Shown: positions 1-64,000 of the stretch, piece by piece
Position numbering within the stretch: the first letter of the stretch is position 1
Layout of the letters: every line of letters begins with the position of its first letter
From: Podarcis cretensis
Lineage: Eukaryota
Direction of reading: 5' to 3'
Assembly: GCA_951804945.1 (NCBI GenBank)
Contig: OX638151.1
Span: forward strand, 75,268,001-75,332,000
DNA length: 64,000 nt
The notes under the pieces: generated by a model
The model's database searches: none
What the model was told of the DNA's origin: nothing
Seen by the model: the letters and a program-made list of their open reading frames with translations, nothing else
Translations under genes and position numbers: made by a program

Positions 1-82
1 GTATTAGTACAAACATAAGAGTGCAGGTGGGTGTTTTTCCTGCCACACATTCTTATATGTGGTAAAAGTCCGTGGTCATATC

Positions 83-248
83 NNNNNNNNNNNNNNNNNN
101 NNNNNNNNNNNNNNNNNNNNNNNNNNNNNNNNNNNNNNNNNNNNNNNNNNNNNNNNNNNNNNNNNNNNNNNNNNNNNNNNNNNNNNNNNNNNNNNNNNNN
201 NNNNNNNNNNNNNNNNNNNNNNNNNNNNNNNNNNNNNNNNNNNNNNNN
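83..248. other. Assembly gap (N run)
   Basis: Run of N characters; ORF-track entries crossing it are artefacts. Confidence 0.99.
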
Positions 249-490
249 GACCATCCCAGATAGAAGGAGTGTACCGTTCTTCGGTCAAGGGTATACGATA
301 GCTGCGCTCCCCTGCTAGAACCTCCAAACAAGCTCAAGTGTCAAGGCTTTCTCACATTTACCTACCTGGTAGATTGGTAATCTGCCTGAGTACTTAATGG
401 AAGGACAAACCAGACAAGCATTCTTACTATTAATGCAGTTGTTAGTTTGGTTAAAAGTGGAGGGCGAGGTGATTCTTTTTTAACACTAAA

Positions 491-628
491 ACAGGCTTGG
501 GAAACCTCTGGCCTACCCAGTGCTGTTGGACTACAACTCCCATCATCCCCATCAAGCATGACCAGTTGTTTGGGGTGATGGAAGTTGTAGTCCAACAACA
601 GCTGGAGGACCATGGGTTCCCTGGCCCT
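491..628. mobile_element. Short squamate hAT-like interspersed repeat (other copies near 5370, 21490, 21660, 27050, 50350)
   Basis: Quasi-palindromic ggactacaactcccatcatccc...gatggaagttgtagtcc core recurs through the window. Confidence 0.7.
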
Positions 629-791
629 GAACTAAACCTGGGTATTGGAGTTAAGCCCAACCCCTTTAGTCTACTGCCTTAAGATATTCATCTCAAGCCC
701 ATCCATTATACTAGAAGTAGACCAGTAGAATGGGAGTGAAAATATTCTTTAAGAAGCAGAGACAGTTAAGGCATGAAGCAGGTTTTGGTCT

Positions 792-891
792 TTCTGTTAG
801 TCAACTTTAACCGCTATACCTGTGCTGTATAGCCCAATGGATGAGAGTGTGCTTGGTAAACATCTCTGTCTCCGGTTTGGATACCTTTCCT
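792..891 (+). repeat. 100-bp exact direct repeat, copy 1
   Basis: Identical to 3997-4096. Confidence 0.95.
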
Positions 892-2277
892 TAAGGAAAG
901 GTTACAGGTTTTTTGATTCATTTCTAAGGAATGATTTGTCCCTCCTTGCTTCATCATGGTTTGTAAGAATCCTGGTTTTTTTGTGGCTTAAAAGGTAAAA
1001 ATATTTGCCATAGTCCTATCTCTGGTGTTGGTTCTGTATGCATGTATTCTCAATCATAGGGGTGAGTGGAGTATGCATATATACCCCATTCAAATATATG
1101 GTTAATCCTGGTTTTAAGGTATAAAGTAGGGAGACTGTGTGGTAAATTACTTCAAACACTTGGGGTACAGGCCCACTGTACAAATGCCCATTAAAACTTG
1201 CATGTGCTAGTTTATATTTATAGATGCACATTTAGGTTGACTGTCATAGGGCAAAACGTACTCTGTCTGTCAGGACTTATTTTGAGATATGGCCACCAAC
1301 AAGATTTTCTGGTTTGAGTGCACTGTGTCATACCATCTAACATTTTCCAATGCCATGTGCCTTCCAATATGTGCTCCTGGGCAAGTAACATGACCTGGGC
1401 ATCGTTTTGCACACACACCCCTCCCCGCTTTTTTCGGGGTGTGAGAGTGCTGCACCTATAATGGCTATCTAGATTTCAACTGAAAATACAGAATGTCCCA
1501 TTTTTTTCTGGGGCACTTGGAAGGTATGCTGTGTGTTGAGTGGACCCTCTACCCCCACCCCACATAACCTATTCAGAAGATCTTACATATATATTAAAAC
1601 TATTAGTAGCTGAACCCCTTCTCGCCAATCCCTCCAGACTTCACCAGCTCCCTGCCACTCCCCTTAGGCTTTGCCAAGCACCTTACAGCTGACCCAAACT
1701 CCCACCCTGCCCCTAGGCCTCCTCCCACCTCTCTACACATAGTACCTGCCTCACACAGAGGTGGGCAGCAGCAGTGGCAGCAGAGCAGGCTGGTTGCTGG
1801 AAAACTGCCCTGGCATGTCCTGACTGTTTCTCTGCAGCTTGCCTTGGCCTCTGGACAAATTAAGGCACATACACAACATACATTTAAAGCATACATCCCC
1901 ACCCTCCAAAAAAAGAATCCTAGGTGAACTGTAGTTCACCTCTCACAGAGCTTATCAAGCTGCAGTGGCCTAGAGTTTTTGAGAAGGATAGGGTTCAAAT
2001 GTGCTTTAAATGTGTGTACACAGCCTAGGGTGTGTGATAGCTAAAGTCTCACATGCATCTCACTTTGTAGCACTCCCAATTGCCCTATATTTTTTTTAAA
2101 AAGATAAAGGAAGTTAAAAAGAGGGAGAAGGCAATCTGAGGCCTGGCACAAAAGGCCTGGGTCTTAGGCCTTGTGGGCCTAACATCCCAACAATGCCCTG
2201 GGTGTCAAATGAACGTTTGCTTCTTAAAAACTGTAATTGCAAAGCACACATGTGCAAAGTGTGCACATTCTGTAATT

Positions 2278-3216
2278 TGTCATGAACTGGCAGGATGACA
2301 GAGGGGAGGAAGAGGATCCCTGCGAGGGGTGTAGCAGACTGGGCAAGCAGGGAATGGGGAAGGAAGTACTCACAGGGTGACGGAGGATGATGAGGGGATG
2401 GAGGTCAGTGCGCACAAACCAGAGCAGCAGCACCTATCACCAGAGCCAGAGGGGCCCCAGTCCCCACAAACACAGTGGGCCCTGAGGTATGAGGAGCCGT
2501 GTGAGTGGTGCTCTAGGAGGTTGAGGCAAGCAAGGGCCCACAGCCCAGCTCCCTAGTTCTGGGAGGAGGGGTGTGATTCCTCTGCTGGAGCAGGACTGGA
2601 ACAGGTGAGGGTCAGCTGCCTCGTCAAGCCCAGATGCTGCAATCAGCAAAGTACAAAAGGGGAGCAGAGCTGAGGGGCTGTGTCTGCTGTCCATGTTGAT
2701 GAACCTTGGCTTGGGTGTTCTTGGACCCCTACAGGGCTGTGCTTTGGAACTGACTCTATCCTGACTGCTGGACTTTGGAATTGGCTTGACCCTGAAATGT
2801 GTTTCCTGACTGTTGGACTTTGCTTGTGTGGATTGACCCTTGGACTTTGAACGTTGGGCTTGGCATACTGACTTGCTGCCACGTAGGCCAGGGGTTCTGG
2901 ATATAATTGCACCAAAAAGAGAGAGATAAAGACACCCCTAAAACAATAACTTTGCACCATAAACCCCAATGGACTTTCCTTCTTAACAGCAACCAATATA
3001 TGTATAAAGTATAATTTCCATTGTTACCAAATTGTGCGTTGGAAGAGAAAGAGGTGAGCCCATTCAATTAGTCAGGAGAGACATAATGGAAGAAACCAGG
3101 AAGCATGTTAAAACAAAACAAAACAAAACAAAACACCAGGGCCTACTAAATACTGGCAAGGTCACCATGGTAGGAGTAATTTGTGTTTGTGTGGGTGTAC
3201 AGGGAATCAACTGACA
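2278..3216 (+). mobile_element. Probable degenerate solo LTR (Gypsy-type TGTCA...TGACA ends)
   Basis: Starts tgtcatgaactggc and ends ctgaca; purine-rich 5' part; internal short ggactttg repeats; similar start at 55263. No clean TSD. Confidence 0.45.
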
Positions 3217-3996
3217 GTTAATGCAGTAACACTCACTGTGTGTCACTGCAATAACACCTGGAGCAGAAGTGAACACAGCACCTATCTGTTTAAGAGCTCC
3301 ACTCTGTTTATATTATCCTCTCCCTCACACATAGAAGTGAAGTGAGCAAGTGAGGCTGGGAGAAGAAAACAAATGGTGCTAAATGGGTGCTATCTCCATG
3401 TGTAATATTTCTACTCCTGAGTCCTACTTCAGGGTCAAACTTACAAGATAAACTAATGGAAGATAAATGACTGGAGTTGTTGCACCACTTGTATTAATAC
3501 ATCAGTTTGTAAAAGGCCAGGAAACAGAGAATTGAAGTGAGTGGGGAAAGGCAACTCTGAAGCCACCTACTTGAGATCACTTCACTTGGATTAGATGGCT
3601 CTTAGACCACTTTAACCACCATGCCTTCCTCAAAAAGTGAGCTTGTTCAAGAGTGGGGGAAAGGGTTAGCTTCCCTCACACTTTCAGTACAAGCTTATGA
3701 ATGAAGTTAAGAGATTCTGAGCATAGAACTAGGGTTGATAGTTATTGCTCTGCAAATGTGAGAGAACAAGATGTGTGGTCATCTTCTGTTTGCCTCACCA
3801 ATCACACACTTGGTTTGAAGATAACAAAATGCTGAGGGTAGGTAGAGAGGAAGTTTTATCGAGCCAGTCTGACACACAGTTATTCTGCCTTTGAGAATGT
3901 GCAATTAATGGTTGTTGTTACCATTGCCTTAGATTTCTTTGTTATTGTTCAGTATTTTTCTAATTTGGGATTTTTGCACACATTATTCCTAAAAGC

Positions 3997-4096
3997 TTCT
4001 GTTAGTCAACTTTAACCGCTATACCTGTGCTGTATAGCCCAATGGATGAGAGTGTGCTTGGTAAACATCTCTGTCTCCGGTTTGGATACCTTTCCT
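3997..4096 (+). repeat. 100-bp exact direct repeat, copy 2
   Basis: Identical to 792-891. Confidence 0.95.
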
Positions 4097-5640
4097 ACAT
4101 AACATTCACAAATGCATCATCAACATACTTTCCCAGCATTCAAGTAAAAGCATACTACATTGCATTGTGCTGGCTTCTTTGAAACTTGGAGGAAGTTAGT
4201 TCCAAAGCTGATGAGTGGCAACTGGGATGTTGCTTTTGCTGTTCAGGGTGTATGACTGGAGAGGAAGTTTCTAATTGTCAAAATAACTGCTTGCTAGAAT
4301 TGTCAGCAAGAGCTCGTTTAAAATACCGCCTCTCCAATTTTGCAGGAATGTGAGATTTCTGTTCTATCTGTGTGTGTTTTTGTGAAGTGGAAGGATTGCA
4401 AAGCAACAGAAAAGTAATCCAAGTTCATAGGCGCAGAATGCAGAATGAACATGTGAATAAATTAGCATAGGTGTCTGCATTTGGAAATCATCAAGAGTGG
4501 CAAATATATGTAGGAATAAAAAATGATGCTCCAATTTCGTTATATCATGTCAAGCAAAATCGAGTAATGCAAAAAGAAGCTTCCCTTTCATCATCCTCTC
4601 AAAGAACAGTGCTATGATCTCTGGTTTAGGAAGAAAATGTAACTTTTATTTCTTTGAGTGGTTCAAGATCTGAAACAGGAACAAAGATGAGTGTCCAGTC
4701 CAATACCCATTTGTTCCTAAGTTACATGAAATGATAGGCCACTTGGTTTCAGCACATTTTTGAAGATTCCAGCCCTCTAATGGCGTGGAGTATTTCTGGC
4801 AACAGATGAGAGATAATAAGTTTCTCTGGGATGAGTTGTAGGACCAGCTGTAGTTTTGATGTGAAGATAATGCATTTTGGAGAAGTGATAAAGGGGTGGA
4901 GGAATGGAGGGAGGACAGTGTCTGTTTCAGCCTGGAGCCCATATGTAGAACTAAAAAAGATGAAAATACCCAGTTCACTGCCTGAGAGTCAAAATCTTCT
5001 CCAATATTCACTTCAATCAGCATTGAAAAGTTCCTGTACGGAAGAAGTCCAGGGCTCCCTCCAGATTGGTGTTTTCTTGCAGGTATCTTCTGCAAAATGT
5101 TCTTGGCACAATACTGGTACATTGCTGGTGGATTCCTTCTGCTTTAGTTTCTTCTGTGATGCTTTCCCAGTGTTGCCACGCTATTGCTATCTGGAGGGAC
5201 TATAGCACAAGAAGACAAAACTAAACCCTGGCCTAAACTAAACACCTAAGGTTAAAAAGCTACAGGATTTCAGCAGCAAGTTATGGGAGATGCACTGATT
5301 GAATTTGGAGCAACCTTTGCAGGTTGAAACAGACAATACTTACATGCTCCTATTTCTCTCCCTATCCCAGTCATGGGGAACCTCTGACCCTCCAGATGTT
5401 GTTAAACTCCAACTCCCTACCCATTGGCCACACTGGCTAGGACTATTGGGAACTGGAACTCAAGAAACATCTCAAGTGCCACCGGTTCCCATCAACAGAA
5501 CTGGGATAAAGTGAACCTACTGGTGGTTTCCTGAACTGGAAGAATGTGAAGAAGAGTAACCAGATAAAGAAATCATTGATGAATCATAGTGTAGGGACAT
5601 CAGTTTGAAAGAGAAGCAGATGATGGAAATTATTATTATT

Positions 5641-6270
5641 AGATGAAGGTCTACCAGGCTTGCATGTTGAGCACACTGCTTTATGGAAGTGAGTTGTGGG
5701 CAACTTACACCCGCCAGGAGCAACACCTCAATGCCTTTCTTATGCATTGCCTCAGGAAGATTTTGGGCATCACCTGGCAAGACAGCAAACAAAGATGTGC
5801 TTTTCTGAGCCACATTCCCAGCATGTTTGCACTTTTGTCTTAGCAATGTCTACACTGGCTTGGTCATGTACACAGAATGGATGATGGCAAACTTCCCAAT
5901 AAAGCTCAATGGGGAGCTGGTTTCAGGCACTAGGCCCGGTGGCAGACCAAATCTACCTTACAAAGATGTCTGCAAACGTGACCTGAAGGCTGGCAACATT
6001 AACCCCACTATGTGGGAATCCCTTGCAGGCGAATACAGTGCCTGGAGACAGTCAGATTGTGTATCTACAGCAGTTACCAGAGAAGGAATGACTGCTGGGA
6101 GGAGTGCAGAGAGAAGAAATGCCATGGTGCACCTGTAGCAGCAACCAGATACCTTCATCTGCCCCAGCCAAAGGCACCGTAACTCTCCAACAGTTTGAGT
6201 TTACCTCTGAAGGCACACTTTTCAATTGTCTCTTGAGACAGACAGACAGACAAATGCCAACCACAATCAC
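5641..6270 (+). mobile_element. RTE-clade LINE 3' fragment, decayed
   Basis: KVYQACMLSTLLYGSELW...HCLRKILGITWQD and GELVSGTRPGGRP...YKDVCKRDLK are RTE ORF C-terminal motifs; frameshifted. Confidence 0.85.
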
Positions 6271-9200
6271 CACAACTACTACTAATGTCTTAAGGCCCAG
6301 TGCACAGGGCAGCATTCCCATTCCTGCCCACTGAAAAATACACTGAGTTTTGGCGATAACAAGGCTTACTAGGATGTTTCCTTACTCATCATTGGTTGTT
6401 ACCAATGTTAAGAGAAAAGGTAGAATATTGCTGGAAGTTTGGCAGAGCACTAAAAAGGCACTTTGGTTCCATATTACAATTCGCCTTCCAAGGCAGCTTC
6501 TGGCAAACTGACTGACTTTATTGACTCACTTAATTTTATTGTAGAAAGGCACTTTAGGTTTTGCTGGGTGGATCTGTGATGAAGTCATGCTGTCAATATT
6601 CTGTGGTGGTAAGTCAAGCACAGATTGTCCTCAGGGTTTCTGAAGGCAAATCAAAATGAAACTTGCCAGTAGGGGAGAGCAAAGATACTTCACACCCACA
6701 GAGACGACATGCACTCATTTTTGTAAAGGGAGGTTAGAACACGAGCCTCTCACTCCAGCTCAAAGGTCCTGCAAAAGCAATTCTCCATATGACTCGACTC
6801 AAAGAATGTTTTAAAACCTCATGACCACACAGCATTTTAACTGCTTGTTCATAAGCCCAGTTTTCACTTTTTTAAAATAATAAAAAATGTACCTTTCCAC
6901 CTTTCAAATTTGCTGACAGTTTGAGAAAACAAATGTCTTCTAACTGGGCCAAATAAGACTGCTCAGATGGGCCTTGAATAATTGTGTGTTTGTGTTTTAC
7001 TGGTGGTGATGGGGAAGCTGATTAAAAATGAGGCAAATTCTGTCAGTTATTTATATCTAGAGGAGCACCAAGGCTTCATGTGGCTGCCTGGCTTCATTTT
7101 GCATTGACCATTTGATAGACAAGAGTACACAAAGAGGATAAACAATAAGCAAACTCTCAATGAAGCAACTGTGGTACTCTTTACCTTAGTAGAAAAGAAA
7201 GTTCTCATTTTCTCAGGAGCTACACTGAAAGATACTCCATAACTGCCTTCCTGAACCTGGTGCTCTCTAAATGTTTTGGCCATGCTCATTGGAGCTGATG
7301 TAGTCCAAAAAATCTAGAAGCTGCCCTTTAAGAAACCCGAGGGTGGCTAATATGGATGACTCCTCCTGCTACAAATTTGCTGCTGGTCTGGTAGCCTTGC
7401 TAATACTGTTGGTTTTCTCCAGTTAAGTTTTACCAGTTGAAGAGACCCATTGAAATAAATGGTTCTTAAATTAGTCATGTTCATTCATTTCCATGGCTCT
7501 GCTAAGTACAGCCAGCATTGGATACAACCCTGCGTTCCCAACCTGCCCTCAACTCAACTCAACTCAACTCAACTACTACTATCCCACTCGTGTATGAAAC
7601 TCGTGTAGTAGGGGCTGGCATGGCGGTCCTCTTTGTTCTAGCAAGATTGTGGGTTCCTTTTCCTCCCTAGGCAGGAATGATCTGTAGCTTATTTCCAGCA
7701 AAAGGGGGCTTGAGGACACCATGTATGCTCAACAGCCTTCCATCTTACAGCACCCAGATCTTCGGTATATAAACTCCTTTCCAAAAAAAGAATAACTGGC
7801 AAAGCACAAGTGAGCATCTATAAAACCAGTAAGCATCTTTATTACAGCACTGTGATAAAGAATCTTCCATGAGAGTTGTAGAAACCTACAGCAGTGTTAA
7901 GAGGCAATTGATAATGCCAGGGCTTAATTTTATCAGCAGTGTTTATTACTTATACTGGGTGTTTCCTTCCAAGTCCAATCAGTCTATTAATTGCTTTCTT
8001 TTAATCTTAGGAAGGGCAGTGGATTTTGTTCTCAGAGGGAACCGGCTTCAGTTTTGACAGAACAGCAAAAGCAGCAGCTGCTGGCCCATTGCAGCCTGAT
8101 GAGATTGCTGGCTCTAATACACTTTGCCTTTTGACTGTAATGTGTTTTATGAAACATCTTCTAAAGCTTACAAGTGACCCCAGGACATAACTCTCCAGCA
8201 CTAATGTCTCTCTTTGCCAAGTAATGAAGTATGATTTATGGTGGTAATGGTTAATCTAAGGAGTGTGTGTGTGTGTATGTGTACCTGTGTATGTGTGTGT
8301 GTTTTTTTTATATATATAAAAAAACCTGTAGAATATAGGAGTATAACATGCACCATTTGGCACATTTATGACAAAGGTGTTCTGGTTTTCTTAACTCCAC
8401 AGTTTTGTGTTGGCAGTTTTTCAAATTCCTTAGACAGATGTTTAAATGAATTTAAGAGGACAGAGGAATACTTTTAAAACATCATACGGAGTTGAGTGTC
8501 TCAATATGAAAAGGAACATTATTCCTCTACCAGTTTAGATAGGAAAGGATGCCACATGGCCTATCCTGTTTTAGATCTGCTGTTAGCTGATAGAAATAGC
8601 AAATGTGGAATTAGCTTTGTGGGAAAAGTCCCGTTTATTATGCAGTTGAGACTGGTGCAGAGGGAAGGAAGTAAGAATGCTTCCTGACTCTCTGAGACTT
8701 ATCTTGTATTCACATCTAATTTCTTTAAAATGTATCAGGACTTGTCTGGCATGCAGAATATGGGACTATTGCTGTCCAGGTAGAAACCAAACTGCAATAC
8801 AGAGAGACACAGAGGCTTTAGGTGTCTAATGTAACAACTTCCAAATGTTCCCCTCTCAAAGGAAAATATACAATTTTGAAGACGCTTGGCATACTGAAAG
8901 CCCATTGGAGTCTATAGTACTTAAGCACAATGCATAGCCAAGAGCAAAGTTATCAGAAGACCGGTTTGTCATGCAAAATGCTTTAGAAAGGCAAAGCCCA
9001 TAAAGGGTGAGGGTGGGTGGCAGGGAACCCAAATACAGCCTAACAAGAGCAGAGCATGTTCAATGGCCACACACACACACAAAATCCCAAAATGTCTTTT
9101 GTGCGGCAGGGGAGAATGGAAAAGCAGTGAGAGGACATGGAATTGTAGATCCTCACAAAGGAAATAGCTTGCTGGCTGAAAGTCTGAGTGGAAGCTCATT

Positions 9201-9859
9201 CCACACTGCAAGGTTTTGTTGCGGCTCTCCCTTGTATATACTAATAGCAAACTCAAGTGCTGTTTTTGATGGCAATGAAGCCAAAATGAGGCTACTGGGG
9301 GAGGGGAAGGTGGCATCAGTATGCACAGGGGAACCCCAAGGTTTGCAGAAATTGAAAAACGAAAACACCATTTAGGGTAAAAACCTAAAGAGGCAACTTT
9401 ATGCCCCAAAACAGCCCGATGAGGACTGACCATGCTCAAGCAGTCAGACTGAGTGCCTGTTTTGGGGCAGAGTGGTGGAAGCCTCAAGGTGGGAGGAATG
9501 GAATGGAGTGTCTTGGAAAAGGGCCCTGCTATGTGCCCTCCTTTGTGTGTGATTGAAATGTGTCTTTGAACAGCCCCTCCTCCAATCTGGGGAGTTGTGA
9601 TTGTCCTATCAGCCAGCCGTCAGGTCTATGGCTGCTGTTGCTGAATGCCAGGTTGGCTCGGAGTAACACCTCCATGATCTGATTATGGAAGAGGCGGCCG
9701 ATCTGGCCTGTACCACCGAGACCTGGGTGAGTGAGCAGGGTGGAATTGGTCTCACCTGGCTATGCCCACCTGGGTACTCAGAACTTTGTTAGACTTGAAG
9801 GTTGGGGAGGGAGAGTTGCTGTGGTCTATAGAAATTTTCTTTTCTCTCTTTAGGCTTTC

Positions 9860-10440
9860 TGTCCAGTTGTGTGGGGGCTGAGAGATCCAGTGGGCTTCCA
9901 GATGGCTCTGGGGGATTTTCCAGTTGATATGACTGGCACTTCTGTCAAAGCCCTGGTCGATCTCTGGAACATCCAAATGGCTCACGTCATTGACATGAGA
10001 GTCTCTGAACACCCTCGCCCACTTAATGGAGCCTATTCAGGATTGCAATACCTCAAGGACCACCTCACTCCCTATAAACCAACATGGTTATCATCTGAGG
10101 CCCTTCTTTGGGTGCCTCCGTCCAGAGGCCCAGAAGGGGGCAACACCAGAATAGGCCTTTTCTGTAGCAGTTCCGTTTGTTGAATGCTCTCCTCAGGGAG
10201 GCTCGCCTAGTGCCTTCATTACATATCTTTAGGCACCAGGCAAAAACATTTCTCTATAACCAGGCCTTTAGCTGGTTAATGTTCTATGGCCTTTTAAATG
10301 TGTTTGTGGGAGCAGGGTTATTGGTTTCTTTTGTTTTGTGATGCATTTTGTGTTCTCATTTTGTATTTTTATGTTGTGAACCACACAGTGATCTTCAAAT
10401 GAAGGGAGGTATACAAAATCAATAAATAATAAAATAAAAG
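9860..10440 (+). mobile_element. L2 LINE fragments (internal ORF2 piece joined to the 3' end)
   Basis: DPVGFQMALGDFPVDMTG...ALVDLWN and YLKDHLTPYKP...SSEALLWVP motifs; ends in an (aataa) tail. Confidence 0.75.
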
Positions 10441-10705
10441 CTATAACAATGCCTTCTGTTTGCCTGGACAGAGCTATGTGGGGAAACCTCTTAAGTTTTG
10501 CTACAGGGCAAAGGTTCCATCCATTGTTTTGCACACTTTTGTCTGTGGTCTCATCCACCCATTGGCATGTGGCTTCAGGAAGTTCCCCCACAAGGTAATT
10601 TGACCATCCGGCTGAGAAACGTTCTTCACCTCTCATATACCTTATGTTACTGAGAAGTGGAAATGAAATACCACAAGTTATCTAAGAAATGGAGCTGACT
10701 CATTG

Positions 10706-13244
10706 GGTAAAGCAATGAACATTTTATATTTAATTTACATTTTGACATTTTTGCACATAAATAACAATGTAAACCAGTACGTAAACATAAGATAGTTTGT
10801 TCTAGCAAAGTAAAAAGCCTGTTAACTTTGGTCAGAGCCTGTTCTTTAAAAAAACCAACACTGATTGTTGCTACATTCACATGTAAAGGTCCTAAACTGA
10901 GAGAAGATTGGACATAAAGGAAGCAAATTTTAAAGCTGATACATATAAATCTTTGTAAAATTTTGTATCAAATACAGGAAAGCACTACAGGCAATTAATA
11001 AAAGCAACAGTGTGTCCAGTCATAGTAGTGGTACTTTGGTTTATCCTACAGTTAAATCCTACATTTATGAAACATTGCTACATTTAAATATGTTTGCCTC
11101 ACAATTTACGGGAGCAGAAATGTAATGAACAGTAGCCCTTCCTTCAAAAAAGCTATATTTAAAGTTTTCCTTGAGCTACTTTTAGACCAGAGATATGTTT
11201 GGTATCTTAAATAAGAAGGCATTAGATTGATATCATTTCTGAAACAGTCTAACTCTTTAAGACTATGTTGAGATAGGAATGTATATACACGCAGTAGAAC
11301 AGGGTGTAACAACGCTGTTATTTTTTTCCTCCGTTATGTACATGTGATCACGCGATCACCTTTTAAGAAGCAGAGGAAACAATGGCAGACTTCACTCGAC
11401 ATTTTAAACAGCTCTTCCTACCCTTTACCAATCTGTATTATCTCAATCAATCTTATTTATTGATCCAGTCAACAGACTGCGCAATAAAAACAAATTACCA
11501 TTCTGTATTATATTTATACCATACATAGGTGAGTGAGATTTTGTTTTTTCCCCCAGCAACGATTTCTTAAAGTGTCCCCCCCCCCACAGACGTGTCTTCT
11601 GCAAGAATTTGAGAGGGATAGAAGACTCAGCCACATAATCTTCACAGAATTCTGTGGGAATTTTATAATATGTGGACAAATACTGATTTCCTTAGCACAG
11701 TAGCATGGGTTGGAGGCTGTTAAGTCATACCTTTGGAAGGTGAAGCAAGCTATGCAAGTAAGATTTCATTATAAGGTTTGTCTCACAAACTTAAGTGGTA
11801 TAAAATATACGCATGCACACACATACATGGTATATTGGCATAAATATCTATAAATATACATGTATTCTTTGCTACACCTTGTATGCCGACATGGTATCTT
11901 TGGGCTTAGCAAAACAAAAAAGATTTACAAAAAAGAAAAGAATGTGCCTTCTATCTTCTCCTCTGCACATTTTGGTTTGTTCTCTAAAGTAGCAAAGCAT
12001 TAGATAAAACAACATCTTCTGCACCACTGGACACACTCAATGAGGTAACTGTTGTTCAGCAACTTTGCAATGCCCTTTTTATCTTTAATTAAATTAACCA
12101 CAAAACGTACTAATACAAATACTGAGCGAAATCTTGAGTCATATAGGGAAAGGGTGGGGGACCAATAAAGTATGCCAAGAAAGGACTTTGTTAGCAACTT
12201 CTACCCAAGGAAAGTAGATAGAGGGAATGGGGTTGGGGGAGATCTGGCACATCTTTCCCGGGGAGCCTAGGAATCAGATTCCCCCCTAGTACTTCACTGG
12301 CAAAAATCTCAGCAATACTCTCCTTTCAGACAGCATCTTTGGGATATTATTCCTTGCATATGTATACAAACAGTTTGTGAGAAGAAGAAAATAAGTAATT
12401 TTGTAGTACTATTGCTCTCAATGTCAAGGTATGCAACATGTTTGTTTAGAAAACCTATTTGATGCATTATTTCTGGCAGATGATTTTACTTTCCTATTCA
12501 TCTTAGACATTGAGGTACTGTAGACAGAAAATCATCGCATCACTCTTTTCTATCCCTATACCAGTACGACGTTTTCCTCTTGGCTGCTGCATACATTTTG
12601 GGGAAATTTCACAGTTCTACCCACTTTGTTCAGTTATACAGCACTGTTCTAACTGGAGGAAACTCTAGTATTTACCTTTGGCAAAACAAAAACCTAATTT
12701 CTAAATCAGGAATGTAACATTCCCCCCTTTGCTTCCCCATCAATCTTAGGTTGCTGGTTTTTAATTTGCTAAACAGATGCACAGGAAGAAATTATACAAA
12801 GAATGGCCACAAGACAATATATATATATATGAACACATATTCAACCTTATAATGAAACTTCCTATCATTGTGAATATTTTCTATCTATTGCTTTGTTAAT
12901 GGTAAATTGCATAATAAATTATTACTGGAAAATGATTATGGATAAAAGATTGTCTTTTTTGGAAGTAGCAGAGGTAATACACAGTCCTTGCCTCTTTTCA
13001 TGCCCTGAGAATACAACTTTGGAGTTCCTTCTTTCAAATGGAATAAGATAAACTACTGTAAGCCAAGATTGCTTTGCAGCATTGACACTATATACAAGCA
13101 ATTGCTACAGGCACCCTGACTTGCCAAGTCATAAATTAAAAAACAACAACACAAACCACTTTGCCATACATACGAATGCACATGTAAGTATGCACATGTG
13201 TACACACACTCACTTCTCTCTCGCACACGCACACCCCACAGCAT
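10706..13244 (-). other. PRDM1: PRDM1 3' UTR (~2.5 kb)
   Basis: AU-rich stretch without recognisable transposons after the stop codon; many miRNA seed matches; ATTAAA near the distal end; the terminal ~150 nt resemble the mammalian mRNA end as recalled. Confidence 0.7.
10729..10734 (-). terminator. Probable polyadenylation signal ATTAAA
   Basis: tttaat on the + strand, at the end of the UTR-like block. Confidence 0.6.
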
Positions 13245-13820
13245 TTAAGGGTCCATTGGTTCAACTGCTTCTTGCTTGACCTTTATAGGTACCCGAGGTA
13301 GTGGATGACCTTGAGGCAACTTCACAATTGACATATCTGATGATTCATAAAGGTTACATCCTGAGGAAACCAGCCCATTTCCCAGGTTCCTCTGCAGCGA
13401 TGCTTTAAGAGTAGCTCCTTCCATCTCTCGTTTAAGCACAGCAAGTATTTCTTTTTCTACTATAGATGCCATGTCAATGTTGTCCTCAACATCGTCCAGC
13501 CTGTCTGCACTGTCACTAATGTCAAATTTCTCAATCTCTTCATTGATCCGGTTGAGGTCCTCTGTCGAAAGGGTGGGTTCAGGGACAACAGGGCAGTTGC
13601 CTTTCAGGTGGACCTTGAGGCTGCAAAGGTGGATATAGCTCTTGTGGCAGTGGATACACTTGTGCGGGCGCTCTCTGGTGTGGAGCCGTTTGTGCAGTTT
13701 CAAGTGCACAAACTGGGTAAATTTAGCAGTGCAAAGCTTGCACTGGTAAGGCTTCTCTCCAGAATGTAGCCGCAGGTGGGTCTTCAGGTTGCTCGTGCTG
13801 CTGAATCGCTTGTGGCAGAC
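13245..13820 (-). CDS. PRDM1: PRDM1 exon 7 coding part (576 nt; zinc fingers 3-5 and C-terminus ...KVKQEAVEPMDP*)
   Basis: gatcag|GTCTGCCAC acceptor; VCHKRFSSTSNLKTHLRLHSGEKPYQC...; TAA at 13247-13245; includes ORF 13245..13709. Confidence 0.97.
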   Translation of the reverse strand, partial: VCHKRFSSTSNLKTHLRLHSGEKPYQCKLCTAKFTQFVHLKLHKRLHTRERPHKCIHCHKSYIHLCSLKVHLKGNCPVVPEPTLSTEDLNRINEEIEKFDISDSADRLDDVEDNIDMASIVEKEILAVLKREMEGATLKASLQRNLGNGLVSSGCNLYESSDMSIVKLPQGHPLPRVPIKVKQEAVEPMDP

Positions 13821-14057
13821 CTGATCAGGGAGGAGAGAATGAGAACCTTAGAAGAAAGGTGGTAGTTTGCTCTTTGAAAATGCATAAGTAATTATGAAAA
13901 AGTGTCATCCAGTCTTTTTACTTTTTCATTTATCTCCATTTAGAAAACCACAACTGACAGCAACAAACAGTTGTGTGTTCCAGTCGTGTGCTCAAGTCTG
14001 CTTCAATGTTATTTTGCACCCAAGTCATGATCTCATTGTATACTAATTGTGACATAC

Positions 14058-14186
14058 CTGACATTCATGGGGCTTTTCTCCTGTGTGTACCAGATAGTGC
14101 TTTTGGAGGTGAGCCAGCTGAGTGAATCCTTTATTGCAAGTAGTACATTTGAATGGTCTTTCTCCACTGTGTACTCGAAGGTGAAC
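14058..14186 (-). CDS. PRDM1: PRDM1 exon 6 (129 nt; [43 protein letters not shown]), zinc fingers
   Basis: Translated by hand; aag| acceptor, CAG|gtatgt donor, phase 0/0. Confidence 0.97.
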
Positions 14187-14817
14187 CTTTTAAGAAACAG
14201 AACATTTATTATACTTTAGTAATAGCTTCCAAGATAGTGTGTTAAATATCCTAATCTAATTGTTGAGTATCTAAAATACCAGGCACTGTTGCTTTTATTA
14301 CTTTTGCCCAAAGTTGCACAATATACAGTTAACTTGGATAGGCTTTAAAAAAGGCTCCCTAAAAAGTACGTTTTTTTTAAAATGCAGCAGTGGAACTGTT
14401 CTCTAAGTTTCTAGGGATATTTTGCACTTATTGATGATCCAACGAAGAACACAAATTAAATCTGGCTATTCCATGGATGCTCTCACTTAGCAGTTATCAG
14501 AACAAAAGCCCCACAAGGAATGAGAATGAAAAGATTATGTCCACTACATGCTAAAATCAACTTGTTCAATTGTTGCAGGGAGTTATCATTTGAAAATGTC
14601 AAAAGGTAATTAAACCTCAAAGGTTTATTAAACCTCAAAAGTTATTACCACAATATCAAGATACTATACTAAAACCAACATAGGTGATTAAAGCCTAGAA
14701 GAAACAGGTGCTTAAGAAAGACTTTCCAGAGAGACAGTAACCAGATTAGTTTGGGGTTTTGTTTGTTTGTTTGTTTATTTGTTTGTCTAGAAATGATATT
14801 TTCCTTCAAAGGCCTAC

Positions 14818-15863
14818 CTTCAAATTAGAGAGCTGACCAAAGGTTTTGGAGCAGACATTGCATTCATACTTTATTTTCCCATTCTGTTTCTTCAGTGGGT
14901 ATGGGAGGGTTTTGTAACCAGTCATGTTTCGCTTGCTCTTGATAAGATTCATGGCTTCTTCACTGCTGGTGGCAGCCAACACTGCTGAGGTAGGTTTAGG
15001 TTGCATTATGTGTTCTGAAGTGGCCGCTGTGCCAGCTGTGGGCGATCCACTACTTGGGCTACATGGCTTGTCCTTCATACTGGCAGCTGCCCCTGTGATA
15101 GAGAAGGCACTGTTATGTGCAGGGATGAGGAAGTCCCTTGGATGGTCAGGTTGCAGCAGCTGTCGGCTTCCATCAGATGGCAAGGAACTTGGAAGTCCTG
15201 GAGAGGAGTTCAGCATATGATTGGGGATGCTTCCTCCACTGAGTAGGCTGCTGTAGAAAGGATACATCCTTGGAAAGAGGTTGAAATTGTTGATGCTCAT
15301 GCCATATGGTGGTAATAAAAATTTGTGGTAGGGAAAGGCTTGTGGGAGATGGCTTGAAGGTGCATACCCAGAATATGCCCCTAATCCTTCTGAGTTATAG
15401 AGTCCATTCAAGTAAGGATAAGGTTCTCTGTGCTCTTGAGTCATAGAAGCTAGGGGTGAGACTGTAACTGGGCTGCTGTGAGGGCTTGAGCTTTTCAAAC
15501 TTTGGTCTGGACTACTTCTTGCTGAGGGGCTTGGTGTGGTAGAAGACTGGATAGGTGAGTGGGCAATGTAACTTGGCCTCTCAATCCTATAAGCCTTCAG
15601 GTAATCTTCAGGGATGGGCGGTCGGATTGGGTAGACAATACGAGGATAGAAAGGCTTTTCAGGACTACAATTTTTTCTCAAGCCCTCCAAGTCTTTTTCT
15701 TGAGTATGTGGATAAATGTGGCTATAAAATAATTCCTTTCCTTTGGGATTACTGGAATCAGTTTTCAGGATTTCCTTCACACTGTGCTCTCTTCTGGGAA
15801 CAGTTTTTAGATAAAGTTCATCTTTGTCATTAGCTGGCTGCTTTGGATTAACATGGCTTTGTG
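14818..15863 (-). CDS. PRDM1: PRDM1 exon 5 (1046 nt; Pro/Ser-rich repression region and start of zinc finger 1)
   Basis: ORF 14806..15885; atttcag|CA acceptor (phase 1 matches exon 4), AAG|gtagg donor; [34 protein letters not shown]. Confidence 0.97.
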
Positions 15864-16371
15864 CTGAAATATAAAAACATGGCAATGAATTTTTAAGGCC
15901 AGTAAAGACAATTTACAGACATTGGTCATTAGCCTCTGCCTTAAAACACACATATAAATAGTCATTCCTAGGTATTTGCATTGGTGGGAGGACTAGCACA
16001 GCATTATACTCAACAGAAATAAACTCAGTAGCTACTTATTAAATCCTGGGTGATTATCATGATCCAGTCGGTTCATTTCTGCTACATTTGTTCTAGTCTC
16101 ACCTTTCTTGTATATTATTGGATTAAACTGATTACAGAAAACACAGTAGCACCTGATGCATACTTTGTAGATAACAAGGCAGCTTACTATATACCTTTCT
16201 AAGGCAAAAGGATTTGGCTGTTCCAGCTCCTTCGACTGCTTCTAACGAAAACAAACAAGTTTCAACACTCATCACTTTAAAAGGTGACTGAGTGCCTTGC
16301 AGTCATGCATGAATAACAGAACTATGGATGAGACACACAAGAGGTGCTTCTAAAAGCAAAAAAAGACTATT

Positions 16372-16470
16372 GTAGCTCCTTAAAGACTTCGTTGATTTAG
16401 CTAATAATTTTGTAAAATTTATTGTAGCATGAACTTCTGTGGACTCATACCCACTTCCTCAGATGCAGGA
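16372..16470. mobile_element. Old Penelope-like remnant
   Basis: gtagctccttaaagac...cccacttcctcagatgc resembles the arm of the 29478 element. Confidence 0.5.
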
Positions 16471-17040
16471 AATGAAATCTTACTAGGCAGGTATACATAA
16501 AAGAGAAAATTGAAAGGTGGGAACTGAATGGTAATAAGATGCAAAAATTACAATCAGTGATAATCAGAGCTTAAACAAATATTAAGTAGGCACACCTTTT
16601 ACAGTAGCAGATTGGTGATAATTGCTTCAACATTGCTAACTACATTAAAACTTGTAGTGAGCCAAAATACCATTCTCAAATATACAAAAATACCATTCTC
16701 AAATATACTGTCACTGGTAAACTAATTAACACATGTAGTGTGATATATAACCCCAAAAGGTTATATATTGAACTACTTGGTTCAGTTGTTACTGTTACTC
16801 TTGTCCAAAATCTAACATTTTGAATTAGGCTTCATACCTAGTAATCCACACAACAACCCTGTGGGCCAGTAAATGACTGGCCCAAGTTCATCCAATGAAC
16901 GTCAAGACTGCGTGGGGATTTGGTCTCGCTTGATCTCCCATGCCCTAGTCTAATACTCTAACCACTACACAACACTTGGTCTAGAGTTTGCTAGTTCCAC
17001 ATTTTCCTAGAGGCATTGGGGGGGGGGGGAGTTATCTTCC

Positions 17041-17099
17041 TATTTTATTTTATTTTATTTTATTTTATTTTATTTTATTTTATTTTATTTTATTTTATT
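17041..17099 (+). repeat. (TATTT)n microsatellite
   Basis: Direct reading. Confidence 0.95.
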
Positions 17100-18432
17100 G
17101 CTTTTGATCAGCTAGCTCTTCATTAAGCCAGCAACTTAGAAAAAAATTCAGAGGAACATATCAGAGGAACAGATGAAAAGTGATGTGTGTATGCCCACAT
17201 GCATAGCAGAAGAATGGAGTAGTCGATGTGGAGCTATTAGACAGACAGTCTGCCATGCTCCTATCAGCCTTCTGGCAAAGTCTTGTCAGAAAGGCAAGAA
17301 GTTAAAATTGTCATTTGTGGTGGTGGTGGTGGTGGTATACACACCCACCCACCCACCTACCCCAAGATAAATATCAGAGAGAAACACAACACTCTTAGAT
17401 AAGTTACAGGAACCAGAGCACGTTTCTGCTGGTTCACATACTGGTCCAGTATGTTCACGCTACATGCAGTGAAGTACTGAAGTGAGTCTTTTGTGGTCCC
17501 TTCACAAGATAAAGTTCAGCATCATTTGTGCAAAAATCCTTATTAAGCCTACATCCTCGCCTATAAAAAGCACCTGCTTCCTGCACTCCACAGACTTCAT
17601 AAACTAAATTTAAGCCATGGTTTCTACGAGTTTTCACTCTAGGCCAAAAAAATGCTGTTCCTTGTCTTAATACATACAGATCAACTGTAAGGTTAGCATA
17701 TCTTCATCACAAGTTACACCCAATCTGAGGGGCATTTTTACCAATATAGCCACTTAGTGCTCAATGAAACAACATAAATGGCAAATGTATAGTGAATCAT
17801 TTTATGCCCAGATCTAGTTTAAAGAACCTTTCTTTTGTGGACCTCCTAGTAGTTGCCTGAGAGATTTAATTCTAATTCTTTCCCCTGAGACCTTGAAAAA
17901 TAGCTGTGGGCGTGCAGAGTAATTTCTTGAGTAAATGCTGCTGAACATTTTGAGTAGTGGATTTTAATAATGCTGATTCACATTTTTGTTCTAAATAAGG
18001 CACCTGTTTTGTGAGATGAATGAGAACCTAGAAGTTCTGAGGTAAAAGAATTTCCAGACAACCTAAGAATGGAGATGATGTTTATCATGACATCATTCAT
18101 GACCCATTTAGAAACAAATTACGTTCACAACAAATTCTGCTGAGGTGTTTGGCCATGATCTAGAACCACCATGAGTGTGCTGGGTGACCTACTCTGGTTA
18201 CCAGGAGGGTGTCATCCCTGTGGTCCTGATCCAGGTAGAGGCCCCCAATTTGCAGCCTTCAATTTGCAGAGGGGGCGGGGAAAGCTACTATCTTCTCGTG
18301 TCAAGGCCCTAAATTATAGCAAACTTCATGATAAATTTTGTGTGTAGTTTGGCCCATTCTGCAGGTATAATGCATATTTTAGACACACACCAAAGACATT
18401 ATTTGCATGTAAGTCTGCTGTAATCTACTTAC

Positions 18433-18682
18433 TTATATTCATCACCAGGTCTCCAGTGGAAGGATAGTGTAACCTTTCCGCAAAGTCCCGGCAATACCAC
18501 ACGAGCAATTCCTGGCCAGGTGGTATGGGTTTGATAGTATAAAAGTAGACATCCATTCCATTCTGACAAGCAGCCAAGTTCTGCTCCTGAACAGAATGTG
18601 CTGGGTTTACATAACGCATCCAATTGCTCTTTTCCTCATTGAATCCATCAATGAAGTGGAGAAGCTCACCACCAGAATATAT
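18433..18682 (-). CDS. PRDM1: PRDM1 exon 4 (250 nt; [30 protein letters not shown]...[17 protein letters not shown]), PR/SET domain
   Basis: Within ORF 18425..18751; ttccag| acceptor, A|gtaagt donor (phase 1); NWMRYVN and ELLVWY PR-domain motifs. Confidence 0.97.
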
Positions 18683-20235
18683 CTGGAAAGAATGGAAGAT
18701 AGAAATGTAAGGTATAAATGGAAAATAACCCTTTTTTTTAAAAAAAGGCAATGAAACATACTACTGGATGGTAAGTACCCTTTATAGAATGTAGGAGATC
18801 ATCCAAATGGAATATACTTTGTAACTTTTTTTCTGATGCCATGTGTTATTTTGATGCTTAGCATTCAAATGAAAGCATGCTATTTAAAAGTTCAGTATTC
18901 AGTGCCTCTGCTTTAAGACTCTTGGACTGCTGGTCAACAAGTGGGTGGTATTATTGACTTAAGGTCTGACTGTGTGCTTGCAATAATGTGGTGAGTCACT
19001 TTTGTAAAGACTGATTAGCATGGTTATGTCACAACCAATTCCTTGCCCTTGTCTCTCTCTCTCCCCCCCCTTATGGCCTCTTTACTTGCTGTTTCCTACC
19101 ATCACCACCCAAAGCTTTAAGCTACGCAAATATCAACCACCCCAAAGTCCTAAAGTGACACTTGAGCATACTTGGAATGTAGCCCTTTTGTTAAAGGGCT
19201 GGTGGGGTAAAGTGAACTGTATTTCGTATATCTAACAGGAGATCTGGAAGCGGGCCAGATTGTGACAGCAAGAGAAATATTTTTCTCTCTCAGCTGGTAT
19301 GTTTGAGAAAATATAACTCTACAGCATGTGATATATCCTTGTTTTCCAGTGTGCATCTGAGAACATGAAAGTGAATATAGAAAATCCATGACAAAGCTGT
19401 ACCTGTAGACTAGTGTAACCTTGCTTTCAGTTTACCACTGAAACTATGGCATAGTTAACTATAGTTAACTGGTAACTATAAGGTTGTGAGGTTTTTTTTA
19501 AAAAAAGTTTCACAAGTCATCATGTTCAAATAGGAAATATTTGTTTTTTTCCTCTTTCCTGCCTTGTTCCAAAGGGCTCTGGGCCAGTGACAATATGCAT
19601 CCTTGTTTCATTTTACTTAAAAATAAAATCCCCATGAAGTAAGTTAAGTGTCATAGATTAGTGTAATGACTGAGATAGAATTTCAGTTTGGTTTTCCCAT
19701 GTCCGAATGCAATGTTGCACCATTTCCCTGTGCTTTTTGACATGCACGTTCAATTTCTTCTGAATGCTGTTTGATGTAAGAATCGACTGAGAAGTCATTA
19801 AAAAAAAAGCAGCAACAAAAGCTGGCCTTTTAACACAGGCAGTAAACACCAGAATCACTTTCTTACTTCCTGTCATTTGAGGCTGAGGAAATACATGTGG
19901 CTTCATCAAAGAAGCTTGAGAGATTTTGCGGTGTTTTTGTTATGAGAAAGATGGAACAAAGCCTGAAGAATTATGCACTCAAGAGGAGTTTGTTAGCTCC
20001 GATTTGCAAGCTTCCAGGAACTGAGTTCCATTGATGTACACTTCTATTACAGATAGAAACTACTTTCCGAAGTTAGACCAAGTGACTTCCAGTCATCTTT
20101 CCAGAGCTAGTAGAATTTACTGTATTGCTTTCTTCAAAACACACACATCTCACTGCAGTAAGATCGAATGGCCTCGTAAAACTTTATTTTGCCACCTCAC
20201 CAGATTTCCGTGTATCGTGTGGAAGATTAAAAATG

Positions 20236-20246
20236 TGCTGAGTCAT
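20236..20246 (+). promoter_or_regulatory. Consensus BACH/NF-E2-sMAF site TGCTGAGTCAT in intron 3
   Basis: Exact 11-nt consensus match; a STAT GAS site TTCCAGGAA lies at 20012-20020. Confidence 0.45.
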
Positions 20247-22361
20247 ACTGTAGCAATTACAAGAAATGACATCACCCTGGAGTTTGCACAGCATATTCAT
20301 GCCTTCTCTTTTTAGAGGGTATATTTTGAATGGAACATTTATGCTTACATACAACAGATGTTCCTGTTCCTGCCAGCCAAATCAGGATGTCTTTTATATG
20401 ACATGTGGGAAATTATCTTCCACAATTTCCTTTGCATGTGCAAGACTGTTTTCAGGCCCTTAGGAAAGAACCTTTTCTACTTGGAGAGTGTGTGAAGCAA
20501 AAGAATAAACAAAAGTAAATACCAAGACTTTTCAGAAGGCACATAACACAAGCATGATGTTAGCTTCCTCAATGAAAGTCTGGAATAACATCCTGTTACA
20601 TAGTCAGAATCCTCCTGTAAAATTTGTTTAATTACTTAAATGTGCTAATGACTAGTCTGAAAGCATGCATGCTTCTAGGGTGAGGCCACAATATTTTCCT
20701 GCCTGAGATGAAGGAAAAAATGGCACCCTACTCCATTCCATGTACTGACGCATGGCATACAAAAGTCTACCCTTCAACACCTCACCACTGCTCTCTGCCC
20801 CTTAGCAACTGCCGCCTAAGGCTGCTGCCTTACTCTGTCTAATGGTAGGGCCAGCTCTGCACCCTTCTTTAGTTCTCCTGATGTGAGTACTGAAAGGACT
20901 TGATGACAGATGCCAACTGGCATCTCCCAGTGCATGAGATTCCTTAAAGTGTATTTTATTGAAAAAATACTAATAGTTAAGGAGAACAGAGAGTCAAGTC
21001 ACACTTGTTTCTATTGAATCATTAAGATGTAACAAAGGAAAACATGGAAACAATGTTTAAACGGCCAGCTTTCAGAATGACATGTGATGTTGGAATGATC
21101 TGATACGTGGCAAACACTCAGATGCAGCAGGACAGTTTCCTGCTGCCGCCACACAAAGGTTTAAGCTATGCAACTATCCCCCACCCTGAATCCTAAATTA
21201 AAACTTATTTGTACTTGGAATGCAGCCCTTTTGTTGAAGGATTGGGTTGGGTAAAGTGCATTGAAGTTGGTATACTTTAGTAAGCCTCTAGAATGGAAGA
21301 AACCTGACAGCTTTGCCATTAGACACTCGTGTCTTTGGTACTTTTCTTCCTGCAGCCTTTAAAAAAAAGAATGATGTGTGTTGTTGTTGTTTTTTAAAAG
21401 CTAAATTCTTTTTATAATATTTATTGCGCTAAGAAGTGACATCTTGCCTAAGGCATTACAGAGGCACATATCTGATATTTTAGCCCAGGGATGGGGAATG
21501 TCTGGCTTTCTGGATGTGTTTCCGTTCTAACTCCCATCAGTCCTGCCATAGCCAGTGGTCATGGATGGTGGGAGTTGTAGTCCAACAACTTCTGAATTTT
21601 TAACCTTACAACAATCCTGTGAGGCAAATTAGATGAAGACAGGTGTAGCCTACATTATGTCTCCAGATATTGTTGGACTACAGCTCCCATCATTGGTCAT
21701 GCTGGCTGCAGCTCTTGGAAGATGGAAGTCCAACAATATCTGAAGGGCACCACATTGCCTTCCCCTGGATTAAGAGACAGGGCCTTGCTCAAAACTATCT
21801 GGTCAGTGAGTGTCCAAGCCCAGTACTCCAGCCAGGAAGTGCTATTTCCCTTTATCACAACTATTAAATAAGGGCATCTTGAGACAACAGGCTTGGCAGC
21901 ATTTTAGGAAGTGGCCCTACTAACTTGTGCAATGGAAGACAATTACAATAGTTCAGTACTTCAAAAAGTAATTCATCACAGAGTATGAGATTGAGAAATA
22001 TTACTAATTAGTCTGAGAAACATTCTAGGGTAAGGTTCATAGTGAAATTAAGGGACAGATGATTTAAAAAAACAACAACTGGCACTGTATAGGATTGTGA
22101 ATCAGCAAGCTTTAAAAAAATCTGATCTAACAATGAAGTATTGTAGGACAAATAAAAAAGATGCTTTCTATCATTCTCAGTTCACTCACTCAGTTGTATT
22201 TCACTCAGCGTATGTTCACTCAGTTCACCTGTATTTCTGTTAACATATTGCCACCTCAACCATCACAACTTAAGCAGGTGTCAGCACTGAAGTGTGGTTT
22301 CTTTTCAGTGGTGCTTATTTAACGAACCATTTACGCATAACCATTAGTTTTTCCTACTTAC

Positions 22362-22481
22362 CCGCCAAAAATACTTCCTGTTTGCATCCTTAGGAACTGT
22401 GCCATTGGTATAGATTTCACCAACCAAGGGTCCAAAGCGTGTTCCTTTGGGGATAATGTCTTTGCTAATAACTCCAATAAC
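22362..22481 (-). CDS. PRDM1: PRDM1 exon 3 (120 nt; [40 protein letters not shown]), PR/SET domain
   Basis: Translated by hand (not in the ORF track); tttcag| acceptor, |gtaagt donor, phase 0/0. Confidence 0.96.
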
Positions 22482-23079
22482 CTGAAAGGAAAAGAGCACA
22501 TGTCAAACCATTTAAATAAGTTTATGCGTTCACACAGGAAAAACAGATTGATACAAAAGTGCCCTACACTGTTATTACAGGGAAGCAGTCAATGTAAAGG
22601 CAAGGGATCCCCCACCCTCCTTTGTCTCTAGAGTGGGATTTATTTCAGCACTTAGTGATGTTGCAAAACTATAATCTTTTGGAAATAACACATACTAAAA
22701 AGCATTGCAAAGGTGAGTAGAATTTGTTTATCTGTTTCTGTGATCACCTGACAGTATGACATGAGTACTGGCTCACTCTCAAAGAACTTATAGGTGAATG
22801 AACTATAAAAGTGGCCTTAGGAGATTAGAGAGAGAAAAAGCTGAGAAACACTGGTGACCAATGGTCTAACTGCCTGATTTTTGCATGGAAGAACTCAGAA
22901 CTTGAATGCGACATTGAGATGCAATTATCACATGCTATAATACCCATTAAAAAATGAAATTTCTGTGGAGAAATAGAGTCCAATAAAGCCTGCAGACATG
23001 ACATTTGAAATCTACCTTGCTAGTTACATATTTATGTTTATAGTCCTGGAATTCTGATGACACCCAGCCCTGTTTCTTT

Positions 23080-23991
23080 GTTAATTTGAGTCAGGTGTCA
23101 CAGTGCAGGTCCTGAACCAGTTCTTGGATGCGGTGGTGGGCGGGATGAGGGCCAATAAAAGCTGGAGTGGAATCCTAACAAGATGGAGGCTCTGCAGGTG
23201 AGTGGTTCATGGATTCAGGATCTGGGCCTGGCTAGAGTTGCACATCCCTGAAGTAGATGTTTTATAGCATGGGGTGCTTCTTGATCTTTGTCACTGGAGG
23301 CTCAGGTGACTTTGCTGGTCCAGAGTGCTGGTTACCACTTTTGGCTTGTGTACCAGCTATGCTCTTTCCTGGACAGAGTCACCCATGCACTAATAATAGC
23401 CTCTGGATTGAATTATTGCAATGTGCTCTATATGAAACTGCCCTTACAGTTGGTATGGAATCAGCAGCTAGTGCAAAATGTGGCAGCTAGGATACTTAGT
23501 GGAGCTTCCCCACATTGCATCTGTGCTAAAAGGCACTGGCTGCCAATTCACTACTGAACCAAATGTAAGGTTTTGTCACTGACTTGTAAGGCCCTGAAAT
23601 GTTTAGGACCAGGATCTCTGACAGAGTGCCTCGTTCCTTCTGCACATTTCAGTCCGTTCACAGAGATCGTAGGAGGATGCCCTTCCAATTTCACTGTGCC
23701 CATTAGAAATGCATCTGGTGGTGACCTGAGAAAGGGTTTCTCTGCAGTGGCCCCCATGCTGTGGAATAAGCTCTCCTTAGAGACATGGTGGGCATCTGCA
23801 ATGGTGGTATTCTACCAGTTCCTGAAGATATATCTATTTGTGAGGTCATTTCCGAGAAGCGATTTCTTATAACAGCTCTATTAGAATATCAGTGGTATTT
23901 CTGTTTTAATGTCTGTTTTGTTGCTTTTATCTTATAAACTCCTTGTTGTTTTACAGTGAAAGGCAGTATATAAATGTTGAAATAAATAAAT
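23080..23991 (+). mobile_element. L2 LINE 3' fragment in intron 2
   Basis: VTHALIIASGLNYCNVLYMKLPL...QLVQNVAARIL...HWLPI and FSAVAPMLWNKL are L2 ORF2 C-terminal motifs; aaataaataaa tail. Confidence 0.88.
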
Positions 23992-26900
23992 GTGCTCTAC
24001 CCAGTGAGCATAAATAAATCTTACACCAAATGTGTCTTAAATCTAAATAGTATAGTCACTGATCATCTTTGGGTGCAGATCTTTAACTTTCTTGATGTGG
24101 ATATGATCAAGGAAAAACAGAGTCACTATGGGAAGTGTAAAATATACTAGCACTTCAGCTTCCTCCTTACCAGTAATTAAACCATGCACCCCAAAACAGG
24201 AATAAGGTCATTATTTATCAGAAAGGCATGCCTGTCAGTATCTCCTTTACAATACAGTGCTTAAGTAAAGGGGCTTTCCTCTCATTCTTTTCACCTCCAC
24301 TAAGCCTGCTAAATTTTAATTTGCTCTCTATATTGTATATACCAACAGAGTCAGTAAACTAGGAAACATGAATAAGGACTTCAAAATACTGGTGTCTGCA
24401 GCTTGAATGGAAAGTGGGGGATGAATATAAGACATTTGTTCCACAGACTTAGTAAACATTCATGTTAAAGCTAATGAGTCATGTTCTTCTCACATTACTA
24501 ACTAGTTTCATTATGTCTGCCAAAATAATGAAAGGACAAAATTGCATTATGGATCCACTGTACTTAACTTGAAAATAGGCATATTAACTACAACGTAACA
24601 TCCCAGTATGGCCTCTCCCTTTACTCAAGTCTACAGTGCTTAAATTACAGTGTGCAATTATTAGTGAATGTAATATATTCAATATTTTGCAAAATTAACT
24701 AGCTTTTGAGCCACAGTTACTATCTACTGTTTTTATACTGGAAGACTGGAGGCAACTCTCTTGCTTTATTTTATTTTTATTTATGGAAAGGATTATTGCT
24801 TCATGGGCAGGCAGCAAAGGTTTAACTTTCTACATCCTTCCCGTGCCTGTAACTATCTTCCACCTGGTCTTTGAAGAACTTATTCAGAAACGAACACATC
24901 TCTTAAGTATTCAGATATGTTACACTAAACGTTTTCAGATAAAGGACATCTAGCTGCTTGAGTCTATAATTAGCATTATTCAACTGATCATACTGTTGCC
25001 AACCTTCCTGCTTTGCCAATTCTTTGTGCTGACACCCCCCCCCCCACTAAATACTCCACAGTCTACCAGCTAAACTCTTGAGGCCCTGTCTCTACTACAG
25101 AAACATAATTTTACTGGTATGGCTTCTCAAAAAATTATGAGAATTGTAGTTGCACGATGCCTGAGACTTCTCTGATAGAAGTCCCTGCCCTTCCTGCAAA
25201 ACTACAATTGTTAGCATTCTCTGTTACAGCAGTTTACGTCGGCAGAGTGGAAATACCCTTAACAGAACAGAACAAGAACAAACACTGAAATGTAGGATTC
25301 TGCCTGCCATGACTCTGACTGGAGAGTTTGTAGCTATTGTTTCATGTATGTTTTCAAAGTCTTTTTTTTTTAAAGTCAAACCAGTTGTGCATCTGCACTG
25401 AAAACAGAATGAACAGGGACTTTCAAAAACAAGTAGAAACATGCCTAATGACTGTGTTTATTTTTGTCATTCCCATGCATTTTTCATAGAGAGGTGAAAA
25501 AGGCAGATGTTCTTCTTGCTTTCCCCATCTTTCTTGATTTACATTCTGTTAAACTTTCAAGAAAAGTTCACAGCCAGCATACGACGTGTACTTGCAGTTT
25601 GAACGTAAGATAGGTCTTTGCTCTTAATGCAGTTAATACACATACACATACACTCTGATATCTTTTAAGTTTAATTCAAAGTATACTGAGGTTTTCAGAA
25701 CGTCTAGGAATCAGTATTACTTGGAACTTGTCAAATAGAAACAGTTTGGGGATTTTTGTACAGTCATTCAAAGCCTGCATGCCCCAACAGTATTTTATAC
25801 TTTGCACTATGCCCTTTGGAAAGATGACTGTGTGATATCATATTCCCATAGTGTGTGCATATGGAGGAGGGAATAGGCAGCAAATAGGTGAGTTAAGCCT
25901 ATTGGTGGCAAGGGAAATGAGGACAGAGTAGAATGTTTGCATCTTGCTCAGAACCCTTGCCAATTTAGACCATACTGCCTGAAGGGTGCAAACTCTAAAC
26001 AGAAAGGAAACACACAACCTTCCCAGATTTTTTCCTTTTAAAAAATCCCATCCTATAAAAGCTTCTCAGGTGGTAGATTATTGCTTGAAGCAGAAAAAGG
26101 TGAACGAGAGAGAGAGGGAGAAAGCTGTGTCACTTTTTGCCATTCACTTCAAGGGCGGTAACCAGCAGGTGCCCTTTACAGTTGCATGGCATTCCAGAGA
26201 GAAAGACAGTACCATCAATGTGTTTTCTGAGAGGGAAAAGCAATACAAGTGTATCCAGGGCTGGGAAAGTGTGCATCAGAAAGATGCATGAAAAACGTCT
26301 TGTCGGCAAAGGCCTATTTTACTAGCTTCTGTGATACCTTGTTACCACAATATTTACTGTAAACAGCACGTACCTCTTTCACAATATGCAGAATATTGTC
26401 ATAGTTCATTAACCAGTAATTAAGCAGACGTTTTAACAAATATATTTTAGAACAGCTATATCTAAATTGTGGTTTCTAGGGATTTAACAACAGGGAAAAG
26501 CTTATAGTACTAAAACAGAGATTCTGAATGTTACAGTACTTCTGTATACACCCAAATTTCTGCCCAAACTGGGGAAAAGACTTTGGCTGGGCTTCACAAG
26601 AAAGTTCATATCATGATGAATTGGCCTATTTCATGACCATATTATTGTTATTAGTCATCACACAGGCCTTAGGTTGTACACAAACACCAGAAAAATACTC
26701 CCATTACAAACCAAAAGACAGAAATTGAAGTTAATTAGGCCTTATTGGCTACTCCAGGCATAAACTGACATTTCACACTTGTCCACAAGGTGTCATTAGG
26801 CACACCTGTTTTATAAATGACACTGTACAAACTGAGAACATCAAATATATGACAGACCCTGTAAAAACTATATAGGTGGCTCTTATGAATGTTAAAAACC

Positions 26901-28734
26901 CCTCTCTAGCATCTGTTTTCTTCCAGATTCTCATGTCAATCGTTATAGCATTTTTTTTTTTAAGTTCACTACATGGTTACACTTTAACATTACCTACAAT
27001 GATAACAGATAAGCACATTTTCTCTCCCCCCCCCCCCCAAAGCAAGGGTGAGGAATTAGTCGTCCTCCAGATCCTACTGGATAACAAGTCTCATCATCCT
27101 TAACTATTGGCTAGGGCTGATGGAAACTGAAGTCCAACAACATCTAGAGGGCCGGTTTCCTTATCCTTGCTCTAAAAATACAGCTGCGACATCAACACCT
27201 GGAAACATGCATACCTCTCCCAACGAAATATTTTTACACTTAAATACTACCCAATTATTCTCTCAGTGCTTAGGAATTACATACCTGAAGTATATAAAGC
27301 CAGAGTTCCATAGCACTAAAAGGTGGAGTTAACATGTTCCCCTGCCTAGTGAGTTTAACATGGTATGTGGCATAACGACACCAGCGTCATCCTGTGACAG
27401 TCAGCTGAAAGCCAACTACAAAGAGAGAGGCAGCTGTTTCTTTACTATCAGAAAGCAACAGGACCCCTAATATTCCAGTTCATCCTGGTTTGTAAGAAGA
27501 TCCTTGCTGTGCTTTTACTAGTACTTCAGGTATACAAGCTACAGAATTCCTTCTTTACTCAAGTGGTGTTTAAAAGGCCCTTTAAAAAGATGACACATTT
27601 TCTGAACTCAGGAAGAAAACAACTGTTGGAACTGACCAGGGTCCTAATGAATTATTGCCGGAGCTACTGTATGCCTTCTATAAACACTTCAGTGTGCAGT
27701 TGAAAAGATTCAGTTCTCTCGTTCTTCATCTGTCCTGACAGAAGCCACTTCCAAAGATACTTTATGGGCATCCCTGACCTTTCAGCTATTTCACTACATT
27801 TGTCTCTGTCAGTAGCCTGTGCCATAGAGCACAACATGACGTGATGGGAGCCTCTGGACAAGAAATGGTACCCCATAGTTTTCTCTCCAATTCTTTTTTA
27901 TTTTTAAGGAGAAAGAAATGGGAATATGTCTCCTGAAGAGTTCTTTCTTTCTTAAAAATAGCTTTAGAAATAACTGCCATCAAGAGCAGTATGTATGTAG
28001 TTAAACACAGATGCTATTACTATTTCAGTGGGCCCTAACATAATACCGAATCAAACAATACTTAACCAAACAAGTAGGAACTGGATTGACAGCCAGGTGT
28101 TGAGAAAGAATGATTTAATTTTAACTCCCTGTTAATTTAACTTCCACTTCCCCAGTATTACCATGATGACTTGTTCACTTAGCATGTTGTTTTGAACAAT
28201 GAAAACTTTCGTTCTTTTGTTTTTCAGCTACAGTGACTGAAAGAATGATGCAGCTGAAAAGAGGGCCTACATCCTATAATTTATTCTTTTTAGAAGGGTG
28301 GAGCGAGAGGAAATGTTTTCTTATTGTTTCCTTTTCACAAATACACATAGCAACAGCATTAGCAGCTATCCTTTTATACATAAAGAAGGCACGTAAGTGA
28401 TGGATGTCTAGATCACGGGTCAGCATACAATGTTATATAAAGGTTTAAATACTGACTTTCTTCAAGCCACCTTGATAAATTTTATGTATATAAAAATCTA
28501 ACACTGCTTCTCAGCCTAGCCTAATTCATGGGGTTGTTGTGGGGATTAAATGATGAGTGGGAGAACAATGTGCACCAAGGTAAGATGTAAATGCCATGTA
28601 ATAAATAAAATGTGTTTTATGTGGGATAACATTTGAAGACAGCTCATAAAGTGCAGTTAGTACAAAATACAGCAACTAGAATATACTGGGGCAATGTATG
28701 TGGAACACATCTCACTACTCTTAAAATAGCTGCA

Positions 28735-29158
28735 GTGGTTTCTGGACCCAATTCAAGGTGCTGGCTCTGACTTTTAAAGCCTTAAATAGTGGGACCTAAT
28801 ATAACTCAAATGAATGCTTTCTCCCACATGATTCTATCCAGGTATTAAAGTCCTCACTGGAAGCTACTCTGTAGGTTCTTCATGATGACCCCTCAATAGA
28901 GCTTTCTATGTCATAGCAGCCTTGGCTTAGAATATTCTCCCGAAGAAGACCTGCTTAGTCCCATCTCTGTTTTATTTTGCAGGCAAGGCAAACACCTATT
29001 TACCCAGGCTTTTCAATGTGTATTAGCTTCCCCCCCTCCACCGCCCCTAGCCTGCTTTCAGTATTTTATTGATCTTTTTTAAAAAACAACAACAACAACC
29101 AGAAACCATTTGGGGAGATTCACCCAAAAGGTGTCATAGAAATAGTATAAATAAATAA
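28735..29158 (+). mobile_element. Decayed L2 3' end
   Basis: caattcaaggtgctgg...ttttaaagccttaaa motif and a taaataaataa tail. Confidence 0.6.
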
Positions 29159-29477
29159 GATTTAGGAGTAGTTACAACACAGATCATATGTCCAACAATT
29201 TATCCAATTTCACTTGAATTAAATTATTTAGCTGTGATCAAACAGCTGAATATACCTTACAATGAATGTTTCTATATAGATAAACAAAGCCTCAAAAAAT
29301 AAGAACTGAAGTCAGTCACTTTAAAATGATACCACTACATAATCTCCAAGCATATGACAAGCCTTCATGGAAAGATGAGGTTCTAGGATTGGTAAAAAAA
29401 TACAATCCAAGCACATGCAGGTGCACATACACAACACAGGTGTATCTCGGAACATTACTCTAACTACAGCTGTAAAT

Positions 29478-29723
29478 CAAAACAAAATAAAAAAATTCCT
29501 TCCAGTAGCACCTTAAAGACCAACTAAGTTAGTTCTTGGTATGAGCTTTTGTGTGCATGCACACTTCTTCAGATACAGTGTGTGTATCAGTGTGTATCTG
29601 AAGAAGTGTGCATGCACACGAAAGCTCATACCAAGAACTAACTTAGTTGGTCTTTAAGGTGCTACTGGAAGAAATTTTTTTATTTTGTTTTGACTATGGC
29701 AGACCAACACGGCTACCTATCTG
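29478..29723. mobile_element. Penelope-like insertion with inverted arms and a 17-bp TSD
   Basis: ~100-bp inverted repeats (29477-29577 and 29593-29693); direct repeat taactacagctgtaaat at 29461-29477 and 29724-29740. Confidence 0.8.
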
Positions 29724-30516
29724 TAACTACAGCTGTAAATGACAGCATTAATATTTCATAAGCATGTTTTTCTCCATTAAATCAGCTCATTACTTACATA
29801 ATTACATGAGGTGATATTTGAGTAATCTCTCAAAAATATTATGACAGAGAATGTTTATTTGTGCAAATTGAGCCTACCAAAATCTACCAAAAGCTTTGTT
29901 TAGCCCATGCCCGTATAAAAGATGCTGTTCTCCAACCATTTCTTTGTAAATGAGGAGTAAGTATTAGATTTATTGAGTTATACTGGCATTATTCTTGAAA
30001 GCAGAGCAAGTTTCTCTTATTTTGTTTTCCATTAATGAATCAGCTGAAATCCAGACCAGTAAACAGATTATTGGATTTTGATCTGGGGCTAGCCACAAGA
30101 TTGGGCAACTCACCATCTCTTGATCTTAGCCCCCCCCCCCCCCCCGCCGATCAAATGACAATTATGAGAATGTGAAAAGGAACACGGCAAAGGCTGCAAA
30201 GCAGAGTTAAATCTGTGGCAACACATAATGAAGAAAGTTACAGATATCTCGATTCTAAAGGGAGTGTGAGGGGCATGGAATCAAGGAAGAATAAGTATTT
30301 CCTTCTGCTAACTTTTCACTTGACAAAGGAGACTATAATGAAATCAAATGAGGATACTGGCTATCCAAATTTCTTAGAGGAATCCAGATAAGTAGTTAAT
30401 TATGAGAAACAACCACAAACATTTCAAGAACTTAAAGTACTGTTCAAAACAGCCTCGGCAGTAGTTCCAGACCTGTGTGTAGTAAGACATATGCAACCCA
30501 GTATTCTCAGAGTTAA

Positions 30517-30878
30517 AGTAAGGTAAAGGTACCCCTGCCCGTACGGGCCAGTCTTGACAGACTCTGGGGTTGTGCGCCCATCTCACTTAAGAGGCCAGGG
30601 GCCAGCGCTGTCCGGAGATACTTCCGGGTCACGTGGCCAGCGTGACATCGCTGCTCTGGCGAGCCAGAGCTGCACACGGAAACGCCGTTTACCTTCCCGC
30701 TGGTAAGCGGTCCCTATTTATCTACTTGCACCCGGAGGTGTTTTCGAACTGCTAGGTTGGCAGACGCTGGGACCGAGCAGCGGGAGCGCACCCCGCCGCA
30801 GGGATTCGAACCGCCGACCTTTCGATCGGCAAGCCCTAGGCGCTGAGGCTTTAACCCACAGCGCCACCTGCGTCCCGG
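30517..30878 (-). mobile_element. Full-length Sauria SINE with a 14-bp TSD
   Basis: tRNA-like head GGGACGCAGGTGGCGCTGTGG...GGTTCGAATCC, (ACCTTT) tail, CpG-rich; TSD attctcagagttaa at 30503-30516 and 30879-30892. Confidence 0.93.
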
Positions 30879-32525
30879 ATTCTCAGAGTTAAGCGTATAT
30901 AAAAGAGTAAATGGGAGCTGGACTTCCTATTCCCTACAGCAAACCACCAGACCCCAAAAAGCTCTACTGAGGATTAGGAGCCTCTGCTGAATGGACTAAG
31001 AGGGAAGGTGGATCCCCCCCTAAATCATGCCATGGTACCTTCCATAAGTGGAACTCCCACAGGTGGAAGGTGCTTCTGCCTGATTTTTGGGGGACCCCCA
31101 TTCTCCCACAGTCCATCCCACTCAGCAGAGGCTCAGAGCTCTTGGTGAAGCATTTTTGGGGGCCGGGGGGTGGGTTGCAATGGCAAGCAGGAATGTCAGC
31201 TAGCTCTGTGCTTAACTCTGGATCCAATCCATTATTTGCACATATTTATGTTTGCCAATACAAAGCTGGCAATTTTAAAAAAAGTTTTTTCAGCCAGCTT
31301 GTAATGTGGCAAAGAAGATCAAACCAAGCAAGCGAGCCACTCTAGCACAGAAAAATGATGTTAGCTGCTTCCTAGATATTAGCTGATGCTCAGGCTGATC
31401 AATTAAGTGCCATTTGTCAAGAGTTTCACAGTATCCCCACCTAAGTCATATGCACGGTATATACTAGGTACATTTTAAAGCTTCTAATTCTGTTTCTCAT
31501 AGCTAATCATTTAATTGGGCTTTATGGGAGTGTGAAATAATGCAAGTCCATAGAGATAATTAGCCTATTACAAGTTTCCTGGTCATTCCCCAAAACTGTG
31601 ACATCCAGATCCAGTTTATATCAGTTGAAGTTCTGGTCCCCTTTCTACATACAAGCCTTTCCATGCTATTTGTTGTAGGAGGATACATTTAATAACTAGA
31701 AAGGAATGAATTTACACCCTCCCTTAGCTCCGTGGTCAGTTTATTTAGCCACAGTAGCAGCACAGGTTATAGCTGTTCCACCACAAGTTGCAGGACAGGG
31801 ACAAAAATGATGGGCCGTCCCTACCATTATTAACTAGCTGAACTTCACGCCTAGCTATAATAGCTACTCTATATGAAGGAATAAACAGGCAACCAATTGC
31901 TCATCCGGGATAATTTTTTCCAGCCCTTCTGAAACAACAACAAAGAATGTACCCACTCCAGAGACATGGACTGAAATATACCTGTGCGTCCAGCTACAAA
32001 TAAAGGTGCACTGCCCTAGATAAACAAGTCACATAAATACAGGCTACTTATTTAATGACCTGGCCTTAACATCATCCTTTCTTCTTGGAACCCTATAAAG
32101 AACTGATACAATAAGCCTATTTAAAAAACCCCTCAGTCTAATAATTCAAGGAACAACAACCCATTTCAATGCAACCATAGTATTTCACTACCTGATCCAG
32201 GAGTAGAGAATGTTGTTCTCTCCTACAGATAGGTATGATTAGAACCCGGATCTACAATACAATCTTTAGAAATTTCCATTCCTAAATTAAGTAACATTCT
32301 TGCCTATTTAGCAACACAGACATTAGTCGATTTACGGCAGTTTGGAGATGTTTGTGCTTTCCTGTGCAGAAGGTATTTTCTCCAGGTGTATTTCTAGGGG
32401 TGAACCTTGGAAAGCCATGACACCCAAACATTAAAGAATGTAGAAATCAAGAAGACAAACCCACTTCCAAGAACAATGTGATCTGGCTACCAGGTTTGAA
32501 TCATCCTTTGCAAACATGTTCTTAC

Positions 32526-32708
32526 CTCTTTGCCATGTCCTGCATATTTGAAAATCAAGTTCCTTGGCAAGGAAGACTCAGCCTGGGTTACATTGCAGCC
32601 TTCTGTGCTGGGCTCTGTGGGGTGGTCATTTACAATGTAGGTACACTTGTCTTCAAATTCAGCCTCTGTCCATAGAGTCATGTCAGCATCCTTCATGTCC
32701 ATTTTCAT
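32526..32708 (-). CDS. PRDM1: PRDM1 exon 2 coding part (whole exon 32526-32775); start [22 protein letters not shown]
   Basis: Acceptor ttttccag|GCTGCC at 32775; ATG at 32708 with A at -3; ends ...GKE|gtaag. In-frame TGA codons upstream make this the first usable ATG of the main frame. Confidence 0.95.
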
Positions 32709-32744
32709 TATCAACTCTGGTCCTTTTCTTCACTGCTCTGGGAT

Positions 32745-34384
32745 TCACAATATACGAGCTACACAGTGTGGCAGCCTGGAAAAGAAAAGAAAATTTACTT
32801 CCCATTCCTTTCTCAGCACCTCTAGCATTGTGACCTAAATGCTGTCTATTGGCAAATAGATGGCATAAGTGGGATAGCTGAGGACTGACACCATATACCC
32901 TATACCCTATAAATTGAGCTGCCTTCCCTGAAGGAATGCTTTCAAGAGCTGGGGCTGGTAAAAATAACAAAGTCACAAAAAGTAATAGGAAAAGCATGTC
33001 TGAGAACAGCACCTGTGCGCACCTCTTTAGAACCTCCCCTCAGTATCTGAACGGTAGGGGTGGGGGGATGAATCTGCAGATTCAAGGCTTTGTGTGCAAA
33101 AGAGCCTGTGGAAAAGCTGCCTTGGAAAAGTGTCATAAACAAGGAAAGGAAAAGGAAGGAACTGCTGTCTGCGTCTGAATGGGCTAAAAATGGAAAGTGC
33201 ACGTTGGACGAGCGGAACACAGGCTTGCCTTTTCCAAATGGGGAAGGCTGAACTTTCCCACCGGCTTCTAACACACAAACAACTTTCAAAAACAACGCTC
33301 CCCTCCCCTCTATTGACATCCTCTTATCCTCTGACACAGACAGCTGAGGGAGACTGTATCCTACCAACATCAGTCTGAAAACAGCCAGTCTGAAATAACT
33401 AGAAATATTCACTTGGATCAGAAAGAGACAAAAATACAGTAGTATTGTTTTCTGTGCCTTCCAACAGAATTAAATACAAAGTGCAAAATCTACCATCAAT
33501 ATAGGGATTGAACTGCATTAGATATGCTGTATGGCATTGGCTCACTATTTCAAACCTCAGCCATGTACTCTCCACAGGCAAGCCTCCCCTGTGCTTCAGT
33601 TCCCCGTCTACAATATCAGGAAAATACTTTTTTTTAGGGTTCCTATAAATGTTAGCACGTACTATTTGTGTTATACTCTCATTCAGAAAAGAAGATATTT
33701 TAAAAGAAGAGGAGTAATAGTATTCTGTGGAAAAACTAAATATCAGAAGAACACACTTACAGAATTAAGTTTTACTTACCCATTAAAAAGATAATGTTAA
33801 CATATCATTTTGTTTCCCCAGGTATAAAGTTACTGGATTAAACTACAGCATTTTCCAAAACAAAGGCTTTAGGCTCCAGCATTGTACTGCTAATCCTACC
33901 AGAGATTTTCATTTGTATCTGAGTAAAGCAGGGTCATATTTCCAACTCAAAGAAGTGTTTTTCAGAAGATGAAGTGTTTGGAAGAACAAAGTTATCAACT
34001 TAATTCCACACTTCCTCACAGCATTGAGCAGATTTAATAGTTCTTCATACGGTGCTTTTAATGGGCTTGATGAGATCAAACCTTAGTACAATCTGAACAA
34101 TACCTTTACCACTTTGTAGGCTATGACAAGAGAACTAATACTGAAACTCAGTGAACCGGCAGTTGCCACTAGCAGTGAAAGAATTAATCATCATAAAAAC
34201 AAAGGTCTCTCGAACTTTAAGAGAAAGTCTCCAAGAAGAACCTTAACAGGTTTGCCGTCTCCATTCAAAAGAGTTCTAAAACCATCTGTCTCCCGGACAG
34301 GAGTAGGAAGAAAATTTCTTACCAAGGTACAGTCCACAAATAATTCCAGCTGGCAGCACGACGTTTCAGGTAAGTCTCACACAT
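32745..34384 (-). other. uORF2, spliced (34384-34323 + 32775-32745), 30 aa MCETYLKRRAASWNYLWTVPWLPHCVARIL*
   Basis: 62 nt in exon 1 plus 31 nt in exon 2; the stop lies 36 nt before the main ATG; translation not demonstrated. Confidence 0.7.
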
Positions 34385-34575
34385 ATCTACAGAGTAAACA
34401 TTACTTCTTCCACTGGCCGGGTTCAAGTAATACCAATAGAGCTAGCTTCTTTTGCTTCTGCTTCTGCTTCTGGCTCTGTCTTTACTGTCAGACAGGTGCT
34501 GCTGCACTTACTGCTTCAACTTCTTTGAAACACTGGAGGGCTGAATGTTACGATACTTTCAGTCTGTGTTAACCA
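34323..34575 (-). other. PRDM1: PRDM1 exon 1 (5' leader, carries uORFs)
   Basis: Minus strand ends ...GTACCTTG|gtaaga (donor at 34322-34321). The 5' part (GGTTAACACAGAC...GCCCTCCAGTGTT...GCACCTGTC) resembles the human PRDM1 mRNA 5' end as I recall it. TSS approximate. Confidence 0.8.
34387..34401 (-). other. uORF1 in the PRDM1 leader (ATG TTT ACT CTG TAG; MFTL*)
   Basis: Read directly from the exon 1 minus strand; translation not demonstrated. Confidence 0.7.
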
Positions 34576-34740
34576 AACAGACTCTTCCTTTCTCCTCCCT
34601 GTTTCAGGTTTCCTATTAGCCACTCATCTGATTTACTCACAGTCACGGCTGCCAAGAGCAGGGGGTGGGGCTATACCTGTAACTCACACAGGTATATCCA
34701 ATGAAACTCTGATCCAGTCAGAAGGAATTTTTCCTTTCAG
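34576..34740 (-). promoter_or_regulatory. PRDM1 proximal promoter
   Basis: Immediately upstream of exon 1; GT/GC box gggggtgggg at 34661-34670, CCAAT at ~34698-34702, no obvious TATA box. Confidence 0.6.
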
Positions 34741-37254
34741 CAGATCACACCAATACAGTTTTTCCTGTTAACACGTATGTCTGCTAACATTCTGCTGGCA
34801 TCCAGCTTAACTCACATGCAAAAGGACAAACATTTGGTGGTGTAACACTAGAAACTATGACCTAGTGCTTAAATCTGTTTATTTTAACTGGGCATTTTTC
34901 GAACAAACATGCTTACAATTTCCAAAAAAAAAAAGTATTTACAACAATATTGTTCTCCAGGTTGCATATTTTCTTACAATTCTGAGTAGTTTTATATTTT
35001 ACAAGGTAATCTTACACATGTCTACTGAAAAGTAAGCCCCACTGAGTCCAACAGGACTTGCTCCAAGGTAAGTGAATGTAAGATTTCAGCCTTAACTTTG
35101 CACTATTTTAAAAGTGCATCATTTCAAAGTGGAAACTAAGCCTGTCCCTGCTTTAAGAGAGAATGGGTCATATGCTAACAGAAAGAAAAGTTCCATCAGC
35201 GATGCTTTCATTAGACACAATCACTTAAAGAGCATGTTGCTGATCAAAGAAGTATTGGTGTGAATATAATTAAGAGATAATTAAGAGAAACATGTGCTGT
35301 TTCTTTTTCCTCCTCTCCCTGTTAGTGAATTGCCATGAAGGAAGGACATCCTGTGATGATGGCATACAGTGTCCTGTTTGTTTATTATTAAGCGCACAGA
35401 CCTTGCATTCCTATTTCTCATTACCAAACAAACCAGATGCCTAACTTCCTTCAGTGGTCCTTGTCCTTCATTGAGGAATCCTTCAGCTCACAACAGTTAT
35501 GATGATGCATAGTTCCAATTATAGTCACTCACAATATTACAAACATCACCCAGTCAGTTCACCAAAGGACAAGTCTCCTACTTTTCCTTTTTACATCACA
35601 TCAGCAGACATGTTTTTTTTATTATTATTATCATGCCTTTCCTCTTACGTGGGCAGAAACTTGTTTTGACTTGCTATAAAAATGCAAAACACAACTACCT
35701 GTCTATATGGAAATCTGCATTGTTCGAAGAAATGTCCATTCTGTCTGATGCATACACCATACCATCACCCTCCTGAAGTTCTTGCAGAAGAAGGTGAAAG
35801 GGATTATATGTCATTCTAGGTGACACAGTACTGAGAATAGTACATATCTGTGTAAAGACCTTTGGCATCTTCTAATAGAGAAGTACTCATACCGTTGGAC
35901 ATAAGTAGGACAACAGCGCCAAACAAGTGTCCTGGCTTAACTGTTACTGGTACGTAATTCCACAAGAAAGGTGGTAAGGGCATCACACTGATGGGTATAA
36001 AGGTAATTGGATATGCAGTAGGAAGAAACATTTGTTTAAAGCAAAGAAATCTGGCCACCTTGACTTGGGTAATTAACTGATCCTGAGATAGAATCAGAGG
36101 CCTATTAACAACAATAGAGGCTACTTAAAAACATACTCAGCATTGACATAGTAAGTCTGTGGCCTATAGATATATGGTAACCCACACACCAACACATTCC
36201 TGTAGCTACTCAGAAATACATTGATTTGGGGAGGGATCTTTATAACCTCAGCTTTATCACATGGCTGGAAGTTACAGATGGCTAGCTCTCCAAATCAGGA
36301 GTATAAATTAAAATGACCACCCCACAGCTGATGGTTGTCTGTTTTTATTCAGGGTGGCCAGAGATCAGTTTCTGTCTATTGCTCCCATAACATCTGTGGG
36401 AACATATCATGTAAATCATGTGACTGACATGGTTTATTCCCACCATGTCACTGTCCTACAGTGATGGGCAACCTCAGATATCCATGGCAACTGGCATGAC
36501 AGCTTCCTATAAATGTTGCTGCTAATAAGCAGCAGATCTTGTCCTACAGAAGCAGTGAACATGCAACTCATGTAACATGAAGTGGCCTGAGTCACTTCAC
36601 ATGGAGTGGAAAAACAATGTAGTCATACTGAAGCTGTCTACCCCACCCACTATACCAAGATATAAGTCTCACTTTGACATGGATATGTCTCAGAGCTTTC
36701 TAGGTCCCTGGTAATTTAAAAATAAAAAGCAGAAATTACAAAAACAAAATTATTAACAAACAGCTTTTCAACGCAGGCTTTTTCTGCCCATCACTAAAAA
36801 AGAATGGTGATTCTTCTTGCCTATCATGAAATAGCTATTTTGCTTTTCATTTGATTGAAACAATGACGGTGGGTGTTGGAAGGCTAAACTCTGTTTGCCC
36901 ACCATTGATTGTGTGGGCACTGATGATATTCAGCAGAATACAAAAGCGAGCTGCCGGCACAGCATTAATTACCATTGTAGAGCACAGTTGCAGTTACTGC
37001 TCCTATGCACATACCTGAGTTACACTAGGACTAAGGACACTTAGGATCCAATCTCTGTTCAGCCATTCAATATATGCTAGACTAACTACCACAGCAGTTA
37101 AAATGCGGGTGGGAGAAAACCATGTATGCTAGTTAAAAAAATTTGAGGAAATTTTATATAAAAGGTGGAGCTCATATGTGATGCCGCAATGAAAAATGAG
37201 ACACACCACTTCCCCCTGCCCCTTTTGCCTTGTGAGTACATTGTCATCAGTTTA

Positions 37255-37480
37255 CAGTGGTACCTCAGGTTAAGAACTTAATTCGTTCCAGAGGTCCGTT
37301 ATTAACCTGAAATGGTTCTTAACCTGAGGCGTGCTTTCGCTAATGGGGCCTCTTGCTGCCGCTGCACCACTGTCGCGCGATTTCCGTTCTTATCCTGGGG
37401 CAAAGTTCTTAACCTGGAGCAACCACTTCCAGGTTAGCAGAGTCTGTAACCTGAAGCGTCTGTAACCCGAGGTACCACTG
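37255..37480. mobile_element. Tc1/mariner-type MITE
   Basis: TIRs cagtggtacctc / gaggtaccactg flanked by TA on both sides. Confidence 0.9.
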
Positions 37481-40400
37481 TATCATGGAGAGTTGCAAGA
37501 ACTGCATAACACTAACTGTGACTGTTCAGAAGGGATTGAAGCTTTTTAGTGACATTCCCCCCCCCCCAAGGCTTCATATGTACGTAGGTCCTTCTTAGTA
37601 AAAGTACTGGATCAGAATATCAGTATCTCCAGCAAAACAAAGTGAAGATGAACACATAACATAGCAAACAGATCAGATTAAAGGTGGCAAATAGGACATA
37701 GCTTCTGTCCCTTATATATGCACACAGCCAATGATTTTATGACTTGTGTGCGCGCACAAATGTGTGCTTGTACCTATATTTATCAAGGTGTGAGTGACTT
37801 GACTGGCAGTTTTTTTGTTTTTGCATAGGATTCTCTCATAGCAGTAGGTGCTGTCATCTAGAAATTGCAGTCTCAGTGTTGTTCATTTCAGAAAAAGGAC
37901 TTTTTAATCATTTTCATTTTCCCCTCTTTGCTCACAGAAAACCTCAACTACCTTATTAGTCAGCATTTCTGAGACAGGTCTCTCTCTCTCTTTTTCTCTC
38001 TGTATGTGTGCAATAGCTTGCAGTCCAGCAGCAAATCATGAATGGCTCCAACAGGCGCTGATGTCAGAAACTCTCTCTCTCTTCACCCCCACCCCACTTC
38101 CTTTGATGGTATCAGCCACTCTAGCTCCACAGTAAACTGATGCTACTCAAGCTTCAGCTGCAGCTGCTGTTTTCTTCAACATTTTTTTTATGCCTATGCA
38201 TATACATCATTTAAAAAAAAGGGGGGGTAGCAGGACCAAGAGTGCAATGCACCTGGAAAATGGCTGGAGAAACTTTCTTTAGGGGCCTTAAAGTGCCCCA
38301 AAGATTAACACACAGCTATTCCTCCCCCTTCTTACCCAAAGAAGGTCAGTGACAGAATGACCACATCAACAAAAGCAACAAATCCCTTCATTTTCCTCCT
38401 CCTCCATATTGGCATTGTTATGGCTGAAACATTTGGGAGGCAGCCAGATCATGATCCTAAAAATGAGGACAAAGGCACCGATGCATGCCTTTTACAATGT
38501 GACATGCTTAAAAACAATCCTAATGTACTCTCCTCCAATTTATTATTGCATTTATATCCCGTTTTTTCTTCCAAGGACTACAAGGTAGTGTACATGGTTC
38601 GTTCCCCTGTGTGAGGAAAATAAATCTGGTCACTTCAGGCCCCACCAAATCTGGCAACAACAAAATGCTCTGCACACTTCAAATGTCAGCTTACTCCAGG
38701 ATGCTTTATTGAGAAAGCAGCTTTTTAGATGAAGAATAAGAGTGCATTCCAAATTTACCTAAGGTTTATTATGAGTATTATACAGTGTCAACACCCACCT
38801 CATTTTTGAAAGAAAAAAAATGTGCATGGTGCTACGTTATTTATCTTATTTCTTGCCATATGTTGAAGTCAGAGGCTGCCATCTGGATGTGGAAGATGTC
38901 ACTGAATTGCTTTTTTACACCTTGTGCTAAAGGGTTGCATGAGAAAAATCAAATCATGCATGATGACCACCGGGGTTGTGGGGCCCTCTGGAGCTGATTT
39001 GGGGTGAGGGGGGGGCAGAGAAAGAGGGCAAGTCCACTTATGCAACAATAGATGTTGCCTGCAGCATGCAAGCATTTGTGGGACAATGCTACTGGCTATT
39101 TTCTTTCCACCCATGGAAAGATACTAAATGTTCCAGAGGTAGCAATCCAGGGGGAGAGCTAGCTTTATTATAATATATATGATCCTTCTCCTGCCTCATT
39201 GTGAGTCTAAATGAATGTGCAAAGCATTGTAACTTGTTCTGGAATACCCAGTACTAGCTAAATTCCACTTAGTTTAACATTCATTCCCTTCTTAAAGGGA
39301 TTCTAGAAACCAAATAACTAACAGAAAATGCTTAGGTTTACCAGTTAGCTCTGAATAAATACAGGTAAAGTTTTGTATCTCCTTTCTCAATATTGCCCAC
39401 TGGATGAACAAGCAGATGTGGCATTAGGGATCCTAATGTAATGACTATATAATCAGTCATTAATCATACCAATGTACATACACTTCTTAATATTTGTTTA
39501 TAGCTTCTTCTATCAAATATTCTCCCCCCTTTACAGATAGAGAATCAAAGTTAATATACGGCAGCTTTTCCAAAGCCACCTGCAAAGTACATGCATTAGC
39601 TGTAATTTGAACTCAGGACATGTTTCTATCCATTGAACTGACTTAATTAATTGAAGATGTTATGATGATTTATACTGTACATTTTGTTTCATTTTGTTTT
39701 AAAACAGGGTTGGCAACAAAGGAAGAGAACAGGCACAAAGACTTCTTAGAACTAAAAGTGTGATCAATGGTTGAAGAGGTGTGGCTGCATTACATTTAGT
39801 GGTGAGTAATAAGTGGTGACCTTAAGGAGTTTTGCAATTGCTATTTGTTTTTAAGTAAGTGCATGCCTTAGTGTCTCTTGAAATAACATTATACAATCTC
39901 CTAGCTGAAATGCACTTATGAACATCACTTACTCCTAAAAACCAATCCTTAAGCAGAATGAAACAACAAAACATACTCTTTAGAAAACGATTGCCTTAAT
40001 TCCTAAGGGCACTCCATTAACAGTGATCACATTTTCTTACTCTAAGAAAGTTATCCCTTTTCCTCATTCTCTGGAGAGGTGGTTTTCACTTCCTACCTAT
40101 CTGACAATGGTGGTTGCACCCTTTCAATCCAGTCAAACTGGCATGTATAAAAACAAAAATTTCATCTGTTCTCATTAAATAGCTGACACCTTATCCTTCT
40201 TTCCAAATGTTGTAAATGTTTGCTTTGCAAAATCCAGGAAAGCTTTTAAAACAAAGAGAACCGACAGCCCTCCTTCCCTCCCACTCCCCCTTTATAATGA
40301 TGCATCTCTGCTTATCTGCTCGATTATCAACAGGCTATTGTTTTCCCACTGGGGCTCATTGAGTAAGGTTGACCTAAGGAAGGTTAATGTTCAAATAGGT

Positions 40401-40498
40401 GTTTCTCAGTTCCAGCAAAAGAATACAGGTTGCTGACAGAAAGGCATCACAAGGGTCTTCATCCTGACTTCCTTAAGAAGACAACATGTCAAGGAAGT

Positions 40499-40528
<30 letters not shown>
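40499..40528 (+). repeat. (GT)n microsatellite
   Basis: Direct reading. Confidence 0.95.
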
Positions 40529-40530
<2 letters not shown>

Positions 40531-41724
40531 GGAGACTACCAAAAGGCCCGGCCTGTTTTTGTTTTTTATTTTTACTTCTTTTGCATCTCCCAAAACAACA
40601 ACTTTTAAAGAAAGACACTGTCCCCTAGAAGAGATAATCCCACAATGGAGAGTCCATTAGAGGTATTAAGGCACTGGCAGCAGCCTGATCTACAAGAGCA
40701 GCTCTGTCCTGACAATAGACAATTAAAGCTGATAAATCTGAACTACTTGTTGCTGTTCTAATTCCTTGTAATTGTGTGCTGCTTGTCCCTGCCTCCTGCA
40801 CACAGGGATGAAGCATGCTTCTTTAATCTCCAGAGTACCTGACCTAGTTCCTATGTGGTCTTTTCAGGACCTGTTTTCTTCCCATCTGGACCTCTCTCCA
40901 CCCCTTCCCGCCTCCTCCAAAAGCACAGAGGAGTGTTAGCAGAGAGGAAAAGAGAAAACATCAGAACTCAGCACCAGGATAATATTTCTGTAACGCCAAA
41001 CAATATTCTAATCTGCAAACAGCAGCCAATTTTGCCAGTTTGGCAAAATTGTGATCAAACTGTACTTTTTGTTATTAAAAGCGCAAAAAGTGGAGCACAT
41101 GCACAATGACAAGCCAAATTGTCTGACCAATACTGGCTGCCAAACCTGCATGTTACACTCGTGTGCGCGTGTGTTTTCATACACCACCCACACACTTTGA
41201 GATTTTACTTCTCTCCATTCACTGGTATGTTTGTGTTCAGCTAGACTATATAGGTTTTTTTGAGTGCATTATTCTTCCGATAAGCTATATACTGTTATGC
41301 TAACAAACACTGCAGTTCTAACCATACCTACTCAGAAGAAAGACGTGCTGAATTTAAATGGGGTTTACTCCCAGTAAGTGAAGCTAGGAGTGCTGCCTTT
41401 CAGCAAATTGAATCCTAGGCTTTTCATATAGCTCTCACAAGACAGGTAATTATTTATGTTTGTTTGTGTGCATAATAGCAGAGGAAACTTTGTGTATCTG
41501 CATCTACTAGATTCAAAACAGCATAATTAATCCTCTTACAGAGCTCAATTAATAATTTCAGGGTGCCTGGGTTTGGCAGCACAGGGATAAGAAAATATGG
41601 TTGTAGGAATGCCTACTGGTCTTAAAAATTCTATAAATTTATTTACATCTGAACATACTTTGGAGAATAATCTTGGAACTAATGCCTATTTCCAAGTTAG
41701 CAGCATTCTACCCTCTTATTTCTT

Positions 41725-42314
41725 TTTTTTTTTTTTTTTTTATAATAATTTTTATTAATTTTCCACACATAAAATAAAGAACAGTGTAACACAATATAAC
41801 TTCATACTCATCGGTTCATAGCCTTTTTTCTTTGACTTCCCCATACCTCCCCATCCCTGCATCCTTGTTTAAAAATTCTTTAGCAACCCTTAAGTCCATT
41901 GTCTTAGTTCCTTTTCGTAAATATTTCTTAAGTTTTTTTTTTGTTTACTGCTGCAATTCTTTACTTCTTACCCCCTGACATCTTAACATTCCTCAATTTT
42001 ACAGTTATTTTTAAGATATATTTTGAAATTCTTCCAGTCCTCTTCCACTGTCTCTTTCCCCTGGTCCCGGATTCTGCCCGTCATCTCAGCCAGTCCCATA
42101 AAGTCAATCACCTTTGTTTGCCATTCTTCCAGAGTAGGTAGTTCTTGCGTCTTCCAATACTTTGCCAGTAGAATTCTTGCTGCTGTAGTGGCATACATAA
42201 AGAAAGTCCTATCCTTCCTTAACACCTCTTGGCCCACCATACCCAAGAGGAAAGCCTCTGGTTTCTTAGGAAAAGTCCACTTAAGGACCTTCTTAATTTC
42301 ATTATAGATCATTT
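41725..42314 (-). mobile_element. 5'-truncated L1-clade LINE (ORF2 C-terminus, 3' UTR, poly(A)) with a 13-bp TSD
   Basis: Open ORF 41983..42312 (...PEAFLLG...AARILLAKYWK...EEW); AATAAA and poly(A) (T-run ~41723-41742); TSD cctcttatttctt at 41712-41724 and 42315-42327. Confidence 0.9.
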
Positions 42315-45300
42315 CCTCTTATTTCTTAAGTGCCTCTTCCTCCACCTTCTTATGCTAGCAGAGCTGACAGAAGAGACTTTTATTTTATTTTATTTTCCCA
42401 TGCAGCATGGCTTAATGTTTTGTGACAGCTTGTTGTTGGATTTTTTGGACTGGAGTCCTAATTGTCACAGGCTTCTCAAAACATTTCATTTACAGTTTTA
42501 CCAGGAATACTTTCATGTGCAGAGAGTGGAGAGTTCCACTATGCTGCCCCCAGTCAAGCTGTCAGTAATGCCGTTTGCTGGCTTCTTTCAGTTGTCCAAG
42601 TCAGACGGGCAGGAAAGCATCACCCCTAATGTTTTTACAGTAGTAATCTCCATTTGTTTTAAATAATGTTTTAAAAATAAGTCAGTAGTCTCTCTATTTT
42701 AATAGAAGCTTACTAATAAAATGAAAATAAAAAACCTACTTATGTTTACCATTTCACTTGCATCCTAGTCTATCTCCCCGCCACCATACTTCTGTACTAG
42801 AAACAACAATACTTTTAAACAAAGAAATTATGGAGACTATAGATAAGGTTACTAGAAATGACAGCCCAGTCTATATTTCAACATATGAAGCTTTAGTTAA
42901 CTAAACAAATGAAGAAGTGCTTTCGAATAATAATAAAGGGGGAGGGGGAGGAACAGCTTGTAATAGAGAATGTCCTGGATCTTTTGTTTCCATTTAGGAT
43001 AACAACTGGGCTTTGCAAAGAAAAGACAACAGGCAGTTCATACTAAATTAGACCTGCCAACTGCTAGTTAGAATATTGCAAATAATTTACTTTCCATGAT
43101 AAAAGCAAAAGCAAGCAGCACCCAGCAGGGGCCCAGCTGATAAAACTGTGTCAAACTCAAACCATTTGTCAACCGGGAAGGAAAAGAACAGAGCTGAAAG
43201 ATGGACTCAGGAAACAGATTTATCTGGCGCAACACATTAACTAGTATAAATACCATGGGAGGAGGGAGAAAGTAAACACATTTATTCAGTATCTCCAGCT
43301 AGCCAGAAGAAGAATCACTCACGTAACTCACAGCCCGTGCCACCCAAACACTCATTTGTCACAGAACAGTAGCATTTTTCTTTTGTGTACAACGCGAGTG
43401 TTGTTTAATGCATAGCACTGAAAGGTTTTAGTAGCACACACACAAAAAAAGTGTGGTTAAACAAGGCAAGATGCAAATTCCTACCATTTTAACAAGGCAA
43501 GATGCAAATTCCTACCATTTTAAGCAATAAAACTTCAGGTCATAAACACATGAGGTAACACCTACTAAAACTTCCATCTATGTTTTGCACTTCTGTTTAC
43601 TGAAGTAAACTGATGTTATAGGAGGGATACCAAAAAAGAGGAATGCAATGCAGTGCTATGAATGCTATGAACTGGGACTGTACCCAAACAAAACAGAAAA
43701 CTTTTTTTAAAAATGCTAGCCCTTTTCTTTGCAAAGACATTCGTTTTGAACAGTTGCATATAATTTCCGTTATGAAATAGTGTTATGAAAACAGACAAAC
43801 GCAGGTTGCCAAAGCTAACTGGAGTGCATACACAAGAGGTTTTCTTTAAAACTAAAGTAAAAACAACAACAACATAGCAAAAGGTATACTGTAAGACAAT
43901 TAAAACCACAGTCAGTTAATACATAAATATTAATCTAATGCAGTATATTCTTTAGCAGTACCTTTGAACAGCCATGTAGGACAGGTTTCCAATCTTCGTT
44001 CATGCATCCCAGAGTTTTAGTCCGTATATTTGTCTTCTGTCACTCACTCACTCATTCACACACCACACACACACATGCACACATTAACACGCAGGACACA
44101 TGCTCTCTACCTCTCACACTGAGACACTCCTCTAACCCTGTCTGGAGCCAAGCCTTGGATTTTAGAATTTCCTCCTGTGAGAAGATTTTCCCCCACCCCT
44201 TTCCTTCTACTCCACCCCATTCAGTAATTAGGCTTAACAAGAGCAATTAACAAAATAAACTCTGCTTAGGCTGGTGGTCTGATAATTCTGATTACCAAGA
44301 CCTTTGGGAAATAATCAAAAATATTTAAACAGATACTTTCACAGGGGCTTTAAAAACCCACCTTTTCTGCCACAGCTTATTGCAATTATTTGCAGTTTGG
44401 TTGGAGATCGGATAGCGTGATCTCATTCTGGTGGCTTCAATATGTTATATTTTACTGAATTTTACTGAAAAGTTGCAATAGTTTAATAACATCAGACAAT
44501 TTAATAATGCAAAATAAATATTGTGTTGAGATGATCAAAATGTTTTAAATTTTATTTATTGCATTTTATTGTTTGCGTTTTGATATACCCCTGTAAACCA
44601 CCTTTGGAAGTGTTTTATTTTTGAAATGCAGAATATGCATTTGACAAATAACTTAAGGAAGGTACCAGCACAAACTTTGTCTGATTTAATTTTCCATTAT
44701 ATAATAATATGACATTAGAACACAGACTTGAGTAGTTTTTAAAAATCTTTCATTTATTTATTAATCAATGTAAAAAGACACTCAAGTACAAAAATCATGA
44801 AACAGTGTCCTTAATAAATATATTATGTTCCTACACAGACTCGGTGCCTTTCCTACCTAATAAAGACATTTTTCAAGTTACCTGAGATGTACATTGATTG
44901 AATAAAATATGGGCTTTGCTTTCATCCCTGACTTTTGGATTGGATTCAGGACTAATAGGAATTGTTTCAAAACCAAAAACCAAGTATCAATGGATTTAGC
45001 TTAGTGATAGAAATGTCAGTAAACTATCAGCTGTTTGTGGCAACTTTCTGTTTCTGCAATAAAGTTCACCTAAAACGTAAAGACCCCAATCCAGAGGACT
45101 GCTGCAACAGCTGAAAGTTGTGTGTGTACTGCCACACTTGCACATATATAACATTCATCTGATCACAGCAACACCATTTCTCCTAAAATGTTCAGAGATT
45201 CACATTAACAGGTGCTGGTGTTGTATATCTACAATCTGCAACAGTTTCCTCTTGTCGTTAGGTGATATTTATATTAGCAGAAATAAATAATACGTTGCTC

Positions 45301-45389
45301 ACATGCAAACCATATGCACTGTTTTCTGATCACTTGTTGGGAGAAAAAGGGGAATGTGCAAGGAAGACTAAATTTCCTTAAGTGGGAAA

Positions 45390-45707
45390 CAGCAGTGGGG
45401 AACATGTGGCTCTCCAGATGTTGCTAGACTCCAGTCAGTCCCAGTGAGCATGGCCAATGGTCAGGGATGATGGGAATTGTAGTCTAGCAACATTTGCAGG
45501 CGTAGGAGCCAACTCCGAGGAGCAGAGGTCCCTTCACCCCCCCATACAATATTTTAGCTTCCTCCCCAAACTTGATGGGCATTGCCAATAAAATGGTGTG
45601 TGTGTGTGCTGCATCTTATGATTGTGCGGGGCAGGGCTTACCTGGGCCCTCCAATATTATATTTAAGTTGGCACTTGTGTCTGCAGGGCCACAGGTTCCC
45701 CATCCTG
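45390..45707. mobile_element. Short hAT-like non-autonomous element interrupted by a second MITE (45501-45679)
   Basis: Host has the ggggaac...gatgggaattgtagtc...gttcccca pattern; the insert has imperfect TIRs (gccaact/agttggc) and an 8-bp TSD t(t/c)tgcagg. Confidence 0.65.
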
Positions 45708-46004
45708 CTTTAAAAAGATACTGGCCTCATCAGACCAGCCACCTCAGGTAAGGTGAGGTGTTTGGATTGCAGTGATGAGCCTGCAGCTTTCCACTTTACT
45801 CAAACAACTTTGGAGTGAGGACAAAGAAGGTAAGGCACTTTCCCCTGAAGAGCTGGAGTGCTGCTATAAGAATGTGAAGGGCAAAGCCATGTCATGTCCA
45901 AAGAATTTAACTATTATTTTTCTATTTCTGCCCTGACGCTCCATCCAGTAGCATGAAGCATGAAGGCTTTAAAGTAAACAATGAGCTGACATATGTCCAT
46001 ATAT

Positions 46005-46342
46005 CAGAGGCATAGCTAGGTGGCGGGAGGGGCAGGGAGCACTGGACGCCACACCATGGGGGGCAGCACTTACTGCGGGGCCTGCAGCACACCGGAGTCA
46101 CGTCTCACCTGGAAGTGACACAGTGGCTTGGGTGCCTGAAGGCTCTGCACTGCCCGAAACGGCAGCGTGGGGCTTGCTTCTGCCCACAACCTCCCCTTCA
46201 GCCACCCTACAGGCTCCACACAGTGAGCCCTGCCCCAGCTCGCCCTGCCCAGTGGGCAGCTTGCCTCGCCCCCATGGATGGCTCTCTCCAGCACAATGCC
46301 AACAAGCCACCCTGGGTGCCTGAATGGCTAGCTATGCTGCTG
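46005..46342. mobile_element. GC-rich MITE
   Basis: TIRs cagaggcatagctag / ctagctatgctgctg. Confidence 0.65.
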
Positions 46343-46457
46343 CTTATATCTATACTGTTGACTGCTTCATAAGACAGAAATAAAATAAATTAGTAAAATA
46401 TGCAGGGTAAGTCCGACTAACTTAACTCAGAGCAGTTCCTCAGTAACATGTCTATAC

Positions 46458-46703
46458 TATGGGTAGGCAAACTATGGCCCGGGGGCCGGAGCTGGTCCAA
46501 TAGCCTTCTAAATCCGGCCCATGGATGGTCTGGGAATCACCCTGTTTTTACATGAGTAGAATGTGTCCTTTTATTTAAAATGCATCTCTGGGTTATTTGT
46601 GGGCATAGGAATTCGTTCATCCCCCCCAAAAATAGTCTGCCCCCCCCACAAGGTCTGAGGGATAGTGAACTGGCTCCCTGCTGAAAAAGTTTGCTGACCC
46701 CTG
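46458..46703. mobile_element. hAT MITE with 8-bp TSD gtctatac
   Basis: TSD at 46450-46457 and 46704-46711; imperfect TIRs gggtaggcaaact / agtttgctgacccctg. Confidence 0.85.
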
Positions 46704-48885
46704 GTCTATACCAACACCACACAGACACAATATCCTCCAACCCTCAAACCAAATTAAAATAAAATAAATTTTATAATTTTATGGCAAACATTTTATAGCG
46801 TGCAATTGTATATTAGTGCATGCTGAATATTCTGAAATAATGTTGTTATGAATACAATATTCCCCCCCCCCAAATTCCCTATATGAAGTGCACCATAATA
46901 TTCTTACTTGCACCTTCCCACAAGCCAGGCAATTGGTAGCAAGTAAGTCTGGAGCTAGAATTAGTTTCACAGAACAGCCACTAACCTGAAGACTTCCCTT
47001 CCACAGTCCACTTCAGTCATTCAAGTAGGCTACATTATTCAATGGGGTTATAGCCTTTGATGATACAAAAGCTTCTTTAAACCAAAAATTAAAAAAAGAC
47101 TGGAAATGTGTGGGAAGTCTTTAAAACCGACACTATCATGTAAACCACACAATTGCCTGGGTTTCGTAACAAAGGATTACACTGGCTGATTTTGTGGTGC
47201 CTGAAAGGGCATGCCTGCTCCTCAGCTGAGCCAAGCTTACAAAAGTTTCCCAAGTTTTGAAGGTAAAGCCTTGAGGAAGAAAACTCTTTCCTCATATATT
47301 TTATTTGCTGTATTAACCATGCACCGGATTGTTTCTGGGCTTCTGCACTTACATCATAGCATACAGAAGCGCACACCAGGTGTTTTGGACGACAGCTCCT
47401 CAGAGATCTCTATCGTGCACAACATTTTTCCTACATGGATCTAGATTACGGCAGAGGAGGAAAGCAGATACATCACATGTTTGCTCCTCCTCTGCACATA
47501 TGTATATAAGGACACCATCACTTATAAAAGGGTTAGGATATTTCAAGGAGAAGTTGCAAAGCCTGGCCACTAGCATATAAGCTGAGAAAGGATGCCTCAC
47601 TACTCTGTGTCTTGACTTGATCTCCCCACCAGGAAAAATGACAAACTGAATAGTATTATTTATCAGCACAAAAAAATCAGGGTCTTTTTGTTGCCAGACT
47701 GGGGGAAAATCTGGCATTAGCACCCCATGCCTAAACTTTCAACAGTGGTAGAATATTACATACACAAACCATAGAACAGGAACAGAATGCGCCAATCAAA
47801 AACTGTTTTTGAAATTTGCTTATGCAGCAAAAGTTGTGGGAGGGTGGAAAAAGCAGCTGCTTCTGAGAAGGAGCAATTAAAAACTCTGCAGTAGCCATGC
47901 AGAAATGCTTGCAGATTTTGGCCGATATCTTGTGCTGTTACACGAGTGGTAAATGAAGCATGTAAGTGTTCAAACTGCAAACAATGGAATGTTGAATCAA
48001 GGCAAGACATACACTGTAGAGCTGGCAGTAAGTTCAAAAAGACTGGACTGACCATGCTGATGTAATGCATGACAGAGAGGTTAAGGGCCAGCTGAAATAC
48101 TCTGGCCTACATGTTAAGCTGCCAGGAAAAGCAGGGCTGCCATATGTCCGGATATTCCAGGACATGAGATTTCAAAGGCGGAATTGTTGTCTGGGGGCAG
48201 TTTCTGAAATGCAGCGCTAGGAAATGACACAACAGCAGTGGCTTCATAAGCACTAAGGCTTATACTACTGAAACAGGAATGTTAAGACTTAGCTTGCCAC
48301 AGAAAACTCAGTTTGATTGGCACGATGCAAGCAAACCACATAACTGATATATTAATTTCATTAATTAAAAGTCACTAAATGCATGATGCACGTCAATTTA
48401 GGAATTATTTGTTGAAACAGAAATACAAAAAACGCACTCTTTTAGGTTTGTTGTTAAAAAATTGTGTGATTTTTTTTTAAAACTTCTATTATTTTCTAGT
48501 TTCAGGAAATGGTCGATGGACATGGGTTATCCAGAAGGATTCGACAGCATTTAGGAGAAGCCGACCACGCTTTCAATTACATTATTTTCGTCAATTAGTC
48601 TTAAGGAAAATAACACTTCTATTAATCATTTCAATTAACGGCAAGCACCGCATGACACCAGCACCACAGCCCATATGCTGCGCTCCAATCACCCAAATAT
48701 TAAAGCCTTTTTAATTGATTTATCTAAAGAACATTCAATAGACTCAAGGTGGCAGCCAGCCAGGAAATCCCGAAAGAAGATGACAAAAAGGTGGGGGTGC
48801 TAAACCCGTTTCCCAATTTGTTTTTCCTCTTTCTCCAGAGTTCACTGTTAATCCAATCACAGCCCATAAAGCTCGCCTTTTAATA

Positions 48886-48888
48886 AAA

Positions 48889-48919
<31 letters not shown>

Positions 48920-48920
48920 A
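48886..48920 (+). repeat. (AAAT)n microsatellite
   Basis: Direct reading. Confidence 0.95.
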
Positions 48921-51900
48921 GGGGCACACATGTTGGCTCGTCATCTGCTTGGAGAAGCCCCCCTTCTCCCACAGTTAGCTGTCCAGTTAAGAGAGGGCTG
49001 CTGCGTACAACAGCACATTTTTATCCAGCAGAAATATTTAGCTTGGCTACCCGCCAAGGAATGCTGGAAGAATAGAATGAATTAGGGGATTTACCTTCCA
49101 CGTGCTTCGCACGCGTCACTGAAGAGCTTGCTTCTTTTCTTTCTCTCCACCCCCCACCCCTCCCCGCCCCTCTCTTTCCTTTATCAAATATCTCCTACAG
49201 TTAAAAAAGTACAGCCTGAAATAGGAGCCGACACGTTACCAAGTTTAGTCACAGTGGCGCTATTCTTTGCAAGGTAGACATTTCCCTTTACTGTTGAAAT
49301 AAAACCTTTGCACCTAGAAAAGCTTAGCTTGTCTTGTACACTACTTCATGTGAGAGGTTTCTCTTTCTTTTTTAAGGGACCGTTCACTTTATGCAAAGAT
49401 TCTTTTCACAGAAGAGCTAGTGATTTGAAAACATATTCCCACTAGACATTAATATACTAAACTTAGCTTTGTTGATATAAACAAGGCAGATTGTTATGTC
49501 CTGTGACTGCAGGGTGTTTATGTGGGCTTTCATTTGTTTTTCTTATGACATTTCCTAGCTTCTTGACTGGCCTGGTTTTATTTGTATTGGCAAGTAAGAC
49601 GGAAAGAGTTAATATTGAAAAAAAAGGCAGTTCGGGAAGCACCCTGTATCGCCACTGACTGAGCACTTAATGTGAGAAGCTAGGATGATGTTTTAATAGT
49701 TCAACAGATGGTGCTACTATACATATTGTACAGAGATAAAGGAAGGCTTCGTCAGCATTAAATAGGAGAGCTTCTAACCAGCTACAATTCAATACTGGGC
49801 ATGCATGCATGTCTTTCCTGAGTTTATACTTTATACCTCCAGGATGCTTTTTAAGTTAAATGAGGAGGTATGCTTCTTTCAGTTAAGTGAATGAAGTGTA
49901 CATAACACAGTCAACGAGCAAGCTATTTTAGTGGAATTGGTGGCATTCTGTAATAATATATATAATTTCAAGATACCACTCAGCACGTTAAGGTCATCTG
50001 CACTGCAGTCATTAAAGTGCTGGGGATAAATGGGGAAGGATGGCAAAATGCAGGACTCAGGTAGGCATGCATGATTCACTGTTCTCCCCTTCCTTCTCGA
50101 AATACTATCCTTTTGATCAGAAGTGAATGGTGGGGAGAGGAAATTCTTGAAAAATGTCGGCGGTTTCGCTGTCTTCTGATTGCATCTCTGTATCAGGACC
50201 AGCATTATCTGCCATCTTACGCAACTATGCAATAGGTCAAATCAAAAAAGCTAAACACATTTTCTCAATAATTACCATTTCCTAGGAAATACTGCAGTTC
50301 TGGTGCACAAAGGAGCCATATTGTGGGTGTTTCTCATATAACCTAGGTCAGCCTTCCGCAGCCAGATGCTTTGGACTACAACTCCAATGAACTCCAGCAA
50401 GTAGGGCTTTTGCTGGCTAGGGCTGATGGAAATTGTCATCTAAAGGATCTAGGAGGGCACCAAGTTGGGGAAGGCTAGCCTGGATCTTCCAGTGTTAACC
50501 GAATGTCACAGGATGGGCACAAACTGTTGCATTTCTCACACTATTCAGATTATGCTAAAATAAAATTTGCTTTGGATTTATTAAAACTGCACTTTATATT
50601 TCCAATAAATCTTGCTTATATTCTGCATGCACAAAAATACTAATGGAGGGATGGGGAACCCCAGTTCCGAGGGCAAAATGCAGCATTCGGGCCTCTCTGT
50701 CAGGCCACACCCGCTCCCCATCTGTTGCTTCTCCCCATCAGTCCTGCTTTTCTTCTGTCTTGAGAATTTATGCTTGACTCAAATGTGTCCTTGAACTCTG
50801 ATACTGTTTCTTCCTTGCCTGTTCGGACATGTGAGTGTGTGTAGAAACAATCCTACTGTGCAAATGTAGAATTAACACTCATGGCCCTACACACCACTAG
50901 CATGAGGCTCCTAGAAGGTTGCCTAGAAGGAAATGTGGCCCTCAGACTACAATATGTTCCCTGTCCTTGTGCTAATGGCCGATTCTAGACATCCAAGACA
51001 TTATACCATTTATCACCTGTTGCCTTATCCACCATTATGCACTATAGGCAGGGACAGTAATCCTGCAGGTTTTATTTTCAGACATGGAATATTTCAGTTC
51101 TGCTAGTATAGACAATTACTCTGAACCCATTTTCTGTCCAATTCTGACTTTCTGTTGGGGCGAAATGATAGGATGTGTGAAATCTAGCTACAGGATTGAA
51201 GATTGTCACCCATTTATTGTTGATTCAGCTCGTACTTGTGACTTGCCACAATACAATCAAATTTGTGGTGATATAATTATTTTTATATTAACAGTCTGAT
51301 AGACAAAACTGATCATTTTCTCCAACCCCAAAGGCAGTTCTTTAAGGTAAAAATAAAATAAAATACAATTCTGCCGACACACACATTTGGAATGATACTT
51401 CAGTGAGATTAAATAATTACTGAATCTCTGTATTGTGTTTTATGTTTAATATCTTTGCAATTAATTGATCCCCACCCCCCAATGACTCTGAAAATTCAGG
51501 GCTGCACTCAACCTTCTGCAGCACCAGCATCTGTTGCAGATAATCCATCAATGGTTTTGAAATTGCCAAATGAAAAAGCAAAAAGCCCAAACTGTTAGCA
51601 TTCTACTATTCAGACTGGTGTTTTTCTTTTCTTTTTAAATGCAGTTGGAAAACTGAATTAGTGCAATGGTCATTAGATTTTAAGAAAAGGCGCCACCACT
51701 GAGGATGTGTTCTCTTGTAAACAAATAAGCAAACAGGCTTTAACCAGGCCCTGACCCAATAAATATTTATGTGATATATAGCCTTACAAATACGGCATAG
51801 TGGACCTTTGCCCACCATAGTATTATGTTCTTGATACTAACCTTGTGCCCAAATCAATCAATGTTTTTAACTGGCAAATTTCCATCTGTTTTGCATCTGA

Positions 51901-52935
51901 AATGATTACAAATCAGTGTTTAGGGTTGTACTGGCATCCAAATAATTCCCCAGTAGGGTTTATTTAATCTAGAGTTGAGATAAATATGTGGCGTAAGGCA
52001 AGCTCTACCAAATTTGTTATATTTAAATACAGTGTTTGAAATATGTATACAGACTTATTTCTTTTAGCAGCAAACAAAATTTGCAAGTCTAAAAGAAAAC
52101 ACAGACATGTCTTTTTCTGAAGCAGCAGATTTATCAGTGATTGGATGTTTGAACCCTTGCAGGTGAGTTTTTAATAATATGAGTTTTAAAAACATGCAAG
52201 TTGTTGAATCACAATGCAGTAAATTGTCCTTCCACAAACCTTCCTTCTTCATTAAAATCTTATTTGCTTGGTAATCTCCTTTGATCGCTAAAGTTATAAG
52301 AATCCCCCTCTTTTGCTTTTGATACTATCAGTGTAGCTTTTGACCAGAGAGCGTGATGAATTAAATGTATGACAGATATGACAGGTGAGGAGTGCTTGGA
52401 GGGGGCTTAAACAGCAGGGATAAGACAAAGCCCCCATTTAAGAACAAAACCTCCACCCGATGACTAGCCCATTAATGACCAATCACAGAATCACTCTATT
52501 TGCCCTGTTGGACGAGGAGCAAGCCGATACTACAGACAAAGCTTTGTTAGCCACAGGGCAGTTGTTCAATCAGGCCACACAGCCAACTAATTGAAAAGTC
52601 CGTTCCCTATTCCTGCTCCCTTGGTATTTGATACACTGGACTTTTTATAGGTAAAACTGCTCTCTTCCTATAATGTTATATCAAGTCATTCACCACAAAT
52701 TTACAGCTGGACTAAGTGGTATTACAGTTTATAAACCTGAAAATCTATCTGCAGGGAATCCAGCTAAGCCTCAGAGAGAAACAAGTCCAGCATTACAAAT
52801 CCAAGGAATTTTGGAAGTCAATCCATTAGGATTATTGGGGGGCAGGCCTTTGATTTTGGAAGTCAAAACTACAAAAATAATAAAATATTACAATCTCTCT
52901 TTATTATAACCTCTTTTTGAAGGCTGATTGTTTCA

Positions 52936-52940
<5 letters not shown>

Positions 52941-52979
<39 letters not shown>
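52941..52979 (+). repeat. (AC)n microsatellite
   Basis: Direct reading. Confidence 0.95.
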
Positions 52980-52984
<5 letters not shown>

Positions 52985-53549
52985 GTCATTTGCAATAATA
53001 TTTAGAAGAGATTATTGGGCAGGAGGCCCAACAAAAATATTTGTTTTCCTGAGGTTTGTAATCACATGCTCTTTAAAGAACCAATTTTAATAACTATTAG
53101 TACTCAATATAAAAATCAGATCACAAATATTTAGCAAACGGGTGTATTATTCATCACTCTGGGATCATCTGAAAAATCTCACTGCTCCCTTTTAAGTATT
53201 CAATATGTATCAGAGATAAACAGCATCATAAATAAACTGAACATTCAATACCCCAAGAGGATTAAACCAGAAAATGTGCTACAGAAATTTGAAAAGGCCT
53301 AGAGCACATGGGGAAAGAAGCCTGTTGGTATTGCATTTATAGTATTTGTCTGTTAATAGGAAGAAGTTTTCAATTGTAATTCTTTTCAGAAGTGTTAAAT
53401 ACTACAATTATATTTTCAATAAAGCCAAATGTGAGAAGAAAAAATAGATATTCAAGTGGGCACTGTTGAAAATATAAAGTTTATCTTAATTTCAGGTTTA
53501 TAAATGAGGATAAGAACAATACCTGTTCATCATTAGTTTCAGCTAAAAA

Positions 53550-53584
<35 letters not shown>
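53550..53584 (+). repeat. (ATG)n microsatellite
   Basis: Direct reading; explains the poly-Met ORF. Confidence 0.95.
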
Positions 53585-54109
53585 AATCCATATTTACTTA
53601 TATATAATCCTGGCTTTGGTAAAGCCACACACTTTTCATTTTCACTATGAGAAAAAAGAGTGGATAGAAAAAATACTTTTTCACTCAGAAAAAGTGGTGA
53701 CAAGGAAATGCAAATCTGAGCATAGCAGTTATCTTTTTAGGTAACAATTCCTTCTCATAAAAATGGGACAATTATGCTGTTAAGTCAGTTATAAAGGCTG
53801 ATTAAAGCATTTCCAATTTGAAATGTGTAATGTGATATAATATAATGCTAGCAGACTGAAAGGTAGAAGGCATGATTTTAAAAAGTTCTACAGTATTTTT
53901 CATTGCAGATTTATTCATAGCTTATGAGCAGAACATGTAAATTTTCGTTGATACTGAAAGCCAAAGATATATAAACAAGGTACCCCCTATCTTTTAAAGA
54001 GGCTTGCTGTGTGCAGTTGTTTCCCCATACATTTCGTTTCAGCAGCAAACATAAAAGTTAACATTTAAAGAAACCATTCTAGGATAATACCCTTTCACAT
54101 ACAGCTAGG

Positions 54110-54256
54110 CAGTGCTTTTTTTCTGGGGGTACGCAGGGGTACGCATACCCCTAAACATTTTGTGAATCTAAGTTTGGCCTCATTGAGGGGCAGTGTTTCA
54201 ATAGGAGTAGGAAAATGAGAGTACCCCTAAACATTTTTTAATAGAAAAAAGCACTG
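54110..54256. mobile_element. hAT MITE with 8-bp TSD cagctagg
   Basis: TIRs cagtgctttttt / aaaaaagcactg; TSD at 54102-54109 and 54257-54264. Confidence 0.9.
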
Positions 54257-54809
54257 CAGCTAGGAATGATGCTCTCAGTATTACAGATGTAAAGGCAATT
54301 TCCTAATTCAAGCCACTTGTCTCTTGTGATCTCTGCATCTCTAGTTTAGATTTCTAGTCAGAAATGTGAAGTAGTGTCGTATCCAAAATGCAGGCTCAAA
54401 GTCCTCGCTGCTCCACCTCCAAAAGCTGTCAATAGGTCTGGACTATGTCTGTCCACAGCTTTGCATTCATAGAGACCATTTGACAGAAGGGCAAGGAAGA
54501 CATCCAGGAAAACTGCTTTCAGACCTTATCTGAGCAACAATAGTTAACTTTCACCACCTGGGCATGGCTTCCGGAGAGAAAACAATCACACGTATTGTCT
54601 CCTTCTGGACAATAACCACTAAACCAGCCTCCAGTTGATGCCAAATGTTTCTTTTTTTTAAAAAAAAAACAACAACAACCCTTATTTTTAGTCAGGACAG
54701 TATTTCTAGTCTTTCATCTCCCCACCCCTGCCCTCAGTAACACAAACCAGTCTGTAATTGGTATTATGCAATATTAGAAATATGGGCCTCATAGTTATTA
54801 ATTGAAATC

Positions 54810-55061
54810 CCATGAAAATGGACAGGATGAGGCGCAGCGCCTGCTCTGAAGTACCCATCAAGCTCTTTACCTCTGCCAGACTCGTGGCTATCTGGAAACC
54901 AGCTCTGGCACCACTGCCCTCGTCCCCCATCTCCTCTGCCCGCCCGCCCGCCCGCCCACCCACCTGACCGGACTTGCTCAAGGTGGCCCCATTAGACGCC
55001 TAGCATCAGTAGTGGCAGCAACACTGGCAGCGCAGTAGCCCCCGCACCCAAGCCATACCTC
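54810..55061 (-). pseudogene. LPCAT3: Retroposed 5' fragment of LPCAT3 (MBOAT5): GC-rich leader plus first ~40 codons
   Basis: MGDEGSGARAGFQIATSLAEVKSLMGTSEQALRLILSIFMG resembles the LPCAT3 N-terminus (human, recalled: ...GDEG...GFQ...LGASEQALRLIISIFLG). Flanked by a 14-bp direct repeat tatt(a/c)attgaaatc at 54796-54809 and 55062-55075. Confidence 0.85.
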
Positions 55062-56454
55062 TATTCATTGAAATCAAGTTATTGTACCTAAATTCAAGGT
55101 ACTGTGGAAAATTAAGGGACTTTTTTTTTAACCCACTTCACAGACCACGCAGAAGATATCATAGCTTATAATCTCTTTCTAGCAAGAACAATTCTATATT
55201 TGTTTCTAGCAAAAGGAGGGAGGGCAAGCAATTTTTGCAAATGCCCTCCTTTCTCCTGTAGCTGTCATGGATTGGCTGGATGTGGAGGGGGGTACCAGCT
55301 GGGCAACCCCCAAGGGGACCCCCCCAAGGTGTCTCAGAGCCAGGGGATTTGTGCTGAGGTGATAATGGGTGGTCAGAGGGAGAAGAGGGGACAGACTGGG
55401 AGGAGGAGGTGTCAGAAGCTGAAGAGGCAACAGGATTTAGTGAGCAGGAAAAGGCTGGGGCAGAGAGCAGTCCAGATTCAAACCATTTGTATTCTGCATA
55501 TATCTACGCTAGTATTTTAATGCATTCTGAGATTAACTGAATGGATGTATATATTATGGAAACGTGTGATCTGCTTCGTAGTAAGTATGTTTAGAGTGCT
55601 GGCGTGAAATATAGATATCTTTCTGTGTTTTGAAATTTTTGGTATATGAGGCAGAGCTTGCTCATTAAACACCAGTTTGTTCTTTCTCTCTCAAAGACAA
55701 TTATTTTCCTCCAATGATGACATTTTTCCTTTTTTGTAAACCATGTACAGAATAATTTTATCCATTTTATTCTATTACAACCTGCAGAAAACTAGATTTT
55801 AACTGAGCTTCCTTCATTGCTAATTGGTCTGAAGTGTACAATTATGTCCTCCTTTACCTGGTAAGAGCATATTGGATTTAACCAACCCAACTAATTTTAC
55901 AAAAATAACATGATATGTAAAATAGGTTTGTTCCCTAGAGCTTTCTGCTCCCTCCTATCAAAGATATTGAGTTCAATTTACAATGACCTCTGAATGACCT
56001 ATAGACAAAGTTTTAAAGGTCTTTGCCTCAGCTACCATCAGGAAGTGGCTCTCTGGAAATGCCTTTTGAAAAACACACACCACAAAGAGCAGTAACAGCT
56101 GAAGTGACCCAGGAGTCAATTCCTGATCCCTGTACAGGAGAATCCCCTTCACCCTTTTGGCGTTTCATCCATCTTCATTTGCTTTTACTTTTTGTCATTT
56201 CCTCTTGACTTGCAAAATGAAAGACAGAGGAATCTATGATTCTTCTTCTACCTCTTACTTTTACAGCAAATAGCTACTTCCCCCAGAGGTACACAGAGTG
56301 CATTCTGCTGTATTCTATTACTCTGAAAGTGTCCCTGTTTTGAAGATTCATGGGGCTGGAATAGGACTCATAGGTCATTTAGTCCAACCACCTATTCAGT
56401 GCAGGAAATTCATAGGTACATCATCCTCAACAGACAGCTGTCCATCCATGGGGT

Positions 56455-56570
56455 GATTTACAGGGTTGTGGGTTCAAGCCCCATATTGGACAAAAGATTC
56501 CTACCATTGCAGAGAGTTGGACTAGATAACACTTATGGTCCCTTCCAACTCTACAATTCTGTGATTCTAC
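56455..56570 (+). mobile_element. tRNA-derived SINE fragment with a CR1-type tail (Squam3-like)
   Basis: B-box-like ggttcaagcc followed by ggtcccttccaactctacaattctgtgattcta (CR1 3' end). Confidence 0.65.
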
Positions 56571-59500
56571 TTCCAACACAAATAGCAATTGTCAGGCAGG
56601 TTCAACTGTAATTAATGTATTGCGAAGTTCACATAAAGCAAGCAGGATCTGTATTTTTAAAAATAAAATAGATTTGCATGAAGGTAGCCGTTGCAATGCT
56701 AGTGAAATGTGAATGTTGGCAGCCAGGCTTAGGTTGTACTGTGCTGAGGACAAATTTGGGGGCTGGCCTTGATTCCTCAGGAGTGGTCTGGAGTTACTGA
56801 AGGGGCTCAATTGTCAAAATAATCATGCAACATTGTAGCTTTTGCAAGTCAAAGCAGTGAAGTGTAGGTGAACAGGTTTATAGTATGTGAGATTATTAAT
56901 AAGTACACATCAGCCATGTATAACATTTGGAGCACACCATATAACAACACTGAGTTCTCTTTTAAAAAAATTGTTTTAAATACACATATATGCATACACA
57001 CACATATACACAGAGACTCTGCAAAGTTAGGGAAGGTTGGGTCATTGATGAGTATCTTGAATTTTTTGTGTGTGTGTGAAATAGAGATCCTAAAAGCAAT
57101 CTCATTGGATCTGGAATACTTGGAGACCTGGACATAATGAAGTCTTTCAGCAACAGCGGTTCAGCGGTGTAACCACTTCAAGGAAATTTAAATGGGGGTG
57201 TTAGCTCTGTTTCATTTTCTGAGCCAGGTAGACTAACTCACAATACGAGTGGGAGGACTCCATGGTTTTTTTCCTCCTTCTCTGAGGATCAACAACAGAT
57301 TGGCCTGCATAGGAAGTCAGGATATTTAGGGGGCCTTTGTTAATACCACTGTTGCAGATGTTTAATTATGTTTTGGCCTAGCTCAGTCCATAACTTGTCT
57401 CATGTCTTCCTTCTGGGGTGGGTGCCTATAGCAATTGATGTCTTATTATACATCTTTGACTAAGTAGTGAAAATTATAGAGGGCTTCTCAAAAGCAAACC
57501 CTGCATAATTATAAAGTAAATAAACTGCATATTCTTAGTATCAAGATAATCTTTAAGCAATTTCTCACACTCCTAAATGCATTCCTCTTATGTAAAACAG
57601 ATGTATGTCTTTGGGGTAGGCTTTGTGTTTCATTCATGTACTGTGAAAGTTCCTTGTAATTAAAGGAGGAAATACAAATTTCCTTGTCTAGTTCTAAGGA
57701 TAAATTCTTGAGATGTGGATGCTTGTGGGAGCAGGGTGAGAGAACACATGGGAAACTGAGGAACGTCTGTCTCTCTCTCCCCCCCACCCCCTGCCCAAAA
57801 GGAAAAACGTTTGAAAATTTTTTACGAAGAAAACCCAAACTCTTAATATTTTTATTCTCTTTCCAAATGATGAGTGAAAACATTTTATTTCAACTGTTAT
57901 GATAACTCCAAGTGTATTTATTTTCTTGGCCTGATTCTCTATGGCTGATCAGACCAGACAAACATGGTCTACAGTATTCAGTTTTGACATATCCAGTGCG
58001 AATGTAAAAGGCGAAACATTTCAGACTTTTGCATGGTTACTCAGATTCAGTGTCTACTGAATAGGCAAGAAGAAACCAATTTCCACACCTGTCAAAAATA
58101 GATTAATATCCTTGCTAATTGCACTTTAGGAATGGTCAATTAGTTCTAGTTAAACAGCTTTTGAAGAAGGGAGGGAGAAAGTAGGCTGGTATTGCCACCA
58201 GCACACATTGTTATACTGAATAGACCTGTGCGAGAAGCGACGTGTGCCTCTGACATTTCATTGGAGCTCCTGCTGTACAACACAGCAATAATGCCATTCT
58301 TCTAGCTACGAGTCCATTTTAACGATGATTAGGGACAGGAATGGTTACAAATCTTATATAAAGGAAAAACACAGTGGCACAGTGTGAGTTTTAAACTACC
58401 CTTCAGATGTCACATCTCTGTCAAGAAAGACAGAAAGAAAAACGACAAGCTTTTCTAAAAGTAAAAGGAAAGTTTTTTTGCAGCAACATATAATATATAT
58501 TTATTATATATATGTAACATATAATATTTATGTATTTCCCACAGAGGGGGAAAGCCAGCAATTCTTCTGAATTTGAAAAACAGGATTATATGAAATCCTG
58601 ACCTTGACTACTGACAACTTAAGTATCCATACTACCTACGGAAAATCTAAAAAATAAAAGTCAGGGCCAAGGGTTATTCTCATGATAAGTTAGTAAACAT
58701 AGCAGGAAGGTTAGTTAATAAACACCAACTAAACCCTTCAATTACAGCAATAAATTGTTCAAATTGGTTAAATGTCCACAGTTTTTGCCCCAAACCCTAT
58801 GGTGAGCTGTTTAATCAGCAAACCATTGCATCACTCAACAAACAGATATTGGCGGTCTCTGGGAGACACAAAGCAGCCCCTTAAGAATTAGTCCTTGATT
58901 GGCCAGCACACTTAGTTTCCTCAAAACTTGAAACTGAAAAAAGCTTTTAACTAAAAATAAATGTGAATAACAAGTTCCTTCTAACAATATAACATTTTTC
59001 TGCAGAAGCCACATGTGTTTTATATTCTGACATAATGTTTTTCACGTGGGCTGCCTCATGTATATTCTGTTATGGAAAATCCTGCCTCTGGGATCAGTTC
59101 AGTAACAGAGCTATACTGACCTTGGACACCTATATGTAAAAAAACAGGCTATATATTTTGTAATAATAAAGAAGATAAAGAAAGAAGGGCAAATCTTTAT
59201 TATTCCTTCTATTACTTTCATTTTCAAATTACATGGCTTCAGAGAGGCTTATGCTAACACCAGCATGTTCAGCTGATGGCCTAGTCTGCACTTAACACTA
59301 AACCATGGTTAATGTTAACCACAGCTAAAGCTGACCATGAATCATAGCGAAAGCTAAGGTGTCTAGCGGATGATCACTTAAACCTTAGTTAATTGTGTCA
59401 CAGAATACAGTAGTTAAGAGCATCAGTGAAAGCAGCCAAGCCCAGAGGGAAGTTGGATTTGATTTTTTAAAATTTTTATTTTTTGCCACTTTTCATTTGC

Positions 59501-61388
59501 AGCTCTGTAGCTTTTAGGTTATGATGTCTCTTTAAACATAGCTATGGAGGTCCTGGTTCACTAGTAATACTAAGCTATGGTTAGTGTTAACTAAGATTTA
59601 TAAACCAACTGCAAATGTTGGTTAATGAATGACCTTTAATCATAGTAACCATAAGTAATCTGCTAGGCTGGGTTCACACATAAATCCAAGTCATAATGTT
59701 AAGCTATGGTTTAATGAACCATGGTTTAGCATTATGTGCTAACCAGGCCAATGTGTCTGTTGAAACTCTCTTTCTATTCCGTTTTAGGTACTGCAACGAA
59801 GCCCCTGTCCTGTCATGAATCTAACAACTTGGCAGCATGGCCCCTGGCCTTCTATTCTGCAGACTCTTTAAACATGCACTTCATAACCTTTGTACTCCAG
59901 ACAGTCTTTGGCATTAATACTCTAGCTATGAGAGTTTGAGATTTCATGTGTACTTTCCCCCCAGGCAAAGCATTGTAAATATTTGGAAGTACACTGAAAC
60001 TGATAAAATTGTCATAAAAGTGTTAGAAAAGTAACTTTTCACCCCAAATGATTTTCATGGATAGTCTAAACTTTGTTCTTTGCAATCAAAAGCAAATGAT
60101 GGAGACAAAAAAGTTAAAAAAAAATCCTACTGGGTATGCTTAAAAGAGATATTTGGATCCGGCCTTAAGTGATTTTGACATTTTTTATTATTGTTGTTAT
60201 TATCTACTCTTAAATTTGTTGATTACTGCAACACACTAATCATTTTAGATAGTAGGATCATTAATTATATTTTTATCTTTTATTTCAATTGCTTGATGCT
60301 GCTTACCATGCTTTGTAAGCCCATTTTGAATATGAAAGTATTATAGAAAGGTAGAGTGTAACTTAAATGAAGAAATAAGAATTAACAATCCTAACATTTA
60401 AAACAATAGAATAGTAGCATCATGTTGAACCCGCTTTACAAGCTGTTGACCACTAAATATTAAAAGCCTGTTTTCAAAGTATATCTACCCAATGAGTACA
60501 TGAAAACACATCTGAATATGGGAAGATGTCACTCCCCAAGGAGTACATACCGGTACCTAAATTTTGGGTGCTACCACTTTAAAGGTCTTATTTCTCACCC
60601 ATTTGTTAAATCTTTGGTGAGGACAGTACAGGGTTAGGGTTAAAAGTTGGGCTGGTATTTGGTGAGAAAGCAGTTCCCAAAGTATCTTGGTCCTAGATGT
60701 TAAGGCCTTTGGAGGTTAAACACCACGCTTCAAATTGGGCTCTGATACAGACAGACAACCAATTCAGTTACTACAAGTTGGGCACTTTATGTTCCAGTTG
60801 ATAGGCTTCTAGTCAACACTCTGGCAGCTGTTCCACAGCTCCCTGTCATCTACAGTGGTCTGGTTCACATATCACATGAAAGCAGAGTTTTAAACAAACT
60901 GGCTTGATGTGAAAATGCAGCATGCTGGTGCATGCTCTTGGAAAGTTCCCATGGTATTTCTTGCCTGCTTCTTCTTCTTCTTCTGCTGTGTTGTGTAGTT
61001 TGAACCTGGGCTCATGGTTTGTTTCTGCCAAAAGAACCCATGATAGCAACCAAGGTTTATTTTCCGGAAACAAAATACAAGCCTGCTTTCAAACAACACA
61101 ACAACACAAGCACTGGCTTTTCTTCATCCCCAGCATGGCAGCACCAGGAGGAAACCCCTGGGAACATCTGAGCTGCATGCTGCAACACACTGTTCATTCA
61201 CATCTTATATAGTCTCAGATTTATACCAGCAGTGAAAAAGTTATAAATGGTTCCAGACTAAACTACTGCTTCATAAAAACAGTGAAGGGAGGCCATGTTC
61301 TCTCAAACCGTTATTTTGCTCTGTCATCTTTCTTCCTAATCATACTACCTCTGTAAGCTCAGTAAGCAAGTAAGGCACCATGAAAATA

Positions 61389-61601
61389 CAGTCATACCTT
61401 GGGTTGTGAATGCTGTGGGTTGCGCGTTTTTGGGTTACGGACGTGCCGAACCCAGAAGTACTGGAATGGGTTACTTCTGGGTTTCGGCGCTCGCACATGC
61501 GCAGAAACACCAAAGTACATCACGCACATGCGTAGACGCGGCGCTGCGGGTTCAGAATGTGCCTCCTGCATGGATCATGTTCGCAACCCGAGGTTCCACT
61601 G
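61389..61601. mobile_element. Tc1/mariner-type MITE
   Basis: Imperfect TIRs cagtcataccttgggtt / aacccgaggttccactg, TA flanks, CpG-rich. Confidence 0.8.
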
Positions 61602-62530
61602 TATACCATATTTTATTAAACCACTCCTGCCTGCTTGGTTGGAATTATTTGAGTATGCGATTTGGTTAGTACTGGCTTCATTCAGTCAGCAGATTTCCCA
61701 CTAAATTACAATGTTTCAAATCATTATATTAACATTCCCCCCTCAAAACTTCTGATTTTCCCACAGGTCCACTATACATGTATCTAATCCACTTTGCTTG
61801 CCCCACATTTCCAGCAAACATTAGATTATCTTTTGATAGACAAAGAGGAGTCAAGTACCAGCAGTGCAACATCTTTTTAAAAAAACCACATACACACACA
61901 GCTCATTTTAAACTACGGTTTAACGTGAAGTGCAAACTGGGCCAATGACTGTCTGTACAAAGTATGTACTCGGCTAGCATTCTCTTCGTTTTCCTCCTTG
62001 AAGTGTGAAAGCAAAAGTATGTAAGCTATCCTAAGCAGCTTCTCACTGCACCAGCACCTGCTTGGGCAACAGTCAGTTAAACAAGCAAAACAACAGCTGG
62101 GTAAGTCAGGTCAGTTACCCTATGAACCTCAAGACATATACAATGGGCACCTCACCAGGCCACCCTTCCTTCTTCATTTGAAAATAGCAAGTCTTAGTAA
62201 TATGATGCCTCCTGCATGCGTTTGAAGAGGCAGCAAAAGACTTTCTGATACACTGCTGCTGTTTTCTCTCTTTCTCAAAAGATGACAGATATACACACAG
62301 CATCTCAGCCTGCATTGAGCACAGGGGAGAACACTGCTCATCTAACTCCACACTGGCAATGTTTGCTTTAGAAGCACAGGTTCAAGCAGCTAGCATTAAT
62401 CGTTAACTAAGCTTCATGGTGGTTAAATTTCTCTTGCCATACATACTCGTTAACATGTTTTCCAACTCCTGCGCAGTTTTACTGCAGCCTGTCATCAGGG
62501 TTACCCATTCTCTATTCAGGAGCACAATGA

Positions 62531-62531
<1 letters not shown>

Positions 62532-62570
<39 letters not shown>
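62532..62570 (+). repeat. (AAT)n microsatellite
   Basis: Direct reading. Confidence 0.95.
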
Positions 62571-62848
62571 TTATTTCTACCTGCCCAGGATATAATGCAT
62601 CAAGTAAGGCACTCTGGCAGGGTTTACAAGTGAAAACTGCACTAAGCATGAATATCAACCCCCATGTCCAGTGTTCCGCCTAAACTATGCCAGACTAATT
62701 TGTGTTGTCATAGAAAAACACCAACAACTTAGCCTAATTTTTGGCCTCAGGTGTTCTAACTTGTATTCTAGCTGTTCTAATTTATTTCATGAGTGGGTTA
62801 GGGCTCAATGACTGGGTTTGGAATTAGGGGTTACTATGTATGAACATA

Positions 62849-63205
62849 GGGACGCAGGTGGCACTGTGGTCTAAACCACTGAGCCTCTTGGGCTTGCCGA
62901 TCAGAAGGTCGGTGGTTTGAATCCCTGTGATGGGGTGAGCTCCTGTTGCTCGGTCCCAGCTCCTGCCAACCTAGCAGTTCGACGGCATGCCAAAAAGTGC
63001 AAGTAGATAAATAGGTACCGCTTTGGCGGGAAGGTAAACGGTGTTTCCGTGCACTGCTCTAGTTTCGGTGTTCCATTGCACCAGAAGCAGCTTAGTCATG
63101 CTGGCCACATGACCCGGAAAAACTGTCTGCAGACAAACGCTGGCTCCCTCAGACTGTAAAGCGAGATGAATGCCGCAACCCCGAAGTCATCTGCGACTGG
63201 ACTTA
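62849..63205 (+). mobile_element. Sauria SINE, tail missing
   Basis: gggacgcaggtggcactgtgg head and caagtagataaataggtacc core; same family as 30517-30878. Confidence 0.9.
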
Positions 63206-64000
63206 CATTGTTAATTTTTTGTTTCTTTTGAAAATAAGGTGAAATATAATTTTTAAAAAGAATGGTGATAGCTAATTTACTAACAGTATAGTAAAGTCAA
63301 ACAGCAGACAATGGTTGTCACCATTATGTGAGCCTTGCAGAAACCATTAGCTCACCAATGGTCAAAAAACAGAACACTAGATGAGATGGCCCTTGGCCTG
63401 CTTCAGCAAGGCAATTTTTAACTACTGTTTATTTAAATTCATCCAAAGCCTGGGTGATTCTTTCCTCAGCTAAAAGTTCTGGAAGAGTTCAAAAATCCAG
63501 AGGTACCTAGGTGAGATGTGAGATTCCACTCCTGTGCTCTCAGCTCAGGAAAATGAAGGTCCTGGGGCAGAAGGACATTATACTGAAGTGGGGAGGAACT
63601 CTTTAATGGGCACCACAGATCAAGTGATTAAGTGACGTTATATTGAACCGAAAATATAACTAGACTGCCATTGCTTACAATACTTATGATGTGTTAGCTG
63701 AACCTTTGGCATTTGGGGGGGGGGGAAACCAACAGATTATTTCAGCAGCAGCTGAACACTAGTCTATAGGGGCAGAACAAGACATCATATCACACATTTC
63801 TATAACTGCACGTTATGGACAGATGAGGAGTAATCTGATGCTGGAGTTATGTTTTTGGAAGCTGCCCCTATGTTTGTCATTGTTATTGGGCCTTGCTGTA
63901 AAAGCAGAATGATCACAACTGGTGTAACTACACAGAAATTTTATACCAAAGCCAAGACTTGATTCCCTGAATATTACTCCAGTTCCTAAATGCAGTGGGT

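What the first reader, a model, noticed from the sequence alone, without database searches (positions are those of the whole stretch)
32745..34401. Apparently amniote-conserved two-uORF cassette (4 codons + 2 nt + 30 codons) in the spliced PRDM1 leader
Seen: once exon 1 is spliced to exon 2, the leader reads ATG TTT ACT CTG TAG - AT - ATG TGT GAG ACT TAC ... CCT TG|G CTG CCA ... TTG TGA, then 36 nt, then the main ATG. That is uORF1 (MFTL*) followed by a junction-spanning 30-aa uORF2 (MCETYLKRRAASWNYLWTVPWLPHCVARIL*), which the genomic ORF track cannot show. Recalled, not verified: the human leader reads ATG TGG ACT GGG TAG - AG - ATG AAC GAG ACT..., giving MWTG* and MNETFLRCWIFAWKNVWVRPWLPPSVTPAL*, with the same lengths, spacer and stop position and shared M-x-E-T-[YF]-L, W13, W17 and PWLP. 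The long mouse Blimp-1 N-terminus (MREAYLRCWIFSWKNVWVRP, also recalled) would be this same frame. Inference: this is an ancient translational control module and possibly a conserved micropeptide. Ribosomes that translate uORF1 could not reinitiate 2 nt later, so they would bypass uORF2 and reach the main ATG, while ribosomes that leak past uORF1 would be captured by uORF2. This could tune Blimp-1 dosage, for example under eIF2-alpha stress in secretory plasma cells. I am not aware of it being described as a conserved unit.
Basis: partly seen in the sequence, partly recalled or inferred. Interest (0 to 1): 0.88.

Follow-up and report, generated by a model that had tools for sequence, protein, structure and literature searches.

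The report
Two upstream ORFs in lizard PRDM1 leader
The predicted leader of a lizard's PRDM1/Blimp-1 mRNA holds two small upstream reading frames exactly as described; the longer one starts where one starts in several mammals, but it overlaps the old start of the long PRDM1 protein, so the claim of a conserved peptide or control module is only partly supported.

Summary
The sequence observation is correct. On the minus strand, uORF1 (MFTL*, 34401-34387) is followed after 2 nt by uORF2 (ATG at 34384). With the GT/AG junction 34323|32775, uORF2 reads 30 codons to a TGA at 32747-32745. The PRDM1 start (MKMDM, 32708) lies 36 nt further on. The species is a lacertid.

Python, wall-lizard and mammalian gene models use the same junction.

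Gene models of camel, deer mouse, vole and a bat begin at an ATG exactly 62 nt before the same donor, in the same frame, with similar residues. The uORF2 stop is also present in a bird contig.

Codons 8-30 of uORF2 overlap, out of frame, the ancestral tetrapod long-isoform start (MLDxCLEKxVxTTL|AA..C.S..). In this lizard that ATG is ACG. All the 'conserved' Trp and PWLP residues are explained equally well by that other frame.

I found no paper describing PRDM1 uORFs.

Verdict: a real, plausibly regulatory uORF pair. Conservation is shown only for the start and stop of uORF2. The micropeptide and stress-switch ideas are unsupported.

The parts
34323..34627 (-). PRDM1 exon 1. The 3' end is fixed by the donor. 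The 5' end (TSS) is not determined; it is given here as the end of the ATG-free stretch.
   Evidence: GTAAGA donor after 34323. No ATG between 34402 and 34627. Python model P0324 aligns to 34355-34323 (E 2e-5).
34387..34401 (-). uORF1: ATG TTT ACT CTG TAG (MFTL*). G at -3, T at +4.
34385..34386 (-). 2-nt spacer (AT) between the uORF1 stop and the uORF2 ATG
34323..34384 (-). uORF2, exon-1 part: 20 codons plus 2 nt of the split Trp codon (MCETYLKRRAASWNYLWTVP-W). G at -3, T at +4.
   Evidence: It is the best tblastn hit of the deer-mouse long N-terminus in the 2.3-kb region (E 0.011). Shuffle test.
34362..34364 (-). ACG at the position of the tetrapod long-isoform start codon: 14 codons before the junction, frame -1 relative to uORF2. 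A vestigial start.
   Evidence: Frame translation ..V*DLPETSCCQLELFVDCTL|AATLCSS against MLDxCLEKxVxTTL|AA.. in mammals and Ascaphus, and MPGCQLEVFVDCTL in python.
32776..34322 (-). Intron 1 (GT...AG), 1547 nt
   Evidence: The junction is homologous to that of annotated models. Not verified by reads.
32745..32775 (-). uORF2, exon-2 part: the last base of the Trp codon, 9 codons (LPHCVARIL) and TGA
   Evidence: TGA is at the identical position in bird contig L001.
32709..32744 (-). 36-nt spacer between the uORF2 stop and the main ATG. It contains a second in-frame TGA and, near 32713-32721, a 1-nt length difference from Podarcis muralis.
   Evidence: Window frame A reads ..[11 protein letters not shown], against P0299 ..KKRTKLIMKMDM.
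32694..32708 (-). Main start cluster ATG AAA ATG GAC ATG (MKMDM). The first ATG has A at -3; the second has A at -3 and G at +4.
32523..32775 (-). PRDM1 exon 2
   Evidence: tblastn of squamate PRDM1 proteins. 78% identical to bird contig L001.

Best explanation
This is the 5' leader of PRDM1/Blimp-1 in a lacertid lizard.

Shown:
- Exon 1 carries two upstream AUGs in moderate context.
- With the predicted splice, uORF1 (4 codons) stops 2 nt before the AUG of uORF2. uORF2 is 30 codons, crosses the junction and ends 36 nt before MKMDM.
- uORF2 is the lizard counterpart of a reading frame that begins 62 nt before the same donor in mammals.
- In most tetrapods that frame overlaps, out of frame, the AUG of the long PRDM1 form (MLD..), which lies 20 nt downstream.
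- In this lizard that AUG is ACG, its frame is closed upstream, and it is shifted before MKMDM. The protein therefore starts at MKMDM and uORF2 is a pure uORF.

Inferred mechanism (scanning rules; Kozak and Hinnebusch models of leaky scanning and reinitiation):
- Ribosomes that start at uORF2 translate 30 codons and end only 36 nt before the main AUG. They reinitiate poorly, so uORF2 damps PRDM1 synthesis.
- Ribosomes that start at the very short uORF1 resume scanning. They cannot reload the ternary complex within 2 nt, so they skip uORF2 and can reinitiate 131 nt further on at the MKMDM cluster.
- The balance of the two start sites sets a constitutive ceiling on Blimp-1 output.
- In mammals the same pair would also bias the choice between the MLD (long) and MKMDM (short) starts.
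For: - Sequence and frames.
- Gene identity and exon map.
- ATG-free leader of 223 nt upstream of uORF1.
- Same junction in python, Podarcis muralis and mammal models.
- ATG at -62 in four mammals, with the same register and similar residues, including codons 2-7 that lie upstream of the MLD ATG.
- Same TGA in a bird contig.
- Positions 10/11 of the frame-A extension are [V/M/L][R/K/S/N/T] in 64 of 81 distinct segments. Among amniotes the only true exception is one mole-rat.
- The only difference from P. muralis visible inside uORF2 (Cys/Arg in the other frame, i.e. TGC/CGC) is a silent CGT/CGC change in the uORF2 frame.
- The leader has no unusual RNA structure (z +1.2), so scanning is plausible.
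Against: - No RNA evidence was obtained for the TSS or the junction in this species.
- uORF1 and the spacer were not seen in any other species.
- Conservation of uORF2 codons 8-30 is confounded by the overlapping long-isoform frame. Identity to mammals is about 38% in both frames.
- Five of six residues in codons 2-7 vary among the species seen.
- The mammalian evidence comes from automatic gene models in four species, found only because an ATG exists there.
- A caecilian model (P0429) has Gly at the codon that would have to supply 'AT' of the -62 ATG, so the start is not tetrapod-wide.
- No ribosome-profiling or reporter data exist.
Confidence: 0.5

Rival explanations
1. By-product or relic. 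The 3' part of exon 1 and the 5' part of exon 2 are conserved because they encoded (and in mammals and amphibians still encode) the long PRDM1 N-terminus in another frame, or because of nucleotide-level promoter or splicing constraints. The open uORF2 frame and its Trp codons are passengers. In the lizard the two uAUGs have at most a generic, unselected damping effect.
For: - The frame-X homology MLDxCLEKxVxTTL|AA..C.S is conserved from Ascaphus and salamanders to mammals.
- W13, W17 and PWLP map onto L-E, V-[GD] and T-L|A-A of that frame.
- Percent identity is equal in both frames.
- A 30-codon overlapping frame stays open by chance about a quarter of the time.
- The exon-2 leader is about as conserved between lizard and bird as the coding part.
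Against: - The -62 ATG and codons 2-7 lie upstream of the MLD ATG and are still positionally conserved between lizard and mammals.
- uAUGs are normally purged, and this leader is otherwise ATG-free.
- The lacertid has lost the long-form start and (in this species) its frame, yet it keeps uORF2 intact.
- Residue changes at frame-A positions 10/11 preserve NTG-A, which favours constraint on the TGA.
Confidence: 0.3
2. Functional micropeptide. The 30-aa uORF2 product (Trp-rich, M-x-E-T-Y-L...PWLP) is itself a conserved bioactive or ribosome-arresting peptide.
For: Same length to the junction and the same stop position in lizard, mammalian models and bird exon 2. Shuffle tests are significant.
Against: All strongly conserved residues are shared with the overlapping coding frame. 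Most other positions differ between lizard and mammals, and among mammals. The exon-2 part is LPHCVARIL in the lizard against LLRSVARTL in the bird, 5 of 9 identical, no better than the other frame. No peptide evidence was found in the Ribo-seq ORF supplement files held.
Confidence: 0.07
3. Not in the mature mRNA. The TSS lies downstream of the uAUGs, or exon 1 is spliced differently, so the cassette is not translated in this lizard.
For: No read evidence could be obtained. An alternative promoter-like conserved block and alternative first exons exist in intron 1 of other species.
Against: Good donor and acceptor. The same junction is used in other species' models. Mammalian models include the homologous ATG. 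Three runs guessed to be RNA hold 0.23-0.27 of the sampled words of 32480-34600, close to the exonic share of about 0.24; this is a weak hint only, and nothing was laid.
Confidence: 0.08

Closest known systems
ATF4 / GCN4 delayed-reinitiation leaders
   Same: A very short 5'-proximal uORF that should allow resumed scanning, followed by a longer inhibitory uORF. In mammals the longer uORF overlaps an annotated start (MLD..) out of frame. That overlap is inferred from protein models.
   Different: The gap between the uORF1 stop and the uORF2 AUG is 2 nt, not about 90 nt. Skipping uORF2 would therefore not depend on ternary-complex level. In the lizard uORF2 ends 36 nt before the main AUG instead of overlapping it. 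Induction by stress is not predicted and was not tested.
Annotated long N-terminus of rodent Blimp-1 (models of deer mouse XP_006996762.2 and vole XP_038195607.1; the 856-aa mouse form is from my own knowledge)
   Same: Same ATG, same frame and same 62 nt to the donor. MSEPYLRCWIF[SF]WKNVWVRP against lizard MCETYLKRRAASWNYLWTVP.
   Different: In rodents an extra exon (..CQGLHFKIVLLQGSLLYTALDSYSTVQ) brings this frame into the main ORF. No such exon was found in the lizard intron. There the frame ends as a 30-codon uORF.
Canonical tetrapod long PRDM1 N-terminus MLDxCLEKxVxTTL|AAxxCSS..-MKMDM
   Same: It is encoded by the same nucleotides as uORF2 codons 8-30, in the -1 frame. The lizard still reads ..TSCCQLELFVDCTL|AATLCSSYIVN.
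   Different: In this lizard the start is ACG, a stop lies 5 codons upstream of it, and a 1-nt shift separates it from MKMDM. It is not an N-terminal extension here.
Generic overlapping uORFs (uoORFs) of Ribo-seq ORF catalogues
   Same: Short AUG-initiated ORF in a leader, overlapping an annotated start in mammals.
   Different: No PRDM1 entry was found in the supplement files held for two catalogue papers. The files may be truncated, so this is weak.

Membership tests
Regulatory uORF (general) | AUG upstream of the main start within the mature mRNA | tested here: inconclusive
   Present in the predicted spliced leader. TSS and junction are not verified by RNA. The junction is supported by homology to other species' models.
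Regulatory uORF (general) | Start and stop conserved across species | tested here: inconclusive
   uORF2 start: lizard plus four mammal models. uORF2 stop: lizard plus bird DNA, plus a compatible protein pattern.
Regulatory uORF (general) | Ribosome occupancy, and an effect on main-ORF output | not testable with these tools
   No Ribo-seq or reporter data. No paper found.
ATF4/GCN4-type stress switch | Short permissive first uORF | tested here: met
   uORF1 has 4 codons.
ATF4/GCN4-type stress switch | Intercistronic distance long enough that ternary-complex level decides whether the inhibitory uORF is used | tested here: not met
   2 nt between the uORF1 stop and the uORF2 AUG.
ATF4/GCN4-type stress switch | Inhibitory uORF overlaps the main CDS out of frame | tested here: not met
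   In the lizard uORF2 ends 36 nt before MKMDM and is in frame with it, with two stops between. In mammals it overlaps the MLD start; that is inferred from protein models only.
Conserved-peptide uORF / micropeptide | Amino-acid conservation beyond nucleotide or overlapping-frame constraint | tested here: inconclusive
   About 38% identity in both frames. Conserved residues are shared with frame X. Codon-level data from other species were unavailable.
PRDM1 long-isoform N-terminal extension | In-frame AUG in exon 1, and an open frame through to MKMDM | tested here: not met
   ACG at 34364-34362, a stop 5 codons upstream, and a 1-nt frameshift before 32708.

The most novel reading that the evidence does not exclude
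The uORF1-uORF2 pair is an amniote-old start-site selector. In species that keep the MLD AUG, it partitions ribosomes between the long (MLD..) and short (MKMDM..) PRDM1 proteoforms and caps total output. Lepidosaurs, having lost the MLD AUG (ATG to ACG in lacertid and tuatara models), kept it as a pure dosage governor. This would give a translational layer to the well-known dose sensitivity of Blimp-1 in plasma cells, T cells and germ cells.
Probability: 0.2. Interest if true: 0.65.

Novelty: new member of a known kind. Interest (0 to 1): 0.45.

Why it matters
Blimp-1/PRDM1 is a dose-sensitive master regulator of plasma-cell, T-cell and primordial-germ-cell fate. Its control has been studied almost entirely at the transcriptional level. 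I found no paper in the held library on its leader uORFs.

A conserved pair of uAUGs placed just before the canonical start could explain three things:
- why databases disagree on the protein's N-terminus (rodent long form, MLD form, MKMDM form);
- why 5' alterations such as alternative first exons change protein yield;
- where to look for non-coding disease variants.

The practical gain from this check is a corrected picture. The frame is shared with the long-isoform start, so any test of conservation or function must separate three overlapping readings of the same 90 nucleotides.

Tried and rejected
There is therefore no read evidence. No letters of 35335-35392 were sent to any search tool afterwards, and my later scripts stopped at 35300. 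The local tblastn runs had the whole window file as subject, and nothing from that place was used.
- Morgan et al. 2009 (PMC2772737) is not held.
- Literature searches for PRDM1/Blimp-1 with uORF, upstream open reading frame, translational control or leaky scanning gave only PRDM16/PRDM14 or unrelated hits.
- Supplement files of two Ribo-seq ORF catalogue papers hold no PRDM1 entry.
- A region search with the camel N-terminus found only two cluster representatives.
- The exact look-up of the 149-aa antisense ORF over exon 1 showed it is not in the collection.
- The rodent extra exon has no counterpart in the lizard intron.
- The one metagenome scan gave a single bird contig (L001). It holds exon 2 but ends before exon 1.
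- The N-terminal pieces of the B10K 'partial' bird models are read-through of the 3' end of intron 1, not exon 1.
- No unusual RNA fold in exon 1.
- No BLIMP1-type motif in the conserved intronic blocks.
- The higher BLOSUM score of the uORF2 frame over frame X was rejected as evidence. It comes from the weight of Trp matches on the same nucleotides.
- The joined (spliced) uORF2 was only translated locally.
- No human contig was fetched or compared. Primate entries appeared only as rows of protein tables.
Full report
**What is in the sequence**

Read on the minus strand, the region holds, in order:
- an ATG-free stretch;
- ATG TTT ACT CTG TAG (34401-34387);
- AT;
- ATG TGT GAG ... CCT TG (34384-34323);
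- GTAAGA.

At 32776 a long pyrimidine tract ends in CAG, followed by G CTG CCA ... TTG TGA (32775-32745). Then come 36 nt and ATG AAA ATG GAC ATG (from 32708).

In this species uORF2 is in frame with the main ATG, with two stops between them.

The nearest ATG upstream of uORF1 is at 34627. A 223-nt ATG-free stretch has P of about 0.012 at the local ATG density. Both uAUGs have G at -3 and T at +4. The main cluster has A at -3, and its second ATG also has G at +4. Exon 1 shows no unusual RNA structure (z = +1.2).

**Gene and species**

ORFs and tblastn place all PRDM1 coding exons on the minus strand, at 32523-32708, 22359-22484, about 18440-18688, 14809-15864, 14004-14189 and 13248-13823. The protein is 98-100% identical to Podarcis, Lacerta and Zootoca PRDM1 in the large exons. 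The window is therefore from a lacertid lizard.

**The junction**

Indirect support is good:
- The donor and acceptor are strong.
- A python model (P0324, ..CQLEVFVDCTL|AAAQCSS..) uses the homologous junction.
- The Podarcis muralis Ensembl model (P0299, ..FVDCTL|AATLCSS..) uses it too.
- So does every mammalian long-form model (..GTTL|AAPKC..).

Three runs guessed to be RNA hold 0.23-0.27 of the sampled words of 32480-34600, close to the exonic share. This is only a hint.

**Conservation of uORF2**

I therefore used about 440 PRDM1 protein models, obtained from one profile-free search and two homology searches and from cluster listings.

Four automatic models begin in the uORF2 frame:
- camel: MSDTCLRCWIFAWKNVWVRPW
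- deer mouse: MSEPYLRCWIFSWKNVWVRPC
- vole: MSEPYLRCWIFFWKNVWVRPC
- a leaf-nosed bat: MSDTFLQCWIFAWIN

. In the three that run to the normal donor, the ATG is 21 codons (62 nt) before the junction, exactly as in the lizard.

Ungapped similarity in that register beats 20,000 shuffles at p <= 5e-5 for the three full-length peptides. For the two rodents I set the split last codon to Trp. For codons 2-7 alone, p is 0.0001-0.008. The deer-mouse N-terminus finds uORF2 as its best hit in the 2.3-kb region. The extra rodent exon that brings it into frame has no counterpart in the lizard intron.

The same table of N-termini shows that the last 14 codons of exon 1 are coding in another frame in most tetrapods:
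- placentals: MLD[ILF][CYL]LEK[RL]V[GD]TTL|AAPKCSS..GTMKMDM
- marsupials and monotremes: MLDF[CY]LEKLVDTTL
- the frog Ascaphus: MLDFCCEKRVETAW
- salamanders: MPQMPDLCLDRLLDSTL
- caecilians: MLDL/F.. forms

. This is the canonical long PRDM1 start. It lies 20 nt downstream of the uORF2 ATG, in the -1 frame.

The lizard still reads ..V*DLPE-TSCCQLELFVDCTL|AATLCSSYIVN.. in that frame. However, the start position is ACG (34364-34362) and a stop lies five codons upstream. The frame is also shifted by one base before MKMDM, relative to P. muralis (..KKRTKLIMKMDM against ..[11 protein letters not shown]). The tuatara model also begins with Thr at that position, while the python model has Met there.

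Consequently W13, W17 and P-W-L-P of uORF2 are the same nucleotides as L-E, V-[G/D] and T-L|A-A-[P/T] of the long-form frame. Identity between lizard and mammals is about 38% in both frames. The higher BLOSUM score of the uORF2 frame only reflects the weight given to Trp. These residues are no evidence for a conserved peptide.

**The stop**

In frame A, the uORF2 TGA is made of the last two bases of codon 10 and the first base of codon 11.

The single metagenome scan returned one contig, L001. Its exon-2 peptide is 62/62 identical to many bird PRDM1 proteins, so it is avian, not human. Its DNA reads GCT GCT ACG CAG TGT AGC TCG GAC GCT GTG AGT. That gives the same TGA at the same place, and LLRSVARTL* in the uORF2 frame against LPHCVARIL* in the lizard.

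Across 81 distinct frame-A segments, positions 10/11 are [V/M/L][R/K/S/N/T] in 64. Most of the rest are offsets of my pattern. The true exceptions are frogs, caecilians, one mole-rat and one bat with a one-residue insertion.

The alternatives seen at position 10 (M, L) are what first-base changes of GTG give. All five residues seen at position 11 can start with A. This fits selection on TGA but does not prove it.

Between lizard and bird, the 31 nt of exon 2 within uORF2 differ at 7 sites. There is no clear excess of silent changes in either frame (my count).

**Limits of the conservation claim**

- A caecilian model that extends upstream in the long-form frame has Gly at the codon that would have to end in AT. 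It therefore has no ATG at -62. The start is at most amniote-wide.
- The bird contig ends before exon 1, and the long 'partial' bird models are intron read-through. Nothing is known here about bird exon 1.
- uORF1 and the 2-nt spacer were seen only in this lizard.
- The recalled human strings were not checked. From primate-type MLDICLEK I would expect ..CWISAW.. rather than the recalled ..CWIFAW... That is inference, not a test.

**Mechanism**

By the standard scanning rules (an inference, not shown here):
- A 4-codon uORF lets 40S subunits resume scanning. A 2-nt gap is too short to reload the ternary complex, so these subunits skip uORF2. They can reinitiate 131 nt later at the MKMDM cluster.
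- Subunits that leak past uORF1 can start at uORF2, 17 nt on. They translate 30 codons and stop 36 nt before the main AUG, which disfavours reinitiation.

uORF2 would therefore damp output and uORF1 would relieve the damping.

This is not the ATF4 logic. Skipping uORF2 does not depend on eIF2 activity, and in the lizard uORF2 does not overlap the main ORF. Stress induction is therefore not predicted.

In mammals the same pair sits directly in front of the MLD AUG. It could bias the ratio of long to short proteoforms.

**Novelty and verdict**

I found no description of PRDM1 uORFs in the held literature. PRDM1 is absent from the supplement files held for two Ribo-seq ORF catalogue papers. The -62 ATG itself is not new: it is the annotated start of the long rodent models.

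The finding is a real and plausibly functional uORF pair. The start and stop of uORF2 look amniote-old. The 'cassette', the micropeptide and the stress switch remain untested, and the peptide conservation is largely explained by an overlapping coding frame.

I rate it a new member of a known kind, of moderate interest.

Noticed in passing
window 33104-33371 (intron 1): A 270-nt non-coding block is 83% identical to bird contig L001 4050-4323. Its translation also appears at the N-terminus of a capuchin model (P0256..GKVQSSPFGKG..LLVCDTFLRQLFHS). In the bird and in mammals it is followed at once by an alternative first exon opening with MTPG/MTPR... It is probably a conserved alternative PRDM1 promoter. 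The lizard has no ATG at that spot.
   Followed up: partly
window 31726-32027 (intron 2): A second conserved non-coding block, 80% identical over 304 nt to L001 2513-2811. No BLIMP1-type motif was found in it.
   Followed up: partly
window 32776-32805 (3' end of intron 1): An ATG 30 nt before the exon-2 acceptor, in the long-form frame (MGSKFSFLFQ|AATL..). It recurs in bird (MRIKGCFLIFQ|), turtle, monitor lizard, camel and lungfish models. It is either an unspliced or alternative-TSS isoform start, or a coincidence of branch-point and pyrimidine-tract sequence.
   Followed up: no
window about 32713-32721: A one-base length difference from Podarcis muralis puts the AATLCSS.. frame out of register with MKMDM in this genome, while the P. 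muralis model is in register. It is either a real lineage difference or an assembly indel.
   Followed up: partly
window 34440-34476 (exon 1): A short GAAGCA-type purine-rich repeat (gccagaagcagaagcagaagcaaaagaagc) in the leader upstream of uORF1.
   Followed up: no
window 34123-34572 (+): A 149-aa ORF antisense to exon 1. Its exact sequence is not in the protein collection. It is probably a mechanical ORF.
   Followed up: partly
I left it unread and sent it to no search tool.
   Followed up: no

What the first reader, a model, noticed from the sequence alone, without database searches (positions are those of the whole stretch)
54796..55075. Tailless retrocopy of only the 5' end of LPCAT3, ending at the presumed exon 1 boundary
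Seen: a 252-bp GC-rich insert between 14-bp direct repeats, containing a leader with (GGGC)n and ~40 open codons of LPCAT3-like sequence. It ends ...ATT TTC ATG G directly against the TSD, with no poly(A), no GT donor and no downstream exons. Established: ordinary retrocopies keep the 3' end and lose the 5' end, and LPCAT3 is not a PRDM1 neighbour in human (ATG5 and PREP are). Recalled: LPCAT3 exon 1 ends after the first base of this Gly codon. Inference: a LINE reverse transcriptase copied either a free 5'-exon splicing intermediate or an mRNA primed internally by microhomology. The insert also places a housekeeping-gene leader ~20 kb upstream of PRDM1 in the same orientation.
Basis: partly seen in the sequence, partly recalled or inferred. 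Interest (0 to 1): 0.75.

Follow-up and report, generated by a model that had tools for sequence, protein, structure and literature searches.

The report
Tailless first-exon LPCAT3 retrocopy in lizards
A 252-base copy of only the first exon of the lipid gene LPCAT3, ending exactly at its splice site and lacking a poly(A) tail, sits between 14-base repeats upstream of PRDM1 in lizards; LINE-1 likely pasted it by priming on the spliced mRNA (a known route), but copying of a free splicing intermediate is not excluded.

Summary
A GC-rich 252-bp insert (54810-55061, minus strand) lies between 14-bp direct repeats (13/14 identical). It encodes LPCAT3 codons 1-40 plus one base, closest to lacertid lizards. 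In DNA runs of three organisms the parent gene leaves the window sequence one base past the insert's end and goes on as a GT-starting intron, so the copy ends at the exon 1 donor. All three organisms carry the insert. It is old (10 of 92 bases differ from the parent) and shows no sign of constraint. No empty site and no exon 2 DNA could be obtained. Best reading (0.55): a tailless retropseudogene, made by LINE-1 priming on the spliced mRNA at the first bases of exon 2. From the protein alone, that exon start fits the target better than 96-99% of coding positions over 6-10 bases. Main rival (0.25): reverse transcription of a free 5'-exon splicing intermediate, since a random end hits a junction only about 0.5-1.4% of the time. 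The class is known and already reported in lizards; I found no report of a solo copy ending at a donor. There is no evidence of an effect on PRDM1. Reading three bases of lacertid exon 2 would largely decide it.

The parts
55062..55075 (-). 5' copy of the 14-bp target-site duplication; preceded by TT on the sense strand (site TT|GA)
54931..55061 (-). 131-nt leader, likely the LPCAT3 5' UTR, with a GGGC/GGGT run of variable length between organisms; similar to the parent's upstream DNA at least to 54997, the last 64 nt not compared
   Evidence: X4 parent aligned to 54954 and its loose end matches 54967-54997 at 22 of 30 letters with one gap (by eye); 4- and 8-nt losses in the run in X4 and X11
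54810..54930 (-). LPCAT3 exon 1 coding part, 40 codons plus the first base of the Gly codon; frame open; ends at the parent's splice donor
54809..54809 (-). Shared G: first base of the 3' TSD, equal to intron 1 base 1 and to exon 2 base 1 (second base of the Gly codon, from the protein)
54796..54809 (-). 3' copy of the 14-bp target-site duplication, directly after the exon end, no poly(A)
41712..42327 (-). Control, not part of the insert: 5'-truncated L1-clade element with poly(A) tail, perfect 13-bp TSD and TT|AA site; shows that an L1 with this signature was active in this lineage

Best explanation
This is a copy of LPCAT3 exon 1 between 14-bp target duplications, likely made by LINE-1 target-primed reverse transcription on the spliced LPCAT3 mRNA, with the nicked DNA end inferred to have paired with the first bases of exon 2 rather than the poly(A) tail. 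Inferred steps: the L1 endonuclease nicked at TT|GA; the freed 3' end annealed by a short, imperfect match to the start of exon 2; reverse transcription then ran through exon 1 to or near the mRNA 5' end; a second nick 14 nt away gave the duplication. On this reading the end at the junction is a coincidence. Shown: the LPCAT3 identity, the end at the donor, the duplication, the missing tail and intron, and presence in three organisms. It has since drifted towards A/T like a neutral pseudogene, and no function is indicated.
For: 14-bp TSD with TT before it, like the L1 in the same window (13-bp TSD, TT|AA, poly(A); ORF2 relatives match human L1 ORF2p at E 1e-175). Exon 2 must start G-N-T-A-Y-C-C-N-T-T (Gly-Tyr-Pro-Phe in all lacertid full-length models). 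Against the target GATTTCAATT this matches at fixed positions 1, 3, 6, 9 and, in one TSD copy, 10. That ranks in the top 3.2% (3 nt), 2.0% (6 nt) and 0.8-3.6% (10 nt) of LPCAT3 coding positions. The intron start matches the target at base 1 and then fails at bases 2-6 (by eye). The exon's last G is kept in addition to the TSD's first G, so the primer end did not use the exon's terminal base and had a partner only if the RNA went on (sequence; inference). Internal priming with 2-18 nt of target match is the accepted route for tailless copies, reported in the anole (PMC5322556; PMC4476161: 25 3'-truncated U6 copies in Anolis). 3'-truncated tailless mRNA copies are common in humans.
Against: A randomly placed end hits an exon junction only 0.5-0.7% of the time (1.0-1.4% allowing one base; junction numbers assumed). 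The fit to exon 2 is weak at other lengths (top 9.8% at 4 nt, 3.9-13% at 14 nt), the lengths were chosen after the fact, base 4 is a certain mismatch, and the perfect match is only 1 nt unless the Gly codon is GGA (then 3 nt). The site is not A-rich, unlike the tailless consensus TT/WAAAAWW. The 4 housekeeping-mRNA tailless copies listed by PMC5322556 are 430-1750 bp, not first-exon-sized. No empty site was seen, so 'TSD' rests on the repeat and on the parent's divergence. A single exon has no exon-exon junction, so an RNA origin is inferred, not proved.
Confidence: 0.55

Rival explanations
1. L1 reverse transcriptase copied a free 5' exon, the RNA left after the first step of splicing (or a stalled or discarded form of it), starting end-to-end at its 3'-OH.
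For: Explains the exact end at the donor without coincidence. Cleaved upstream exons with a 3'-OH exactly at the 5' splice site exist on chromatin (PMC4410947, passages). L1 uses nuclear RNAs. In 10.1101/2025.02.02.635956, 6 of 17 mRNA/L1 chimeras end precisely at donors, some without an acceptor in the L1; the authors favour trans-splicing.
Against: Needs priming with no base pairing although the exon's last G could have paired with the primer's last C. It leaves the likeness of the target to exon 2 (top 1-10% of positions) as chance. The intermediate is short-lived and held in the spliceosome (general knowledge). No report of a solo copy came up in searches.
Confidence: 0.25
2. A longer retrocopy, or an exon 1/L1 chimera, inserted here and later lost its 3' part by a microhomology-guided deletion that stopped at the TSD.
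For: The insert is old, so there was time. First-exon/L1 chimeras ending at donors are known.
Against: The 3' TSD is whole and abuts the exon with no leftover A or L1 base. Organisms A and E have the same 3' junction. The deletion would need the same coincidence of end points.
Confidence: 0.07
3. DNA-level capture: a piece of the LPCAT3 CpG island was copied into a staggered break during repair.
For: A single exon has no splice junction to prove an RNA stage. The 5' end was not mapped to a start site.
Against: The end falls within one base of the donor and no intron DNA came along. The 14-bp TSD and TT|purine site are like the local L1's.
Confidence: 0.06
4. Internal priming on unspliced pre-mRNA at the first intron base.
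For: Intron base 1 (G) equals TSD base 1. Nuclear RNAs are used by L1.
Against: Only 1 nt pairs; intron bases 2-6 all mismatch the target (by eye). It needs the same junction coincidence over a much longer RNA.
Confidence: 0.04

Closest known systems
Tailless retropseudogenes (Noll et al. 2015, PMC5322556: read parts 1-4 of 5 and searched 5 of 6 supplements; group III snRNA pseudogenes, PMC4476161: passages and section 8; PMC2912911: passages)
   Same: 5' part kept, 3' truncated, no A tail, 8-35-bp TSD, TT before the site; class reported in therian mammals and the green anole; includes a few mRNA-derived copies
   Different: Source is a single first exon ending at the donor; the site is not A-rich; proven match to the RNA is only 1 nt so far; the lizard cases I saw were 5S, U2 and U6 RNAs, not mRNA
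5'-exon/LINE-1 chimeras (bioRxiv 10.1101/2025.02.02.635956: passages and the results section on mRNA chimeras; supplements closed)
   Same: First exon(s) of a cellular mRNA, sense orientation, ending precisely at a splice donor, inside a 14-17-bp TSD
   Different: Those carry a mostly near-full-length L1 and a poly(A) tail after the exon; here the exon abuts the TSD
3'-truncated processed pseudogenes of humans and apes (bioRxiv 10.1101/2020.06.07.139212: passages)
   Same: mRNA retrocopies lacking poly(A) with loss of 3' exons
   Different: Multi-exon copies; no end at a donor was mentioned in the passages read
Bov-B / Sauria SINE insertions of squamates (PMC13295347: abstract, results, discussion)
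   Same: Same host group; TSD-flanked
   Different: The Tn-TA signature (TTT about 10 nt upstream, TSD starting with A or T) is absent: TTT lies at -15 to -17 and the TSD starts with G

Membership tests
Tailless retropseudogene (PMC5322556 criteria) | 3'-truncated by at least 10 nt, no oligo(A) tail | tested here: met
   Ends after base 121 of a roughly 1440-nt coding sequence, directly against the TSD
Tailless retropseudogene (PMC5322556 criteria) | TSD of 8-35 nt, at least 70% identical | tested here: met
   14 nt, 93%; chance 6 of 9000
Tailless retropseudogene (PMC5322556 criteria) | Not a genomic duplication (flanks not shared with the source) | tested here: met
   Parent diverges into intron 1 beyond 54809 in 3 of 3 DNA runs; the 5' edge was not seen on the parent
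Tailless retropseudogene (PMC5322556 criteria) | 5' end nearly complete (at the RNA start) | tested here: inconclusive
   131-nt leader, parent-like to at least 67 nt upstream of the ATG; no start-site data; the one RNA-labelled run laid gave 0 contigs
Tailless retropseudogene (PMC5322556 criteria) | Target complementary to 2-18 nt of the source RNA at the 3' end | tested here: inconclusive
   1 nt certain, 3 nt if the Gly codon is GGA; imperfect fit in the top 1-10% of positions; exon 2 DNA not obtained
Tailless retropseudogene (PMC5322556 criteria) | Target resembles TT/WAAAAWW (a consensus, not a filter) | tested here: inconclusive
   TT present; TSD starts GATTTCA, matching only positions 2 and 7
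Tailless retropseudogene (PMC5322556 criteria) | Clean empty site in relatives | not testable with these tools
5'-exon/LINE-1 chimera | 5' exon(s) ending at a splice donor | tested here: met
5'-exon/LINE-1 chimera | L1 segment and poly(A) between the exon and the 3' TSD | tested here: not met
   No base between exon end and TSD; not a member
Classical processed pseudogene | Poly(A) tail and spliced exon-exon junctions | tested here: not met
   Single exon, no tail, no other LPCAT3 exon in the window
Bov-B/RTE-mobilised insertion | Tn-TA signature | tested here: not met
   TTT at -15 to -17, TSD begins with G against the pattern

The most novel reading that the evidence does not exclude
This is a germline fossil of a splicing intermediate. 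LINE-1 reverse transcriptase captured the free, 5'-splice-site-cleaved first exon of LPCAT3 and inserted it alone. That would be a route that makes solo first-exon insertions, and could also explain the donor-ended mRNA/L1 chimeras whose L1 part has no splice acceptor. Such copies would record the start sites and donors used in ancestral germlines.
Probability: 0.25. Interest if true: 0.7.

Novelty: new member of a known kind. Interest (0 to 1): 0.4.

Why it matters
On the best reading it is an ordinary by-product: an mRNA-derived tailless retropseudogene, adding lacertid lizards and a protein-coding first exon to a class documented mostly in mammals, and a usable presence/absence marker for lacertid phylogeny. 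If the rival is right, L1 can reach RNA in or just released from the spliceosome and can prime without pairing. That bears on the open question of where L1 picks up cellular RNA, and it is cheaply testable by counting donor-ended tailless copies in any good genome. There is no evidence that it affects PRDM1.

Tried and rejected
Own genome: none held, so no BLAST to the parent and no genome-wide scan. Sequencing runs: no RNA holder listed among 24 rows; RNA-labelled run X21 gave 0 laid contigs; neither blank is evidence on expression. Exon 2 DNA: viral contigs gave nothing; metagenome contigs gave 8 loci, 7 at 33-45% identity and one 37-residue mid-protein match at 76%, none a lizard exon 2; not used. 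Trans-splicing onto a transcript of the target site: rejected, since the target has TT, not AG, before the TSD. Bov-B/RTE as mobiliser: signature not met. Structured RNA or known RNA family: folding z +1.06, no Rfam match. Pfam: no family for the 41-aa peptide or four repeat-derived ORFs; one sub-threshold hit for the L1 fragment; the direct PDB search of that fragment was uninformative. Function as a new exon or peptide: the frame stays open into the flank, but 5 of 10 differences from the parent change amino acids (read by eye), and only one donor-like motif lies in the 409 nt downstream; not pursued. Literature: searches found 0 papers; others listed nothing describing a solo donor-ended copy (judged from listings, plus passages of two papers and one). 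The library lacks most subscription papers, and the bioRxiv supplements (e.g. the chimera table of 2025.02.02.635956) were closed and may bear on novelty. Earlier scan notes: nothing near, and no look-alike sequence.

Full report
Observation. The insert spans 54810-55061 (252 bp, GC 0.62 against 0.40 for the window). It lies between 14-bp direct repeats at 54796-54809 and 55062-55075 with one mismatch. This 14-mer has no other match within 2 mismatches in the window, and only 6 of 9000 sampled 14-mers have such a partner 50-600 nt away. On the minus strand it reads as a 131-nt leader, an ATG at 54930, 40 codons and one more G, then the repeat, with no A tail. The window holds PRDM1 on the same strand, with its MKMDM exon about 22 kb from the insert (the gene name rests on recalled motifs).

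Identity. The peptide's only hit among 15 candidates is Podarcis muralis LPCAT3 (E 1.5e-7); the two best PDB hits are LPCAT3. Among 25 LPCAT3 N-termini printed, IATSL with GTSEQ occurs only in the lacertid models (Podarcis, Zootoca). The source is therefore a lacertid-like LPCAT3, and the event likely postdates the origin of that lineage. Homology stops at the Gly before Y-P-F, and no other LPCAT3 exon is in the window.

The breakpoint. No genome was available, so I laid public contigs on 54450-55280 (4 of 24 listed runs). In all three DNA runs (organisms A, B, E) a second locus matches the coding part down to 54809 and then leaves with an identical loose end. On the sense strand it begins GT right after ATG G, contains GTAAG, is GC-rich and does not encode Y-P-F. 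This is intron 1. Whether the tool's loose end overlaps the aligned part by four letters I cannot tell; either way the donor GT is at the same place. Two alternative P. muralis gene models with different first exons also join at G|YPF. So the copy ends at the exon 1 donor. The only ambiguity is one G that the TSD, the intron and exon 2 share. Upstream, organism B's parent aligns to 54954, and its loose end still matches 54967-54997 at 22 of 30 letters (by eye), so the leader is parent-derived at least that far.

Reality and age. X1 contigs bridge both junctions, an X11 contig spans the whole stretch, and X4 bridges the right junction. No empty site was seen. Copy and parent differ at 10 of 92 bases in 54809-54900, and all 10 differences are shared by the three organisms. 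Nine of the 10 are A/T in the copy against G/C in the parent, three are CpG transitions, and five change amino acids (by eye). Organism E's copy differs from the window at 9 of 244 insert sites and 8 of 535 flank sites (p 0.06). The insertion is thus several times older than the A-E split, probably tens of millions of years (inference), and it shows no constraint.

Mobiliser. Thirteen kb away lies a 5'-truncated LINE with a poly(A) tail, a perfect 13-bp TSD and a TT|AA site. Its ORF is 88-91% identical to the three closest Podarcis reverse-transcriptase proteins, and one 1244-aa relative matches human L1 ORF2p at E 1e-175. The insert's site is TT|GA with a 14-bp TSD, which fits L1 loosely and lacks the Bov-B Tn-TA signature. 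That L1 made this insert is inferred.

Which RNA was copied. Two coincidences pull against each other. First, a random end lands on a junction about 0.5-0.7% of the time, or 1.0-1.4% allowing one base (junction counts assumed). This favours an RNA that really ended there, the cleaved 5' exon, which exists on chromatin with a 3'-OH at the 5' splice site (PMC4410947, passages). Second, the target resembles the start of exon 2. The protein fixes that start as G-N-T-A-Y-C-C-N-T-T, and it fits the TSD better than 97%, 98% and 96-99% of LPCAT3 coding positions over 3, 6 and 10 bases, but only 90% over 4 and 87-96% over 14 (codons equally weighted, lengths chosen after the fact). The intron fits at base 1 and fails at bases 2-6. 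In addition, the exon's last G is kept besides the TSD's first G, so a free exon would have been primed with no pairing at all. My rough likelihoods for the two sides nearly cancel, so the prior decides. Tailless copies by internal priming are an established class with 2-18 nt of target match (PMC5322556; PMC4476161; PMC2912911), and 3'-truncated tailless mRNA copies are frequent in humans. Solo copies of splicing intermediates did not come up in my searches. I therefore give 0.55 to priming on spliced mRNA, 0.25 to the free exon, 0.07 to later deletion, 0.06 to DNA capture and 0.04 to pre-mRNA priming. The bases that would decide it could not be obtained.

Comparison with what is known. It meets the structural criteria for a tailless retropseudogene (TSD, 3' truncation, no tail, not a duplication); target complementarity and the 5' end are inconclusive. 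Tailless copies are already reported in the green anole, and PMC5322556 lists 4 housekeeping-mRNA cases in human, of 430-1750 bp. The end at a donor has a precedent in mRNA/L1 chimeras, where 6 of 17 end precisely at donors, but those carry an L1 and a tail, so this is not a member of that group. Two earlier scan notes describe related tailless copies in other genomes; they are unchecked leads.

Function. The copy lacks the donor, has no known RNA family or unusual fold, and drifts at least as fast as its flanks. The position upstream of PRDM1 is real but nothing suggests a role.

Verdict. A real, old, tailless first-exon retrocopy. Most likely a new member of a known class whose end happens to fall on the splice junction, with about a one-in-four chance that it is the fossil of a splicing intermediate. 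Interest 0.4.

Noticed in passing
window 41712-42327 (-): 5'-truncated L1-clade element with poly(A) tail, perfect 13-bp TSD and TT|AA site; its open ORF2 C-terminus is up to 91% identical to Podarcis proteins.
   Followed up: yes
window 54110-54256: About 147-bp MITE with 13-nt perfect terminal inverted repeats and an 8-bp direct repeat on either side; hAT-like by recalled features.
   Followed up: partly
window 54809-54846: The last 38 bp are identical between copy and parent in organisms A and B, while the next 54 bp hold 10 differences; chance of such a gap 0.035. Could be chance or later gene conversion.
   Followed up: partly
run X4, record 13 (54809-54846): Depth 49 on the node shared by copy and parent, against 13-18 for single-copy contigs: possibly a third copy in organism B, or noise on a 38-nt contig.
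   Followed up: no
window 54901-54930 and parent loose ends: The parent's N-terminal Gly tract differs in length and sequence among organisms A, B, E and the named lacertids, so this part is unsuited for dating.
   Followed up: partly
window 5809-6138, 9854-10183, 23285-23872: ORF fragments that look like RTE/Bov-B and L2/CR1 LINE remnants (recalled motifs; no Pfam hit).
   Followed up: no
window 30250-31250: CpG-rich stretch (o/e up to 0.81) just downstream of the PRDM1 MKMDM exon, inside the gene.
   Followed up: no
window 29458-29742 and 59305-59591: Longer near-identical direct repeats about 263 and 272 nt apart; not examined.
   Followed up: no
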